Source: a virus. Taken from it: DNA of 64,000 nucleotides. Position 1 is the first letter of the stretch; each line of letters starts with the position of its first letter. The stretch covers positions 4,645-68,644 of the IMG/VR virus record IMGVR_UViG_3300037628_000326; one strand, given 5' to 3'. The notes under the pieces were generated by a model. The model worked only from the letters and a program-made list of their open reading frames with translations. It had not been told where the DNA came from and did not search any database. The position numbers and the translations under genes are program-made. Shown in pieces: positions 1-64,000 of the stretch.

Positions 1-92
1 CCGATGCTCCTCCTGCAAACAAGGACCCGAAGGGTGACCCCGATGATCCGGGTGCATCAGAGGAAGACTTCGATGACGATATTCCATTTTAA
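1..92 (+). CDS. ssb: 3' end of single-stranded DNA-binding protein (truncated by window edge)
   Basis: Frame from base 3 reads DAPPANKDPKGDPDDPGASEEDFDDDIPF-stop (TAA 90-92). An acidic tail ending in DDDIPF is the SSB C-terminal motif; some other phage ssDNA-handling proteins also carry it. Confidence 0.75.
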   Translation, partial: DAPPANKDPKGDPDDPGASEEDFDDDIPF

Positions 93-229
93 TGGCACGA
101 CAAACAGTCCTTGCCCTAGCGTCTACCGGTGTCGCGCCGGTACAGGGTGTGAACAAATCGTGCGCCGGCTGGGCTGGGATGAATTTCATCAGCAGACGGA
201 AAGCGGCCAAGTGTCGCGAGGTACCTTTT

Positions 230-541
230 ATGGCTGACCCGACCGATGGCCCGCTGGAATACGAGGAAGAGAAGCCGCTTGATCCGATGTTCATGGAGGT
301 GCTGCGAGAACTCTCCAACCCGAACACCATCCTGTTCACCGCGAAGGCAGGTGGACCCGGTGCACTCATGACCGCACTGGGATTCGCTACGCAAAAGATT
401 CCACCGCAATGGATCAAGATTCTGGTCAGGAAAGCGCTCATCGCTCCGCTGACCAAGGGCAGCAACAAGGTGGCGTGCATGGGCTGGATTCAGTATGTGC
501 TGACATACGAGGGCCAGCAGGTCCTGAATCGGGGGCGCTGA
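230..541 (+). CDS. Hypothetical protein (possible winged-helix)
   Basis: Start MADPTDG after GAGG; tightly packed with neighbours. Confidence 0.5.
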   Translation: MADPTDGPLEYEEEKPLDPMFMEVLRELSNPNTILFTAKAGGPGALMTALGFATQKIPPQWIKILVRKALIAPLTKGSNKVACMGWIQYVLTYEGQQVLNRGR

Positions 542-765
542 TGGAACTACTTATCCGACCTATAGCAAGCAGCAGGGAGAGCGCCGAGTCCTACCGACCA
601 CCGGCTGCCTGGGTAACAGAAGCCGAGGACGACTTGCGTTGGCACTTTACAAGCCACCACCTGGTCATCGCGATCGCTAATCAGTGGCGCGCTTACGAGT
701 TGCGCATCACACGAGAAGAGGCCGAACAATTGATCAAGGAGATTAAGACGGCATGGGAACTGTAG
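541..765 (+). CDS. Hypothetical protein
   Basis: TGATG stop/start overlap, MELLIRP... Confidence 0.5.
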   Translation: MELLIRPIASSRESAESYRPPAAWVTEAEDDLRWHFTSHHLVIAIANQWRAYELRITREEAEQLIKEIKTAWEL

Positions 766-1103
766 TCGACGAGCTATTCGCCTTTATCACCACGGGCGAC
801 ACCGGAGACGAGGGCGTGATCGCTGTGGAACTGGTCGGCAGCGACTCGGTGATGCCGCTGGTTGCGGCCGACCTGGAGCGCATACATCAGATGATTCCCT
901 TCGCTGAGGCGATCCGCCAGCAGACCGGACACGAATACAAGCTGAAACATTTCACGCTACTTGGAGAGGTGAGCGATGAATACCTCAAGCAATTTGCAGA
1001 GCCACCCGAACCTGCCGACGATGATCCAGGGCCAGAGAGTGATGACAAACGACTGCCTGACGATTCGCGGAAAGGAAACGGAAGTGGAGAGGACGTTTCA
1101 TGA
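753..1103 (+). CDS. Hypothetical acidic protein
   Basis: 116-aa ORF with plausible composition, coupled to the upstream gene. Confidence 0.55.
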   Translation: MGTVVDELFAFITTGDTGDEGVIAVELVGSDSVMPLVAADLERIHQMIPFAEAIRQQTGHEYKLKHFTLLGEVSDEYLKQFAEPPEPADDDPGPESDDKRLPDDSRKGNGSGEDVS

Positions 1104-1278
1104 TCGCTGGTTCAGCTGGCCGTGGCGACCATGGGTCAAGACCTGGATGTACGCGCCGCAGATTCCGGATCCACGCATCTACAAGATGTCAGACATGCTC
1201 GATGGCCAGGTGTGGCTGATGCATTCGGAGACGCTGAAAGACTTGGTCACAATCCTGGAGGCCTGCAACGATGGCTGA
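1021..1278 (+). CDS. Phage hypothetical protein (RWFSWPWRPWVKT motif)
   Basis: Trp-rich motif typical of small phage proteins; overlaps the 3' end of the previous ORF. Confidence 0.5.
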   Translation: MIQGQRVMTNDCLTIRGKETEVERTFHDRWFSWPWRPWVKTWMYAPQIPDPRIYKMSDMLDGQVWLMHSETLKDLVTILEACNDG

Positions 1279-1409
1279 TTCGTGCCCCGGCGCTGACGGG
1301 CTTATGTGTGTTGACGGGTGGCTGTACTCACAGGTCCGCATGATGATTTTCCCGGCCAATAAACGCTGCCCGATCTGTAATGCGCCGGCAGAAAAAGAGG
1401 ACACAAAAG

Positions 1410-1595
1410 ATGGCTGACGATGACGAGGTCGCCCTCGAGGGAATCCTGAAGCAGGTGATCATGGACCACCGGGACGACGAGATCGATGGCGTCCTAGTAT
1501 TCGTGTTCGTAGACGGCGAGGCCAGCGTCTACAACTCCGGCGTCAAGCAAGAGATCGTCGACCAGCTGGCCGATATCCTGGCCGTGCATCACTGA
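1410..1595 (+). CDS. Hypothetical protein
   Basis: MADDDEV... after GAGGA RBS. Confidence 0.55.
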   Translation: MADDDEVALEGILKQVIMDHRDDEIDGVLVFVFVDGEASVYNSGVKQEIVDQLADILAVHH

Positions 1596-1604
1596 GGAAT
1601 AAAA

Positions 1605-2177
1605 ATGAAAGCAATCATCTACGACTGCGAAATCAAGAACGCGATACCCGACAAGAACGAACCGCTCCGGCCGAACATTCATTACTGCAAGGGCTGGACT
1701 GATCACCTGGGCATGGGCATCTCGGTGATCGGCGTGTTCGATTATCACGTTGGCCAGTACAGAATTTTTTGCGAGGACAACCTGAACGACTTCGCAGCCC
1801 TGGTCGACGACTCCGACCTGATCATCGGCTTTAATCAGATCCACTTCGACAACAAACTGATCGCTGCCCACGGCATCGACTTCGATCCCCGGAAGAACTG
1901 GGACCTATACGTCGAGGCGAAGAAGGCTGCTGGCGCCGGCAAGTACGACAAGGGCTACAAGCTCGACGACTTTGTCCGGGTCAACTTCAAGGTCACCAAG
2001 AAGCAGAGCGGCGGCCTGGCCCCCATCCTGTGGCAGCAGGGCAAGATGGGGCAGGTGATTGACTACTGCCTGACCGACATCTGGCTGACCAAGAAGTGCA
2101 TCGATCTGATCGTGGATACCGGGGCCATCATGGATCCGAGAACTGGTCGCCGGTTATCGTTAAGTATACCCTTGTAG
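1605..2177 (+). CDS. RNase H-like / DnaQ-family 3'-5' exonuclease (YprB/RNase_H_2-like)
   Basis: DEDD motifs: IIYDCEIK (ExoI), IIGFNQIHFD (ExoII), YKLDD, DYCLTDI (ExoIII). Confidence 0.85.
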   Translation: MKAIIYDCEIKNAIPDKNEPLRPNIHYCKGWTDHLGMGISVIGVFDYHVGQYRIFCEDNLNDFAALVDDSDLIIGFNQIHFDNKLIAAHGIDFDPRKNWDLYVEAKKAAGAGKYDKGYKLDDFVRVNFKVTKKQSGGLAPILWQQGKMGQVIDYCLTDIWLTKKCIDLIVDTGAIMDPRTGRRLSLSIPL

Positions 2178-2200
2178 ATGTAGTGATGCTGTGGTAAAAA
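2172..2200 (+). promoter_or_regulatory. Putative sigma70-like promoter
   Basis: TTGTAG-17 bp-TAAAAA with extended -10 TG; spacer closely resembles that of the promoter at 55482. Confidence 0.4.
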
Positions 2201-2302
2201 GGGACTGTAAATCATTGGGATAGGGGTTGGCAACGGCCTGTTAATCGCGCTGTTCCCCGAAAGCCATTCCCAATGACCTATTGTAAATTTGAGGGTAACG
2301 AC

Positions 2303-2776
2303 ATGATCAGAAAATTCACGCTCCTGGCAATCTACCTGGCCTTGGGATTCGCTGCAGTTGAAGCGGATCAGGGCCGTCCCCCAGTCACCCCAGTTCTGGG
2401 CTTCGCCGGCTACGAGTACGGCTCCGGCATCAATGGCATCGCCAACGACATGAAGTCCGAGGGCTACACGCTCATCGACAGCACCGACTCAGCGCTGTGG
2501 TATAGCTCCACATTCTTGGGGATCGACTGCGAACTCGGCTACATCTTCTCCAGCAATAGGCTGGTCGGCGGCTCCTTCATTCTGAAGTCAGCCACCGAGA
2601 GAGACTTCGCCATGGTTAGCAACCATCTCAACCGAACCTACGAGGTCACATCATCCATCCAAATCAAAGAGGATGGCGTTGTCGTCGCAACTATCGATGC
2701 ACCAGATAGCGCGATCACGCATATGCTGAACCTAAATCAGAACACCCACGAGGTCACCTATATCCGTGAGGAATAA
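2303..2776 (+). CDS. Secreted/periplasmic hypothetical protein
   Basis: MIRKFTLLAIYLALGFAAVEA-D: Sec signal peptide with AxA-like cleavage site. Confidence 0.65.
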   Translation: MIRKFTLLAIYLALGFAAVEADQGRPPVTPVLGFAGYEYGSGINGIANDMKSEGYTLIDSTDSALWYSSTFLGIDCELGYIFSSNRLVGGSFILKSATERDFAMVSNHLNRTYEVTSSIQIKEDGVVVATIDAPDSAITHMLNLNQNTHEVTYIREE

Positions 2777-2777
2777 C

Positions 2778-3020
2778 ATGAGCGAGAAGAAAGAGATCAA
2801 CTGGAAGGGCAAGCCACCACCGCCAGACAGCCGTGGTAAATACTCGCCGTATCCATTCAGAAGTTGGGATGTCGGTGACACTGAGGCATTCCCGATAGAT
2901 GAATGGGACGCAGTCAGAAATGCTGTCGGCAACCTGAACCGAAACAAGAAGTGGCGCTTCCGATACGCCACGGTAGAAGAGCGAGGTCGTCAGCGTGTCC
3001 GAGTCTGGCGAGTCGAATAA
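2778..3020 (+). CDS. Small basic, probably DNA-binding phage protein
   Basis: KYSPYPF...DVGD...VRVWRVE motif common in small phage regulators; GAGG RBS. Confidence 0.6.
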   Translation: MSEKKEINWKGKPPPPDSRGKYSPYPFRSWDVGDTEAFPIDEWDAVRNAVGNLNRNKKWRFRYATVEERGRQRVRVWRVE

Positions 3021-3038
3021 CTAAAAACGGAGAGCGAT

Positions 3039-3560
3039 ATGCAATTCAATGTCAGCCGCATCAGTGCGGAGTTTGGAATTATCAATGTACGGAAAGAACG
3101 CCGAGGCAAAGACGAGACGGTCGAGGCCGAGGATATCCCATTCAAAATTCTTGGAGGTCCCGAGGTTCTGGACATGCTGTTTCCCCACGAGGTAGACGAG
3201 GAGGCGCTCGCCAAGGTGCTGTTCAGTGAGCAGGGGCATGTCACCATCCCCACCCTGAAACTCGTCTCCAAGCGCAAACCAGAAGGCCTGACCATCAAAA
3301 TCTATGACGGCCCAAAGGACCAGCACATCGAACTCAAGGGCTGCCGGCTCACGCCACCTGAAGTGGAGATCGGTACGCCATACCAGGTGACATTGAACGC
3401 CAAGATTCAGATCGCCGAGCCGACCGACGACACCATGAACCGGCTGCGCCGGCTGATGGACGAGACAGCAGAGATTGAAATCGAATCAGAGAACAGGGAC
3501 TTGTTCGACGGCACACCAGACGACGAGATGGACGTCGATGTCGATGCCGATGGAGATTAA
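3039..3560 (+). CDS. Hypothetical protein with acidic tail
   Basis: 173-aa ORF with GGAG RBS. Confidence 0.65.
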   Translation: MQFNVSRISAEFGIINVRKERRGKDETVEAEDIPFKILGGPEVLDMLFPHEVDEEALAKVLFSEQGHVTIPTLKLVSKRKPEGLTIKIYDGPKDQHIELKGCRLTPPEVEIGTPYQVTLNAKIQIAEPTDDTMNRLRRLMDETAEIEIESENRDLFDGTPDDEMDVDVDADGD

Positions 3561-3789
3561 GCAGGTCATTAGGCGCCAGTACCTTGTGACCTTTGAAGAG
3601 GAGGAAGCCCAGTGCATTCGGAGCTACCTCGATGGTTTACAGGAGAGTGATTACGATCAACCGTTCAAACGGAACCGGGTGGAAGCTCGGGAAGAGCAGC
3701 AGGCAATCAAGTCAGCGCTGAGCAATCTTAAGGAAGCGCTTCGACTGGCCCCCGTTGCTCATTCAGAGTCCGACACTCGGCATTCGTGA
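3550..3789 (+). CDS. Hypothetical protein
   Basis: MEIKQVIRR...; converges on the end of the lysis cassette. Confidence 0.5.
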   Translation: MEIKQVIRRQYLVTFEEEEAQCIRSYLDGLQESDYDQPFKRNRVEAREEQQAIKSALSNLKEALRLAPVAHSESDTRHS

Positions 3790-4039
3790 CCCACTCTTTC
3801 TCCAGTGTGATCGCCAGCCCTTCGGCCCAATCGTCAAGTTGCCCCACGGGTAACCTGCCCTCTGACGAGAAAGGCTGTGGGGGCTGGTGATCCTTAAAGC
3901 ACCTCTCCGGCAGCGGCACCCGCACCCCCACCTTCACTTCCCTGATCTCCGTCTCCACCAAGGGAGGCGGCGCGGAAGCGCAACTCGTTAGCCCAGTCAG
4001 GGCAAATGGCATCCATATCAAGATCGCGAAGCTCCGCAC
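3728..4039 (-). CDS. o-spanin (Rz1-like lipoprotein)
   Basis: GTG start, hydrophobic stretch, lipobox LTS-C, Pro-rich body; overlaps the 3' end of the Rz-like gene in another frame. Confidence 0.7.
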   Translation of the reverse strand: MRSFAILIWMPFALTGLTSCASAPPPLVETEIREVKVGVRVPLPERCFKDHQPPQPFSSEGRLPVGQLDDWAEGLAITLEKEWVTNAECRTLNEQRGPVEALP

Positions 4040-4358
4040 AGTCGGGGTCACGGAAAATCTCTTCGCGCCTGATCTCGACTTCGCGAGATCGTATTTCAAG
4101 TCGTGCATAGCGAGCCTCCAGGTTGGCTACGGTCACTTCGTTTGCGGCCTTGTCGACAGCGAACTCGTCGACGCATGCGGTGAGTTCACCATTCACCCGG
4201 TCGAAGTTCTTGATGTTGGTCTTGTTGGTCAGCGCGGCCTGGTCGAGCGCCTGCTCACTGGCACCGAGGTCTTCCTTCAGGTTCCCATTCTGGTTGAATA
4301 GAAACACGGTGATGAGGATGGAGATGCCCAGGCCGATCCCCAGACCTTGGCTAAGCAT
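3894..4358 (-). CDS. i-spanin (Rz-like)
   Basis: N-terminal TM helix, coiled-coil periplasmic region, C-terminal Cys residues; downstream of the endolysin. Confidence 0.7.
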   Translation of the reverse strand: MLSQGLGIGLGISILITVFLFNQNGNLKEDLGASEQALDQAALTNKTNIKNFDRVNGELTACVDEFAVDKAANEVTVANLEARYARLEIRSREVEIRREEIFRDPDCAELRDLDMDAICPDWANELRFRAASLGGDGDQGSEGGGAGAAAGEVL

Positions 4359-4761
4359 CTTCGCACACGCCCTTGTCGCTGATGTTCTCGTTCAGCAGGC
4401 AATCCTTTTTGTCTTCAAGCTGCCTCGCCCTGGTGACGAGGTCACCCAGCCTGGCAGTAGCGATCGGGTTCTCCCCGTTCGCTGCAATCCACAACTGAGT
4501 CTCCTGAATCTGATTGGCAACCAGCACGATCTGCTCGTTGACATCGCGAATTTCCTGCCGCTGGATGTACGAGTACAAGACCTCGGTGTTCGCCTGCACC
4601 GCATCGGCAAGCTCCGAGGCTGCCGCATCAGTGAAGAAAAACTCATCCAGGACCTCGATCGTGAAGTCCTGCGCTTTGTAAGCGCCGACTGCCACCGCAA
4701 GGATCAGTATCAGCGGTACCGTGACCTTGGTCTCACCTAGTTTCGAAACGTCAAAAGCCAT
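4351..4761 (-). CDS. Membrane-anchored lysis-region protein
   Basis: Single N-terminal TM plus coiled coil with two Cys; lies between holin and spanins. Confidence 0.55.
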   Translation of the reverse strand: MAFDVSKLGETKVTVPLILILAVAVGAYKAQDFTIEVLDEFFFTDAAASELADAVQANTEVLYSYIQRQEIRDVNEQIVLVANQIQETQLWIAANGENPIATARLGDLVTRARQLEDKKDCLLNENISDKGVCEDA

Positions 4762-4765
4762 TGGC

Positions 4766-4954
4766 TTACCCTCCGTTCTTCGCCTTCTGCCAGTCGGTCG
4801 CCGACTGTCCGGTCAGATAAGCGCCGTATAGTAACCCGAGCGCTGTCGAATATGCGCCGAAACTCTCCGGCTCTCCGCCGAAGAACCCGGCGAGCAGCGC
4901 TGCGGTAGCGACCATGAAACTTAAGAATCTTTTCCCTCGATAAACTCCGCTCAT
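4766..4954 (-). CDS. Putative holin (2 TM)
   Basis: 62 aa, basic N-terminus, two hydrophobic helices, directly after the endolysin. Confidence 0.55.
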   Translation of the reverse strand: MSGVYRGKRFLSFMVATAALLAGFFGGEPESFGAYSTALGLLYGAYLTGQSATDWQKAKNGG

Positions 4955-5412
4955 GCGTAGTCCTCCACCGTGATCCAGGCCTCGCCGCCCTCTTCAAGCT
5001 GGGCTGCGATTCTTTCGTACAGCCTCTGATAAGCGCCCACCGAAGTCGTGACCATGCCACGTTCGATTACATTCGACACCTGACCGTCGCCGACCAGGAG
5101 GCAGCCATCGGTATCGTCATCCTTGTTGCCCACATGGATGTAAATAAACTGGAAGTCCGGCACCATCTGCAGCCACAGCATCCCGCGGTGCCAGGGGAAA
5201 CGCTTCTTGTAGCGCTTGATCATGCCGCCCTCGTCGCGGAACATGATCTGGTATTTGCCCGGCGGGATTCGGGTCTCGCCCTTGATCTTCGGTTCGTTGA
5301 ACTGGTCCTCGAGTATGTAGCACAGGAACTCGGGTTCCTCGGTCACATCGAACAACGTGCCGAGGGTGGACTCCTCGCCGGATGAGATGCGTCTGTTCAG
5401 TAGCTCAAGCAT
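4951..5412 (-). CDS. Putative endolysin, DUF5675 family
   Basis: STLGTL...CYILED...GETRIPPGKY...VPDFQFIYIHVGN...DTDGCLLVG matches the DUF5675 (L,D-transpeptidase-like) signature; heads the lysis cassette. Confidence 0.8.
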   Translation of the reverse strand: MLELLNRRISSGEESTLGTLFDVTEEPEFLCYILEDQFNEPKIKGETRIPPGKYQIMFRDEGGMIKRYKKRFPWHRGMLWLQMVPDFQFIYIHVGNKDDDTDGCLLVGDGQVSNVIERGMVTTSVGAYQRLYERIAAQLEEGGEAWITVEDYA

Positions 5413-8400
5413 TTAATCGCTCCACAAAGTCAGCGCCTGGATTCACCGGCAACAACCGGATCAGGTTCGCCGTCGCCGGATAGCCTGCCTTGTTGAATTG
5501 CTGGACTGCGGCCAGCCGCTGCTTACCCGGTAACTGCGGATTCATGGCAGTCTCTTCCCTGCGCTGCCGGCGCTTCTCCATGATCTGGTTGTAACGCTGG
5601 TTGAATTTGTTCATCAACTTCGTCTTCCGCAGTTCGATCTGCTCCTCCTTCTCCTTCTTCCAGTCATCGTCGCGCTTGCTTTGCCGCACTGCCTTACGCA
5701 GCGCATTCAAATCCGTGAGGCCTGTCTGCACCAGTCGCAGCGCCGTCTTTAGCGCAGCATCCGCCCGATACTGCTCGAAGATGCGTGCCCGATTCTTGAT
5801 GGCATCGGCGCGCTCTGCCTGGGTACCGGAGAGCTTGAGCTCTTCCTCGGCAACTTTGATTTCCTGAACGGCATACTCGATCTTGGTGCGGTTCTCGTAG
5901 TACCTGTTGCTCACCGCTCGCTCATCTGTAGTGCCAACGAAGCGCCTGGCAAACGGCACCTTACGCCAGTCAATCTCGCCTTCTTGGGCCATGACCCCGA
6001 GTTCAATTGAGTTGGTAACGAAGCGACCAAGGCCTCCAGTCGCGAAGTCTTCGATCAACTGGATAGTCTCGGGTGAGATGTCCAGTGGTGAGATTGGTGC
6101 CGGCCGCGCTTTCGTGCCACCACCGAGCTTGTTCAGGAACTCGGCCAGGGCGATCGCGTGCTTGGGTACGCTGCGGTAGTACTGCTGCGATTCAGGTTCC
6201 GGCGCCGGGTCGTACTTGTTCGCCTCCGGCATGACTGGACCACCGTGCCAGGCGATGTTCTCAGAGATCTGCACGAATGGCGAGAGGATCGTCGGTGAGA
6301 TTGTCTGCAGTGGCGTGGGTCCGGTGCCGATCGGGTTGAAGCTGCCGAGGGCCGCCGCAAGTATCTCGAACGTATCCTCGAGCGGTGACCATTCACGCTT
6401 GTTACCAATACCGGTGTAGTCGATGATGCCGCCGATCTTCTGCCCGAGAACGTGCAACATGTTGTAGCCATAGGGCAGCGGAATCGTAATGTAATGCTCT
6501 GTGAAATCATCCGGCGACTGGCTGCGGAAGCGCTCTGGAATCATGATGATCATGTTCCGCTCTTTCACCCAGGCTGGAATCTTGTCGTAGCGGTTCTCGC
6601 CATCGTCATCGTCGCCGGCCATGAACCGGTTGAGTATCTCAAGGGTGGCAGCAAACGCCACGATCCCGTACATGACCTTGCGAACCTTCGGTGACTTGGC
6701 CGCCTTGTACATGACCGCCATGCCCTGGATCGATGCGTTGTAGAACAGGTAGACAGCATTCAGTTGCGTGCCGATCTCACCCTTGCGGTTGAAGTTGACC
6801 GTCAGATTCTTGGCCAGCGAAGCAGACTTACGGGGACTGAGGCCAGCCGTTTTCGCATGCTTGAAGGCCGACAGGCGTACCGCATTTTCAACCGCCTGGT
6901 TCTCCGCCTCGATGAACCTGCCCAGTTTCCTGAGCATGGACCATGACATCGTGCCGGAACTCTTGTCCTGCATCTGGCGATAGAGCGATTGCTCAAGGTC
7001 CTGAACATCCTTGTAATTGTCGAGCCACCCCACCTGGCCACCGAGATCACGGTACTCCTCAAACTGCTCGCGCCAGTAGTCAGCGGACTCCGGGTCCTTG
7101 AAGCTCGGTAACTCAAGGAACCGGCGGATGCCGCGGTGCGCTTTGAAGACATCCTTCAGGATCGCCATCTTCATGTTCTGGGCATCGGTCGAGTTCAGAT
7201 TGATCATCGCTGTCTGCAGGTCACGCACCAGGTTGGAGACGATGAACTCCGGGTTGTAGCTCGTGTTGACAGCCGACAGGATTCGATTCAGCTTCAGCAG
7301 GCTGGTGAACATCCAGTTCATTTCCTGCGAGCTCAGGTTCTTCATCGAGGTCGCTATCCGCATCGCGACATCGCTCTCCTCGTTGAAGGTGATGTGGTAG
7401 TCCTTGCCCTCGATCTTCACCCGGAGGACGTTGTCCCTGAGTTTGTAAGTCGGGTCTACTGCGGTGACAACCAGGCCACTCTTCGGGTCCAGTCGCTTCT
7501 TGGTCTCGATCTGGTTGGCGGTCCAGAGGTCCGGATTTGGATTCTCCTGCACCATCTTGAGCAGCGTGCGGCCAACCTTTGCTTTCTCTGCCATGACCAC
7601 CGTCGACTGGTGCTGTGCCACGATGTTGGCCAGGATGTTAGCGGCCATTGATCGGCGCCCGAGCCGGCGCTGATTCAGTTTGCCGCCCGTGTCATAGCCC
7701 TTGCCCTTCTTCGGGAAGAACGTCGTGTTCATCGGGCCGTCTTTCCAGCCCTTGAGCGGGACGTAATGGTTGTACGCCTTCTCCCAGGCATCGATCGTTG
7801 ACTGCTCCTCGAGGCCTTCGTTGACCATGATCTCCCGGTTGCGCGCGGTCATGCTGTCAACCCGGGAAGCGATCGCCTCAAGCTGACTGATGTCGCCCTT
7901 CTCCCTGAGCGCCTCCATCGCGAAGGCCGCATCCGCATTGCTCATGCCGGACAGTGCCAGCAGACCAGGGTCTTCTTTGACCCGCTCCTGCTCGCGCTCG
8001 CGGAATGAAACATCAGCCTCTTCGATCTCGGCCTGGTAGGTGAGTTCGTAGTCGGCGCGAACGTACTTGTATTTCGATTCCAGCTGGGCGATGCGCTGGT
8101 TCTTGCGCGATTCGGCTCGCTGAATCTTCCTGACCTTGGCCGCCTCAATGCCTTCGCGCCGTTTCTTCTGCCGCTCTTTCGACCGGCGCATCTGTGACCG
8201 GTACTCGGACTCGATGACGGCCAGTCGCTGGGTATGATCGGCCTCGATCTTGTTGCGCTGCTTGGCTTTGTTCTCGTCTATCCGGATGATGCGATTCTCA
8301 AGTTTCGCCTCGGCTTTCTTCTTCACCCTGTCGCGCGCACGCCGCAGCGCGCCGGATCGGTTGATGCGATAGAGCCGGCGGTTAGCCTCAGGTGCATGCC

Positions 8401-11400
8401 TGGCGTACAGGAACCACTCGACCTCGTCCCAGGTGTACTCGCTATCGTCGATCGCTTCGGTGAGCGGCCTGATGTAGTCCTTCTCGAAGTGATCGACACG
8501 CGACTTCACGCGGCCATGGAATAATTCTTCGGCCAGGTAGGTGTCAACCTCCTCGCTGATCGGCCGGCCGGTCTGTAATTCGATCGCCTTCTGCACATTC
8601 AGCAGATCGATGAACTTGTCCTGCGCTTTGTAGACCAGGTAGTTCCAGGCGCGACTGGTCTTCGACCCCTCCTCGATCGTGAAGTTTTCGAACAGGTCGC
8701 CGGACTCGATGGCATCTGCCCGACCGTTGTACTCGTCGACATGGAATGCCACGCGGTTTCCGAGTTCGCGTATTTGATTCAGCAGCCCAGCCTTGTCGAT
8801 GTACGCAGCTTCTGCCAGGTAGAAGACCAGCGGCTCCGCATCCGCCTCGGTGATATTGCCGGCACGGATTTGCGCATTCAGTTCCTTGCGATACATTGCG
8901 GCCGAACCTGAGTTCGACACACGATCGTTGTTGATCGCTTTCCACAGGTTGGCGAACATGACCGGTGCCTTACGGGCCGGCAGCAGCCCCGGTGATTTGT
9001 TTGCCGGCGTGGCGACAAACATCCGCGCCTTTCTGATCAGCCGTTGGATGTCGGCGTCGGACATCTGGACGCCCCTCAGGCGAGCTATGGCAATCCGTAT
9101 GGCCTCGACCAAGCGCTGGAGTAAGGATGCCTCTCGGGCTGGTAGCTTCTGACCAGCGAGCACACGCTGCGCCCTGTACGCAATAAACTCTTCCGCGGCG
9201 ATGCGTCGCTGCGACGGGATCCTGACATCCAGGCCGTTCCGCCGGGCGGCTGCCATGACTTTCTGTTTGTGAGATTTCCAGACCTGGTCCATGATCGTGT
9301 CGTACTCGGCGCCCAGGATAGACCGCACGCCGTAGTGACCCACCGTTTCGTGCAGGTAGATTTCTACGGCCTGCTTCATGTTCCTCAGGTTGCCGGCGAT
9401 CAGATAGACGTCGCCGGTCTCCGGGTCGAACATGCCACCGATCCTGCCCTCCATGCCGGCGTGCTTGATCTCGAGCAGTTGCCGGCGTGGCAGGTGCGCT
9501 TCGGTCGGCGCGATCTTCACGTTCGGCGACCCCGGATACAGGTCCAGGATTTCGCTGATCACGCTCTGCAGGTTAGCGATTGGCACACCAGCAGCAGGCT
9601 GCCGTGACACGGCAAACAGTGACAGGCCATCCGTGATCAGGCGCTCTCGCATCTGGTCAGAGATGTCGACTAAATGGACAGCCTCAAGATCCTCAAGGTC
9701 TCGTTTGGCCGCTCCCTCGATCGCTTCTTCTTCGCTGGAGTACGGACCCGTCCACTCATCCGCTTTATTTTTAATGCCCCACTGGTCGCCAACCACGCGC
9801 ACGGGCGCAGACACAGCCGCATCAGGCATACCCGCAAACATCCTTGCCATTCTGAGGCCTGCATCAATGTCGTCGCCAACACTTCGGGGTTCCCGATCTA
9901 CCCATCGTTCCCACGACAAACGGGGCAGCAGATCGTTAAGCTCGGCAGAGAATGCTTCCATCGAAGTCCGCGCTCTTTGTGAGTCGGGATCTTCATCGTC
10001 TATTCGCCTCGCGTTTTGCGCCGTGTTTTCAAGCCTGGCTACCGCCTCAGGCGTTATCGAAAATGCCTCCTCTTCTGCCAAGGCGATGCCAAGTTTAATA
10101 GCGTCATAGACGCTGACATGTTCTGCATCGGTGTCCTCCTCCCATGTTTCCCAGGCATAGGTAGGCAGGACCTCCTCCAGCAATTTCGTGAATCTGTCGA
10201 ACGCCTCGTTTTGTTCTGTCGATCCCTCGTCAGCAGTTTCCGTTGGCCGTGCCGCTCGTCCCGCAACTTGAACCCTGGAATAATCTTCATCCGAGATTAC
10301 CGTTCTCGGCGCTGCTGGTGCTTCCACATCTGGTGACTGCCCGACGACCATTGATAAGCCGGTGTCGATTAGCTCAAGCTGCCCCTGATCACGATCGGAA
10401 GAGATATCGTCAAGCACGGACATCTGGTCTTCGCTGATGTATTCATATAGCTCGTCAAAGAATGCGGTTTGCGCAGCCTGTTGCCTGACAGAATCCTCGT
10501 CAGCCGCATTGCGAGGCCGAGCATTTTCGGCCAGCAGACCGAGTTGCCCCATCTCTCCGTGAGTGACAATAACCGGCGGAGCATCCTCAGCAGCCAACTG
10601 CATGCCGTAGGAGACCATCTCCTCCGGGGTTGCCCGATGTGCGTAGTCTTCAAAATTCTCCCATTTCTCAGGCGACAAGATCTGTTGCAATGTATACGTG
10701 AAATTGTTCTGGGCAGTGATCTGCCTGTCGGTACCATAGTCTGCTTCGTCGATCGGCCTTGCCGCTGCCGCAAGGTCTGCCATCTGAGCATGTTGGACCC
10801 GAGCTACTTGGACCACAGGCGTTCCGGGCGGAGGCGATCCAGGCCACCGACCTACCGTGTATGGACCACCGCGGCCTTCGCTTGTGTCGATCCTGGTGCT
10901 GCTCGTCTTTACTCCCTTGTCGAGCTTCTTGACGACCTTGCTGACTAGATTGCGAATCGTCCTGTCGTAGAACGACTTCATGCCCTGACCGCCGACATCA
11001 AGATTCTCTGCCGCAATCTCCAGGCTTTCTTCGGTCTCCATGATCTGCTTTGCCATGGGAGTACCGACAACCTCCGAAAGTTTTTTCTTATCGAATTCGG
11101 CCTGGTCCGACCCGTCGATCATGCCGTCGGCTGTGACATGAAGCTGTATCGAGTTGCCCATGTGCGGATCCAGCCAGACGATGCGTACATCAGGCCGCCC
11201 CTCCAGGGCAGCCGGCAAAACTTTAATCGTGTTGAGTACCCTGCTCAGGCTGTATCGTTCTGCCTGTTGCTCGCCCGTCGTCCACGCAACCGAATCGTAT
11301 CCCTCTTCAGCCGCAAGGCGCATGACCCGTTTGATCGCGAGCTCAGCCCAGGCGTTGCCTTTGAACGGTGCATCAGGAACGGCTCCCCGTTCTTCCCTTT

Positions 11401-14400
11401 CAATTCGAGTACGAATCTCCTGTTCCTGAGTCAGTCGCTGATAGCCCTCATCAATGGCAGCATCCTCGTCTGGGAGAACGCCATCCGTAGCAGTGATGTT
11501 GACAACAAATTGCCCGACCTTCGTTCTGATTTCCCAGTAGTCGGCCGTGTCGGTAAGCGGTTTCTTGATCGCCTTGAGATCGTCTCTCTCGGGCATGATG
11601 CCTTTGGGTCGATCTCGGTATCCGGAGGTCCTGCCTTGCTGGTGCCAGTCGCTCTGAAACTCCTCGACAAACATGATGCGCTCACCGTCTTCACCGATAC
11701 GGTCGTCAACGCGAATGCTCGCCAGGATGTTCGCGTAACTGCCCCAGTGCGCAGCGTGGTAAGTTTCTATCGGTCGCCGACCTGCAGGCGCTTGCTTGAC
11801 CGGGGGCGTTGTGGTTGGAGCCTGCAGGGCCGCAAGGCCATAAGGTCGGATGGCATAGGTGATCCGGTCCAGCATCTGGGGAGACACGCCATCAATATAA
11901 AACTGAAGCGCCTCGTCTTCCCAGGTGGCGTTCTGATCAGTAAGTCCGATCTCGTAGAGCTTCTTGTTTACTAGCTCCCATGTGTCTTGGCTGTAGCCTG
12001 GTGGGAACTGGATCGTTCCATTGACCTTGTCCGGACGCGGCACTGTCTCCTCGGGGGCACCGCTTACGACCGCCACCCCATGCCGCCGCGATAGTTCATA
12101 GACCTGATCGTACTGGTCAGCATCAAGATTCTCGAATTCAAATCGTGCGTCTTCTCGTACCCAGCCCCATTCAGAATCTGCGAGAGGCGTATCTTGCAGT
12201 TCCGTGATAATTAGATCTGAAAGATCGTCTGTGCCTGGGCCTTGCTCCAGTTGAAGCACCGTCATCGAAACAGGACGGTGGATCTGACTCCTCGCCATCG
12301 TGACATCAAGGCCAAGCCGCGCCTCCCAGTCATCAAGCATTCCCAATATCTCTACCGACGATCCTCCGGTCAGGAGATCACGTTGTTCAACATCCATGCC
12401 CTCGTTGAATTTCTCGCGCATCTGCCGATCAAGATCGCGAACGGCTGCATCGGTTGGCCATCCTGTTGCCGTACTGACGGTCGGCCTATCAATAGATTTT
12501 TCTGGCAGCCTCAGCAGAATCTCGCGATAGTTCTTGCCACCGGGTAGCGATACGCTGTCGCCACCATATTCGGTCCCCAGTGTGGCTGCGCCTGTCGCGT
12601 CCACTTTGTAAACGATTCGGGAAAATTGGTTCTTCTGACCTTCGGTCATGCTCTCCCAGGTGACGTACTCATCGCCCTTGTCTTCAATCACCTCCATTTG
12701 TTCGTCAGTTAATGTGTTTGCGCCGATGTCATGCACGGAATCCTTTAGGTCCATGACACCTCCGATCTCACCGGCCTCATAGGCATCCTGCACCCGCTTC
12801 CAGTCGACATCTTCGGGCATGTCTCCACGCCCCCGACCTCTGTAACCGAGGGTCGTTTCCTCGATCCGCACACCGTTGGCATCGATGAATGCGATCAGTT
12901 GGTCCTTGGTTACGGTCTCCTTGGCCCTCAGGTATTCCGGCACTCCGGTCCAGTCAAGTTCCTCCGCCTTGACGCCTGGCATCTTGGTCAGCATGGCCAG
13001 CATCTGCTTGCCGGTCCCTTTCTCCTGCTTCAGGTTTCGGGCCGCTCGAGCGAGACCGGAATAGAATCCTGGGAAGACCTCATCCTCGATCGTGGCGAAG
13101 AGTGGGGCGTCCCTGCTCATCAGGGCAGCATCGAAGACAGCGATGCCCTTGGGTCCGAAGTCATCCTCGACCATGTACACGGAGTCATGGCCCATGCCCC
13201 GGATAGCCTCCAGCACTGCCGGCGACTCGAGCGTCTGGTAGTTGCCCATCTCAAGGCCGACATTGAAGTACTCACGCACATCGTCCATGGTGCCTTCGCC
13301 ACCCAACCAGGTGCGCTTGCCGCCATGTACCACATCCAGTGCCTGCGCGAATTTCATCAGTTGGGCATTGGTCCTGAACTGCGCCTTCAGCGCCTTGGCA
13401 TGCTCCGGGTTTTCATAGTCGAACGGGTTCTGCACATGCAGCGTCACCTCGCTGACCGGGCCGAAGGCGCTTGCCGTTTTCTCCGAGGTCGAGGCATGCA
13501 CGATGCCGGTCTCCCGATGCAGTCTGATCTGCTCATGCTCGGAGCCGCGGTACCACTTCGTGTCTGCCGGCACGCCAGGCACGACAGAGAAGAGCGGCTT
13601 GTCAACTGGCGCACGGCTCTGCAGGTCGATTGATTCCTGCAGCGCCTCGTCGTTGATCGGGTTGTAGGTTGCGAGGTCGATGCCCTCGGTTGCTTCGCGT
13701 CCCTGGTCTTCGGCCAAGGCCTGCTCGGTTCGCTCGATGCCTGTGAGTACAGCCTTGATGCTCGGCGCGATGACTGATGGTCGGAACCCGAACTCGCCGG
13801 CATCGGCAAAGTCGCCGGTCACGGTACGGAATACCGCATCGGACAGGTTGACGTTGTATTCCTGATTGAAAACAGAATCGGGAATCCTGATGCCCATCTT
13901 GTCCAGTAGGATTCGCTGGACCCGGAAGGCGACATCCTCCCACTCGATGGCGCGCTGCGCCTGCATCAGTGTCAGCGGCTCAAGCTCGACCTCCACACGC
14001 TTCGGCGGCTTGCCACGCTCACCCATCATCGTCCGGCCCAGGCGACCGTATCGCTTCGAATCGCCGTAGCGCTCCTGCATCAGGCGCTCGGTTATTCCAT
14101 GGGCGATCTCATGGCTGACACGCCATGCTCTGGTATAGGTCTCGTCTTTGAATGACCCATGCTCGGCCGCCGGATCGTAGATCCAGACGGTTCCCTCTTC
14201 GTAGTTTTTCTTGCCGAGCCTGGGCAGGCGGAAGTTCTCAGCCTCAAACGAAAACACTTCGATCGTATAGCCGAACTGGTCGGCCAGCCGATCGGTGATT
14301 TCAGGGTTCTCTACGACCGGGGTGAGGTCATAGAACTTGAGTTCTTCGGTGGTATCTCTGGTGCGATCTACTGACCCGAATCTTTGGAAGACGGCGTCTT

Positions 14401-17400
14401 CGGTCGCGGATCGGTCGTCGAGTCGAGCCACGGGTACCGGTGCGGCTGCCCCTGCCCTCGGCCTGGCATCGGCCTTGAGGAAGTCGCGGGTGATGCCTTG
14501 CGCACTCTTCCGCCAACCACGAACCCGTTCGAGAAGATCCGGTGGTCCGCGGGTGCCGGCGTAGTCTTCAATCGCCGCTTCAAGTTTTTGGCCATTGGGG
14601 TCAGTCTCCCAGTCATGCGTTAAGTAGTTACCCTCAGCGCCGAAGCTGTAGCTTTTTACAACTCCCAGATCGGCTCCGATATTATCCAGTATTTTGTCGA
14701 TTTTCTCAATGAATTCAGCAGGTTTAAGGCCAGAAACTGTGACGCCCTTCTCATCTTTGAAGTCGATTATTACCAGTTGATCTTCGCCGACCATGCTAAA
14801 TCCGGCATCCGGGCCCAGCGCCTTCCGCAGGGCATCGAATAGCTCGGTCTCCTGCTCTTCGTTGAGCGGACCCTGAAGATCCCAGTTAATGCCCTGCGTG
14901 TACTTTCGCCCAAAGTCTCCGGTCGCCTCGCTGGTCTTGGCCTTGCGCTCTGCCCGAAACCATGGCACTGCATCCTGCGTGTAGATGTACTGCATGATGG
15001 TCGAGAAAATATCTACCGTCGGCCTGTCAATTTCAGCGCCACCGACCATGACGATGTTCGAAATCTCGTTCGGGTTGATCATGCCCTGATAGCCGCCGAT
15101 CGCTGTGGCGGCGTTGTAGAGCGGCACGCCGAGCGCCTCCATCACGACATGCGTATTGTTCTCTGCCAAGGCCTCGCGCTGGCGTCGGCCAAGTTCCTGC
15201 TTCTCCTCCCGCGGTAAGGCTTCGACCTGGCGGCCTTCTTTGGTAGCCTTCGACGGCACCGCCTCGTGCGTGACTCTTGCGGTCACGGCCTCGATATGCT
15301 CAGCGAACGCATCGACCGGCGTTACTTTGCCGGCGTACGCCCCTGACTTCTTGGCAAGAGAATCCTGCGAACGCTCGTGTACCCAGAGTGCCGCCTGGGC
15401 ATGGCGTGGCAGCCAGTTCGTTCCATTCGCTGCGTTGTAGCGTGCGGTGGCGTCCTGGAAAACCTTCCGGGCGTAGTCGTACTGAGTACCCTCGACAGTG
15501 TCGCCCTTGAACCCAAGATTGCGGACCATCCATCGATCAATTGTGACATCGCTGTCATACAGATTCGTATTGTAGGTAGCATCGTACAGGTTCCGATAGA
15601 AGCTCATCACCTTGGAGCCGATCCCAGGCAATTGATTGGTGATCTCTTTGGTCTCCAACTCGCGCATCGTTTCGATGTTGGGTACTGCGGTGGCCGGATA
15701 CATGCCCGTATCGATCTTCTCGCCCTTAGCGATTTGATATGCCGCCTTGATCATGAAGGTCGTGTTGGCTCCGACACCAACACCCTGCGATGTGGCCGCT
15801 AGGATTTTAATAACGTCGTGTATCAGTTCCGGATCATTGCGCGCGATCTCGCGAATCTTCCGCCCAGAGTCCTCGTACCAGGTCCAGGCTTCATCCGGAA
15901 TAAGCTTCGAGTCCATAAGGATGTCGAATGTTTTCTGTATTTGCCCATCCACGCCGCGCAGCGAGTAGCCGGCCTTCGCCGGCATTCCAATCACTTTCTT
16001 GCCGCGCATCTTGTAGCGTTCGGCCGTCGGCTTGGTCTCGTCGATCGTCGCGAATACCGGCGCTTTCTCATAGCCCTCGCGCGTACCCAGCGTGAGCGGG
16101 CGCGTGTGTTCCGGCAGATCAAGCCATGCCTTGAATTGAGCAGGCTGCATGGAGATGCCCTCGACCTGCTGATCACGGGCCGGCGCATAGTCAGCCTGGT
16201 AAGCTTCGATCGCTGCCTCCAGTGATGGGTAGCCGACCATGACCTTATGCTCGTCGAAGTTCTCACCGACCGCCTCAGCGCTCGGGTCCTTCGCCTGGTT
16301 GATCACGTAGACAGTCGGCGTGTTCAGGTCGGGCCCGAAGTAAGCATCGACGCCCTCGGTCGGTTCACCCTCGACAGTGTCGGCACCAGGTTTCGATGGG
16401 AAGTAACCGTAGCCAGAGCTCATGACCTGCGACCAGGCACGACCCTGCTCGTCGACGCCAGATCTTGTTTCGCCGGCAGGAGTTTCGATTGCAAGCGGGA
16501 TGTTGTTCCACGTGAAACGCCCCTTCCGATAATTGCCGCGACCTTTCTGTCTCTCTGTCGCATCAAGATCGGTGTCGACCTCGGCCGCATGGAACGCTGG
16601 TTCCATCTGCAGAATTTCAATCGTCGGATCAAGCTCTTCATCACTGACACCGCGAGCGCGGAGCGCTGCCTTCTTGCGCCTGCGATTGACTTCGACCTGT
16701 TCCCTGGCTACCCGACGCCGAGCTTTCGGCAGCGCCTTGATTGTGCCGTCGTCATTGATCTTGATCAGTTCCTGCTCTTCAAGCGCTGCGAGGTCTTCGG
16801 TCGAAATATCTTCCAGCTGGGAATTGATTACTTTGTCCAGCAGTTCCGTATTCGCCTCAAGGACCTCAAGCGCTTCTGCCTCCTGCGCCTCCTTTGTCAT
16901 GCTGAGATGCAGTGCGTCCATGTGCTGCTCGTACTTGCTTTCCTCCACGACGGCCGGCGTACTCGCCCGATCGAGCGCCGAGACACTGGCCCCCATGCCA
17001 CCACCGACACCGAAGCCGATGATGCCGGCATCGACCAGGCGCATGAATGCTTCGCCCATGGTCATCTCGTCGTTGAGAATGCCGACGTCGTAACCAATCT
17101 GCAGAGCTTCAGTGATCGGTTCTTGTATGCCCTCGGCGCCGGCACCAGCGAAAATTCGCTTCAACCCGGTGAAATTATTCCTAGTGAGAACACCCAGCGA
17201 GATTCTCTCGGTAACCGTCTCGGCAAGTGCTGAAAAGACAGCAGCCGATCTCGCCTGAGAAGGTGAATACCCACGATCCAGCATCGCCCCGTACGTCTCG
17301 CCATAGACCTGACTTCCCATGATGGCAGCACCGACCATGGGGTTCTTAGTCAGGATAGTTGCCGCCATCGCCGGACCCATATTGATGAAGGCATCCAGTG

Positions 17401-18733
17401 ATCCAAACGCATAGAATTTCAGGCTGTGCGGCTTTACGAGAAGCTCGTTCTCTTTGAGCTTGCCGGTCTCGGCATCCCAGATATCCTGGGCGATGATCGC
17501 CACCGGAGTTTGTGCTGCTACCAGTTCTGTTTCGCCCCGTCCATCAGCAGTCCCGAGCCACTCCACAAACGCATCCACCGGATGAACGCCCTCAGGTACC
17601 CGGTCGGATCCCTCCACAAATCCCCACTCTTTGGCGATCCGGTTATTCTCGATTGAATCCTGGATGCGGCCGGTGCCGGTGATCATCTGCTCAGCCGCAG
17701 CATTGCGCTCAAGATCTTCCGCGGTGGGCGGATTGCCACCACGCATACCACCGATAATCTGCCTCCTGTATTTCGGCAGTTGGCTGTCTAGCGTCTTTGA
17801 AAAACCTTCCCCCCAGTTATCCTCTTCGACGCCCTCCCAGGCCGCATCTTCAAGCTCCTGCATTTTTTGTTTGGCGCGTGGATATTTCTGCTCAAGTACT
17901 TCCTGCTTGGACGGCAACCCGAGTATTCCACCACCAGCGGCCTCAGATGTCATCTGCTCCCATGGCCTGGTCTTATATCTTTCCTGCAGTTCCGCAGCCT
18001 CTTCTGCGTCTGGACGCCGGATCATTATCGACTTGCTTGCTTTCGGCTGCTCAGACCCGAGCGCCTTCTCGAGTTCATCCAGTTCCTTTGTGAATCCCTC
18101 GCCGAACGGCAGGTCCTCACGAGACCAGTTAGCCATGGTCGGCATGCTGGGATCCTGAGCGAACAGGTAACCGCCTATGACCTGGTCGAAGCGGGACTGG
18201 CTATGCCAATCGGCGAAGCTGCGCTCCTCTGGCTCGCCACGGTCCTCGGCCTCTTGCTTGGATAGTCGGTACGATTCCTTGGCCCACTTCATGTACTCCG
18301 GACTATCGGCCGCTGCTCGCTGCAGTCTCCTGTAACGATCGGGATCGACGTTCTTCAGGTTATGCAACGACTCGCCCAGGAGCGCCTTGCCTTCGTAGCC
18401 ACTGGCGCCGGCATCCTGAAATTTCTGGTGATTGATGTAGACCGTGGGCTTTTCCGGGTCGTCGTCGAACTTGGTCTCGCCCCAGCGAAAATCGTCGGGT
18501 GCGAACTCAGTGCTCGGATCCGATGCGACATTGACACTGGACAGCAGGCGCTGACGCAGGCTCGACTCGGCACCCGGAACAGGGTCCAAGTTCTGCACAT
18601 CGAACTGGTCACCATAGGTGGCCTTCGAATAATCTCCGAACGCCACCGGCACCTGCTCGCCGTACTTCAGGCCGTTCTCGTCCTCTTCCTCTTCATCTCG
18701 AACAGGGAACTGTGCGCCATAAGTCCAAGCCAT
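5405..18733 (-). CDS. Giant polyvalent internal virion / ejected protein (4442 aa)
   Basis: Approximate modules: InPase (~16540-16180; GNYRKG...IETPAG..RSG...FDEHKV); HhH-glycosylase-like (~15890-15380; WY...KVMSFYRNL...TIDRWM...QAALW); zincin HEIAH (~14100); ART-PolyVal-like (~13560-13120); EEFQSDWHQ domain (~13065-10950); four tandem repeats (~10790-9840); zincin HETVGH (~9350); coiled coil; LPD38-like C-terminus (VNFNRKG...FYNASIQG...IPLPYGY). Confidence 0.85.
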   Translation of the reverse strand: MAWTYGAQFPVRDEEEEDENGLKYGEQVPVAFGDYSKATYGDQFDVQNLDPVPGAESSLRQRLLSSVNVASDPSTEFAPDDFRWGETKFDDDPEKPTVYINHQKFQDAGASGYEGKALLGESLHNLKNVDPDRYRRLQRAAADSPEYMKWAKESYRLSKQEAEDRGEPEERSFADWHSQSRFDQVIGGYLFAQDPSMPTMANWSREDLPFGEGFTKELDELEKALGSEQPKASKSIMIRRPDAEEAAELQERYKTRPWEQMTSEAAGGGILGLPSKQEVLEQKYPRAKQKMQELEDAAWEGVEEDNWGEGFSKTLDSQLPKYRRQIIGGMRGGNPPTAEDLERNAAAEQMITGTGRIQDSIENNRIAKEWGFVEGSDRVPEGVHPVDAFVEWLGTADGRGETELVAAQTPVAIIAQDIWDAETGKLKENELLVKPHSLKFYAFGSLDAFINMGPAMAATILTKNPMVGAAIMGSQVYGETYGAMLDRGYSPSQARSAAVFSALAETVTERISLGVLTRNNFTGLKRIFAGAGAEGIQEPITEALQIGYDVGILNDEMTMGEAFMRLVDAGIIGFGVGGGMGASVSALDRASTPAVVEESKYEQHMDALHLSMTKEAQEAEALEVLEANTELLDKVINSQLEDISTEDLAALEEQELIKINDDGTIKALPKARRRVAREQVEVNRRRKKAALRARGVSDEELDPTIEILQMEPAFHAAEVDTDLDATERQKGRGNYRKGRFTWNNIPLAIETPAGETRSGVDEQGRAWSQVMSSGYGYFPSKPGADTVEGEPTEGVDAYFGPDLNTPTVYVINQAKDPSAEAVGENFDEHKVMVGYPSLEAAIEAYQADYAPARDQQVEGISMQPAQFKAWLDLPEHTRPLTLGTREGYEKAPVFATIDETKPTAERYKMRGKKVIGMPAKAGYSLRGVDGQIQKTFDILMDSKLIPDEAWTWYEDSGRKIREIARNDPELIHDVIKILAATSQGVGVGANTTFMIKAAYQIAKGEKIDTGMYPATAVPNIETMRELETKEITNQLPGIGSKVMSFYRNLYDATYNTNLYDSDVTIDRWMVRNLGFKGDTVEGTQYDYARKVFQDATARYNAANGTNWLPRHAQAALWVHERSQDSLAKKSGAYAGKVTPVDAFAEHIEAVTARVTHEAVPSKATKEGRQVEALPREEKQELGRRQREALAENNTHVVMEALGVPLYNAATAIGGYQGMINPNEISNIVMVGGAEIDRPTVDIFSTIMQYIYTQDAVPWFRAERKAKTSEATGDFGRKYTQGINWDLQGPLNEEQETELFDALRKALGPDAGFSMVGEDQLVIIDFKDEKGVTVSGLKPAEFIEKIDKILDNIGADLGVVKSYSFGAEGNYLTHDWETDPNGQKLEAAIEDYAGTRGPPDLLERVRGWRKSAQGITRDFLKADARPRAGAAAPVPVARLDDRSATEDAVFQRFGSVDRTRDTTEELKFYDLTPVVENPEITDRLADQFGYTIEVFSFEAENFRLPRLGKKNYEEGTVWIYDPAAEHGSFKDETYTRAWRVSHEIAHGITERLMQERYGDSKRYGRLGRTMMGERGKPPKRVEVELEPLTLMQAQRAIEWEDVAFRVQRILLDKMGIRIPDSVFNQEYNVNLSDAVFRTVTGDFADAGEFGFRPSVIAPSIKAVLTGIERTEQALAEDQGREATEGIDLATYNPINDEALQESIDLQSRAPVDKPLFSVVPGVPADTKWYRGSEHEQIRLHRETGIVHASTSEKTASAFGPVSEVTLHVQNPFDYENPEHAKALKAQFRTNAQLMKFAQALDVVHGGKRTWLGGEGTMDDVREYFNVGLEMGNYQTLESPAVLEAIRGMGHDSVYMVEDDFGPKGIAVFDAALMSRDAPLFATIEDEVFPGFYSGLARAARNLKQEKGTGKQMLAMLTKMPGVKAEELDWTGVPEYLRAKETVTKDQLIAFIDANGVRIEETTLGYRGRGRGDMPEDVDWKRVQDAYEAGEIGGVMDLKDSVHDIGANTLTDEQMEVIEDKGDEYVTWESMTEGQKNQFSRIVYKVDATGAATLGTEYGGDSVSLPGGKNYREILLRLPEKSIDRPTVSTATGWPTDAAVRDLDRQMREKFNEGMDVEQRDLLTGGSSVEILGMLDDWEARLGLDVTMARSQIHRPVSMTVLQLEQGPGTDDLSDLIITELQDTPLADSEWGWVREDARFEFENLDADQYDQVYELSRRHGVAVVSGAPEETVPRPDKVNGTIQFPPGYSQDTWELVNKKLYEIGLTDQNATWEDEALQFYIDGVSPQMLDRITYAIRPYGLAALQAPTTTPPVKQAPAGRRPIETYHAAHWGSYANILASIRVDDRIGEDGERIMFVEEFQSDWHQQGRTSGYRDRPKGIMPERDDLKAIKKPLTDTADYWEIRTKVGQFVVNITATDGVLPDEDAAIDEGYQRLTQEQEIRTRIEREERGAVPDAPFKGNAWAELAIKRVMRLAAEEGYDSVAWTTGEQQAERYSLSRVLNTIKVLPAALEGRPDVRIVWLDPHMGNSIQLHVTADGMIDGSDQAEFDKKKLSEVVGTPMAKQIMETEESLEIAAENLDVGGQGMKSFYDRTIRNLVSKVVKKLDKGVKTSSTRIDTSEGRGGPYTVGRWPGSPPPGTPVVQVARVQHAQMADLAAAARPIDEADYGTDRQITAQNNFTYTLQQILSPEKWENFEDYAHRATPEEMVSYGMQLAAEDAPPVIVTHGEMGQLGLLAENARPRNAADEDSVRQQAAQTAFFDELYEYISEDQMSVLDDISSDRDQGQLELIDTGLSMVVGQSPDVEAPAAPRTVISDEDYSRVQVAGRAARPTETADEGSTEQNEAFDRFTKLLEEVLPTYAWETWEEDTDAEHVSVYDAIKLGIALAEEEAFSITPEAVARLENTAQNARRIDDEDPDSQRARTSMEAFSAELNDLLPRLSWERWVDREPRSVGDDIDAGLRMARMFAGMPDAAVSAPVRVVGDQWGIKNKADEWTGPYSSEEEAIEGAAKRDLEDLEAVHLVDISDQMRERLITDGLSLFAVSRQPAAGVPIANLQSVISEILDLYPGSPNVKIAPTEAHLPRRQLLEIKHAGMEGRIGGMFDPETGDVYLIAGNLRNMKQAVEIYLHETVGHYGVRSILGAEYDTIMDQVWKSHKQKVMAAARRNGLDVRIPSQRRIAAEEFIAYRAQRVLAGQKLPAREASLLQRLVEAIRIAIARLRGVQMSDADIQRLIRKARMFVATPANKSPGLLPARKAPVMFANLWKAINNDRVSNSGSAAMYRKELNAQIRAGNITEADAEPLVFYLAEAAYIDKAGLLNQIRELGNRVAFHVDEYNGRADAIESGDLFENFTIEEGSKTSRAWNYLVYKAQDKFIDLLNVQKAIELQTGRPISEEVDTYLAEELFHGRVKSRVDHFEKDYIRPLTEAIDDSEYTWDEVEWFLYARHAPEANRRLYRINRSGALRRARDRVKKKAEAKLENRIIRIDENKAKQRNKIEADHTQRLAVIESEYRSQMRRSKERQKKRREGIEAAKVRKIQRAESRKNQRIAQLESKYKYVRADYELTYQAEIEEADVSFREREQERVKEDPGLLALSGMSNADAAFAMEALREKGDISQLEAIASRVDSMTARNREIMVNEGLEEQSTIDAWEKAYNHYVPLKGWKDGPMNTTFFPKKGKGYDTGGKLNQRRLGRRSMAANILANIVAQHQSTVVMAEKAKVGRTLLKMVQENPNPDLWTANQIETKKRLDPKSGLVVTAVDPTYKLRDNVLRVKIEGKDYHITFNEESDVAMRIATSMKNLSSQEMNWMFTSLLKLNRILSAVNTSYNPEFIVSNLVRDLQTAMINLNSTDAQNMKMAILKDVFKAHRGIRRFLELPSFKDPESADYWREQFEEYRDLGGQVGWLDNYKDVQDLEQSLYRQMQDKSSGTMSWSMLRKLGRFIEAENQAVENAVRLSAFKHAKTAGLSPRKSASLAKNLTVNFNRKGEIGTQLNAVYLFYNASIQGMAVMYKAAKSPKVRKVMYGIVAFAATLEILNRFMAGDDDDGENRYDKIPAWVKERNMIIMIPERFRSQSPDDFTEHYITIPLPYGYNMLHVLGQKIGGIIDYTGIGNKREWSPLEDTFEILAAALGSFNPIGTGPTPLQTISPTILSPFVQISENIAWHGGPVMPEANKYDPAPEPESQQYYRSVPKHAIALAEFLNKLGGGTKARPAPISPLDISPETIQLIEDFATGGLGRFVTNSIELGVMAQEGEIDWRKVPFARRFVGTTDERAVSNRYYENRTKIEYAVQEIKVAEEELKLSGTQAERADAIKNRARIFEQYRADAALKTALRLVQTGLTDLNALRKAVRQSKRDDDWKKEKEEQIELRKTKLMNKFNQRYNQIMEKRRQRREETAMNPQLPGKQRLAAVQQFNKAGYPATANLIRLLPVNPGADFVERLNA

Positions 18734-18735
18734 AA

Positions 18736-20106
18736 TTACCGCACCAGTTGACTCTCAGATACCTTGGTCGCCTTACCGTTCTTCAGCATCCAGTATTCGG
18801 TGATGCCGGCGTCATTCGTGATTGCCGTGGCAATTCCCTCGACCAGTCTTGATTCATCAGGGACTGCTCCATCAGAGGAATTGCCAGCCATAAACGAATC
18901 CGCATACTCAGCAATCAGCCTGCGCTTCATAGTCAGCCGCTCTTCGGTGTCGGCCAAGTTGTAGTCCGTGTCTTTGAGTAATTCCGGAACAGCAAGCTTG
19001 GTCGCGTCGCGAACTGCCTCAGCCCGAGTGTAATTCTTGACACGATTCGCATACTCCAGCCCGTCCGACTTGGCCTTCCAGAGGTCCGTGCCTGTCTTCG
19101 GCGTGCCGTCCGGCCATGTGCTGTGGACCGCCATGTACATGTTCATGCGAACCTCACTGTCGAGGCGCCGCTGCTTATTCGCAATCGCGTCCTTGTGGGC
19201 CTTCTGCGGCTTGCCATTGACCATGACACGACGGCCTTCATCGGTCTGGGCGTTGTAGGTAAACCAGTAGCCATCTTCTCCGATGTAATTCTCGAATGTT
19301 CCGATAGGCTTATCGAGTGCTACCTGCACACGCTGCCGCTCAAGTGACAATCGCTCAAGGGTGGCCGACCGATCAAACTTCTTATCAAGCCTACCTTCTG
19401 CTCGCTCCTGGGCAGCAATCCGCCGCTCTTCTGCCTGCGCTAAGCGCTGCTCATGCTCGACATCACGTTGCCTGCCAGTAGCCATAGCCGCCTTGGCTGA
19501 TCGGCCGACCGCCTCGAATGAACTCAATTCTGCCGGCGCCGACGCCAGGTTCAGCCCGAACTCGAGCAGGAACTCGCCAATCTTTTCTTTCTTGGTACCG
19601 CGGGGCGGTGGCCTCCCAGTCTGCTGCTCGTAAAGGTCCTCCACGGACCTGCCAGTATTTTGCTCAAGGAGATCAATCACCTTCGAGATCGATTCGGGAT
19701 CCGCTTCCTTGTACATGTCGCCAAACCCCATCTGCGGCGGCCCCTCGTCTTTGCGCGGCTTCGGTGCTACGCCAGTCGTCGCCGGCTGAGTGGCCGGAGG
19801 CGCTGCTCCTGGTGCCGGCGGTTGCATGAATGGCATATCGAATGCCGCTGGCTGTGCCCCTTGAGCCGTCGCCAACTGTTCTGGCGTGGGTTCAGGAGCA
19901 AACGCGCCCGAGTAATCAGTTGCCCCTTGCGGAAAGGCCGCCTGCGGTGGCGCCGCTGCAGGCTGTGGTCCAAACGCCGGCTGCGGCGCACCAGGTGCAC
20001 CGGGCGTTCCAGGTATTGCCGCTGGTGGTATGCCTTGCCCTGGTCCGGCAAGCGCCTGCAGCGTGCGGGAATTCGCCTCAATCCATTGCTCTAATTGCTG
20101 TCCCAT
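18736..20106 (-). CDS. Putative internal virion/ejection protein
   Basis: Pro/Ala/Gln-rich N-terminus and coiled coil; lies between the pilot protein and the giant protein. Confidence 0.65.
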   Translation of the reverse strand: MGQQLEQWIEANSRTLQALAGPGQGIPPAAIPGTPGAPGAPQPAFGPQPAAAPPQAAFPQGATDYSGAFAPEPTPEQLATAQGAQPAAFDMPFMQPPAPGAAPPATQPATTGVAPKPRKDEGPPQMGFGDMYKEADPESISKVIDLLEQNTGRSVEDLYEQQTGRPPPRGTKKEKIGEFLLEFGLNLASAPAELSSFEAVGRSAKAAMATGRQRDVEHEQRLAQAEERRIAAQERAEGRLDKKFDRSATLERLSLERQRVQVALDKPIGTFENYIGEDGYWFTYNAQTDEGRRVMVNGKPQKAHKDAIANKQRRLDSEVRMNMYMAVHSTWPDGTPKTGTDLWKAKSDGLEYANRVKNYTRAEAVRDATKLAVPELLKDTDYNLADTEERLTMKRRLIAEYADSFMAGNSSDGAVPDESRLVEGIATAITNDAGITEYWMLKNGKATKVSESQLVR

Positions 20107-20115
20107 GATTTTCTC

Positions 20116-21120
20116 CTATGCGACTTGGACGGGCTGGTAAGCGCCAGGGGTGTAAGGCTGCTGCGGGAAAGCAGGCGAGTATGGGTCTTGCGGTGGAGGC
20201 GGAGGCCCGTAGCCTGGCGCGTTGTATCCACCGCCTGCGCCGGTACCGCCCTGTTGGACCGGATCGATCGGTGTATCGGTTGCGCTCTCCGACGGCTTGC
20301 CGCCAAAGAATGCGCTTGCTGCCACCGATGCCACTGAAAGCACCGCATCGAACATGCTCTTCTTGGCGGTCTGCGTCGTGGTCTTGGTGTAGGGAACCGT
20401 CGACAACGTCTCGAGCAGCGGACCCAGGTTGGTGATATCCCAGTCACGCGCTTCGATGAACTGCTGGTAATCGAAGTCAAGGCCTGCCTGTTCCAGCTGG
20501 CGCTGCATTCCGCCGGTCGTCATCAGGGTACCGATGTCATCCATCAGTTGTCGCTGACCCTGTGCGCCAGTCGCCCGGAACTGCTCGGCACCCCTGGCGA
20601 ATGCGTCCCTGTCGGCGTTGAACTGTTCACGGGCCGACTCAAAGGCCTGCTGGTAGCCGCGGCCGTACAGATCGCCGATCGCCTCCAGGCCGCCGCGGCG
20701 GCCTTCGGCCTCGGCAATGCCGTGACGAGCGCCACCAAACGCGCCCTGCATGCCGGCTCTGCCGCTGATGCCTTGCTGCTGCCTGGCGATTTCCTCGCGA
20801 AGCTCGCGTGCTGCCGGATCCAGCGCGCCCGAGATGTAGGGACTCATGTAGCCTTCCATGTCGGCATCGGTAAATGCCGTCGCACCCTGCTCGGTTAGCT
20901 CACGCGCCCGCTCCAGGTCTGGCCGCCAGGCACCCTCTTCTTGCATGGCAAGCTCTGCAGCACGCTGCTCCGCCGGGGAAAGATCAGCAAAGCGCTGACC
21001 TTCGTACGGCGTGTACTCCCGCTCAGCTATTCCTTTGGCAAGCTCTACCGCTTGCTGACTACCTGACTCAAGCCACTCGGGAATTTCTTGCGTCGTCGTC
21101 TGTTTCTTGGTCCTGCTCAT
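20116..21120 (-). CDS. DNA pilot/ejection protein
   Basis: TTTQEIPEWL...YTPYEGQRFA...YMSPY...GAFGGARHG; Gln/Ala/Gly-rich helical protein typical of podovirus ejection proteins. Confidence 0.75.
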   Translation of the reverse strand: MSRTKKQTTTQEIPEWLESGSQQAVELAKGIAEREYTPYEGQRFADLSPAEQRAAELAMQEEGAWRPDLERARELTEQGATAFTDADMEGYMSPYISGALDPAARELREEIARQQQGISGRAGMQGAFGGARHGIAEAEGRRGGLEAIGDLYGRGYQQAFESAREQFNADRDAFARGAEQFRATGAQGQRQLMDDIGTLMTTGGMQRQLEQAGLDFDYQQFIEARDWDITNLGPLLETLSTVPYTKTTTQTAKKSMFDAVLSVASVAASAFFGGKPSESATDTPIDPVQQGGTGAGGGYNAPGYGPPPPPQDPYSPAFPQQPYTPGAYQPVQVA

Positions 21121-21652
21121 AGCGTGGTGCCCTCACAAAATTACCACCGCCATTGACATACCCGAGACCCGTCATGAATTTGTTCTTGAGGCCGGTCTGC
21201 TGGCCGCTCAGCATGCCGACAACCATCGGCATTCTGGGCTTCGCCTTGTCGTTCCATGGGTTGATGTCCGCATCAGCCCATTTCTCGACAGCCTTCAGCA
21301 ACATGATCGCGATATCCGAATCGCGAAACTGCGGCAATACATAGAACCATTCATTGACCAGACCGAAATCAAAACTCCACTCCGCCATCTGGGTCGCATG
21401 CATTCCAATAGCGCCGAGCAACCGTCCATCGAGATCGGCAACGTAGACGACTCCGGCCTTTGTCATACCTCTGACATGATCGGAAACCATCTGCTTGCCA
21501 AGCTCACCCTCGGGTACGCTCGGATAATAGATAAGCTGGTCCTTCTCTTCTCGAGCCTGGATCAGCATCTTAGTGAGATTGACGACGTCATACGCGACCG
21601 CTCTCCGAATAAGCAGCTTTCGTGCCTGCTCAATTTGTTCGCTCTTTTCCAT
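21068..21652 (-). CDS. GNAT-family acetyltransferase-like virion-module protein
   Basis: IRRA...VYVA...LLGAIG...EWFYVLPQFR...LLKAVEKWA...LGY; usual position before ejection genes. Confidence 0.75.
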   Translation of the reverse strand: MEKSEQIEQARKLLIRRAVAYDVVNLTKMLIQAREEKDQLIYYPSVPEGELGKQMVSDHVRGMTKAGVVYVADLDGRLLGAIGMHATQMAEWSFDFGLVNEWFYVLPQFRDSDIAIMLLKAVEKWADADINPWNDKAKPRMPMVVGMLSGQQTGLKNKFMTGLGYVNGGGNFVRAPRYEQDQETDDDARNSRVA

Positions 21653-21685
21653 GGTGATACTCCGTACAACCCTGCTCCAAAAAAA

Positions 21686-22345
21686 CTACACCTTCGGTTT
21701 CGACTGGTCTTCCAGTCTCAGGAAGCCGTAGATGATGACATCCATCGCATCGATGCCGGTGATGTCATCCCGTACTCTAAGGACCAATTTTTGCAGCGAT
21801 CCGTTTCGAAACTCCAACCCCCACCTGAATCCGAAAGTGTCCTTGAGATCCAGTACTGGGATAATACCCTCTGAAATGAAATCTACGTTATTCGCAATGA
21901 ACGCAGTAGTCCCGTCGCCAAAAGACGGCAGGCCTGAACACAGCCGAACAATGTCGAAATTCGTTTGCAATGCGTCGGCAATGTCGACCTCACCCAATTC
22001 ATCGGTGTAGAACAGCCGCAGTCCGTTGGTCAGCGCAGCGATATTTCCGAAGTTTTGCAGCGACATATTCTGATCGACCACAATGAACGATACCCTGGTG
22101 ATGTAAAGATCCCTGTCTTGCGGTGCTTCCACAAAAAAATCGACCGGCGTCACGCTGCCGTCTACCAGCATATCCGAGTTGCCCGTCGCCGTTCCATCGT
22201 CTGTCAGGAACTGCCGAAACGGGCGCACATTCTGCTGCACACCGAACGGCGGGAACGGCCGTTCGACTACGCTCATCGCGCCTGATTTTTCAACCCCAAC
22301 CTCAGTGCGCTCAGGGCCGGAACCAATTATCTTGGTTCTGATCAA
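21686..22345 (-). CDS. Hypothetical structural protein
   Basis: 219-aa beta-rich ORF in the tail module. Confidence 0.6.
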   Translation of the reverse strand: MIRTKIIGSGPERTEVGVEKSGAMSVVERPFPPFGVQQNVRPFRQFLTDDGTATGNSDMLVDGSVTPVDFFVEAPQDRDLYITRVSFIVVDQNMSLQNFGNIAALTNGLRLFYTDELGEVDIADALQTNFDIVRLCSGLPSFGDGTTAFIANNVDFISEGIIPVLDLKDTFGFRWGLEFRNGSLQKLVLRVRDDITGIDAMDVIIYGFLRLEDQSKPKV

Positions 22346-22894
22346 TTACAGATCCTCGTAGTAGCCTCGCATTCCAACATTTGCGATACCCGTTGTGCCG
22401 ACCTCATACTGGAAAGCGATTGCGGTATCAGGCGGCAAGATTACTGCGTCATCTAAGACGACAAGCACCCCACCACCAGCCCCATGACCGGCTATCGCAG
22501 TTTCACCTTGCGAGGTTATTCCGGTCACGTTTTCCTGCAAGGCTTCAGCTTCTGCCAGGATGCCTGAACCGAAATTCAGATTAACTGGCAGTACGGCTCC
22601 GCCATCAGATGTTGGCGTACCAGTGACCTTGTGGATCTTCCAGGTTGCTGCGTTAGCGCCTCCAAGACGAGCGAGTTCGACGACGAAGAATCGGCTCTGT
22701 GAGGTATTCCTGAAATACGCCACGAACTCTCCGGCTACCGCATTGGCATCCTCAAATATCGAGTTGAAAACCCGCTGTTCATCTCGCGACACATAGAAAC
22801 TTCGCTTGCGAGATTGCGCGTCAACGAGCGCCCTACCCTGATCGTCTATAAGCAGCTTGTTGCCATCGGCTGCACTTTCAATTTCAAGTCCCAT
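22346..22894 (-). CDS. Hypothetical structural protein
   Basis: 182-aa beta-rich ORF with coupled start/stop. Confidence 0.6.
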   Translation of the reverse strand: MGLEIESAADGNKLLIDDQGRALVDAQSRKRSFYVSRDEQRVFNSIFEDANAVAGEFVAYFRNTSQSRFFVVELARLGGANAATWKIHKVTGTPTSDGGAVLPVNLNFGSGILAEAEALQENVTGITSQGETAIAGHGAGGGVLVVLDDAVILPPDTAIAFQYEVGTTGIANVGMRGYYEDL

Positions 22895-23079
22895 TACAGT
22901 GGCTCCTCAATGTGTTGGTCGTTCAGTATTCCAAGATGCAGATTCGTAATCCGAAATTCTCGGAGCGCCGCTTCCTGCTGCGAACTCAAACTTGCTATCC
23001 TTGTCGATATTGTCTCAAGCTCGACCAGGACATCAGCATTATCCTCTTTCTCGATCCCTTCAGATGTAAAAACCTTCAT
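22894..23079 (-). CDS. Small coiled-coil hypothetical protein
   Basis: ATGA/TAATG coupling with neighbours. Confidence 0.55.
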   Translation of the reverse strand: MKVFTSEGIEKEDNADVLVELETISTRIASLSSQQEAALREFRITNLHLGILNDQHIEEPL

Positions 23080-23396
23080 GCTAGTTCTGCCCCGGTGATC
23101 GTGAAGTCGACCTGGTTTGCGTTGTCTGTCTCGGCCTGGATGGAATCATTGGCAGACAGCACCCACACCTTGCCATCGGATAGCACCTCGGCAAACTCAC
23201 CTTCCCGCAGGTCAGCCCTCCCGACCTTCCTGGTCGTCGACCCGTCTCGGAGAATATAGACCACGACATCCTGCCGCGCGGAGCCATCATTGAAGACATC
23301 GAACGAACGAATGATCGTAGATACCGTCGCGGTGAATAGCGTACCCACCGTGTCCGGAAGCTGACCATCTGCAAGTGACGCTCCAACATAGGGCAT
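23076..23396 (-). CDS. Conserved tail-associated small beta protein
   Basis: TLFTA...IIRSFDVFN...WVLSANDSIQA...ITGAE pattern, frequent downstream of nozzle genes. Confidence 0.65.
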   Translation of the reverse strand: MPYVGASLADGQLPDTVGTLFTATVSTIIRSFDVFNDGSARQDVVVYILRDGSTTRKVGRADLREGEFAEVLSDGKVWVLSANDSIQAETDNANQVDFTITGAELA

Positions 23397-23699
23397 TTAC
23401 ATTCCCCACTCGAGGAAGGAATCGGACTCGTCCTGACCCTCGAGGACGGCAATCCTGATTTCGTGATCAGCCAGGGTTATGCCGATCGCGGCAAGCGCAG
23501 CCGTCAACCCGGTGATCGCGCTGATCGGGTGCGCGTCAGGTGCATCACGGCCAGGCAGATCGTTGTGTTGAGTAGCAAGAAGCGTCGTGAGTACCGCCTG
23601 CGTCGAACCAAACTGACGTACGAGATCGTCGACCAGGGCACGCATCTTGTAGACATCGTAGTCCGGCTCGAACTGTACAGTGGTAAAGGGAAAAGCCAT
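23397..23699 (-). CDS. Tail needle/fibre-like small protein
   Basis: HNDLPGRDAPDAHPISAITGL His-containing fibre motif plus heptad DHEIRIAVLE. Confidence 0.6.
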   Translation of the reverse strand: MAFPFTTVQFEPDYDVYKMRALVDDLVRQFGSTQAVLTTLLATQHNDLPGRDAPDAHPISAITGLTAALAAIGITLADHEIRIAVLEGQDESDSFLEWGM

Positions 23700-26341
23700 C
23701 AGTTACCGCGCCTCCCCTTCCGCTTGAATTGTGCTCGCCAGGTACCCATGCGCCAGTCGTCACCAAGCGCATCCGATTCAATCCGGAACGAGATCTGCCG
23801 GCCCTTGATTCGTGGATTCACAAAAGGTGTGGTCGGTGCGATCGTGAACGGTCCCTTGTTGACCACCTCCACACCGCCGCTCGACGGGTAGGCCTTGGCT
23901 GTCAGCGACAAGTCTACCGAACCAACGAGCCGCTTGAAATCTGGAATCATCTTCCGTATGAGCGCGTGATAGGTCCCCTCGTCGACATCCATGTCGTAGC
24001 TGTCGATGAACGACAGCATTGGCGTGACATTGTTCTCCGGATCCGTCTCGTCGACGCCGGTCTCGTGGATAAAAATCTTGCCGTCAAAGGTGCCGTACGG
24101 CTTCTGATTAAACAATGCCGAGCTATCGTGGAAAGCGCTGCGCTCAATCGTGCCGAAATCCCAGACCTTGTCGTAGTAATTGTATTTGACGTAGCGATCA
24201 TTGGCCTGCGAACCCTCGGCTGAATAGACCCACCAGACCTCCGTGAACAGCTTGTTCACCGATGCGTAGGACTTCCGCCCCTGGTCCAAGTTGATGTCGT
24301 CGAAGACCGTGTTGCGGACCTCGCACTCCATGACCCGGAGGACGCCGTCGTACATCAGGAAATCGTCCTCGCCCATGAACATCATGATGCCGTTCACATC
24401 GATCGCAGCGTTTGGCCCGATGACGGTGACTGACTGTCCCAAGTGCCGCAGGGCGAACACAAACTCGCCCGAGATGAACTGCATTGCATGCAGTGACTGG
24501 TCGGTCATAGTCAGGATATCGCCACGAGATTCGATTGCGGTAATGATCTCAGACCCCACATCAAGCCGGAGATCGCCGGCCGTGTTCGTGGACAACGGAG
24601 TCCAGTCGGTGAAATCTTCCGAGCTTGCCCACCTGATCAGCAAGGGGTCTGGGTCTCCGGGCGCTGCAGCCGACCCAGTGCCAGCGCCGAATGCAATCAC
24701 ATGTCTGGCTGTCGGCGAGATCAGCATACGCTCGATGGTGTTCGGTGCCTCAGGAACCAGCACCGCCCTGACGTTTGGGCCACTGGTGCGATCCCAGTGA
24801 TACAGCGATCGGCCATTCGGCGATGCGAGCAGGTCCTCACCAAAATTATCCAGCGACCAGGTTCTCAGATTGCCGATGATGCCGGCGCCAGCTACAAAAC
24901 TGCCAACGCCATAGGCGCCCAAGCCATAGGCGCCGGTACCGTAGCCCAGCAGTATCTGGGTGTCTTGCAAGCCGACCTGAATCTCATACGCAAAGTCGAC
25001 AGTCCCGCCGCCGTTAGCGGTCGAGGTCGGCGGTACCGGAGAGCGGATGATGTACATGTCGTTATCGACGATGAACTCAACCCGGAACTCGTCATTGAGA
25101 TCCAGACCACCAACGATGTCGGCGTTCTCGAAATGCACAAAGTTGCCAACCGCAAGGCCGTGGGCCGCGTCTGTGACCTGCACAAAGGTCGGGTCATCTC
25201 CGCCATCCGGGTCGAACGCCCCGGTGATGTCAGTATCGAATGGATCGATCAGGGTACCTTCTTGAGCGAACGGCGTGATGTCGAACAATAGGCTGTTGTT
25301 GACGATGTAAAGCTTCAGGTTGGTGCCGATGGCCAGCCACTTTTGGCTGTCCAGGCTGGACCAATCCCACAGCGCCCTGGACACCCCGAGGTAGCAGGTC
25401 TGCACTATATTCTCGGCCGGCAGAATCACCAGGCCATCAGGGAATGCTGCTGGCGCGCCGATGGCAAAGTCCGTGACCGGCAGGATGTCGAGCGAGGTGA
25501 CGCTGCTCTGATCGCCGTCAGCGCCAGTCAACTGGAATGGCCGGATATCGATATCAAGACCGTCGGCATCTTCAGGCAGCGACTGGGTGAGCATGACCTC
25601 GGTAGCAGCCGCAATGTCGAGATTCAAAAACCGCACGATGTAGCTCTGGGTATCGCTCCTGATGAAAGACTCATCGGCATAAAAGAACACGTTCGGCGTG
25701 CCGGCCTGGATGTCATCGATCAGGGGATCGGTCAGCGTGAACACAGTCGCACCGGTTGAATGGTTGGCGGCCAGCGAGTTGATCTGCTCCCCGGAGTCTG
25801 TCAGCAACCGAACGACCGTTCCTTCGCGCAGGTACTTTGTCACCGCAACCGAGACAACGATGGTCTCCGAGTCTTTGACTCCGCCGCTGTTGACGTTGGC
25901 GCCGCCGCCAAACTCCTCCGGGTAACTGATGATAAACGCATCGCCGGCTGTGGCCGTGACCGGAGAGTCCAGGTCGAACACGAACTCATCCTGGAGTGCG
26001 GTCGGATCATCGATGGTACGGCCGCCGAGACCGCCGACCAGGGAATCATCGAACAGCCAGACCGGATCCAGATCGAGAACGGTCACCGCACTATCGAGGA
26101 CGATCGCCGCTGCCCCAGCCGAGTAGCCGGCGTTCGCGCTGCGCTGCTGGCTTAGCTCCTCACTGATGCCGTCGACCTCGGTACCCAGCGAATTAAGCAC
26201 CCAGCCGCCGAGCTTCTCCGGCAAGCGCTTCCTGAACCTGATCTTGTCGCCATCCTTGAACCGACCTTTCGCGCCACGGTCTGTCTCCTCGGTCATGATG
26301 CCAGGGAGAAAATCGAGCGGAATGTCGGGCAGTCGGCTCAC
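23699..26341 (-). CDS. Tail nozzle / packaged-DNA stabilisation protein (P22 gp10-like) with inserted domains
   Basis: PGI...DKIRFR..LPEKLGGW N-terminus; WSLDNFGEDL, IRWASSED, EVWWVY, PRIKGRQISFRIES...WRMG C-terminus. Confidence 0.75.
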   Translation of the reverse strand: MSRLPDIPLDFLPGIMTEETDRGAKGRFKDGDKIRFRKRLPEKLGGWVLNSLGTEVDGISEELSQQRSANAGYSAGAAAIVLDSAVTVLDLDPVWLFDDSLVGGLGGRTIDDPTALQDEFVFDLDSPVTATAGDAFIISYPEEFGGGANVNSGGVKDSETIVVSVAVTKYLREGTVVRLLTDSGEQINSLAANHSTGATVFTLTDPLIDDIQAGTPNVFFYADESFIRSDTQSYIVRFLNLDIAAATEVMLTQSLPEDADGLDIDIRPFQLTGADGDQSSVTSLDILPVTDFAIGAPAAFPDGLVILPAENIVQTCYLGVSRALWDWSSLDSQKWLAIGTNLKLYIVNNSLLFDITPFAQEGTLIDPFDTDITGAFDPDGGDDPTFVQVTDAAHGLAVGNFVHFENADIVGGLDLNDEFRVEFIVDNDMYIIRSPVPPTSTANGGGTVDFAYEIQVGLQDTQILLGYGTGAYGLGAYGVGSFVAGAGIIGNLRTWSLDNFGEDLLASPNGRSLYHWDRTSGPNVRAVLVPEAPNTIERMLISPTARHVIAFGAGTGSAAAPGDPDPLLIRWASSEDFTDWTPLSTNTAGDLRLDVGSEIITAIESRGDILTMTDQSLHAMQFISGEFVFALRHLGQSVTVIGPNAAIDVNGIMMFMGEDDFLMYDGVLRVMECEVRNTVFDDINLDQGRKSYASVNKLFTEVWWVYSAEGSQANDRYVKYNYYDKVWDFGTIERSAFHDSSALFNQKPYGTFDGKIFIHETGVDETDPENNVTPMLSFIDSYDMDVDEGTYHALIRKMIPDFKRLVGSVDLSLTAKAYPSSGGVEVVNKGPFTIAPTTPFVNPRIKGRQISFRIESDALGDDWRMGTWRAQFKRKGRRGN

Positions 26342-26727
26342 GGATTATCGATCTTATTGTGAATCGCAGCGGCCACCGCAGCAGGTTGTAGATCTGGAAG
26401 CGCGTGCAGCGCCCGAAGAGTATTGATCTCATCGGTCACCCAGGCCACCACTGCCTGCAACTCAGCATTAGCGTCGAATTTGTTCTTTTTGACTGTGTCC
26501 TTCCTGCCTTTCTCGAAGTCTGCAAACGCCTGATCAATGCCGGCCTGGCCAGCGGTGTATGCAACCAACTGGCCATCAAGCTGGCCCTGGTTGCCAGGTG
26601 GAACTGGTATTTGATATAGCCGAGTGGCCGGATCAAAATAATGGATCTTGTCCTGGTTATTCGCGAAATTGTTGAAAGCTTCCAGGTTAGCACCCGGTGG
26701 AAGGGTCACTTCAGCCATGACTGTCAT
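26338..26727 (-). CDS. Hypothetical protein (possible tail-fibre chaperone)
   Basis: Directly follows the fibre gene with ATGA coupling. Confidence 0.5.
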   Translation of the reverse strand: MTVMAEVTLPPGANLEAFNNFANNQDKIHYFDPATRLYQIPVPPGNQGQLDGQLVAYTAGQAGIDQAFADFEKGRKDTVKKNKFDANAELQAVVAWVTDEINTLRALHALPDLQPAAVAAAIHNKIDNP

Positions 26728-28004
26728 TCGACTATCTCCATCTCAAAGAAGGCACCGTTCGCTTGTGTCGTCTGGATGCCGGCCTGCGTCAATATGTAGC
26801 ATTCAAAATAATCGGTACCGTTGCCGGTTGTATTGATGATTCCAGTCTGCGCCGTAACCCAACCGTGATCACTTCCAGTTCCGGACTGATTGTCGTGACT
26901 AAAAAGCGGAATCCAACTCGCTTGACCAGGATCGATTGTTCCCGCAGTGGCGCCATTCAGCCTGATCAGAGCATGCTTCACACCAACACTGCTGCCGCCT
27001 TGCCCCAACTGCGGATTGAAGGCAACACGAATTTTAATTTTCGTGACGCCTGACGGGACAACGAAGCGGCTGTTCAGCGTCGAAATGTCATGGATGCTAT
27101 CGGTATCGAAAACCTCCGCATTGTAGGCGACCGCTGCCGCTGCATTCGTTGGTCCGGTGAATGTGGCGTTCGGCGCATCATCTCTTGCCCAAAGAATAGA
27201 TCCGGTCTGGTACGCCTTACATCCTCGATACGCAGGCTGGCTGGGCGTCGTGGTCGCCAATTTCAGCGGCGTCACAAACTTGGTGTCGTTAGTTCCAGCA
27301 TCCACCTCAGTCTGATCGGCAATAGCTGAAAGACCTGTCAGAGATTCAGTTGCGGCACGACCCTCGAGCTTCAGCGGACTAACGATCTTGTCGTCAAGTG
27401 AACCATCGTCAGTCTCCGCTTGTGTCGCGATCTCAGCGACACCCGCTATGTCCTCTGTCGCCTGGTTCACAGCCGGGAACGCCGTCAGCTTCAGCGGAGT
27501 CACGAAGCGCTCGTCATCCGTGCCGGCATCTACCTCGGCCTGGGTGGCGATCTCAGCAACACCTTGCACTTCCTCGGTGGCCTGGGGGACATCGCCGATA
27601 CTGAAAACGTCATCGGCAACCGGGTCCACAACTACCGCCACCCGTGTCGCAGGCCTTACGATCACGCCCGCATTGGCGACGGTTTTGATCGTCATGTCAA
27701 AGCCAGGACTGCTCTCGTTCGATACGATGTAGAGCTTCGAGGTACTCGGCACGATGATCTCTTTGTCTTCGCCAGGGTTACCGGTGAGAGCAATGATCGC
27801 GTTCCTTGACTGATCAACATCACCGTTCTGTGAGAGAAGCGTTACCGGATTTGTGGCCGGCGTGACATCGAGGTCCAGGCGAGCAGCGATCGCATCCTCA
27901 AGCAGGTCGATGGCGCTTGCGTTGTTGATGTCGCCCCAGATATTCTGGTTGCCGCCAGTCTCCTGAAGGACGAGCCGTAGTAATGATGTGAATGTGTCAG
28001 CCAT
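26724..28004 (-). CDS. Tail fibre protein
   Basis: Conserved N-terminus (T..LRL.LQ.TG...WG...N); three ATE..G..EIATQAE...G.DD...VTPLKL repeats; C1q-like C-terminal head. Confidence 0.8.
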   Translation of the reverse strand: MADTFTSLLRLVLQETGGNQNIWGDINNASAIDLLEDAIAARLDLDVTPATNPVTLLSQNGDVDQSRNAIIALTGNPGEDKEIIVPSTSKLYIVSNESSPGFDMTIKTVANAGVIVRPATRVAVVVDPVADDVFSIGDVPQATEEVQGVAEIATQAEVDAGTDDERFVTPLKLTAFPAVNQATEDIAGVAEIATQAETDDGSLDDKIVSPLKLEGRAATESLTGLSAIADQTEVDAGTNDTKFVTPLKLATTTPSQPAYRGCKAYQTGSILWARDDAPNATFTGPTNAAAAVAYNAEVFDTDSIHDISTLNSRFVVPSGVTKIKIRVAFNPQLGQGGSSVGVKHALIRLNGATAGTIDPGQASWIPLFSHDNQSGTGSDHGWVTAQTGIINTTGNGTDYFECYILTQAGIQTTQANGAFFEMEIVE

Positions 28005-28480
28005 TAGCCTGATGTCCTTATGATTGCGAGGGTCGGATCAGTCGGGTCCGGAAAGCGCACAGTAAATGTCCCGTTGTTGATGGCGCGGGGCGTTCTAAAA
28101 CTGATGACCCACATGACCTTATTCTGCTGTGGTCCTGCTGTAGTGTTATAGATGACGGCGCCCAGCGCTGCCTCAGGATTTGATGGGCCTATTCCCCAGG
28201 TCGCTCCTGGCCCGAAGACCAAGTCAGCGAAATCGATCGATGGCCGCTCCGGTTCACCCGGAGTGTAGATAATTGTCTGCGTCAGTTGCTCGCCGCCGGC
28301 TGTGTACCCGTTGCCGACAAGCTCGTCAGTGATCGATGCCTGGTCATCGACGGTTACCGGATCGATATCCGCCAGCGTCGTGTACATGGCAAAAAACAGC
28401 ACATCGTTCCTGACATCATGGATGCCCTCGATGCACTGATCGTTGAGGAACTGGAAGGCTGTGCCGGTTTTAATACTCAT
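28004..28480 (-). CDS. Conserved virion structural protein
   Basis: AMYT...ELVGNGYTAGG..L...DFAD...GAVIYN...NGTFTVRFP motif set. Confidence 0.7.
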   Translation of the reverse strand: MSIKTGTAFQFLNDQCIEGIHDVRNDVLFFAMYTTLADIDPVTVDDQASITDELVGNGYTAGGEQLTQTIIYTPGEPERPSIDFADLVFGPGATWGIGPSNPEAALGAVIYNTTAGPQQNKVMWVISFRTPRAINNGTFTVRFPDPTDPTLAIIRTSG

Positions 28481-29856
28481 CAGACCAGACTCGTCGTTTT
28501 AGCTGAGGATTTGACTGGACTATAATCGCCGCGCCACTGTCGTCGGAGCTCGAGCTTTCTCGCCGGCATCACTTCAGTGTAGCTCTGCCGCCATGCCTCA
28601 AGGTCTGCGGGATCGGAGATCAGGAACTCGTCAGAGGCGATCAGGCAAGCGTACAAGAGCAGATCGCCGGCATTGTCACCAAGCCATGTGTTCTGGTTAC
28701 CCGGCGCCAGGGCGTCAGGTGTTTGTATCTGACGCAGTTCGAAGCCATACGCGAGGTCCGGTGGCGGCACCACGAAGAACTCGGTCTCGGTAAACTCAGC
28801 GTAGTATTTCGGTTCGGCCGTCGCGGTCTCATCAGGTTCGAAGTCAAGACACCACTCGTAGGTCCTGCGCTCAAGGTAGCGTCTCAGTCCAGCTGAGCCA
28901 GATGTTGGAAATGCCTGAGTCGGAGCCGTGAAATTGGCTGTCGTGTATCGAGCCGTGCCGACCGTAACGCGAACTTCATCGATAATCGCATCTGCATCTG
29001 AGGTGTTTGGACTCGCGCCACTGTTATTTCTTGAGCCGATGTTGATCGCCACCGCTCCGGTGCCTCCGATCGTTATTCCCGTTACATCAAATGTGGCACC
29101 AGATTTCACGCCATCTACATGCGCGAACAGATCGTTGCCTAGCCGCGTGATGGCAATGTGCTGAAAAGTGCTGTTCGGACCCAACGAGCCAAAGGTCCTG
29201 AAGACATTAAAACCGCCGCCTGCAGTTGAATAATTAAACGTCAAAGAGCCGTTTGCACTTTCCACTTGCCAGTTCGTGGTCCCGGTACCCCCATCACCGT
29301 GATTGATGTAACCATGGCCGCCAACCTGGTCAAATGTGTTGATCTCCATCTCAATCGTGAAATCGCCTGCGAGTACCGGAAAGGCTGCATTGTGAGGAAT
29401 TTCGAGAAAGTCCAAAGGATCACCAGTATCGGCATCGAGCGCCGCTGTGCCGAATTTTTTGATTAGAGTCTTTAAGTCGATGGCTCCCTGGAAATTCACT
29501 GTGTTATTGAGTATCGAGTCATCGACCGCAACCGTGGCGCCATTCACACCATCCATGCTCAGCAACAGCACTACGTCGGCAAAGTCAGCATCAGCACTAG
29601 CGTTAGGATCTCGGAGATGCAGCGACCTGGTTCCCTGCCAGTCCGATGGCTTGATCGCTTGCTCGTACTGATCCGCTGTCAAAGAGCCTGTGACCACCCG
29701 GTCGAAGATTTCAAAGTTCAGATCAGTTGCCAGGCGACTCTCGCCCATGGAAACGATCGTACTCTGATTGTCGATGAACTCCTCACTGCTCTCCTCGAGC
29801 CAGGCACTGAGGGCCGCGATCAGGTCGTCGTAACTAAATGATGTCGATGAAGGCAT
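28480..29856 (-). CDS. Head-tail adaptor (P22 gp4-like) with internal LamG/ConA domain insertion
   Basis: Adaptor halves (YDDL...GESRL...PSDW / PKYYA...VPPPD..Y...TWL...DLLLYACL) interrupted by VVLLLSMDG...DFTIE...HIAITR...IDEVRVT...ARYT.NFT.P. Confidence 0.75.
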   Translation of the reverse strand: MPSSTSFSYDDLIAALSAWLEESSEEFIDNQSTIVSMGESRLATDLNFEIFDRVVTGSLTADQYEQAIKPSDWQGTRSLHLRDPNASADADFADVVLLLSMDGVNGATVAVDDSILNNTVNFQGAIDLKTLIKKFGTAALDADTGDPLDFLEIPHNAAFPVLAGDFTIEMEINTFDQVGGHGYINHGDGGTGTTNWQVESANGSLTFNYSTAGGGFNVFRTFGSLGPNSTFQHIAITRLGNDLFAHVDGVKSGATFDVTGITIGGTGAVAINIGSRNNSGASPNTSDADAIIDEVRVTVGTARYTTANFTAPTQAFPTSGSAGLRRYLERRTYEWCLDFEPDETATAEPKYYAEFTETEFFVVPPPDLAYGFELRQIQTPDALAPGNQNTWLGDNAGDLLLYACLIASDEFLISDPADLEAWRQSYTEVMPARKLELRRQWRGDYSPVKSSAKTTSLV

Positions 29857-29868
29857 ATTAAATTCTCA

Positions 29869-31029
29869 TTAGGGCGCGTCGTACAGATCGTACCGCCACG
29901 CCGAGCCATTACTAGCGCCGCCAGTCGGCCATGTGAGGTACAGCTTGAAGCCGCCCGATGGGTTTGCCCATACGAACAGCGAAAGTAAGGCTTGGCTTAA
30001 TGGAGTGACCGTAATTCGTTTGCCACTGTAGACAGCAGTGTTCACATCGTATGCCGTGCTTAAATCGTACTGAGCAACACGAAGCGTGCCGCCATCGTCA
30101 CCTAGTACAAAGAGCTTGCTTCCATCAGGCGTGTATATGATTCCAAGTAGTCGAGTTGCAAACTCGCTGCTCGCATCTAACGCTTGGCCTTGAGACGTAG
30201 CAGTGCCCGCATCTCCCGCCACGCTCATCTGATAATGGTAAATCGCACGGTCGCCAGGGTCGATAGACTGTACGAATAGATTCAAATCGTCGGGTGTTAC
30301 GACGAAAGAAACGGGTGACGTAGGAGTGCCGATGGCTGCCTGTCCTGATACACCTGTCAAGACTTCCGGGTTCCCGCCAGCAACCTCGCCAAGTTCCGTA
30401 ACAGAGAACGGATCGGCCGACATAAAGAAGTCGCCTGTAGTACTGACCGTGCGTATCTTGTAAGCCTTACTGCGATCTTTATTTAGTGTAAGACCCCGCT
30501 GGAATTGGGTATTTGCACCCCATTGATGGGTGAGTTCAAATGACAACGACGCGAGATTACCCGGCGTTGACATGCTGTATTGCCATGTCTCCCACGATGT
30601 TGACCTGGAAAAGTAGACTCTGTCTCCGGCGATATTGAAAATCGGAGTCAGGTGGTTGTTGCCAGAAATCGTGAAAGGGATATCAGCGGTCGTGAGGGTG
30701 TAGGCGTCAATATCCGGGTCTGGGGCTGGTATATCATCCACCGCATCAATCGAAAGACACCTTATCGCGAACCCGGTGAACAGCGTGTCCTCTGGTCGAA
30801 ACCTAAGCGTTCCACCTGACAGATCGCGTTCCGGCGCCGGTCGCCACAGCGTCACCGGATCCTCGATCTCCGGCAATGATTCCTGCGGGTGCTTGCCTTC
30901 GTACCAGGCCGGATCCACCACCAAGCTCGGGTAATAGCCATCGGACGTCATGTCCTTCAGCAGCATTTTCCTGCCGGACCTGGCGCATTCGCCTACCGCA
31001 AATTTTCCCTTGGCGTATCGCTTCGGCAC
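29869..31029 (-). CDS. Virion protein: conserved N-terminal module plus beta-propeller
   Basis: YAKGKFAVGECARSG...KHPQ...RPAPE N-terminus; blades such as YTPDGSKLFVLG...QYDLSTAYDV. Confidence 0.65.
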   Translation of the reverse strand: MPKRYAKGKFAVGECARSGRKMLLKDMTSDGYYPSLVVDPAWYEGKHPQESLPEIEDPVTLWRPAPERDLSGGTLRFRPEDTLFTGFAIRCLSIDAVDDIPAPDPDIDAYTLTTADIPFTISGNNHLTPIFNIAGDRVYFSRSTSWETWQYSMSTPGNLASLSFELTHQWGANTQFQRGLTLNKDRSKAYKIRTVSTTGDFFMSADPFSVTELGEVAGGNPEVLTGVSGQAAIGTPTSPVSFVVTPDDLNLFVQSIDPGDRAIYHYQMSVAGDAGTATSQGQALDASSEFATRLLGIIYTPDGSKLFVLGDDGGTLRVAQYDLSTAYDVNTAVYSGKRITVTPLSQALLSLFVWANPSGGFKLYLTWPTGGASNGSAWRYDLYDAP

Positions 31030-31033
31030 GTAT

Positions 31034-31693
31034 TCACCTCAGCATCCGACGTCTGGATCCACCGCTACCTAAAGCTCGAGCCATGCCGCCTCTGCGGGCC
31101 GGCGGTCCCTGCCTGCCAGCAACCCGCTGCGCAACGGCTTGTCCTCGTGGCGGAGCAAGTGCCGCAGGTGCAGCCGCTCGCTGGCCCATGACCTGCCTTC
31201 TGGCGCCGGCTGTTGCCTCCTGCAATGCCGGCGTGCCGCCGCCCCGACTTGCGAAGCCGAACGTGCCGGCTGGCGGCCGTGGCTTGCCGGCAACCGCGCC
31301 AGCCGTGCCAGGACCTCGCCGACCTGCCGGGCCACCCATCACTCCACCTCTCGGCATCCTGCCACCAGGAACAGCAATCTGTGCCAGACCTCTTCGTGGC
31401 TTTCCACCGCCTGGAGTCATCACTGGGCCTCGAGGACCTCGGGTAGGACCAGAAGGACCACGCTGCAGCTTCGGACCAGGGTTGTATCGACCTCTGGCTT
31501 GCCCAGCCGCTTTGCCAACCCTGCTCAACATGCCGCCCCTTGTTGGACTGGGAGCGCCACCTGCCTTGTCCCTGGCTTGCTGAAACGCTCGGCCAACCAT
31601 GCCCGACCTGCCGCCCCCGGTTGGATTCCCACCTCCACGCCTCGCCATTGCAGAGTCGTGCATAAGATTCTTCATTGATCGTGACAGTGCCAT
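31034..31693 (-). CDS. Highly basic Gly/Arg/Pro-rich disordered protein
   Basis: MALSRSMK... TAATG-coupled to the upstream gene; about 219 aa with only about 3 acidic residues. Confidence 0.6.
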   Translation of the reverse strand: MALSRSMKNLMHDSAMARRGGGNPTGGGRSGMVGRAFQQARDKAGGAPSPTRGGMLSRVGKAAGQARGRYNPGPKLQRGPSGPTRGPRGPVMTPGGGKPRRGLAQIAVPGGRMPRGGVMGGPAGRRGPGTAGAVAGKPRPPAGTFGFASRGGGTPALQEATAGARRQVMGQRAAAPAALAPPRGQAVAQRVAGRQGPPARRGGMARALGSGGSRRRMLR

Positions 31694-32391
31694 TACGGTC
31701 TCCCGTGTAATCTTGAGTAGTTCGCGGACACGACAAGCGGCGCCGTATCTCTGTCCTCGTCGTGCGCTAGGGTCCACTCTTCCATGGCCAGACCCTTGAG
31801 CGCAGCAAACTTTTGCTCGTTGTATTTCAGTGCCACCCTGGACGCCAGTTCAGCCACGAAGGCCTCCTGGAATCTGAATGGAATATCGAGCGTGTTCTGT
31901 GCGTTGCCGACATCCTCCGCCTGCTTGTAAACATTCATGATGATGATGTCGGTGGTGTTCTCGCCGGCCAGCCAGAAGAACACCTGGACGTTGTTGACGC
32001 CGATATCGGTATCCCGACGCCGATCCACGAAGTATCTGTCCGGTCGCCCGATCAGGTTTTTGTCATGCAGGACCAGGTAGTCCTCTCTTGAGATCGGATA
32101 AATCTCGGTGTCAACGCCATTCCGGCGAACCACCGCAGACTGGACCTCGATCGTACCCACCGGCAAATCGAAGCTCACCTCACCGGGCGTAACCGTGTGC
32201 TCAATTTGTTCGAACGTCCACTGCCTGTGTCCGCGGTTCGACCAGGATGAAAGCGCGAAGCCGGCCGATCGCCTGATCGAAATGATGTGCTCGCCCGTGA
32301 TCTCCTGCAGGTTTATGCCGGCGCGCTCGACCGCCTCGTCGCAGATCACCGCGAGGTTCGGATCGAATAAAAATGAGCCTGTGGTTGCCAT
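31693..32391 (-). CDS. Head-completion / adaptor protein
   Basis: MATTG...EAVERAG...RRS...WSNRG...ISREDY...GRP..YF...LDIPFRF...LA. Confidence 0.7.
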   Translation of the reverse strand: MATTGSFLFDPNLAVICDEAVERAGINLQEITGEHIISIRRSAGFALSSWSNRGHRQWTFEQIEHTVTPGEVSFDLPVGTIEVQSAVVRRNGVDTEIYPISREDYLVLHDKNLIGRPDRYFVDRRRDTDIGVNNVQVFFWLAGENTTDIIIMNVYKQAEDVGNAQNTLDIPFRFQEAFVAELASRVALKYNEQKFAALKGLAMEEWTLAHDEDRDTAPLVVSANYSRLHGRP

Positions 32392-32393
32392 CG

Positions 32394-33095
32394 TTATAAC
32401 CTCAGGCCGCTTTCAGCGCCGGCCGGACTGTTGAGCGGCGTGCCATTGACCTGGCCTGGGCCAGAATCTTTTGTCGCTCCAGCCCCGGACGCTGTAACCC
32501 CAAAGCCAAACTCTCTGAGTTGCCACCTGTGCAGCAAGCCATGGACAATGGCATCGACTCCACGCAACGTCCACATGGTTTCGATCTCAGCGGCCGACAG
32601 GGCACGATCATAAAGTCGTACGTCGCCTACACGCGCATTGATCTCCTGCTCTGGGCTGGCAGTCCCATTGACAGCGGCAATGCTTGTCGCTTTCGCGCTG
32701 CTCACGACATTGCCTGTCTCCGCTCCCGTAGCATCCAGCGCTCCATCGATGTAGATTCTTTTGTTCGCACCATCGTAGGTCGCTGCCACGAATCGCCAGC
32801 GGAAAAGCTGCCCGATGCTGGTGTTGCCTGTCAAACGAACACCACCAGACCCAGTGTTTAATACGAACTCTATGTCTGCTGGCCCGGTGCCGTCATATCC
32901 TAATGACCATTCCTTACCGGCATCAGCGATAGTGTCACCCTTACAAACAATTGCCGTCCTATCAGGACCACGCTGGTTGAGAAAAATCCAGAAGGTGATC
33001 GACATCGCTCCACTAAATGCCGGACTCAACGTACCCAGATCAATCACCTCATCCTGTGCTGGAGGAGTGTTGACACCTGGAAAGTTGGTAGACAT
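32394..33095 (-). CDS. LamG/concanavalin A-like domain protein
   Basis: SITFWI...WRFVAATYDG...IYIDG...DVRLYDRALSAAEI. Confidence 0.85.
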   Translation of the reverse strand: MSTNFPGVNTPPAQDEVIDLGTLSPAFSGAMSITFWIFLNQRGPDRTAIVCKGDTIADAGKEWSLGYDGTGPADIEFVLNTGSGGVRLTGNTSIGQLFRWRFVAATYDGANKRIYIDGALDATGAETGNVVSSAKATSIAAVNGTASPEQEINARVGDVRLYDRALSAAEIETMWTLRGVDAIVHGLLHRWQLREFGFGVTASGAGATKDSGPGQVNGTPLNSPAGAESGLRL

Positions 33096-33679
33096 TAGCT
33101 GAATTCAATCGTGAGATTCAGCAATGCCCAGTCATCAACAAGCTCGGTACCGCCTGTAGGATTGATTCTGGTCAGTTCAAACTGCGTCAGTTCTCCTGCC
33201 GTGACCCCCAGTGTCGCCAGGGTGATGGTCTGCGAGTCCACCTGGAAAAGATTGTTATTCGGAATGTCGATGTCAGTGAGTTGCGTTCCAGCACTCCACG
33301 AATCGACGGCTAAATTGTCCCGAACTCCACGCTGATACAGATTGAGTCCAACAGTACGAGCGGCTGCCGGCGCTACCACCGCCCTGGACTGCAAGCCAAT
33401 TATCAGATTGGTTGCCCCGGAAGGAACTACCATCTCAAAACCGACACCCTCCTCAGTCGTATCATCGAACAGCCTTACGGTCAGGCCGGCGTTGATATTG
33501 TCGGCAGCGGCAGGCGCTAACGCATTGACAGCCCAGTCCGAATTGACCGGGTTATCCAACTGCAATGGACCGAATTGAAACAGCCCAGCAGTAAGTAGAG
33601 CAGCACTGATGGCATCATCGATCGCACTCTGAACAGCACCGCTGGTGAGTTCTTCAAGGCCTCCGCCACCGAGAGCCAT
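33095..33679 (-). CDS. Hypothetical virion protein
   Basis: Beta-rich 194-aa ORF (FDDTTEE...R...D..L) in the head module. Confidence 0.6.
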   Translation of the reverse strand: MALGGGGLEELTSGAVQSAIDDAISAALLTAGLFQFGPLQLDNPVNSDWAVNALAPAAADNINAGLTVRLFDDTTEEGVGFEMVVPSGATNLIIGLQSRAVVAPAAARTVGLNLYQRGVRDNLAVDSWSAGTQLTDIDIPNNNLFQVDSQTITLATLGVTAGELTQFELTRINPTGGTELVDDWALLNLTIEFS

Positions 33680-33682
33680 GAC

Positions 33683-34375
33683 TTAAGCTCCGTGCGAGGC
33701 TTGGACAACCTCGAGCGACACATCGTCGCCTGTCAAGACCGCATTCGACTTCAGCCTAATTGCCCTCACCGGAAACGCCAGGTTGCCTGTCACATCCGCG
33801 GTCACGTTCACCATCGTGTCGTGATCGAAGATATTGATGTCAGGGAAGAACAGATCAAACTCACTGCCGAGCCACGAGCCAACCTGTGGCTGCGGATCGT
33901 TACCCCGGCGAGCCAAGATGTTGGACAATGTCAGTTCGACCGTGAGGTCGGCTGTCGCTCCACCTACGGCGATACCCATCGCTACCTGGAAGTCAGTCCG
34001 CAGATAATCAAGCGGCAGCCAGTTGCTCGAGACAATCGTCGCTGTGCCAACCTCGATGGCTCCGGTCGTATCGTCGTCGACCCTGACCGAGGTCACCGTC
34101 GTGAAAGCCTGCACCGTTGACACAGTGCCAGTATCCACACCGACAACCGCCTCGGAGCGGAAGTTTCCTTTCTCGTCAGTGCCTTCGACTATAAACCTGC
34201 GGGCCGTCTCATCGGCGGCCGTAGTGATCACGACCTGGCGTCGGAAATCCAGCGTAACCGGATCAGCCGTGAGCGTCAGTTCCTGAATACCACCAGCGGC
34301 TGGCGTCTGAGCTACCGCAATCAGATCAGCATCAGCAGCAGCGTAGGGCGAGATTGTTAATACTCTTGGCCTCAT
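33683..34375 (-). CDS. Head decoration/spike-like protein
   Basis: V.ITTAAD...F.VEGTD..G....EAV.G pattern shared with the adjacent gene; FPVRAIRL. Confidence 0.6.
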   Translation of the reverse strand: MRPRVLTISPYAAADADLIAVAQTPAAGGIQELTLTADPVTLDFRRQVVITTAADETARRFIVEGTDEKGNFRSEAVVGVDTGTVSTVQAFTTVTSVRVDDDTTGAIEVGTATIVSSNWLPLDYLRTDFQVAMGIAVGGATADLTVELTLSNILARRGNDPQPQVGSWLGSEFDLFFPDINIFDHDTMVNVTADVTGNLAFPVRAIRLKSNAVLTGDDVSLEVVQASHGA

Positions 34376-34400
34376 GATGTGGCCCTCCTATTCGCTGTGA

Positions 34401-35165
34401 TTAGATCGCTGACGGTACGCGCTGTCTCGAGTCGGTGTAGTTCTCGCCGATGCCCTCTTTGGTGAGATCCGCCAGATACATTACCTCGATGTCTTCAGTG
34501 AGGGCGATAGGCAGATAATCCGCACGTTGGTCCGCGTTGATCGCAGTTTGCGTAACGGTATTGCCGGGATCGTAAGTGCCAGTGATCACAACGATATTAC
34601 CCTCAACAGCAAGGTGCATTTGTCCACGAGGGAGAAAAGTTTGTGGCCAGGACAACGCTCGCCTTCTTAGGCCGCGAGGTCCGGTTTCGAGTTGACCGAC
34701 AGAAATGACAGCGGCTGTATCGGCATCGACGATGACGCGATCGATCTTGGTGAAATGCTTAATACCCTCGACCGTGGTCGTGTTCGGGCCAGTGATTTCT
34801 TCGGCCTGCGGTCTGCCGTTGGCATCACGGCCAAGGACCGTGAACAGCCTGCCGTTATCGACTCCCGCTGAGGTGATCGACACACGACCGCAAAAACGCT
34901 GAATGCCAACACCATCGACAACACCAGTGCCGTTGATCAGCAAATCCTGATCTGCCGTGCCAGCCGCTGGCTGTTGGTTGGCCGCGTGCAGTTGGGTGTC
35001 GCTCCCGCCGCCCTGAATAGGCTCGACAACCATGACGCCGATGCGTAGTCCTCGCATGGTGTTGTCAAGCTCGTCGCCCATCCCGAAATTAGAATCACCG
35101 AGATTAAAGGCAACGCCGTCGCCGGCCAGTATTTGTGATGCATGGGAAAGTGTATGTTTACTCAT
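34401..35165 (-). CDS. Head decoration-like protein (partial paralog of 33683-34375)
   Basis: VSITSAGVDNGRLFTVLGRDANGRPQAEEITGP resembles VVITTAADETARRFIVEGTDEKGNFRSEAVVG. Confidence 0.6.
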   Translation of the reverse strand: MSKHTLSHASQILAGDGVAFNLGDSNFGMGDELDNTMRGLRIGVMVVEPIQGGGSDTQLHAANQQPAAGTADQDLLINGTGVVDGVGIQRFCGRVSITSAGVDNGRLFTVLGRDANGRPQAEEITGPNTTTVEGIKHFTKIDRVIVDADTAAVISVGQLETGPRGLRRRALSWPQTFLPRGQMHLAVEGNIVVITGTYDPGNTVTQTAINADQRADYLPIALTEDIEVMYLADLTKEGIGENYTDSRQRVPSAI

Positions 35166-35220
35166 GACAGCCCTCCTTAGGGGCAGCGGCGCTTTTAAGC
35201 CGCGTCAGTTGTCGTAAAGG

Positions 35221-35246
35221 TCCCGGGGAGACCATTCCCCCCGGGA
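35221..35246 (-). terminator. Hairpin downstream of the major capsid gene (terminator or stabiliser)
   Basis: TCCCGGGG...CCCCGGGA 8-bp stem; weak U-tract. Confidence 0.45.
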
Positions 35247-35272
35247 ACTGTTTCCTACTCGTGGTTACTTGC

Positions 35273-36187
35273 TTAGGTACCACCTCCTGGTGATCCATAG
35301 GCACCACGCCAATCAGACCAGCCGTAGCTGTAGCGCTCACGAGCCTTGTAGCGCAGGTTGCCAGTCTCGAAGTCGCCTTCGATTCCTCGCTGCACATTCT
35401 TGCGCACAAAATGCTTTGTGCCATCAGGGCAATCGGTCAAAAGAAACCAGGCATCCGGATCGGTGAATCGGTGATTCACGCAGAACCCGTCGGCCACTGT
35501 TCCCAGTGTGTTGATTGCATTGATGTCGTTATCGCCTGTGCCGGTTCGATATGGCGACTGCAGGATTCGTGTTGCCACGAATTGCAGTTGCGTCGGCACC
35601 GCCATCTTCTTGATCTGACAAGCGATCGGGATTCCCCGATCATCGTCAAACTCAGAGATGTCAATGGCTGCTTGCTCCAATGAAGCCTCGGACAGATCAG
35701 CCGCGACTGCCAGGGTGTTAGCCTGGACGCCACCGCCGAACTGCGGATGCGATGCACTAAACAGCGGCACACCGTCGCCACCTGGGAAGGTAGCGTCGAA
35801 GCCGTTGTTAAAGATGTCCGCACCCTTAACTTCTTTGGTCTGTTGCAGTGAGCGAGCGAGCGCTCGAGCGTATTTGCTACCGATAGAGCCGTACAAGCCG
35901 TCCTCTTCAGCTTCCTCGGTTATTGAGAAAGCCAATGCGATCGTCTCATGCGTATATCGGGCAACGTAACTCTCAGCCCCCTCGTCGTACGCGACACCCT
36001 CACCTTCAGGCTTGACCGGTGCTGCGTCGAAGCCAGCGAGCAGGACATCTTCCTCGAAGGCCTTGACCGACCGTTCGATTGCGAAAAGATATTTCCACTC
36101 TTCGGGGTAGCGTGCGTACTCCATGCCAAACACCGTGTTCAGCCCTTCCTGTAGCTGCTTCCTAAAGTCAGCGCGATTCATAGCCAT
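35273..36187 (-). CDS. Major capsid protein
   Basis: L.EGLN..FG.EY...GF..APVK.EG..V.YD...RYTHETIAL.F.ITEEA.ED.LY...ALARS...DFETGN.RYKARERYS.GWSD.RG.YGSPG; position after scaffold and decoration genes. Confidence 0.9.
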   Translation of the reverse strand: MAMNRADFRKQLQEGLNTVFGMEYARYPEEWKYLFAIERSVKAFEEDVLLAGFDAAPVKPEGEGVAYDEGAESYVARYTHETIALAFSITEEAEEDGLYGSIGSKYARALARSLQQTKEVKGADIFNNGFDATFPGGDGVPLFSASHPQFGGGVQANTLAVAADLSEASLEQAAIDISEFDDDRGIPIACQIKKMAVPTQLQFVATRILQSPYRTGTGDNDINAINTLGTVADGFCVNHRFTDPDAWFLLTDCPDGTKHFVRKNVQRGIEGDFETGNLRYKARERYSYGWSDWRGAYGSPGGGT

Positions 36188-36199
36188 GTTGCGTCTCCC

Positions 36200-36796
36200 T
36201 TAGATCGCAGTTACCGCGGCTCTGTTCTCATGTTGATCTATGAGAACCAGGGCGTCAGCAAACTCGCCAAAGTCGTTGTTGACCGCGGGGCCAGCAAGCC
36301 CCAGAATCTTCAGCGTGCCTGTCGCACCAATACTTCCTTGGCTCAACTCGAAGGCACTACGACCTGTGAAATCATTCCCCGCACCGACCAAATAGTCGGC
36401 CTTTTGGCCAACATTCGCTGCGATCAGTCCGGGCGAGCCTGATACCTGGATCACGAATCTCATATCCGGATCGTCGTATACCAGAGCCTCTACCGGGCTG
36501 CGGGGGTCCTCTTGTACTACTGTGCCTCCAATCCATCGAGGCCGGAACTGCTGTTCGCCATTGCTATCGACGTAGCGCACGCCTGCGAATACGCCTACGG
36601 CGACATCGCTGCTTCCACAAACATCAATAAAAGCTCGACCATTCAACGCACTTGCGTCACCCGTCGTCTTCACCGGATCACCGGAAAAGATGTCGTTTGC
36701 GTGCTGGTCAGCAATGGCGTAAGCGGTCAACCTGCCAGGTGTACCGCCCGTTCCATGCCTTCTTGGGATGAGACCATTTGGTCTGTCCACGTTCAT
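36200..36796 (-). CDS. Capsid decoration/cement protein
   Basis: NVDRPNGL.P...IFSGDPV...GVF.GV.Y...V.DDP pattern; immediately upstream of the MCP. Confidence 0.7.
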   Translation of the reverse strand: MNVDRPNGLIPRRHGTGGTPGRLTAYAIADQHANDIFSGDPVKTTGDASALNGRAFIDVCGSSDVAVGVFAGVRYVDSNGEQQFRPRWIGGTVVQEDPRSPVEALVYDDPDMRFVIQVSGSPGLIAANVGQKADYLVGAGNDFTGRSAFELSQGSIGATGTLKILGLAGPAVNNDFGEFADALVLIDQHENRAAVTAI

Positions 36797-36836
36797 TCGG
36801 ATAAGCCCTCCGCTATATCGTCATGAGGTTAATTGA

Positions 36837-37586
36837 TTAAAAGTCGTCGTCGGCTGCCTCTACTTGCCTGGCTGTACCTTGGGCGACTCTTACCCTGGAG
36901 CGCGACGCTGACCGGATGTTTCCAAAACCAATGTGGTCCTCGCTATGCACTCCCTTGACTTGCCGTTCGACCGCGCCAGTTTGCCGAGCTTGCTTACGCT
37001 TGTAGAAGCGTTCGCGTTGCTGAGCGACACGTTCAGGCATTTCCATCAGGATCAAATCCTCTGCGCCGATATAGTCCCCGTCGCCCAGGCTGTCGTGTTG
37101 GATGATCGGCAGTGAAAGACCACCCATGGCCGAAGCCTTGACTGGTCGCCATCCCTCACGCATTGCCTTCCTCAGGCGAGCGGTGTCTCGGACGTTTCCA
37201 AGACGTATCCGAATCCAACGCTGGACCATGCCCGGCCTTGCCGGCGGGGCTTCCAGGTCTGACGGCCTGATCCACTCGGTGACCTCGTTATCGAGATCGG
37301 CCGTGTAGTCAGATGCCGCTGCTTGGTCAGTGTTTTCATCATGCGGTGCCTCGTGCCCGGATCCGGCTGGATGCACCATCTGATCGCCAGTGTTTCTCTG
37401 GCCTTGCTTCTCGGCAGCCTTACGCTTCTCGAGCGCTTTACGCTTGCCATCCTGCATTCTCTTGACCGCCGCCTGCTGGGCGGGAGTCCTTTCTGGTTTC
37501 TCTGCCTCGGCTACCTGGGGATCAAATTCCTCAGCAGCATCGACATCGACATCAAACACGCTGTCGCCTTGTCCAGGTCCCGTCAT
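36837..37586 (-). CDS. Conserved head-module protein
   Basis: W..PS.L.APP..PG...RWIR...REGW.PV...LILM.MP...R..Y motif; ATGA-coupled to the scaffold. Confidence 0.7.
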   Translation of the reverse strand: MTGPGQGDSVFDVDVDAAEEFDPQVAEAEKPERTPAQQAAVKRMQDGKRKALEKRKAAEKQGQRNTGDQMVHPAGSGHEAPHDENTDQAAASDYTADLDNEVTEWIRPSDLEAPPARPGMVQRWIRIRLGNVRDTARLRKAMREGWRPVKASAMGGLSLPIIQHDSLGDGDYIGAEDLILMEMPERVAQQRERFYKRKQARQTGAVERQVKGVHSEDHIGFGNIRSASRSRVRVAQGTARQVEAADDDF

Positions 37587-38620
37587 GACGCTCTCCTTTC
37601 TGCATCTCGCCTGTTGGTTTCGGCTACCTGCTTGGCGTACTCGGCGCAATGCTCAGCGTTCTGGGGATCCAGATGGAACCTGACCATGTTGGCCTTGTGC
37701 GCTGCAGTCAGCACGACCTTCGAACCACCACCTTGACCGTTGTCGCCGCGCTTCGTGCCACGCCGCTGCCCGCCGGCACCGCCGGGTTGAGCAACTGGTG
37801 ACTTGCGGCGGCCCCTGCCCGGATCCGGCTCGAGATCAATATCGATATCGTCCGGATCTGGCTCACGAAGGCCTTCGTACTTCTTGTCAAAGTTATGGTT
37901 GAAACGAGTCCAGTAGGCTTCGCTGTCCGGGTTGAAACCCATCCCAACGAGCTTTTTGTCAAGCTTCCTGGCGTACACAACAGCATCTTCATGATCGGGA
38001 TCGGACCACCATTCCTGGTTGTCCCGAATGAATTGCATGGCGCGTTTGTTTACTGGCAGTTCGCCAGCCCTGTCACCCTCCAAGTCCTCGATGATTGACA
38101 CAGAGGCCTCAGCGGCAGCCTGCTTGGCCTGCTTCTCGCTGTTGAGTGCGATCAGGTCGGAGTTCAGCTTGGACTGGGCTTTGGTATCGCCTTCCTCCAT
38201 CGCTGCTTCCATCTCTTCAGTCAGCCGCGTTTCTTCTGCAGCGAACTCATCTGCGATGGCGTCGATTTGCTTGCCGGCCTTGAGCTCCGCAACTTCCTTC
38301 TTGAGCGCGTTGACCTCGCCGGCAACGACCTCGCTGGCTTCCTCGAGGTCCACCTCCAACTGATCTACTTTGCGACGGTCCAGTGCTTCGCGTCGCTTGT
38401 CCTTCGGGCTACTGTCCCGATCGCCTGCGGACGTTGCGTCGGCATCGTTATCGGCAGCGCTCACAGCTTTCCCGGGGTCTTCCTCATCAAGGTCGACCTC
38501 CACAAAAGCCTCGTCTGGATTCTCAGGGTCCTCGACCATGTCCCCAAACCCAGCGGCAGATACCGGCGTGTTTTCACGGCGGATATCTTCGAACTCGTAG
38601 TCGAATTGTTTCTTAGGCAT
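37583..38620 (-). CDS. Capsid scaffolding protein
   Basis: Acidic coiled coil, N.WW...Y...D, SPVA...V.LT...EYAK C-terminus. Confidence 0.7.
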   Translation of the reverse strand: MPKKQFDYEFEDIRRENTPVSAAGFGDMVEDPENPDEAFVEVDLDEEDPGKAVSAADNDADATSAGDRDSSPKDKRREALDRRKVDQLEVDLEEASEVVAGEVNALKKEVAELKAGKQIDAIADEFAAEETRLTEEMEAAMEEGDTKAQSKLNSDLIALNSEKQAKQAAAEASVSIIEDLEGDRAGELPVNKRAMQFIRDNQEWWSDPDHEDAVVYARKLDKKLVGMGFNPDSEAYWTRFNHNFDKKYEGLREPDPDDIDIDLEPDPGRGRRKSPVAQPGGAGGQRRGTKRGDNGQGGGSKVVLTAAHKANMVRFHLDPQNAEHCAEYAKQVAETNRRDAERRAS

Positions 38621-38680
38621 GCTGCCCTCCAGCGGCCTGTGCATGAAACTTACAGAGTCACGCGCGCGTTGTCACGATGA

Positions 38681-39199
38681 TTAGATCGCTAACGTGTCGA
38701 GTCTCTCCGGCTCATCGGTCACACCCCATACTTCGGTGTCGGTGATTAGCACGAACTGCAGGCCGTCAATCGTTCGAAAACGAGTGCCGGCGTTCTTGTA
38801 GAACACTACCTTGTCGCCCAGCTTCGGGTTGTCCTCGCGACTGAGCCGAAGCCCCGCGCGCGTGACAGCCTTGAAGGCGAGCTTCCCGTGTGCAACGACC
38901 ATGCCGACGTACGTCAGGTACGATTCGATGTCCGTTGTTTCACGCATGAACTTGAATCCCCACTCCGTAACGTCCTCAGGCTCGCGAATCATCACGAGCA
39001 GGCGCCAATACTTCGGCACCATTGGTACATGCGGAGCGACTGGCGTCTGCCAGGGTCTTAGGAAATTCCACAGCCTCACTTGCCAGCGTCTCTGGTTTGC
39101 GCACCATGCAGCGATCTCGTCGTATATGGCATTAGCTGCCTTGGCTTTCGTGTCTGATGCGACGACCAGGTCAACGACTTGTTCAGCAGTTTCACTCAT
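38681..39199 (-). CDS. GroES-like co-chaperonin
   Basis: P..WRLLV...G.VVA.G..AF...K.GD.V.F...AG......D.EV.GV. Confidence 0.75.
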   Translation of the reverse strand: MSETAEQVVDLVVASDTKAKAANAIYDEIAAWCANQRRWQVRLWNFLRPWQTPVAPHVPMVPKYWRLLVMIREPEDVTEWGFKFMRETTDIESYLTYVGMVVAHGKLAFKAVTRAGLRLSREDNPKLGDKVVFYKNAGTRFRTIDGLQFVLITDTEVWGVTDEPERLDTLAI

Positions 39200-39393
39200 G
39201 TCGGTAGTTCCTCCAGTTCATCCTCGTCGACATCATCGTCCGAGAGTTCCACGATCCAGGAACGCAAATCACTGAGCTCCTGGTTGGCGCCGACCTTGCG
39301 CATGTACTTGCAATACTCGAGGCCGGAGTCCATTGCATCGTGGTTGTCTGAGACCTTGCTATCGATGCGATTCAGAATGTGCCGTTTGTTCAA
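39196..39393 (-). CDS. Small conserved protein upstream of GroES
   Basis: Y...VG...L acidic-tailed 65-aa ORF. Confidence 0.55.
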   Translation of the reverse strand: MNKRHILNRIDSKVSDNHDAMDSGLEYCKYMRKVGANQELSDLRSWIVELSDDDVDEDELEELPT

Positions 39394-39426
39394 TGCATAT
39401 AGCCCTCGTGACCAAGGCGGTGGCGG

Positions 39427-39648
39427 TTACCAATCGGATGCGCCACCGTCCCCGGTCTTTTGGTTTTTCCCCATGGCACCGATCGCGCCGTCATTAGATG
39501 ACTTCGCTCCGAATCCCATCGTGTTGCGAGCCATGCTCGGTTTGCCGTGATGAAGCTTCGACTTCTCCTCGCCTGACTCGCCCCCTCCTTGGATGTCGGT
39601 ACTTTTGGACGGTTTCTTATCCGGCCTGCCTGCAGCTTTCTTATGCAC
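39427..39648 (-). CDS. Small Gly/Lys-rich protein
   Basis: Shares G.MGK.QKTGDG with the adjacent ORF. Confidence 0.5.
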   Translation of the reverse strand: MHKKAAGRPDKKPSKSTDIQGGGESGEEKSKLHHGKPSMARNTMGFGAKSSNDGAIGAMGKNQKTGDGGASDW

Positions 39649-39650
39649 AG

Positions 39651-39851
39651 CTAGTACCCCATCTTCTTACCGTGTCCGGGGTTGCCCCCTTTCTCGTTTT
39701 CCATGCCATCGCCCGTCTTCTGGGCTTTGCCCATGGTGCCGTCGGCGGTGTCCTGCCCTTTACCGGTCATAGCATCGCTCACTTTCGTGGCTGACCGGCC
39801 AGCGTCCATGTCTGGTGATGGCTGTGGATGCTTCAGGTATGTGGTTCCCAT
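39651..39851 (-). CDS. Small Gly/Lys/Met-rich protein
   Basis: AAGGAGGA RBS; GTMGKAQKTGDG. Confidence 0.55.
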   Translation of the reverse strand: MGTTYLKHPQPSPDMDAGRSATKVSDAMTGKGQDTADGTMGKAQKTGDGMENEKGGNPGHGKKMGY

Positions 39852-39897
39852 AACCGAAGTCCTCCTTGTTGCGCGCTGATCTTTGCCGGCTCAGCGC

Positions 39898-40116
39898 TTA
39901 CCGTACTTCTCGCTGCAGCAACTCGTGGATCGCCTGTTGCTGTCCCTGACCTCCGGCATACAGTCGCCTGATGTAGGCGAGCAGTTCCCGAAAGCCCATG
40001 TTCAATTCCTTCGCAGCCGCTGCGAATGGCCGTGGTTGTAGCGGTGGCCGCACTCCTCGGCGTTGCAGGAATGCCCTCGCCGCTCTGATCTCAGCTGGCG
40101 TTGGCGCTTTGGCCAC
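39898..40116 (-). CDS. Small basic hypothetical protein
   Basis: 72-aa ORF overlapping the portal end. Confidence 0.5.
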   Translation of the reverse strand: MAKAPTPAEIRAARAFLQRRGVRPPLQPRPFAAAAKELNMGFRELLAYIRRLYAGGQGQQQAIHELLQREVR

Positions 40117-42625
40117 TTGACTTCTTCTTCGGCGGCCTGTTGGTCTCGCGTTCCGGAGTCCGTGACCTGCTCGACGGTGCCTGCACTAACGCTCTGCGTT
40201 TAGCCGCAGCGAGCTTTTCCTCGCGTTCGATGTCGGCTGCGTTTTCGGTGTTCTTGCGTCTCTCCTCGGCCGTGAAGGCCTCCTGCTTCTGCACCATCTC
40301 CTGCGCATGCTTGTCGGCTGCCTGGCGCTGCTTCTCCTGGTGCTCGGCTTTCATGCGCTCGAGCTTCTGGATGGTCTCAGCGTCCTTGGCGTCCTCGATC
40401 GCCTTGGCCTCAGCCTCTTCAGGTGAAAGCGGCGGGCCGCCTCGCTCTTGCTCTTCCTGCTGCTTCTTCTGCCGCTGCTTGGCAGCGATGGCCTGGCTGA
40501 GCATCTGCTCGATCTCAGGTGGCAGGTCCTCGGTCTCGGCCTCGTCGTACAGGTCGAACGGTGGCAGGTCCATGCCCAGCATCTGCTCGACTTCCTTGCG
40601 GTACTGGCTGACCAGGTGCTCCATCTTGTGCGACATGAACACCGGCTCGACCTGCTTCCATAGGTCCGGATCACCGATCGCCATCATCTCGGCAAATGTC
40701 TGATGTACCGCCATGTGGGCATCATCGTCTTGGGTGGTCATCACCTGCACCGGCAACCCGGTGGCCATCATCTGGTTCTCGCTGACTGGGTCCAAGTTCT
40801 TCGGCGCCGAATCCTCCGGCAGTATCTTGTCGATCTCGGGTACCTTGAGCGCCTGCAACATGCGACGGTGCGCTTCCTTGCGGCCCTTCTCGCCGTACAG
40901 GTCAGGTGCCGACTCGACAAGCTCAAGCACGCCTTGCGATTGGGCGATGCGCTGCACGCTTGAGAAAATGTTCGGGTCCGATACCGGGATGACGTCGACG
41001 CGGCCATCGAAGTCCTGCTTCAGCACCACCTTGCTCTCGCCGCCAAGCTCGTACGGGTACTCGTCCCGATCCATAAGCTCGTAGTTCAACTGCGCCATCA
41101 GCGAAAGCTCTTCGCGCAGCGCTTTGTGCAGGCGCTTGTGGATGGCTGACTGCGGCTTGCCGGCCTGTTCGATCAGCGCCAGTGTAGTGCCGACGGGTCC
41201 GCGGTTGTCGGCGCCACCGGTAATGACCTCGGTGACCCCCATGAATTCCTTGCCACGCTGGATCAGGTTCTCGTAGGTAGTGGCCAGGGCTGGGCTTGGC
41301 TCGTTGACCGGCAGCGGCAGGAACGCCTGCTGCAGGTCCTCAGGTGACATGTCGATGTCGCGGAACTCACCCAGCGTGAAGCGATGCTCGCCACTTATCT
41401 TGGCTTTCTTGGACTTGAAGCCACCAGGGAGATTAGATAGTGCTGCTGTATCAAGTATTGCGCGTAGAGATCCAGACGCTGCTTTCGCCAGAGCGCCGAT
41501 GATATGGAGATACCCGAAACCATAGAAACCCAGACCAGGCAGGAACTTGTAGTGAGAGAACCAGACTCGCTTGCGGTACTTCTGGTCGCCTTTCTTCCAG
41601 TTGCGCCGGACTGACAGGACCTCACGGCTCTCCTCCTCGATGGTGACGATGTATGGCGGCGCGATGTCTGTGTCGCCGACCTCCGGATCCTCGAACGGCA
41701 TCTCATAATCGATGTGGTACTCGTAAAGCTTGTAGACCTCGTCGTCCTCGTGGACCACCGGTACGCGATCGTCGGCCACATCCTCCATCGTGTCATCGGC
41801 AAAGCTCACGTTCTTATCGGACGCGATCTGCGGGCTGGGGATCAGGAAGGCATCGGCCAGGAACTGCCCGTCGACCTGCGCGCGCTTGATGTTGTTTCCT
41901 TCCATGGTGTATTCATGCGCGTACCTGGTCGCCGACTGCAGGTCCTTGCAGTAGTACGGCACAATGAAGTCCTCGGCCGTCACGTACCGGGCGGTGGTCA
42001 TCTCCGTGACCGGGTCGATGTAAATCTTCTTGAACGCCGATCCCGACATCGGCAGGTAGAACAGCATCTGATCAACGTCCCAGAAGTAACCCTGGTCCTC
42101 GACCGTCAACTGGTAATTCATGTAGTCCTCGAGGCGCTCGGCTTGCTGCTCTTTCTCCTCGGTGACCTCGCCCAGGATGGCTGCCTTCACTGGGCCGTCG
42201 GCAGGGAAAAGCTCCTCGATCGCTCGCGACTGGAACTGCACGACTGCTTCGCCAATGAGCGGGTCCGTGACGGTAGCAGCGCCGTCGAACGGAGTGTCAG
42301 ATTCCGGTAGGTCCTTGAGACCGAGGAGCTCAAGCCCGTCCTTGATGCGGCGGAAATGGTGTTCGCGGACTTGCTTGTCCAAGACGACGTACTCAAGGAA
42401 CTGGTCGGCGATGGCGTGGCGTTCGGTACTGGATAACTGGTCAGCGAGATTCGCGTGCCAGTCCGGATCCATCTCTGGGGCTTCGAAGGGTACGGCGTCG
42501 TCAGGCTCAAGATCGACGATCGTGTCTTCACCCTGCTGGGTGATTACTGCGCCATTCGCCCGTTGAACTTTTGGTTGTGTTGCTGGTAGCTCTTCAACAA
42601 ACGAGCCAACGTCTTCACGCGCCAT
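40091..42625 (-). CDS. Portal protein (P22-like)
   Basis: HANLAD...PFDGA...EAVVQFQ...PADGPVK...MNYQLT...SGSAFKK...FLPGLGFYGFG...SNLPGGFK...PVGTTLAL...DGRVDVIPVSDPN; coiled-coil C-terminus; start MAREDVG after GGAGGG. Confidence 0.9.
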   Translation of the reverse strand: MAREDVGSFVEELPATQPKVQRANGAVITQQGEDTIVDLEPDDAVPFEAPEMDPDWHANLADQLSSTERHAIADQFLEYVVLDKQVREHHFRRIKDGLELLGLKDLPESDTPFDGAATVTDPLIGEAVVQFQSRAIEELFPADGPVKAAILGEVTEEKEQQAERLEDYMNYQLTVEDQGYFWDVDQMLFYLPMSGSAFKKIYIDPVTEMTTARYVTAEDFIVPYYCKDLQSATRYAHEYTMEGNNIKRAQVDGQFLADAFLIPSPQIASDKNVSFADDTMEDVADDRVPVVHEDDEVYKLYEYHIDYEMPFEDPEVGDTDIAPPYIVTIEEESREVLSVRRNWKKGDQKYRKRVWFSHYKFLPGLGFYGFGYLHIIGALAKAASGSLRAILDTAALSNLPGGFKSKKAKISGEHRFTLGEFRDIDMSPEDLQQAFLPLPVNEPSPALATTYENLIQRGKEFMGVTEVITGGADNRGPVGTTLALIEQAGKPQSAIHKRLHKALREELSLMAQLNYELMDRDEYPYELGGESKVVLKQDFDGRVDVIPVSDPNIFSSVQRIAQSQGVLELVESAPDLYGEKGRKEAHRRMLQALKVPEIDKILPEDSAPKNLDPVSENQMMATGLPVQVMTTQDDDAHMAVHQTFAEMMAIGDPDLWKQVEPVFMSHKMEHLVSQYRKEVEQMLGMDLPPFDLYDEAETEDLPPEIEQMLSQAIAAKQRQKKQQEEQERGGPPLSPEEAEAKAIEDAKDAETIQKLERMKAEHQEKQRQAADKHAQEMVQKQEAFTAEERRKNTENAADIEREEKLAAAKRRALVQAPSSRSRTPERETNRPPKKKSSGQSANAS

Positions 42626-42686
42626 CGCGGTCGCCCTCCGCACCGGTTTCGCGAAGTGTACACGCACGCAATGCGCTGCAGCAAAT

Positions 42687-43157
42687 CTATCGTCTGCGAT
42701 GGTCCGCTAATGTGATGCCGTCCAGGTGTTCGATCTCGTGTTGGATGCACGCGCCTTTCCAGTCCGAACCTTTCGTGCAGATGCGGCCCCATGATTCATC
42801 GAAGCCCAAGACCTTGATGCGCTTGTGCCGGTGTACGCGCACCGTGTCGCCGTCACGCAGCTTGCTCATGTCCTGGGCGTACTTCGGGCAGGTCTCGGGA
42901 AATGACAGGCAGCCCTCCCAGACCCAGCGCATCTGATCCGATGCTTTGGTGATCACCGGATTAACGATGATCAGTTCCTCGACCATGATAATGCGCCACA
43001 TCTCGCCGATCTGCGGTGCAGCAAGCCCCATCCCCCGATGGTCCTCCATCACCCGGAGCATGTTGTCAATGATCTCGTTGCAGTCCATGCCAAACGGCAC
43101 GGGTGCGCAGGTCTCCTTCAGCCTTGGATCAGGCCAGAGGACGAGCTTGCTTCCCAC
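42687..43157 (-). CDS. def: Peptide deformylase
   Basis: All three PDF motifs present: GMGLAAPQIG, EGCLS, QHEIEHLDG; probable GTG start before KLVLWPDPRL. Confidence 0.92.
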   Translation of the reverse strand: MGSKLVLWPDPRLKETCAPVPFGMDCNEIIDNMLRVMEDHRGMGLAAPQIGEMWRIIMVEELIIVNPVITKASDQMRWVWEGCLSFPETCPKYAQDMSKLRDGDTVRVHRHKRIKVLGFDESWGRICTKGSDWKGACIQHEIEHLDGITLADHRRR

Positions 43158-50888: not shown

Positions 50889-51086
50889 TCACGCTCTACG
50901 GCTCCTACTTCTGCCTACCGGTAACCCACCTGCGTCTATTTTACCCAAGTAATGACCGAGACAACAACCGAAGAAGAGTCCAATCATGTTTCCCCAGGTG
51001 ACCAGGTCGAAGAGATCAACGGCTATGCGGCCCAGTAGCAGGTAGATCAGGATGTAGTAGACAACGACAACCCGAAGCCAGTTCAC
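50889..51086 (-). CDS. Small membrane protein
   Basis: Two hydrophobic helices. Confidence 0.5.
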   Translation of the reverse strand: MNWLRVVVVYYILIYLLLGRIAVDLFDLVTWGNMIGLFFGCCLGHYLGKIDAGGLPVGRSRSRRA

Positions 51087-51508
51087 TGCACGATGTTCCC
51101 GTCTTTGGCCAGCGGGTTCTGGTCAGCGCAGCCCGTGCTGTGCAACTGTCCGTAGCTCGCACCGCAGCAACTGCAGGTCTTCGGCAGGCCGTCGCAGCCT
51201 ATGTTCACCGGGTGGTTGCCATCGCAGTCATAGCAATACGGTGCCTTCATGGGGCTGTTCTGGTGATGTTCTGGTACGTTGGGCCCGGCGAGTTGTGTTT
51301 CAGGCCACCCTGGTGGCCGCTTTTGAGGCAATTCTGCCCGATTTACGGTGATTGGGAGCGAATGATGCTGCCTGGCGAGTAGTCCGACCCAGTCCTCAGG
51401 GACCTCTACATCCTCCCCTTCGACGATCACAGCCACCTCGACGCCACGTGTATGCATGACGTCGATCTGCCCGTCGTCAACGTAGATCAGGACCTTGGGG
51501 GTAATCAT
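51083..51508 (-). CDS. Hypothetical protein with C-terminal Cys clusters
   Basis: CYDC..H...C / CSCCG...H..GC. Confidence 0.55.
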   Translation of the reverse strand: MITPKVLIYVDDGQIDVMHTRGVEVAVIVEGEDVEVPEDWVGLLARQHHSLPITVNRAELPQKRPPGWPETQLAGPNVPEHHQNSPMKAPYCYDCDGNHPVNIGCDGLPKTCSCCGASYGQLHSTGCADQNPLAKDGNIVQ

Positions 51509-51867
51509 CCGGGCTTTGGCCAGTCGTCAGGCTCGTAATCGGCGTACACCTCCTTGAATGCTTTATTGAGGCCATCGGCCATCTGCTGTGAGAACTCGGA
51601 CCTGGTCAGGATACCGCCGCGCTTCTTGACGTCTACGCACAACTGCTCGAGTGATGCCTCGGTCAGGTCGTACGGTATGGTCGCGCCTTCAGCTTTGAGC
51701 GGCGCCAGGCCGAAGCCTTCGGTCAGGTCATGGTGTGCGGCATCGTGCAGCAGGGCTGGATGTTTCATGCTGCCCAGCGCCACACCGTCATCAGGAATGA
51801 GCTTCTCGCTCACTACCGCAGCGGTGGCTACGCCGGCCAGGCGCTTCAGGAATCCTCGTCTCTTCAT
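51505..51867 (-). CDS. Tat-signal protein built from scrambled major-capsid fragments (protein B)
   Basis: MKRRGFLK plus hydrophobic helix; DGVALGSMKHP, GFGLAPLKAEGATIPYD, DLTEASLEQ and RSEFSQQMADGLNKAF..YADY.PDDW match four MCP segments. Confidence 0.8.
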   Translation of the reverse strand: MKRRGFLKRLAGVATAAVVSEKLIPDDGVALGSMKHPALLHDAAHHDLTEGFGLAPLKAEGATIPYDLTEASLEQLCVDVKKRGGILTRSEFSQQMADGLNKAFKEVYADYEPDDWPKPG

Positions 51868-51920
51868 GTCGTGACCTCGTCTGGACTTGAACGACCGTTC
51901 GGTTCTCGTTCGCGTTTCGT

Positions 51921-52172
51921 TCAGCTTTCGTTCGGTCCCTCGACCTCGCGGCGAATCTTTTCCTCGAGGTACCTTCGGCGCTCAGTAGCTGGCTTCGCTG
52001 GCTTCGTTGGCTTCTTTGCCTCTGGCTTCTTGGGCGGTGGCTTGGGGGCCGGCGCTTCGCCGTACTCCTCCTCGCGGCGCTTACGTCGAGCTTCGCGCTT
52101 CGTTGCTACCTTGCACGAGATGCCCTTCGGGTCTTCCCGGCAAATCTCTTTGGCAGACCGCGAAGAGGGCAC
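51921..52172 (-). CDS. Lys/Arg/Pro-rich small protein
   Basis: 83-aa low-complexity ORF. Confidence 0.45.
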   Translation of the reverse strand: MPSSRSAKEICREDPKGISCKVATKREARRKRREEEYGEAPAPKPPPKKPEAKKPTKPAKPATERRRYLEEKIRREVEGPNES

Positions 52173-52516
52173 TACTGCTCCCTCTCCACGGCTTCATCCG
52201 TGTCCTTGCCTCGGTCCCGTAGCGTGTCGATCGTGGACCGACCAGGCGTGCCGATAGTAGTCGGCTGTGGCTTGGGTGCTGCTGCTGTCGCCACCTCTGG
52301 TTCATCGCGTGCTTTTTCGCTGGCGTCTTTGCCTTCCTGGACGCGACGTTCAATCTCGCGGCGTCTGGTTGCAGCATCGGCCGGACCCACTTTGGGGCGC
52401 GGTCGTGTGCTTGGCTTAGGTGTAGACAGTGGCGCACCGTGAGCAACAACTGGTTTCTCTGCCGGCTTGTCAGGCCTGCCTGCATTCGCCCTACGATCTG
52501 CCCTTCGATCGGCCAC
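52172..52516 (-). CDS. Low-complexity hypothetical protein
   Basis: TAGTG-coupled ORF. Confidence 0.45.
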   Translation of the reverse strand: MADRRADRRANAGRPDKPAEKPVVAHGAPLSTPKPSTRPRPKVGPADAATRRREIERRVQEGKDASEKARDEPEVATAAAPKPQPTTIGTPGRSTIDTLRDRGKDTDEAVEREQ

Positions 52517-52788
52517 TACTTCTGCGACGGTGCTGACCGAACCTTGCCGTAGCGAGGATCGTCGTAGCCGCCGCTCTCCGCGTTGCCCGTGCGTTCGCTG
52601 CGTAGCTCAGCGGATGAACCTTCATCGGCTGCTCTGGTCGCGTACGGCGGGTCATACGGTGGGAAGTGTGGATAGTCCTCCATCTTCCGCATCCCGAATT
52701 CGACATCGCCTTCTTCGGGATAGGTGTCAGCAGGATTGTCTTCAGTGGGCGTCTCGTGAAGCTGCCCTGGTTTCAATCGCTCGTCCAT
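52516..52788 (-). CDS. Acidic disordered hypothetical protein
   Basis: GGAGG RBS. Confidence 0.5.
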   Translation of the reverse strand: MDERLKPGQLHETPTEDNPADTYPEEGDVEFGMRKMEDYPHFPPYDPPYATRAADEGSSAELRSERTGNAESGGYDDPRYGKVRSAPSQK

Positions 52789-52839
52789 TGTAGCCCTCCA
52801 ACAATGGTGATTTGCGGTTTTTGCTGCTCGCGGAGTCTA

Positions 52840-53049
52840 TCACCCTCGAGCTTTGTGTGTCTTGGTCGGGTTGCCGCTGGGCGTCACGCAGGCCTCGCCT
52901 GGTTTAGCCCCGCACTTCGGACAGTCATTCCCGTCTGCCGGGTCAGCGGCCGCAGTATCTCCGCCAGTTGCTTGTGCTTCGCGCTGTCTGTTGCGCGCCG
53001 TGCCGGCACGGTTTCCCTGCCTGCGTTTGAGGTCTTTCCTGCGGCCCAT
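52840..53049 (-). CDS. Small zinc-finger protein
   Basis: CPKCGAKPGEAC...H..R; AGGAG RBS. Confidence 0.65.
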   Translation of the reverse strand: MGRRKDLKRRQGNRAGTARNRQREAQATGGDTAAADPADGNDCPKCGAKPGEACVTPSGNPTKTHKARG

Positions 53050-53058
53050 AGCTGTCTC

Positions 53059-53247
53059 CTAAGCTGGTATTTTGTCGATGATTTTCTCGGCCATTTTCTC
53101 GACTGGATCGTAGAGGTTGCCGATGATGATGCCAGCGGCCATGCCTCCGAAGAATAATGTCGTGGCTCCAGGCCACACGAAAAACAGCACCAGAGCAACA
53201 CCGCCAGCGAGTATCGCTTGCTTGCCCATCTTCTTGAGAAAGTCCAT
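53059..53247 (-). CDS. Small 2-TM membrane protein
   Basis: MDFLKKMGK... after GAGGAGG. Confidence 0.6.
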   Translation of the reverse strand: MDFLKKMGKQAILAGGVALVLFFVWPGATTLFFGGMAAGIIIGNLYDPVEKMAEKIIDKIPA

Positions 53248-53269
53248 GCGTGTCCTCCTCTCAGTGATC

Positions 53270-53626
53270 GAGGAGCGCGATCGACGTAGAGAGCCTATTC
53301 CCCAACAGAGTCGATGGCTGGGTACCGTACGGTTTCCCATTCCCCAGCGGCGTCTTGCGGTCGCTCCAGCTTATCTTGTCGGAGATCAAAGGCGCGCCAA
53401 CGTCTCCATCCAAGTCATGCAAGCCATCTCTGCGAACCGGGCCGTTCCTTGCCAGGCACCATACGGTGCCCTTCATCGCTCAACGCAGTTTGTTTGCTCT
53501 CGTCGAACGCGCTCACAAAAACCCTCAGGAGTTCTCGTACCCACGGTCCAGTCATATGCTCGGTTCTTGACCTGACTGGCCCCGGACTGCATAACGCCCG
53601 TTGCCCGAGGGTTTTTGTCAACGCGC
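53270..53626. ncRNA. Candidate structured non-coding RNA/regulatory element
   Basis: No convincing ORF; nested inverted repeats ACAAAAACCCTC (53515-26)/GAGGGTTTTTGT (53607-18) and CCAGTCA/TGACTGG, plus further hairpins near 53280-53340. Confidence 0.3.
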
Positions 53627-53934
53627 TACACTCTAGCGGCTACTCGTCTCGCTCGCTTCTCCTTCCTGCCCGCGGTATCAGCATCCAACAGCGCCTGGCG
53701 GTCTGCCTTGGCTGCGGCTGCTGCCTCCTCGGCTGCCTCAGTATCCCAGCCGATCGTCTTGCCCCATTCCTCCATGATTTTCGCTTCGTATTTCTCGCGC
53801 AGTTTCGCGAGCGCCTTGTGCGCGCGCTTCACGAGTTTGGGGTCTGGTTGCAAGTCCTTGCGGCTGGCCCTGTGGATGCCGGCAGAGATGGCCAGGCTCA
53901 GGCTGAACTTGCCGCAGTCGCGTCTAACGCCCAC
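53626..53934 (-). CDS. Hypothetical basic protein
   Basis: 102-aa ORF; start uncertain. Confidence 0.45.
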   Translation of the reverse strand: MGVRRDCGKFSLSLAISAGIHRASRKDLQPDPKLVKRAHKALAKLREKYEAKIMEEWGKTIGWDTEAAEEAAAAAKADRQALLDADTAGRKEKRARRVAARV

Positions 53935-54133
53935 GGCCCTTGCCCTTCATTGCTTTGGATAGTCGGCCGGAGCGCTGGTCGGCTTTGTTATATTCTTGCG
54001 CGACCTTTCGGGTGACGCCGGCCTTCCGAGCTTTCTCCGGATTGTGCGCCATCATCGCCATGTATCTGGCTTGCTTGTTCGACCTGCTCGGCATCACGGT
54101 ACCCTCCGTGCGTTTGCCGGAGTTTAGCGATGG

Positions 54134-54430
54134 CTATTGCCTGTGTCCAGCGAGAATCCTGATCTCGCATGCTCGGCGGCGAAATCTGCTGCGGTCGTAG
54201 TGCCTCACGACAGGCAGATAAACTGGGGATCGAGCCGGCGAATACACCGGGGTGTACATCTGGCGATGGCCGTAGGTCGCGCTCCACAGCGTGTACCGCA
54301 GTGGATCCTGAACGTAGAGATAGGCCTCCGGCATCGGGTAGGCATACCAGAACGAATCGTGCTCGGCATGCGCGACATTTAGCCCGAAGGCTAAATTTAG
54401 ACAGGCGAGTAAAGCGATCTTGATTTTCAT
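54134..54430 (-). CDS. Secreted hypothetical protein
   Basis: MKIKIALLACLNLAFGLNVAHA signal peptide; GGAGG RBS. Confidence 0.55.
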   Translation of the reverse strand: MKIKIALLACLNLAFGLNVAHAEHDSFWYAYPMPEAYLYVQDPLRYTLWSATYGHRQMYTPVYSPARSPVYLPVVRHYDRSRFRRRACEIRILAGHRQ

Positions 54431-54531
54431 GTGTGGCCTCCCTGGAGAGCCATCATGGCTCCGGTGCCAAAGATGTAGATCATGCCCAGTAGGATGACGA
54501 TGATCACAATTCTGATTATCCATTTTGCCAT
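54427..54531 (-). CDS. 34-aa single-TM peptide
   Basis: MAKWIIRIVIIVILLGMIYIFG after GAGGAGG. Confidence 0.5.
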   Translation of the reverse strand: MAKWIIRIVIIVILLGMIYIFGTGAMMALQGGHT

Positions 54532-54541
54532 GATTTCCTCC

Positions 54542-55207
54542 TCAGGATAGGGCACCAGTCTCATTATCGATGGTCGCCGGGGCGCCCTTGTCTGGCAGTT
54601 TCGCATGGCTCTGGAGCTCAGCCATCCACTTCTCAAGAATCTCGTCCGGCACCTGCGACAAGTCCACCCGGTAGGTCTTGGTGATGCGCTGCTCGAGGAT
54701 GAGCTTCTCGTTGAACATGCCGAGATGCTGACCCATGTCGCGCAACGATTGGCGCTTGTCGTAGAACGTGTAGCGGTAATCGAAATCGTAGCCGCCATCG
54801 ATCACGACTTTCTGCCGGTCCCAGCTGGCGACCGCTTTCGCCTGGTCATCAGTCAATTCATTCGGCGCCTTGCCGATCACCATCGGTGTCCCGCGGTACT
54901 CGACTACCCGAATGTAATTCTTGGGATTGATGAATCCCATGGCAGCCAGTTCCTCGACGACGGCGTCGACGGTGACATCAAAGTTGCGCTGGATAACCTC
55001 GGCCTTCGCCTCTCGCAGATGTGCGATGTACGGCGCAAGTTGTTTCACGAGCGTGGGGACTTTCTTCTTGACCGTCGTCTCTGCATAGCCAGCCTTCCGG
55101 CCGGCGTCGACCGGACTTAGGCCATCGACAACGAGCGCCTGGCACAGCAGGTCCTGCTGCTTGGTCTTCGGCCAGCCACGGCCATTGTGTCGCTCAATCT
55201 CAGCCAT
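54542..55207 (-). CDS. terS: Terminase small subunit
   Basis: KQQ..C...DAGRKAGYA HTH; VT.D.VVEELA.MGF; YDK..SL..MG.HLGMF. Confidence 0.85.
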   Translation of the reverse strand: MAEIERHNGRGWPKTKQQDLLCQALVVDGLSPVDAGRKAGYAETTVKKKVPTLVKQLAPYIAHLREAKAEVIQRNFDVTVDAVVEELAAMGFINPKNYIRVVEYRGTPMVIGKAPNELTDDQAKAVASWDRQKVVIDGGYDFDYRYTFYDKRQSLRDMGQHLGMFNEKLILEQRITKTYRVDLSQVPDEILEKWMAELQSHAKLPDKGAPATIDNETGALS

Positions 55208-55463
55208 CTTGACCGATCCCGAATACCTGAGAGACGCGATTGTCATCGCCGGGGAACTCATGCCAGATCATCAGGGATTGCTCCTCAGTCACGGGCCGTA
55301 CTTCAATCCGATTGGCACCCTCAACCAGCAGCCCAATGTCCTCCAGGACCTTGCCTGCGGCCTCCATTCGCGTCCAACCAGGTAACCGAGCCATACAGTT
55401 AGGCACCTGAATCTCCACCGTAGCGCCGATACTGGTCACGATCATGCCACGAATTACCTCCAA
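55200..55463 (-). CDS. Hypothetical protein
   Basis: First gene of the leftward late region; start uncertain. Confidence 0.45.
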   Translation of the reverse strand: MEVIRGMIVTSIGATVEIQVPNCMARLPGWTRMEAAGKVLEDIGLLVEGANRIEVRPVTEEQSLMIWHEFPGDDNRVSQVFGIGQDG

Positions 55464-55481
55464 ATTTCACTCCCCAGTCCC

Positions 55482-55510
55482 TTGACTGATGTACTGTGCT
55501 GTAGTAACTT
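55482..55510 (+). promoter_or_regulatory. Sigma70-like promoter for the early + strand cluster
   Basis: TTGACT-17 bp-TAACTT, AGGAG RBS at 55541, ATG 55553; divergent intergenic region. Confidence 0.55.
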
Positions 55511-55552
55511 CCTTTATAGGGTAGCAAATCACATCATAACAGGAGCATTACC

Positions 55553-55849
55553 ATGGCCAAACGGATCACACCGAAGCTAATCCAGGCTTCCGATGACCTC
55601 GGAACAATCCTCGCAGAGATCGCTGCGCTTCAAGAGCAGAAGGGCGATCTTCAGAAAGTCCTCATCGACTCAGGTTTTGACGAGATCGATGGCACTTTGT
55701 TTCGCGCCACCGTCAGTCACAGCGTCCGCAAGCAGGTCGCGTGGAAGCGCATCGCCGAGAAGCTCGGCGTATCGAACCAGCAGATCGCTGCTAACACCAC
55801 CAAGATTGACATCGACACCGTTCGCGTCGTCGCAAGGAAAGCTTCGTGA
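55553..55849 (+). CDS. Conserved phage early protein
   Basis: D.LG.I.AEIA.L......L...L...G...I.G.LFRATV. Confidence 0.7.
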   Translation: MAKRITPKLIQASDDLGTILAEIAALQEQKGDLQKVLIDSGFDEIDGTLFRATVSHSVRKQVAWKRIAEKLGVSNQQIAANTTKIDIDTVRVVARKAS

Positions 55850-56115
55850 AAACCAACGCCGCCGTCGCCGCTTTCGACAATCCTCGCTACAAGCATGACG
55901 CGCACCACATTCGCGTAGTCACCAAGACCGGTTGCGAATACGCAGTCTCTATTGATGTGATCGATGTCGCGACCGACGGCTTTTGGCAGGACGATGGCTA
56001 CATCTACGGCACACGAATCAACGGCACAAAAGGTGGACCATTCCGGCGCGGCACTCAAGATCAGTTGCGCTGGTTCTACCTTAGGAATGTATCACTACAT
56101 GAGGGCAAATCATGA
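55846..56115 (+). CDS. Hypothetical protein
   Basis: GTGA coupling. Confidence 0.55.
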   Translation: MKTNAAVAAFDNPRYKHDAHHIRVVTKTGCEYAVSIDVIDVATDGFWQDDGYIYGTRINGTKGGPFRRGTQDQLRWFYLRNVSLHEGKS

Positions 56116-56257
56116 AAGACTACATCGCAATCTTCACCACCAAAACACGGACGGCGACCGTCGTTCGATTCCATACGTTCAGCAAGCAACTCGCGCAGGC
56201 TGCCGCTCAGCGGTACGCGCGGGACTTCTCGCTTCACCTTGATGCGGTTACCTCAGT

Positions 56258-56593
56258 ATGAGCAATCACATCAAACTGACCTCGTGCTGCAACGCACACT
56301 CCACCTTCGACGAGAACGGCGAACTCTACTGCAAGCGCTGTTACGAGGTCGTGCCGATAGGCGAGGGCGATGGCAGCGTAGAGATCAAAGACCCGTGGGT
56401 CATCCTTTGCGAAGTCTGGGGTGGCGTCACGGGCAGCCGCAAGGCCTTCTACAAGTATCACGACACCATCGTCGTGTACGAGGGCAAAGAGGCTGCCGAA
56501 GAACACGCCAAGCAGTTGGACATCACGGTGAATTCGAATCCGAATCGCTGCGCCAACTTCAGGTACACCGCCGAAGCGGCCGAGGATATCTAA
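56258..56593 (+). CDS. Hypothetical protein with N-terminal Zn ribbon
   Basis: TSCCNA...YCKRC. Confidence 0.6.
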   Translation: MSNHIKLTSCCNAHSTFDENGELYCKRCYEVVPIGEGDGSVEIKDPWVILCEVWGGVTGSRKAFYKYHDTIVVYEGKEAAEEHAKQLDITVNSNPNRCANFRYTAEAAEDI

Positions 56594-56817
56594 TGGCGCT
56601 GCTGTACATCAGACCAATAGTCCACACCTCAAGTTTCGCCAGAGGCCAGTTGGCCTTTGGCGATCTTCAGGCGCTCGGATACCTCACCAAGGAATACATC
56701 TCAACGGGCGAACCCGACTACCACGACATCGAATGGCGGGTGGTCGGATACATCGAATTCGACGATTCAAATGGCAACCACTGGCAACAGGGCGACGTCA
56801 TCACTTGGAGCAAATGA
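56593..56817 (+). CDS. Hypothetical protein
   Basis: TAATG coupling, MALLYIRP. Confidence 0.5.
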   Translation: MALLYIRPIVHTSSFARGQLAFGDLQALGYLTKEYISTGEPDYHDIEWRVVGYIEFDDSNGNHWQQGDVITWSK

Positions 56818-56818
56818 A

Positions 56819-57196
56819 ATGGAAATCAAGAAAATCACACCGGCTATCTGCAAAAAGATACGCAACCAGATCAACGAAGACCTCGCCGCACTGGGCAAGG
56901 AATACGGCCTCACGATTCACGCTGGCAACGCATCCTACGATGCCAACGCAGTGACCTTCAAAGTCGAATGCGCTCTCGCTGACTTCGACAGGAACAAGGA
57001 TGATTTCGACAAGACCCACTTCCTGTTCGACCTGCCGGCCGACGCATACGGCAAGGAATTCACCTTCGGCGGTCGCAAGTACACGCTGGTCGGATTGAAG
57101 CCGAACCGTCCGAAGTTTCCGATTCTTGCCGCCCGTGATGGCAGCAATTACAAACTACCAGAGAAAGCGATCGCATCGCTGCAGGAGAAATCATGA
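56819..57196 (+). CDS. Conserved phage hypothetical protein
   Basis: IR..I...L......YGL.I..GN.SY...F...G..YTL.GL...RPK.PI. Confidence 0.7.
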   Translation: MEIKKITPAICKKIRNQINEDLAALGKEYGLTIHAGNASYDANAVTFKVECALADFDRNKDDFDKTHFLFDLPADAYGKEFTFGGRKYTLVGLKPNRPKFPILAARDGSNYKLPEKAIASLQEKS

Positions 57197-57450
57197 CCGT
57201 TCAAATCAAACTATGGAAAGACAACAAGCGCTCACAGGAGTGGACGCTGGAGGCCGAGGAACTGGCCAAGCGGTTCTGGAAATGGAACCTCAAGGAACGC
57301 ATCACCGACACTTGGCCACTGGACCGATGCGTTCGTGCATTCGTTACTGATAGCGAGGCCGAGGGTGGCCTGCAGAGCGTCTTCGATGAAGATCAGTACA
57401 ACGATATCTACAGCACCGTTCGCAACGCATGGCCGGAGGATCAGCAGTGA
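57193..57450 (+). CDS. Hypothetical protein
   Basis: ATGA coupling. Confidence 0.55.
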   Translation: MTVQIKLWKDNKRSQEWTLEAEELAKRFWKWNLKERITDTWPLDRCVRAFVTDSEAEGGLQSVFDEDQYNDIYSTVRNAWPEDQQ

Positions 57451-57665
57451 GTACTTACAAGATCGTCCGGTTCTTTCACGGGAAAGCAGGTGCCGATGGG
57501 CATCTGCAGTCCACCAAGCGGACCATCGAAACTGGCCTGTCTCTGGATCAGGTGCAGGCACACTGCAGTAATCCAGAGACCGCAGCCAAGACCTGCACCA
57601 GCGCAGCAGGGCGCGCACGGACGCGCAAGCACGGCGACTGGTTCGACGGCTACTACGAGGAGTAA
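57447..57665 (+). CDS. Conserved phage hypothetical protein
   Basis: YKIVRFF...RTI.TGL.L...QAHC..PET...WFDGY.E. Confidence 0.65.
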   Translation: MSTYKIVRFFHGKAGADGHLQSTKRTIETGLSLDQVQAHCSNPETAAKTCTSAAGRARTRKHGDWFDGYYEE

Positions 57666-57668
57666 ATC

Positions 57669-57887
57669 ATGGGCAGCAGCAACATCGAATACATGGCCAA
57701 AGAGATCGCCGACAAACTGGTCGGTGCCAAAATCACGGGGGCGATTGAGTCACCCGGTAACGATTTTTCCGAAGGCAGCTTCGGTTTCAACGTGACCGCC
57801 AAAGGCGGCAAGAAGCTGCAGGTCTGGGTTGACATGGACCCCGAAGGCAACGGGCCAGGCTGGCTTCAAATTTGCGAGGAGACGTAA
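57669..57887 (+). CDS. Hypothetical protein (DPEGNGPG motif)
   Basis: L.GA.I...V..DPEGNGPG.L. Confidence 0.6.
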   Translation: MGSSNIEYMAKEIADKLVGAKITGAIESPGNDFSEGSFGFNVTAKGGKKLQVWVDMDPEGNGPGWLQICEET

Positions 57888-58099
57888 TGGATATCGATTT
57901 CCAAGTCCTGAACGCAGTCAACATTTTTATTCTGTTTCCAATCACTGAGCGGGCTGACAACTGGGTAAGCGACAACATCCAGATCACCGACGAGACTCAG
58001 TACTGGGGGCAGAAAGGCATCGTGATTGAGCATGGCTACATCGGCTCAATCATGGAAGGAATTCTTAACGATGACCTCACCATGGAGGCGGCAGCATGA
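57887..58099 (+). CDS. Hypothetical protein
   Basis: P.TE.A..W..DN...W...VIEH.Y...I..G. Confidence 0.6.
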   Translation: MDIDFQVLNAVNIFILFPITERADNWVSDNIQITDETQYWGQKGIVIEHGYIGSIMEGILNDDLTMEAAA

Positions 58100-58566
58100 T
58101 GTATCAATTAGAGATTCAGACCGACGGCCAGTTCGTACCAGTGGCGCAGAGCCGAGACCCAGACACGCTCTGGAAGCGCAAAGAGAAGGAACGCGCCATC
58201 CAGTTCCGCTCCACCGGGCACAGAATTTTTCGCGCCGATCGTAAGCGCCTGAAGAATGGCGAGCTTGCCGGTGCGCCGAGGGCCGCAGCGCGTCGCGTCT
58301 CACCCGGTGTCTTGGATGTTCAGCGCCAGGCCAAGCTTGCCGCCGAACATATCCGCAGCGCCGAGCATAAGGGCGTCCATGTGTTCCCGCTGGGCAAGGG
58401 CCACGCTCATACATCGAACCAGTTCCGCAAGTACCTGTTCGGTGAACTCACCGGCCGCACCGGGTGGCTTGACGACAGCGATCGGGTGAAGGCTGAGGCC
58501 GCAGCCGAGCGCCTCGGCTACATCATCATCGAAGTCGATCCAGATGACTACCGGAGTACCTCATGA
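58096..58566 (+). CDS. Hypothetical protein
   Basis: ATGA coupling. Confidence 0.5.
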   Translation: MMYQLEIQTDGQFVPVAQSRDPDTLWKRKEKERAIQFRSTGHRIFRADRKRLKNGELAGAPRAAARRVSPGVLDVQRQAKLAAEHIRSAEHKGVHVFPLGKGHAHTSNQFRKYLFGELTGRTGWLDDSDRVKAEAAAERLGYIIIEVDPDDYRSTS

Positions 58567-58757
58567 AATATCGCGTACAAGTAAACACCTACGGCGATCC
58601 CGAGGATTCGTGGGCTGGCAATGCCATCACTCACGCCTCCAGGGCGCAAGCAAAAATCGCCGCAGAGGATTTGGCCAGCCGCTGGACGGCGGTCAAATTC
58701 TGGCGCGTCATCGATCAGAACGACAAGGTCGTCCTGTCCAGTCAGGACCCGTCATGA
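58563..58757 (+). CDS. Hypothetical protein
   Basis: W.GNA......A....DL..RW.AV..WRV. Confidence 0.6.
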   Translation: MKYRVQVNTYGDPEDSWAGNAITHASRAQAKIAAEDLASRWTAVKFWRVIDQNDKVVLSSQDPS

Positions 58758-58918
58758 AGCGAATAATCATCACGGTCAAAGACGATCACGAGGTCGAGAT
58801 TATCAATCAGGTTCTCCACGAGGCCGAGGAATGTGACCCCGCACTCCAGTTCCCGTTCGACTTCAAAGTGGAGGATGTCGACGACGTCATCCACCCCTAT
58901 TTTGAGGATGGAAAATGA
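58754..58918 (+). CDS. Hypothetical protein
   Basis: ATGA coupling, MKRIIITV. Confidence 0.5.
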   Translation: MKRIIITVKDDHEVEIINQVLHEAEECDPALQFPFDFKVEDVDDVIHPYFEDGK

Positions 58919-59283
58919 TCGAATTCACAGAAGACACCATTGGCATATGGTTCGTTGGTTTGCCAGACAGCGATTGGCTCGCGTCCATATTCATGAAGGA
59001 TGGCAAGGCCTGCCTGGTATACAGATTTCGTTATCACGTTGACGACAAGACCTTCGAATCCAAAGACAAAAAGAACTGGTACACGATGGAGCCGAATGCC
59101 AGCAGAGATGGCGACTTGGATAAGTTGCTGGAGGTCGTGCGCTCCATCGCCGGCCTGATGGCCGCTAAGGCTGACACCGAAGTGTACGAGATCATGATGG
59201 AAAATTTCGACGACATGGGCGCGTTCTTGGAGGAGTTCAGGAAGGCACCATTCGTGACAATCGAAGAGGAGAAACTACATTGA
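58915..59283 (+). CDS. Hypothetical protein
   Basis: YRFRY...D...F.S.D.KNWY motif. Confidence 0.6.
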   Translation: MIEFTEDTIGIWFVGLPDSDWLASIFMKDGKACLVYRFRYHVDDKTFESKDKKNWYTMEPNASRDGDLDKLLEVVRSIAGLMAAKADTEVYEIMMENFDDMGAFLEEFRKAPFVTIEEEKLH

Positions 59284-59888
59284 ACAGGAAACCGCTGCTC
59301 AATCCGATGTCGCTGACGCAGGCGTTTACCGACATCCAGGTGCGAAGCGATCGCGAGAAGCTTCGCCACAATACCGCCGACGATCACGGCCTGAGGGCTA
59401 AGGGATACTACTACCTCATTGCCGACAACGATGTCATGCATCCGGAAGACGGCTGGATATCTCCACCCGGTAAAACCAGATGCATTGGCGACTGGCACTG
59501 CAGGTACGCGAAGCCCTGCCAGGCGCTCGTCGACGCCTGCTTGCCGCTCTGCCTTGAGGGTGCCATCGGTTCCTTCGATGTTAAACGCTGGCGAGACCCT
59601 GAGCGGATCGCGCTGCTCTTCACTGATTCAACAATGATCGCCACCTACTTTGTCTGCGAGCTTTTCGCCTCGACGCTGTTCCAGAAAATCGTCGCCGCCG
59701 GCGTCGACTTCGACCATCACGAGAGTGATCTGTACATCGAGAACACATCCGTAGCTCTGGATATTCTCAAGGGATTCCCGCTGAACAAAAAGAATGCGCG
59801 TGACTTTATCAGCGAGACCGATGGCGAGGCCTGGATCGATGTGCCGTTCGCCTACGAGCCATGGTGGATCAAGAGGAGGGCGCTATGA
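59280..59888 (+). CDS. Hypothetical two-domain protein
   Basis: C-terminal DHHESDLY...F....DG..W.DVPFAY.PWW motif. Confidence 0.6.
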   Translation: MNRKPLLNPMSLTQAFTDIQVRSDREKLRHNTADDHGLRAKGYYYLIADNDVMHPEDGWISPPGKTRCIGDWHCRYAKPCQALVDACLPLCLEGAIGSFDVKRWRDPERIALLFTDSTMIATYFVCELFASTLFQKIVAAGVDFDHHESDLYIENTSVALDILKGFPLNKKNARDFISETDGEAWIDVPFAYEPWWIKRRAL

Positions 59889-60124
59889 GTGACCCAACCG
59901 ACGCCAAGAGCATGACCGACAACAGCATCCAGATGTTCCTGCACTGCGGCAAATGTCTTCAGGACTTCAAGGATGACGCGCCTGGAACCGAGGGCGAAAG
60001 CCCGTCCAGTTACGCGCAACTTGAGATCGGATGGACGCTACTCGGTATCCAGGTCTGGTGCCGCCGGCACGAATGCAATGTCGTGCATGTGGACTTCGAA
60101 GGCGAGAAGCACCCGGCAGCTTAG
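59885..60124 (+). CDS. Hypothetical protein (possible Zn-binding)
   Basis: F.HC.KC...SP..YA.LEIG.T..G.QVWC.RH..NV.H.DF. Confidence 0.65.
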   Translation: MSDPTDAKSMTDNSIQMFLHCGKCLQDFKDDAPGTEGESPSSYAQLEIGWTLLGIQVWCRRHECNVVHVDFEGEKHPAA

Positions 60125-60133
60125 GAGGAACCC

Positions 60134-60343
60134 ATGACCATCAAGAAAGTAATCAGATTCGAAGTACAGACCGAGACCATCATCGATGGCTGGATCAACA
60201 CGTGGCACGAAGACGACGAGCCTCAGACATTCTCCACCCGGAAGGAAGCTGAGGACGCCATTGACGAGTTCTTCGACGACCTCAAGGATGCCGGCATGGC
60301 AGACGATTACACCCGAGAGGATTACCGGGTGATGGAGCAATAA
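60134..60343 (+). CDS. Hypothetical protein
   Basis: AGGAGG RBS; GW.N.W...P.TF.T..EA...IDEF. Confidence 0.65.
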   Translation: MTIKKVIRFEVQTETIIDGWINTWHEDDEPQTFSTRKEAEDAIDEFFDDLKDAGMADDYTREDYRVMEQ

Positions 60344-60570
60344 TGGCAACCATCAAATGGCATCGCTCTGAAGAGGGATGCGTCCACTCGCACTGCCAGC
60401 GATTCGAAATCTGGCCACGCCGTGGCGGGACCAAACGTGCGAAATACTACGATGTCTTCGACAACCAGGAGAACTGTGTTTTCGATTGGTTCCTCACCCA
60501 GGCGCAGTGCAAGGCTGCGGCCTTGGCTCAACTGAAGAAGCACCCGTTCAACCTGGCGGCGGAATTTTAG
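60343..60570 (+). CDS. Hypothetical protein
   Basis: TAATG coupling. Confidence 0.5.
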   Translation: MATIKWHRSEEGCVHSHCQRFEIWPRRGGTKRAKYYDVFDNQENCVFDWFLTQAQCKAAALAQLKKHPFNLAAEF

Positions 60571-60689
60571 AGAGAGACGGCGGCCCTTTCAGGTAAATTT
60601 GAGGGTAACAAATCGGCCAGGAGCGAACGATGTGGAGTCAGGAACCCGACAAGGATTCTGGCTACCGACGCTTACTCGGGCCGCCTAAT

Positions 60690-61181
60690 TCAATATACCA
60701 ATTCCTGCAGGCTTACAACAACCTTTCCGCCCTTAATTATTTCCTCGTGCATGATGGTCACGTGGCTCTTGATCTGGCTGTCATCCAGAAATACGCAGGC
60801 ATGCTCAAGCGCATCGATCAACGGCTTGTAGTGGTTGTCGAGATCGCGCTGGCGCCGATCCGGCGGATAAAAATCCATACCCATTACGAGCGGTTCGCGG
60901 TAGCCCTTGTTCAGGCGATTGCGCAGCACGTACTCCTGCACATCTGCCCGGTAGGCGTGGCCCTTGTCGCCCACGCGCTTCATTGTCCGGGTGTTCCTGC
61001 GCAGCCAGACATGCAACTCGTTAAAGCCATGCTCCCGAATCCGCTTCTCGATCACTGCGCCTGCCGGCGGCATCGCGTACTCCATGAAATAGCTGTTGAT
61101 CGACGGCGGCCAGGGTAAGTCCAGCGTCACTGGTTCGAATGTCGTGCCGAGATCAAGCGCCGATTGTTTTGCTCTATCCAT
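60690..61181 (-). CDS. rusA: RusA-family Holliday junction resolvase
   Basis: LPWPPSINSY...PPDRRQRDLDN..K.LIDAL...DDSQI. Confidence 0.9.
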   Translation of the reverse strand: MDRAKQSALDLGTTFEPVTLDLPWPPSINSYFMEYAMPPAGAVIEKRIREHGFNELHVWLRRNTRTMKRVGDKGHAYRADVQEYVLRNRLNKGYREPLVMGMDFYPPDRRQRDLDNHYKPLIDALEHACVFLDDSQIKSHVTIMHEEIIKGGKVVVSLQELVY

Positions 61182-61516
61182 AACTTCGCGCTCCGGATTA
61201 CGTCGTAGCCAAGCAGCCCACTTACCTCTGTCAGATGGTCGATTTGTCGCCCGAACGTACGCTCCCATTCATCTACCCAGCCAGTGATACCCATGCCGGA
61301 ATCGATGCCAAACCGACCGATGTGATAGTTCGCATGCAGCGGAATCTGCAGGTACGGGCAGGCCTTCTGCGCTATCCCCGGATTCCTGAATGCTTCTTTC
61401 ATAGACCCGCCGTGACAGTGATGCAGGGTGACGGGCGTTCGATGACTGACGACGCATTTCAATTGCCTCAGGTTCTTCTCGTGCCGGCTGACAGCGATGA
61501 GCTTAGGATAGACCAT
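61127..61516 (-). CDS. Ref/DUF968-like HNH-type nuclease
   Basis: LRQL.CVVS...LHH...G..QKA...QIPL...YH.G..GI....WE..FG.Q. Confidence 0.65.
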   Translation of the reverse strand: MVYPKLIAVSRHEKNLRQLKCVVSHRTPVTLHHCHGGSMKEAFRNPGIAQKACPYLQIPLHANYHIGRFGIDSGMGITGWVDEWERTFGRQIDHLTEVSGLLGYDVIRSAKLWIEQNNRRLISARHSNQ

Positions 61517-62934
61517 GCCTGTGCTGCCACCAGCGGAACTTGTCCGTTCCCAATTGCTTTAAGTCGGTCCACCCGGTTGGCCACCCCATCAGCCACTCGA
61601 CCCACGTTGGGTTCAACGGCCCAGTAATCTGTCCACGTTCCTGCACTGTCGCGTCCAGGTAGCCCCTCTCCACCCGATACACATGACTCTTCGACCCGAG
61701 CGGACCCGTCCCCTTCCATTCGCTCGCGCGCGGTGTCGGGAACGTCTCCTGGCCCTCGAGGAGTACCGCCGCATGCAGCCCCAACTGGTTGCCCTGCTCC
61801 TTCCGCAACTGCGCCGTGTGCGGGGTGTCCCTCCACTTCGCATCCTGAGCTCCGGGTGTCGGCCACTTCTTCACGTGATTGTCCAGCCCCTTGTGCCGGT
61901 CGTAGCTCCCCTCGCCCCTGCCCTTGTGATCCTGCGATGTCGGCGTCGGGAACTGCTCCCTGGTCACCGCCGTTAGCAGATCGTCCCCGCCGCTGTTCTC
62001 CCTGTCCTGCCGGCCGAGGTCTGCACCGCTCTTGCCGCTCTTCGGTGTCGGCCACAGTCTGCCCGTTCCCCCGTCGCCCCGCACCGCATCGGTCAGGCTG
62101 GTCCCCGGATGCGCCTTGCTGCCTGGCGTGTTCCTCGAGCCGCTGTCCACGCTGGATGTCGGTGTCGGCCACAGGTGGATCGCTCTCGACAGCGTCCGCT
62201 GCGTGTGGTGCTTCCGACCCGGCAGATACAATCGCTCGTGCGTCTCCTTCTGATTCTCTTTGGCCTCGTCGATGAACTCCTGCGTCGGCTGCGATTCCTG
62301 CGCCCCTGGCGTGGGCCACATCCCGACCCAGCGATCCAGACTGACTGACTTGTTGGTCTTGAAGTTCAGCTTCTCCGTGCTGGTCGATACTCGCTCTATG
62401 TGATCCGATGCTGTCGGTGTCGGCACATGGTGATTCCTCCCTCCGCACAGCGAGGACCCAGATTCGGTTACGTCGATGGGGCGCACCGACATGCCAAGCT
62501 CCCAGCAGACACCATCGTACGTCATACCCCAGTTCGGCAAGTCCTGATATGACGGTGCCAAGGCCACGGGTACGGAGCGCCGGGACGTTTTCGGCGAATA
62601 CAAATCGAGGCCCAATCTCCTCAATAAGTCGGAGATACTCAAACCACAGGCCGCTACGCTCGCCGGTAATGCCCACTCCACGACCAGCTGAACTGATGTC
62701 CTGGCAGGGGAACCCGCCGGTAATGACGTCAACAAGTCCCCGAAAAGGTCGCCCGTCGAAGGTTTTGATGTCGTCCCAGATAGGGAAGCGCTCGAGATGT
62801 CCCTCGGCCTGACGAGTAAGCACGACCTGGCGGCAGTACTCTTCGATCTCGACTGCTGCAACTGTAGTCCACCCAAGTAATCTGGAAGCGAGAAGGCCGC
62901 CCCCCGCTCCCGCAAATAATGCCAACTCATTCAT
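61468..62934 (-). CDS. DNA (cytosine-5) methyltransferase, alpha chain (motifs I-VIII and X)
   Basis: LFAGAGG (I), GGFPCQDIS (IV), ENV (VI), PHRRNRIW (VIII), DRLKAIGNGQVP (X); no motif IX. Confidence 0.9.
   Translation of the reverse strand: MNELALFAGAGGGLLASRLLGWTTVAAVEIEEYCRQVVLTRQAEGHLERFPIWDDIKTFDGRPFRGLVDVITGGFPCQDISSAGRGVGITGERSGLWFEYLRLIEEIGPRFVFAENVPALRTRGLGTVISGLAELGYDVRWCLLGAWHVGAPHRRNRIWVLAVRREESPCADTDSIGSHRASIDQHGEAELQDQQVSQSGSLGRDVAHARGAGIAADAGVHRRGQRESEGDARAIVSAGSEAPHAADAVESDPPVADTDIQRGQRLEEHARQQGASGDQPDRCGAGRRGNGQTVADTEERQERCRPRPAGQGEQRRGRSANGGDQGAVPDADIAGSQGQGRGELRPAQGAGQSREEVADTRSSGCEVEGHPAHGAVAEGAGQPVGAACGGTPRGPGDVPDTARERMEGDGSARVEESCVSGGEGLPGRDSAGTWTDYWAVEPNVGRVADGVANRVDRLKAIGNGQVPLVAAQAWSILSSSLSAGTRRT
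61503..62930 (-). CDS. Overlapping-frame methyltransferase beta chain (PTP repeats plus motif IX)
   Basis: Seven [WFV]PTP repeats and LNPTWVEWLMGWPTGWT (motif IX-like); true start may be internal. Confidence 0.7.
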   Translation of the reverse strand: MSWHYLRERGAAFSLPDYLGGLQLQQSRSKSTAARSCLLVRPRDISSASLSGTTSKPSTGDLFGDLLTSLPAGSPARTSVQLVVEWALPASVAACGLSISDLLRRLGLDLYSPKTSRRSVPVALAPSYQDLPNWGMTYDGVCWELGMSVRPIDVTESGSSLCGGRNHHVPTPTASDHIERVSTSTEKLNFKTNKSVSLDRWVGMWPTPGAQESQPTQEFIDEAKENQKETHERLYLPGRKHHTQRTLSRAIHLWPTPTSSVDSGSRNTPGSKAHPGTSLTDAVRGDGGTGRLWPTPKSGKSGADLGRQDRENSGGDDLLTAVTREQFPTPTSQDHKGRGEGSYDRHKGLDNHVKKWPTPGAQDAKWRDTPHTAQLRKEQGNQLGLHAAVLLEGQETFPTPRASEWKGTGPLGSKSHVYRVERGYLDATVQERGQITGPLNPTWVEWLMGWPTGWTDLKQLGTDKFRWWQHRHGLS

Positions 62935-63670
62935 TCACACTCCGCCAGTCTGCATACGGTTCCCGGATCTGCTCATGGAAAATTTTAGCCGCCTCGGGAT
63001 TGTTGTCAAGATCTGATCTCGATTCAATGTTGCATCGCCAGCGCACCCACCGTGCGACGCGATTCTTCTTGGCCCACCAACGGATCGATCGTGTCTTCTC
63101 GCTCACCTGTTCGCGCTCTTCCAGGTAGAGGATAAACATCTCGTTGTTGCACAGCAGGTAGCAGTACTGACTGAGCTTCTGGCCGGCGCGCGCGTGTGCG
63201 TCCTCGACCCTTGCGCGCTTGTCCTGGTCGATCGCTGAGTCATCGTCATCAAGCTCGACAAACGCAGCCGAATACATGTCGCCAGGTGTGTCGCCCTTCC
63301 TCCCGCGGTAGCCGGCAAACGGGTGATGGATGGCCTCATCGTCAATCCAGAACGACACCCAGAATCCCTGGCCCAGCGGCTGGCCCCCGGACATCAGCAT
63401 AAGCTCGCCATCGAACATCGGCGTGTCCTTGCCGATCACCGTCATGACCATGCGGAACCTGGTCCCAACCCTGCCGCCCCGACGTCGGACAAACTGCGCG
63501 AACGGATGCATCAGCAGCGGCCGGCGTGGCTCTTCCATCAGCCTGAACTTCACCGTCCGACCGTTGGTAAGATCCCATTTCGCATCAAGCAATTCGAACC
63601 CGCCCTTGTAGGCGATGATCGGCAAATTCGATCTGGCCTTGACGACCTGCTGTGTTTCTTCAGAAGCCAT
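62927..63670 (-). CDS. Hypothetical protein with internal duplication
   Basis: Two EL.L....G..V.F...HPFA....G units; C-terminal C.I.SRS.LD.N.EAA..F...I..PY..W. Confidence 0.65.
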   Translation of the reverse strand: MASEETQQVVKARSNLPIIAYKGGFELLDAKWDLTNGRTVKFRLMEEPRRPLLMHPFAQFVRRRGGRVGTRFRMVMTVIGKDTPMFDGELMLMSGGQPLGQGFWVSFWIDDEAIHHPFAGYRGRKGDTPGDMYSAAFVELDDDDSAIDQDKRARVEDAHARAGQKLSQYCYLLCNNEMFILYLEEREQVSEKTRSIRWWAKKNRVARWVRWRCNIESRSDLDNNPEAAKIFHEQIREPYADWRSVNE

Positions 63671-64000
63671 TCTGTCGTTTCCATTCGGCGTATGGCATCG
63701 TGCCGGTTGGCCTGTTGTCCTCAATCTGCTTCGCCGGGTTCAACCACGGGCGGCCCTCGGCGATGTGTACGCAGGCCTCGACGAACTGGCCGAGATTGGC
63801 TGGGAACGGCAGCGCATCTTCCGCCAGGTTCTTCAGCCCGTTCTGAATCTGCTCGTCAGTGAGCCGCTCAATGGCCTGCTTCCAGAGCATCGGTGGCGCT
63901 GAGCCATACTCCCGATAGAGCGCCTTACCGTAGACCTCAGCCAACTGGACCCACACCAGCATGGCCCTAGTCGAGTCCGGCTTTCTCTCGGTTCCGGGCG
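63660..64000 (-). CDS. Replication protein P-like / helicase-loader-like protein (5' end may lie outside window)
   Basis: W..L.E.YG......YG..P...W...I..LT.EQI..G...FP.NL.QF...C; frame stays open to the window edge. Confidence 0.5.
   Translation of the reverse strand, partial: PGTERKPDSTRAMLVWVQLAEVYGKALYREYGSAPPMLWKQAIERLTDEQIQNGLKNLAEDALPFPANLGQFVEACVHIAEGRPWLNPAKQIEDNRPTGTMPYAEWKRQNGF

Follow-up and report, generated by a model that had tools for sequence, protein, structure and literature searches.

The locus described here raises the question of whether a phage gene can be assembled from pieces of the major capsid protein (MCP) of the same phage and, if so, what its product may do. The window, i.e., the whole stretch of DNA analyzed, comprises 64,000 nt of the IMG/VR record IMGVR_UViG_3300037628_000326 (positions 4,645-68,644), and all coordinates are those of the window unless another record is named. 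The original prediction, made from the DNA letters alone, held that one of its small genes, here named gene B, encodes a twin-arginine (Tat) signal followed by four MCP segments in scrambled order. The open reading frame on which this claim was based agrees with the DNA in frame, strand, length and quoted sequence. Its features, and those of the other genes discussed below, are listed in Table 1.

Table 1. Coordinates of gene B, its parts and the related features of the window
Feature	Position	Strand	Remarks
Gene B	51505..51867	(-)	120-aa protein; Tat-type leader and four MCP-derived blocks
Leader of B, residues 1-20	51808..51867	(-)	Tat-type; RRGFLK, then a short Ala/Val/Thr/Gly h-region
Block 1, residues 27-37	51757..51789	(-)	Like MCP 138-148 (strand after spine helix)
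Block 2, residues 46-67	51667..51732	(-)	Like MCP 47-68 (first strand of the E-loop); family hallmark
Block 3, residues 67-86	51610..51669	(-)	Like MCP 164-186 (A-domain helix and following residues); Asp67 common to block 2
Block 4, residues 87-116	51520..51609	(-)	N-terminal arm (like MCP 3-31); located C-terminally in B
Downstream gene	51083..51508	(-)	141 aa; Cys-rich C-terminus; no Pfam/PHROG match; ATG overlaps TGA of B
MCP gene	35273..36187	(-)	304 aa; HK97-type; source of the blocks
Scaffold-like head-module protein	37583..38644	(-)	353 aa; acidic, coiled-coil-like; scaffold-like by position and composition only
Paralogue A	47406..47762	(-)	118 aa; GTG start overlapping upstream stop (GTGA); Tat-type leader and MCP 78-133
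Accessory island	47404..54541	(-)	7.1 kb between TerS and TerL; A, B, secreted FN3-like and small membrane proteins
TerS	54542-55261		phrog_51 4.2e-12; PF03592 1.2e-8
TerL	45799-47403		phrog_38 1.1e-66
Protein with Sec-type leader and FN3	48690-49247		In the island
Two small membrane proteins	47759-48387		In the island

Gene B and its genetic context

Gene B is an intact open reading frame that starts with an ATG codon, 8-11 nt upstream of which a GAGG sequence is present, and its TGA stop codon overlaps the start codon of the downstream gene (ATGA). A scan for promoters and terminators around gene B gave no signal exceeding that of shuffled sequences. The island containing gene B splits TerS from TerL in the window. 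The TerL match to Roseobacter phages CRP-901/902 extends into the annotated small subunit, which implies that TerS and TerL abut in those phages.

The MCP of the window was identified by its matches to PF25209 (Phage_capsid_4; E 1.3e-13, 52.3 bits with a cut-off of 27), PF10124 (9.1e-6) and phrog_371 (major head protein; 1.8e-15). Its identity to the capsid proteins annotated in Roseobacter phages CRP-901/902, phage DSL-LC04 and Pelagibacter phage HTVC023P is 53-58%. Its profile matched no PDB sequence at E ≤ 0.01, and the AF2 model based on 25 close relatives had a mean pLDDT of 58, with values below 50 for the N-arm, the E-loop and the spine helix.

The body of B is a mosaic of MCP-derived blocks

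Among all six-frame open reading frames of at least 40 aa in the window, the best non-self match of protein B is the MCP, which it hits in three separate alignments. The best Smith-Waterman score was 66 (B87-116 versus MCP 3-31; z 7.5) and the second best was 62 (B27-82 versus MCP 138-179; z 13.2), and neither score was reached by any of 1000 shuffles of the mature B sequence. In the reverse direction, the B-family profile was searched against the whole 68.6-kb record, and apart from B itself it retrieved three pieces inside the MCP gene (E 9e-4 to 4e-3) and, with a weak match, the paralogue A leader, but nothing else.

When taken alone, each block lands on the MCP stretch that had been named for it (P 5e-6 to 2e-8). 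Block 1 is identical to MCP 138-148 at 7/11 positions (hhalign of the block against the MCP profile, P 4.9e-6), and block 2 to MCP 47-68 at 10/22 positions (B51-67 on MCP 52-68, P 4.7e-7). Block 3 has 9/14 identical residues over B67-80 and aligns with MCP 164-186 (P 4.3e-7); when blocks 1 and 3 were aligned jointly (B20-86 versus MCP 131-186), hhalign gave a probability of 95.9% (E 6e-9). The predicted identity counts of these blocks hold, while that of block 4 is now read as 12/30 with one gap (pairwise BLASTP E 9e-6; hhalign of B85-113 on MCP 1-29, P 1.6e-8). Together, the blocks span residues 27-37 and 46-116 and thereby account for 82/100 post-leader residues; each of them is short, and their identities to the MCP of the window are 34-64%.

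The blocks follow each other in B in the order MCP 138-148, 47-68, 164-186 and 1-31, an order that, as had been argued, is impossible to obtain by deletion within a single MCP copy. At the DNA level, B and the MCP gene show no significant similarity (best match 14/15 nt, E 0.06), and therefore the copy must be old. The idea that the blocks were shuffled through microhomology at the Asp shared by blocks 2 and 3 is not supported by the comparison with relatives. Many of these contain 6-9 extra residues between the two blocks, which lengthen the MCP-like match by about 3 residues, to MCP 161; hence the junction in B looks like a later internal deletion rather than an original joint.

As judged by these alignments, B is derived from the MCP family but is not itself a member, because it lacks a full-length collinear match to the capsid fold (PF25209, about 260 profile positions), and its body is shown to be a mosaic of four old, diverged and non-collinear copies of stretches of the phage's own MCP. 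The blocks are homologous to HK97-fold MCPs of the Phage_capsid_4/Mu gpT-like type (PF25209, PF10124) and keep the MCP-invariant residues. B differs from these proteins in that it retains about 82 of the 304 residues and has them in a scrambled order, matches no Pfam family at E ≤ 0.01 (nor any PHROG) and is predicted to be disordered. In terms of HK97 topology, the blocks combine peripheral arms with core elements. The T4 protein gp24 is a capsid paralogue, and paralogues of the gp24 type are full-length and collinear with the capsid protein.

The post-leader body (100 aa) is acidic and hydrophilic (pI 4.8, GRAVY -0.45), and it is predicted to be largely unstructured: the AF2 model of B alone (pLDDT 59) is mostly coil with two short helices, located at the a5 and N-arm blocks. 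Such a model suits the earlier description of the body as a string of motifs.

Paralogue A contains another MCP stretch. Residues A37-81 align collinearly with MCP 78-133, which comprises the E-loop return strand and the spine helix (24/56 identical, pairwise E 8.6e-10), and its spine module scores 31-33 bits. Within MCP 1-186, the parts contained in A and B complement each other.

B belongs to a family of module-shuffling proteins

Out of 64 candidates, 50 are relatives of B at E ≤ 0.01, and at E ≤ 1e-3 a library at 50% identity contains no fewer than 39 clusters of the family. An HMM of the E1 module gave 83 domain hits of at least 8 bits among 100 proteins, with a maximum of 2.1 bits for shuffled sequences, and K58, E60 and G61 of block 2 are 100% conserved. 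The usual arrangement is leader-(138)-47-(164 or spine helix)-(N-arm). It had been suggested that homologues be inspected for differences in segment order, and a few members do differ: in P0072, segment 47 is located ahead of 138, and P0079 has the order spine, 272-299, 47, 236-258. Of the members with at least two MCP blocks, 59/72 are not collinear with the MCP. Modules have been swapped, lost and reordered among relatives, and their MCP source is almost exclusively residues 1-186. In 10/100 family proteins, a single chain combines the E1 block present in B with the spine block present in A, and up to three fragment genes are found per locus. In the window and L001-L004, which are 5/7 of the loci with enough downstream sequence, an A-type gene is located 3.4-4.3 kb downstream of a B-type gene; it is missing in L005 and L006. 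Sequence comparison thus shows a fast-evolving family with several paralogues per phage and shuffled modules.

The MCP is not the only head protein that contributed. The C-terminal ~45 aa of the scaffold-like protein, for which no Pfam or PHROG match was found, recur as a module in P0046 (residues 64-100 versus 313-349 of the head protein; 16/37 identical, E 5e-5 in the window-ORF database and 2e-7 pairwise) and P0048 (E 0.006 and 2e-5, respectively), so that a piece of this protein is present in one or two family members. Acidic D-P-x-S-F-E-E-L-W tails in some members were considered as copies of its N-terminus, but this was rejected: the match had an E of 3e-4 in the pairwise comparison only, and none was found at E ≤ 0.5 in the window-ORF database. 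For the HDAAHHDL module, no significant counterpart was found in the MCP or the other window ORFs. P0075 (3058 aa) is a repeat protein that matched spuriously.

Two related loci also contain leaderless MCP C-terminal fragments that end in a hydrophobic anchor (L001, 4917-5186; L004, 11723-12115). According to the positive-inside rule, such a fragment would face the cytoplasm, and the common theme may therefore be the membrane rather than the periplasm. A search for further relatives of the anchored fragment retrieved only the record of the query itself and that of L001.

An MCP accompanies the family gene in only two related records (G001 and G005), the five others being fragments without an MCP match. 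Cultured relatives gave no match to B in tblastn at E ≤ 0.1, and tblastn of A and P0049 against 50,697 phage records hit annotated capsid genes only (1 and 7 records, respectively). A search among longer proteins for fused forms of B yielded 455 candidates, 0 of them at E ≤ 0.01, and a scan of genome contigs for leader-only patterns produced 600 pattern matches, 0 of which were confirmed, and hence neither a prophage copy nor a host.

Conservation and selection

The B-family and MCP-family consensus sequences agree at 43/77 aligned block positions. Agreement is found at 21/24 MCP-invariant positions versus 22/53 others (Fisher P 1.6e-4), a bias to which common ancestry, and the manner in which the blocks were found, are expected to contribute. 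Conversely, 17/18 B-family positions that are at least 90% conserved have the residue of the MCP consensus.

The dN/dS ratio of B is 0.25-0.52 in 6/6 pairs, indicating purifying selection. For one genome pair in which the dS values of B and the MCP gene are alike (0.31 and 0.30), the dN/dS values are 0.40 (B, P 0.0026) and 0.03 (MCP gene); a ratio of 0.4 reflects loose constraint, about 13 times looser on B than on the MCP. Gene B is syntenic in three related phages (L001-L003), with 84-86% DNA identity.

These data show that B is a real accessory phage gene under selection. The shortness and limited identity of the blocks could be taken to mean that the resemblance to the MCP is due to chance or that gene B is a dead recombination relic, and the original prediction had itself named alignments no better than shuffles, or a unique untranslated relic, as grounds for giving it up. 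The alignment scores are significant, however, with 0/1000 shuffles reaching them, four independent profile hits fall on the predicted sites and are reciprocated, and the gene is neither unique nor decayed but conserved in at least 39 clusters, syntenic and with dN/dS <1. Chance or a dead relic is thus refuted.

A twin-arginine-type leader

The N-terminus of B (M-K-R-R-G-F-L-K) conforms to the twin-arginine consensus (S/T)-R-R-x-F-L-K. R3, R4 and F6 are invariant across 35 aligned relatives, and 78/81 family proteins contain RRx[FL][LIVMF] within their first 40 aa; the remaining 3 look N-terminally cut. In the six-frame translation of the window, RR.F[LIVM][KRQ] occurs in A and B only. Curated models score lower: TIGR01409 gave 14.3 bits for B (E 0.039), below its cut-off of 16.7, and matched 30/35 family members at E ≤ 10 (best E 0.0057), and Pfam TAT_signal (PF10518) gave 20.6 bits for paralogue A (E 4.1e-4), below its cut-off of 22.7. 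Sub-threshold scores are common with these models because they are very short. The claim of a Tat signal is supported by the invariant RR-x-F and the family pattern, but not by the score of a curated model. The h-region LAGVATAAVV is present in B, where a clear A-x-A is missing and V-V-S/E is a possible cleavage site (slash, point of cleavage); plausible sites are found in several relatives and A (GAA/N, VLA/N).

B resembles Tat signal peptides and small Tat substrates (PF10518, TIGR01409) in its N-terminal RR-x-F-L-K and its short, weakly hydrophobic h-region. Its hydrophilic, small passenger is within the size range, 100-120 aa, in which Tat tolerates unstructured hydrophilic segments according to statements in a review that also covers export of folded complexes and cites the hitchhiker mechanism of co-export (PMC6708511). 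It differs from the usual substrates in being phage-encoded, with pieces of a capsid protein rather than a cofactor enzyme as passenger, and its export is a prediction. Derivation of the leader from the MCP N-terminus, whereby the N-arm may even have become a signal peptide, was rejected as not significant (B1-10 versus MCP 3-12; hhalign P 0.05, probability 1%).

Possible roles of B

The reading that we prefer, though we rate it slightly below an even chance, is that B acts as an exported or membrane-docked capsid mimic and competitive binder. The leader would bring the translated body to the Tat machinery of the host, where it would be exported or retained at the inner membrane. The body would show, as linear motifs, elements that are recognized by binders of unassembled capsid protein, and would therefore act as a mimic that titrates or relocates a capsid-binding partner. 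Candidate partners are a capsid sensor of the host, the head protein of a rival phage or satellite, or the phage's own scaffold. The proposal draws on the finding that the positions conserved in the family are those that are invariant in the MCP, which suggests mimicry under constraint, and the location in an island, the absence in cultured relatives, the swapping of modules and the multiple fragment genes point to accessory, arms-race-like behavior. Counting against it, an exported body would not encounter capsid sensors in the cytoplasm except by acting prior to its export or while it takes place, and both A and B are below the curated Tat cut-offs, B in addition having no clear A-x-A. The leaderless anchored fragments of related phages count against the Tat-export part.

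A rather improbable possibility is that B binds its target and removes it. Unfolded strings of the most conserved pieces of the phage's core proteins (capsid, scaffold) behind a Tat leader would capture a cytoplasmic recognizer, e.g., an immune sensor or an assembly protein of a rival, and the leader would drag the complex to the translocon, to be hitchhiked out of the cell or kept at the membrane. Such a mechanism would explain the use of Tat instead of Sec, since only Tat takes cargo after folding and binding, and would also account for the membrane-anchored leaderless capsid fragment of relatives.

Other explanations give the capsid resemblance a different weight. Partial MCP copies may merely have been the raw material from which a family of small proteins, secreted or bound to the membrane, was newly formed, whose present job (envelope modification, lysis timing or signalling) is unrelated to the capsid. 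In the island, B is surrounded by genes for secreted or membrane proteins, the similarity is old, the constraint is loose and the MCP N-terminus may have given rise to the leader as well, although that match was not significant. However, we consider this explanation unlikely, if by no means negligible: the family conserves MCP-conserved residues, which is unexpected for a body that is predicted to be disordered and without capsid-type contacts, and its members acquired differing MCP pieces as well as a piece of a second head protein. Alternatively, A and B could help the assembly of the phage's own heads, either as a split mini-capsid unit or as a membrane-tethered chaperone or nucleator for the MCP or scaffold. 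Their complementarity, the fusion of E1 and spine blocks in some relatives, the recurrent pairing of A-type and B-type genes and the capacity of Tat for folded complexes are consistent with such a role. Yet, at the sensitivity used, the searches revealed no such gene in cultured phages with MCPs 53-58% identical to that of the window, which means that this capsid can be built without it, and both the fast modular evolution under a constraint far looser than that on the MCP and the cytoplasmic site of head assembly make a role in assembly doubtful.

Some secreted phage proteins are known to block injection, examples being Imm and Sp of T4 and Ltp of TP-J34. Following this precedent, an exported look-alike might bind proteins ejected from incoming related heads and block DNA entry in the periplasm. 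The export-type leader, a body compatible with the periplasm and the other exported proteins of the island would fit superinfection exclusion of this type, but the binding of these MCP elements by ejected proteins is purely hypothetical and the anchored, probably cytoplasm-facing C-terminal fragments of relatives do not fit, so that we hold it to be quite improbable.

For the capsid mimic that we prefer, a class of possible targets is known. The Gol peptide of T4 gp23, together with Lit, is a capsid-derived trigger of immunity. CapRel SJ46 senses the MCP (PMC9712102), as do Avs sensors (bioRxiv 10.64898/2026.01.04.697583). Host sensors of this kind read short conserved parts of the capsid protein or its core fold and so constitute a target class for a mimic; the triggers are parts of the real MCP, and neither a stand-alone phage-encoded capsid fragment nor an export leader is known to be involved. 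By analogy, a decoy role of B may be conjectured. Compared by description only, the Tai/Ati proteins of prophages and satellites are likewise small accessory proteins, which disrupt the virion assembly of rivals and protect their own; Tai targets tails, and the abstract mentions neither a build from fragments of the target nor an export leader (PMC11364771). A search of open-access PMC and bioRxiv full texts found no description of such capsid-fragment proteins or of the B family. If true, capsid mimics with an export or membrane address would be a kind of accessory protein without precedent found in those texts, and they would give a handle on how a phage copes with sensors or rivals that read a conserved virion core which the phage cannot alter. 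In addition, the family offers a clean example from nature of gene birth in which pieces of an essential gene were duplicated, deleted and reordered.

The best hits of B in the ESM Atlas (≤0.89) are viral hypothetical clusters, one hydrogenase small subunit with a Tat leader and one TAT_signal cluster, and they are leads. No RNA sequencing runs containing the sequence are listed, and all runs but four share only a small part of its sequence words. Four DNA sequencing runs, labelled marine sediment metagenome, contain 97-98% of its sequence words and may be the source itself.

Gene B Is a Mosaic of Capsid-Like Blocks

Gene B was found to be an intact open reading frame with an ATG start, and its 120-aa product has the sequence originally quoted. 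A GAGG is located 8-11 nt upstream of this ATG, and its TGA overlaps the ATG of the downstream gene (see the table for positions). The 304-aa protein taken by the original prediction as the major capsid protein (MCP) was also confirmed, with capsid matches in both Pfam and PHROG: Phage_capsid_4 (E 1.3e-13, 52.3 bits, cut-off 27), Mu-like gpT (9.1e-6) and phrog_371 'major head protein' (1.8e-15). Its sequence shares 53-58% identity with capsid proteins annotated in Roseobacter phages CRP-901/902, phage DSL-LC04 and Pelagibacter phage HTVC023P.

When B was compared with every six-frame ORF of at least 40 aa in the window, its best non-self match was the MCP, in three separate alignments. Pairwise BLASTP aligned B87-116 to MCP 3-31 (12/30 identical, E 9e-6), B27-82 to MCP 138-179 (19/56, with a 14-residue gap, E 4e-5) and B48-67 to MCP 49-68 (10/20, E 7e-4), with the last falling inside the gap of the second. 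The best Smith-Waterman scores were 66 (z 7.5) and 62 (z 13.2), and none of 1000 shuffles of mature B reached either of them, demonstrating that the resemblance is more than chance.

The whole B-family profile aligned to positions 131-186 of the MCP profile (probability 95.9%, E 6e-9). The B-family alignment was then cut into the four blocks that had been claimed to be scrambled MCP segments, and each block alone was compared with the MCP-family profile. Every block aligned to the MCP stretch predicted for it, namely, in their order in B, MCP 138-148 (P 4.9e-6), 52-68 (P 4.7e-7), 164-186 (P 4.3e-7) and 1-29 (P 1.6e-8). In the reverse search, the B-family profile was run over the whole 68,644-base virus record (99% complete according to CheckV; the window corresponds to bases 4645-68644). 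This detected three segments of the MCP gene (E 9e-4, 2e-3 and 4e-3), and otherwise only B itself and, weakly, the leader of paralogue A, the second gene with a Tat-type leader. The MCP-like blocks make up 82 of the 100 post-leader residues of B. At the DNA level, B and the MCP gene share no significant similarity (best match 14/15 nt, E 0.06), which indicates that the MCP copy in B is old.

Block Order Varies within the B Family

Nine module HMMs were built from the MCP alignment and used to score 100 family proteins (81 from databases plus 19 ORFs with a leader in the window and related loci, the two sets having some proteins in common); the maximum score in five-fold shuffles was 6.6 bits. 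Domain hits of at least 8 bits were obtained for the first E-loop strand (E1, 83), the N-arm (41), helix 161-187 (a5, 39), strand 133-149 (bF, 29), the spine helix (16), MCP 272-299 (C2, 3) and MCP 236-258 (C1, 2), and none for MCP 72-92 (E2) or 188-235 (mid). Thus, nearly all of the capsid material in the family comes from MCP 1-186. At a threshold of 7 bits, 72 proteins contain at least two modules, whose order follows that of the MCP in 13 proteins and departs from it in 59. The most frequent arrangements are E1>a5>N-arm (19), bF>E1>a5>N-arm (12) and E1>spine (10). Whether segment order differs between homologues had been raised as a check; it does, as exemplified by P0072 (E1>bF>N-arm) and P0079 (spine>C2>E1>C1), with one grammar being dominant. 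In P0046 and P0048, E1 is followed by a final module that copies the last ~45 residues of a 353-aa head-module protein of acidic, coiled-coil-like character (E 5e-5 and 0.006 against the window ORFs, 2e-7 and 2e-5 pairwise). Hence the family takes sequence from a second head protein as well, one that is called scaffold-like solely on account of its composition and its location between the portal and the MCP.

Blocks 2 and 3 of B have Asp67 in common, and this shared residue had been taken as a hint of microhomology-mediated shuffling. Many relatives, however, contain 6-9 extra residues at this junction (…Y-D-D-L-x-A-P-L-A-P-D-L-S-E…), which lengthen the MCP-like match to about MCP 161. The tight joint of B therefore looks as if it arose by deletion at a later stage, perhaps between two D-L repeats, and not in the original shuffling.

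Leader and Body of B

R3, R4 and F6 of the leader are invariant in 35 aligned relatives, and RRx[FL][LIVMF] is present within the first 40 residues of 78 of the 81 family proteins; the remaining three begin within the h-region, as if truncated. At E<=10, the TIGR01409 model (TAT_signal_seq) recognizes 30 of 35 members (best 0.0057), with B scoring 14.3 bits, under the cut-off of 16.7, and paralogue A matches Pfam TAT_signal at 4.1e-4 (20.6 bits, cut-off 22.7). Across the six frames of the window, A and B are the only sequences containing RR.F[LIVM][KRQ]. We read the leader of B as a predicted Tat-type leader.

The 100-aa body is acidic (pI 4.8) and hydrophilic (GRAVY -0.45). AF2 with the family alignment modelled B as mostly coil (pLDDT 59), with helices only in the leader and at residues 70-75 and 89-109, corresponding to the a5 and N-arm blocks. 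According to a review (PMC6708511), unstructured passengers of 100-120 aa can pass through Tat if they are hydrophilic, whereas hydrophobic stretches are not tolerated; the review also cites the hitchhiker mechanism, in which bound partners are co-exported. The sizes of the B-family proteins lie within this limit.

Some members, but not others, contain a conserved His-rich module (L-L-H-D-A-A-H-H-D-L), to which nothing in the MCP corresponds significantly. It could conceivably form a metal site, given that cofactors are found in many natural Tat substrates.

Selection and Conserved Residues

Fifty relatives of B (E<=0.01) were found among 64 candidates in a 90%-clustered collection, and 39 clusters (E<=1e-3) in a 50%-identity library, with lengths of 72-154 aa except for one of 221 aa and one spurious match, a repeat protein. 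In three viral contigs (L001-L003), B occupies the same place within sequence that is syntenic to the window (~80-86% DNA identity). The dN/dS of B is 0.25-0.52 in six of six pairs. Between the window and the related genome G001, dS is 0.31 for B and 0.30 for the MCP, whereas dN/dS is 0.40 for B (P 0.0026 versus neutrality) and 0.03 for the MCP. B is therefore under constraint, ~13 times looser than that on the MCP, and was not separately acquired.

No B homologue was detected in cultured phages (tblastn, E<=0.1). A and family member P0049 matched only annotated capsid genes in these phages (1 and 7 records, respectively), independently confirming the capsid origin and showing that the small genes are accessory.

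At 43 of 77 aligned block positions, the B family and the MCP family have the same consensus residue: 21/24 MCP-invariant positions versus 22/53 others (Fisher P 1.6e-4). Of the 18 positions at least 90% conserved in the B family, 17 equal the MCP consensus, and Lys58, Glu60 and Gly61 are 100% conserved. This agreement is partly expected from ancestry and from the way in which the blocks were found. Even so, in a body with predicted disorder, such agreement is a sign of selection for contacts like those of the capsid. The most conserved spot in both families is the invariant Lys-x-Glu-Gly of the E-loop strand (MCP 59/B 58); its Lys may take part in a capsid cross-link, as happens in HK97.

Possible Function of B

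Together, these results establish that B is a small protein under selection, in which a Tat-type leader precedes a probably unfolded mosaic body derived from the MCP, and that it belongs to a fast-shuffling accessory family. The leader would direct the body to the Tat machinery for export or for retention at the membrane, and the body may act as a capsid mimic that competes for a binder of unassembled capsid protein. Candidate partners are a host capsid sensor, the head protein of a rival phage or satellite, or the virus's own scaffold. CapRel is reportedly such a sensor (PMC9712102), and Lit with the Gol peptide is a case of capsid sensing. Recognition of MCP by Avs sensors is described in bioRxiv 10.64898/2026.01.04.697583, and Tai/Ati (PMC11364771) provides a precedent for assembly interference between mobile elements, acting on tails. 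We favour the conjecture that B acts at the inner membrane or during export rather than purely in the periplasm, because the leader is of the Tat and not the Sec type and because relatives encode anchored leaderless fragments. We are highly confident of the gene's identity and have fairly low confidence in the mimic mechanism, the most likely one; the two as one proposal have slightly less than an even chance. The full text of open-access PMC and bioRxiv yielded no account of export-tagged capsid-fragment proteins.

Genetic Organization of the Locus

The terminase genes abut in CRP-901/902, the closest cultured relatives; in the window they are separated by 7.1 kb of small accessory genes. The start and leader of paralogue A were confirmed, as was its MCP match (A37-81, collinear with MCP 78-133, E 8.6e-10). 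An A-type gene follows the B-type gene in the window and L001-L004, and is absent within 6 kb in L005 and L006.

Features of the window and of related viral contigs
Feature	Record	Position	Details
MCP	window	35273-36187 (minus)	
Head-module protein	window	37583-38644	353 aa
Terminase large subunit	window	45799-47403	
Accessory (terminase) island	window	47404-54541	
Paralogue A	window	47406-47762 (minus)	118 aa; GTG start overlapping upstream stop; Tat-type leader
Small predicted membrane protein	window	47759-48010	phrog_3555 (unknown function), 4.4e-10; stop overlaps GTG of A
Small predicted membrane protein	window	48007-48387	
FN3-like proteins	window	48264-48593, 48690-49247	
PAPS-reductase-like gene	window	49715-50524	in island; phrog_424, E 3.7e-41
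Gene downstream of B	window	51083-51508	
B	window	51505-51867 (minus)	
His-rich module of B	window	~51727-51753	residues 39-47
Terminase small subunit	window	54542-55261	phrog_51, 4.2e-12; PF03592, 1.2e-8
MCP 272-299 fragment gene	L001	4917-5186	27 bits
MCP 272-299 fragment gene	L002	4226-4453	weaker example
MCP 272-299 fragment gene	L004	11723-12115	34 bits
Tat-leader gene cluster	L007	7912-10324	233, 76 and 113 aa; last two overlap
FN3-like proteins	L007	8773-9369, 9476-9787	

Both small membrane protein genes lie directly upstream of A, and no lysis enzyme was seen near them. Secreted FN3-like proteins adjoin Tat-leader genes in the window and in L007, a distant relative; one has a classic Sec-type leader (Pfam fn3, 1.2e-5), its gene being within the terminase island. 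At the site of the PAPS-reductase-like gene, L001 and L002 contain other DNA, including their C-terminal capsid-fragment gene.

This gene, carrying MCP 272-299, is a third kind of capsid fragment, located between B and A in relatives and without a counterpart in the window. The L001 and L004 copies have a C-terminal hydrophobic anchor and no RR leader. Up to three fragment genes occur in a row in L007, and G002 has three separate MCP-fragment matches in 4 kb. In the L007 cluster, the 76-aa gene carries MCP 272-299 and the 113-aa gene E1 and the spine helix. The 233-aa gene has no module of at least 7 bits; by eye, it has stretches like MCP 241-252 and E-loop regions, and it contains a GPRI tandem repeat.
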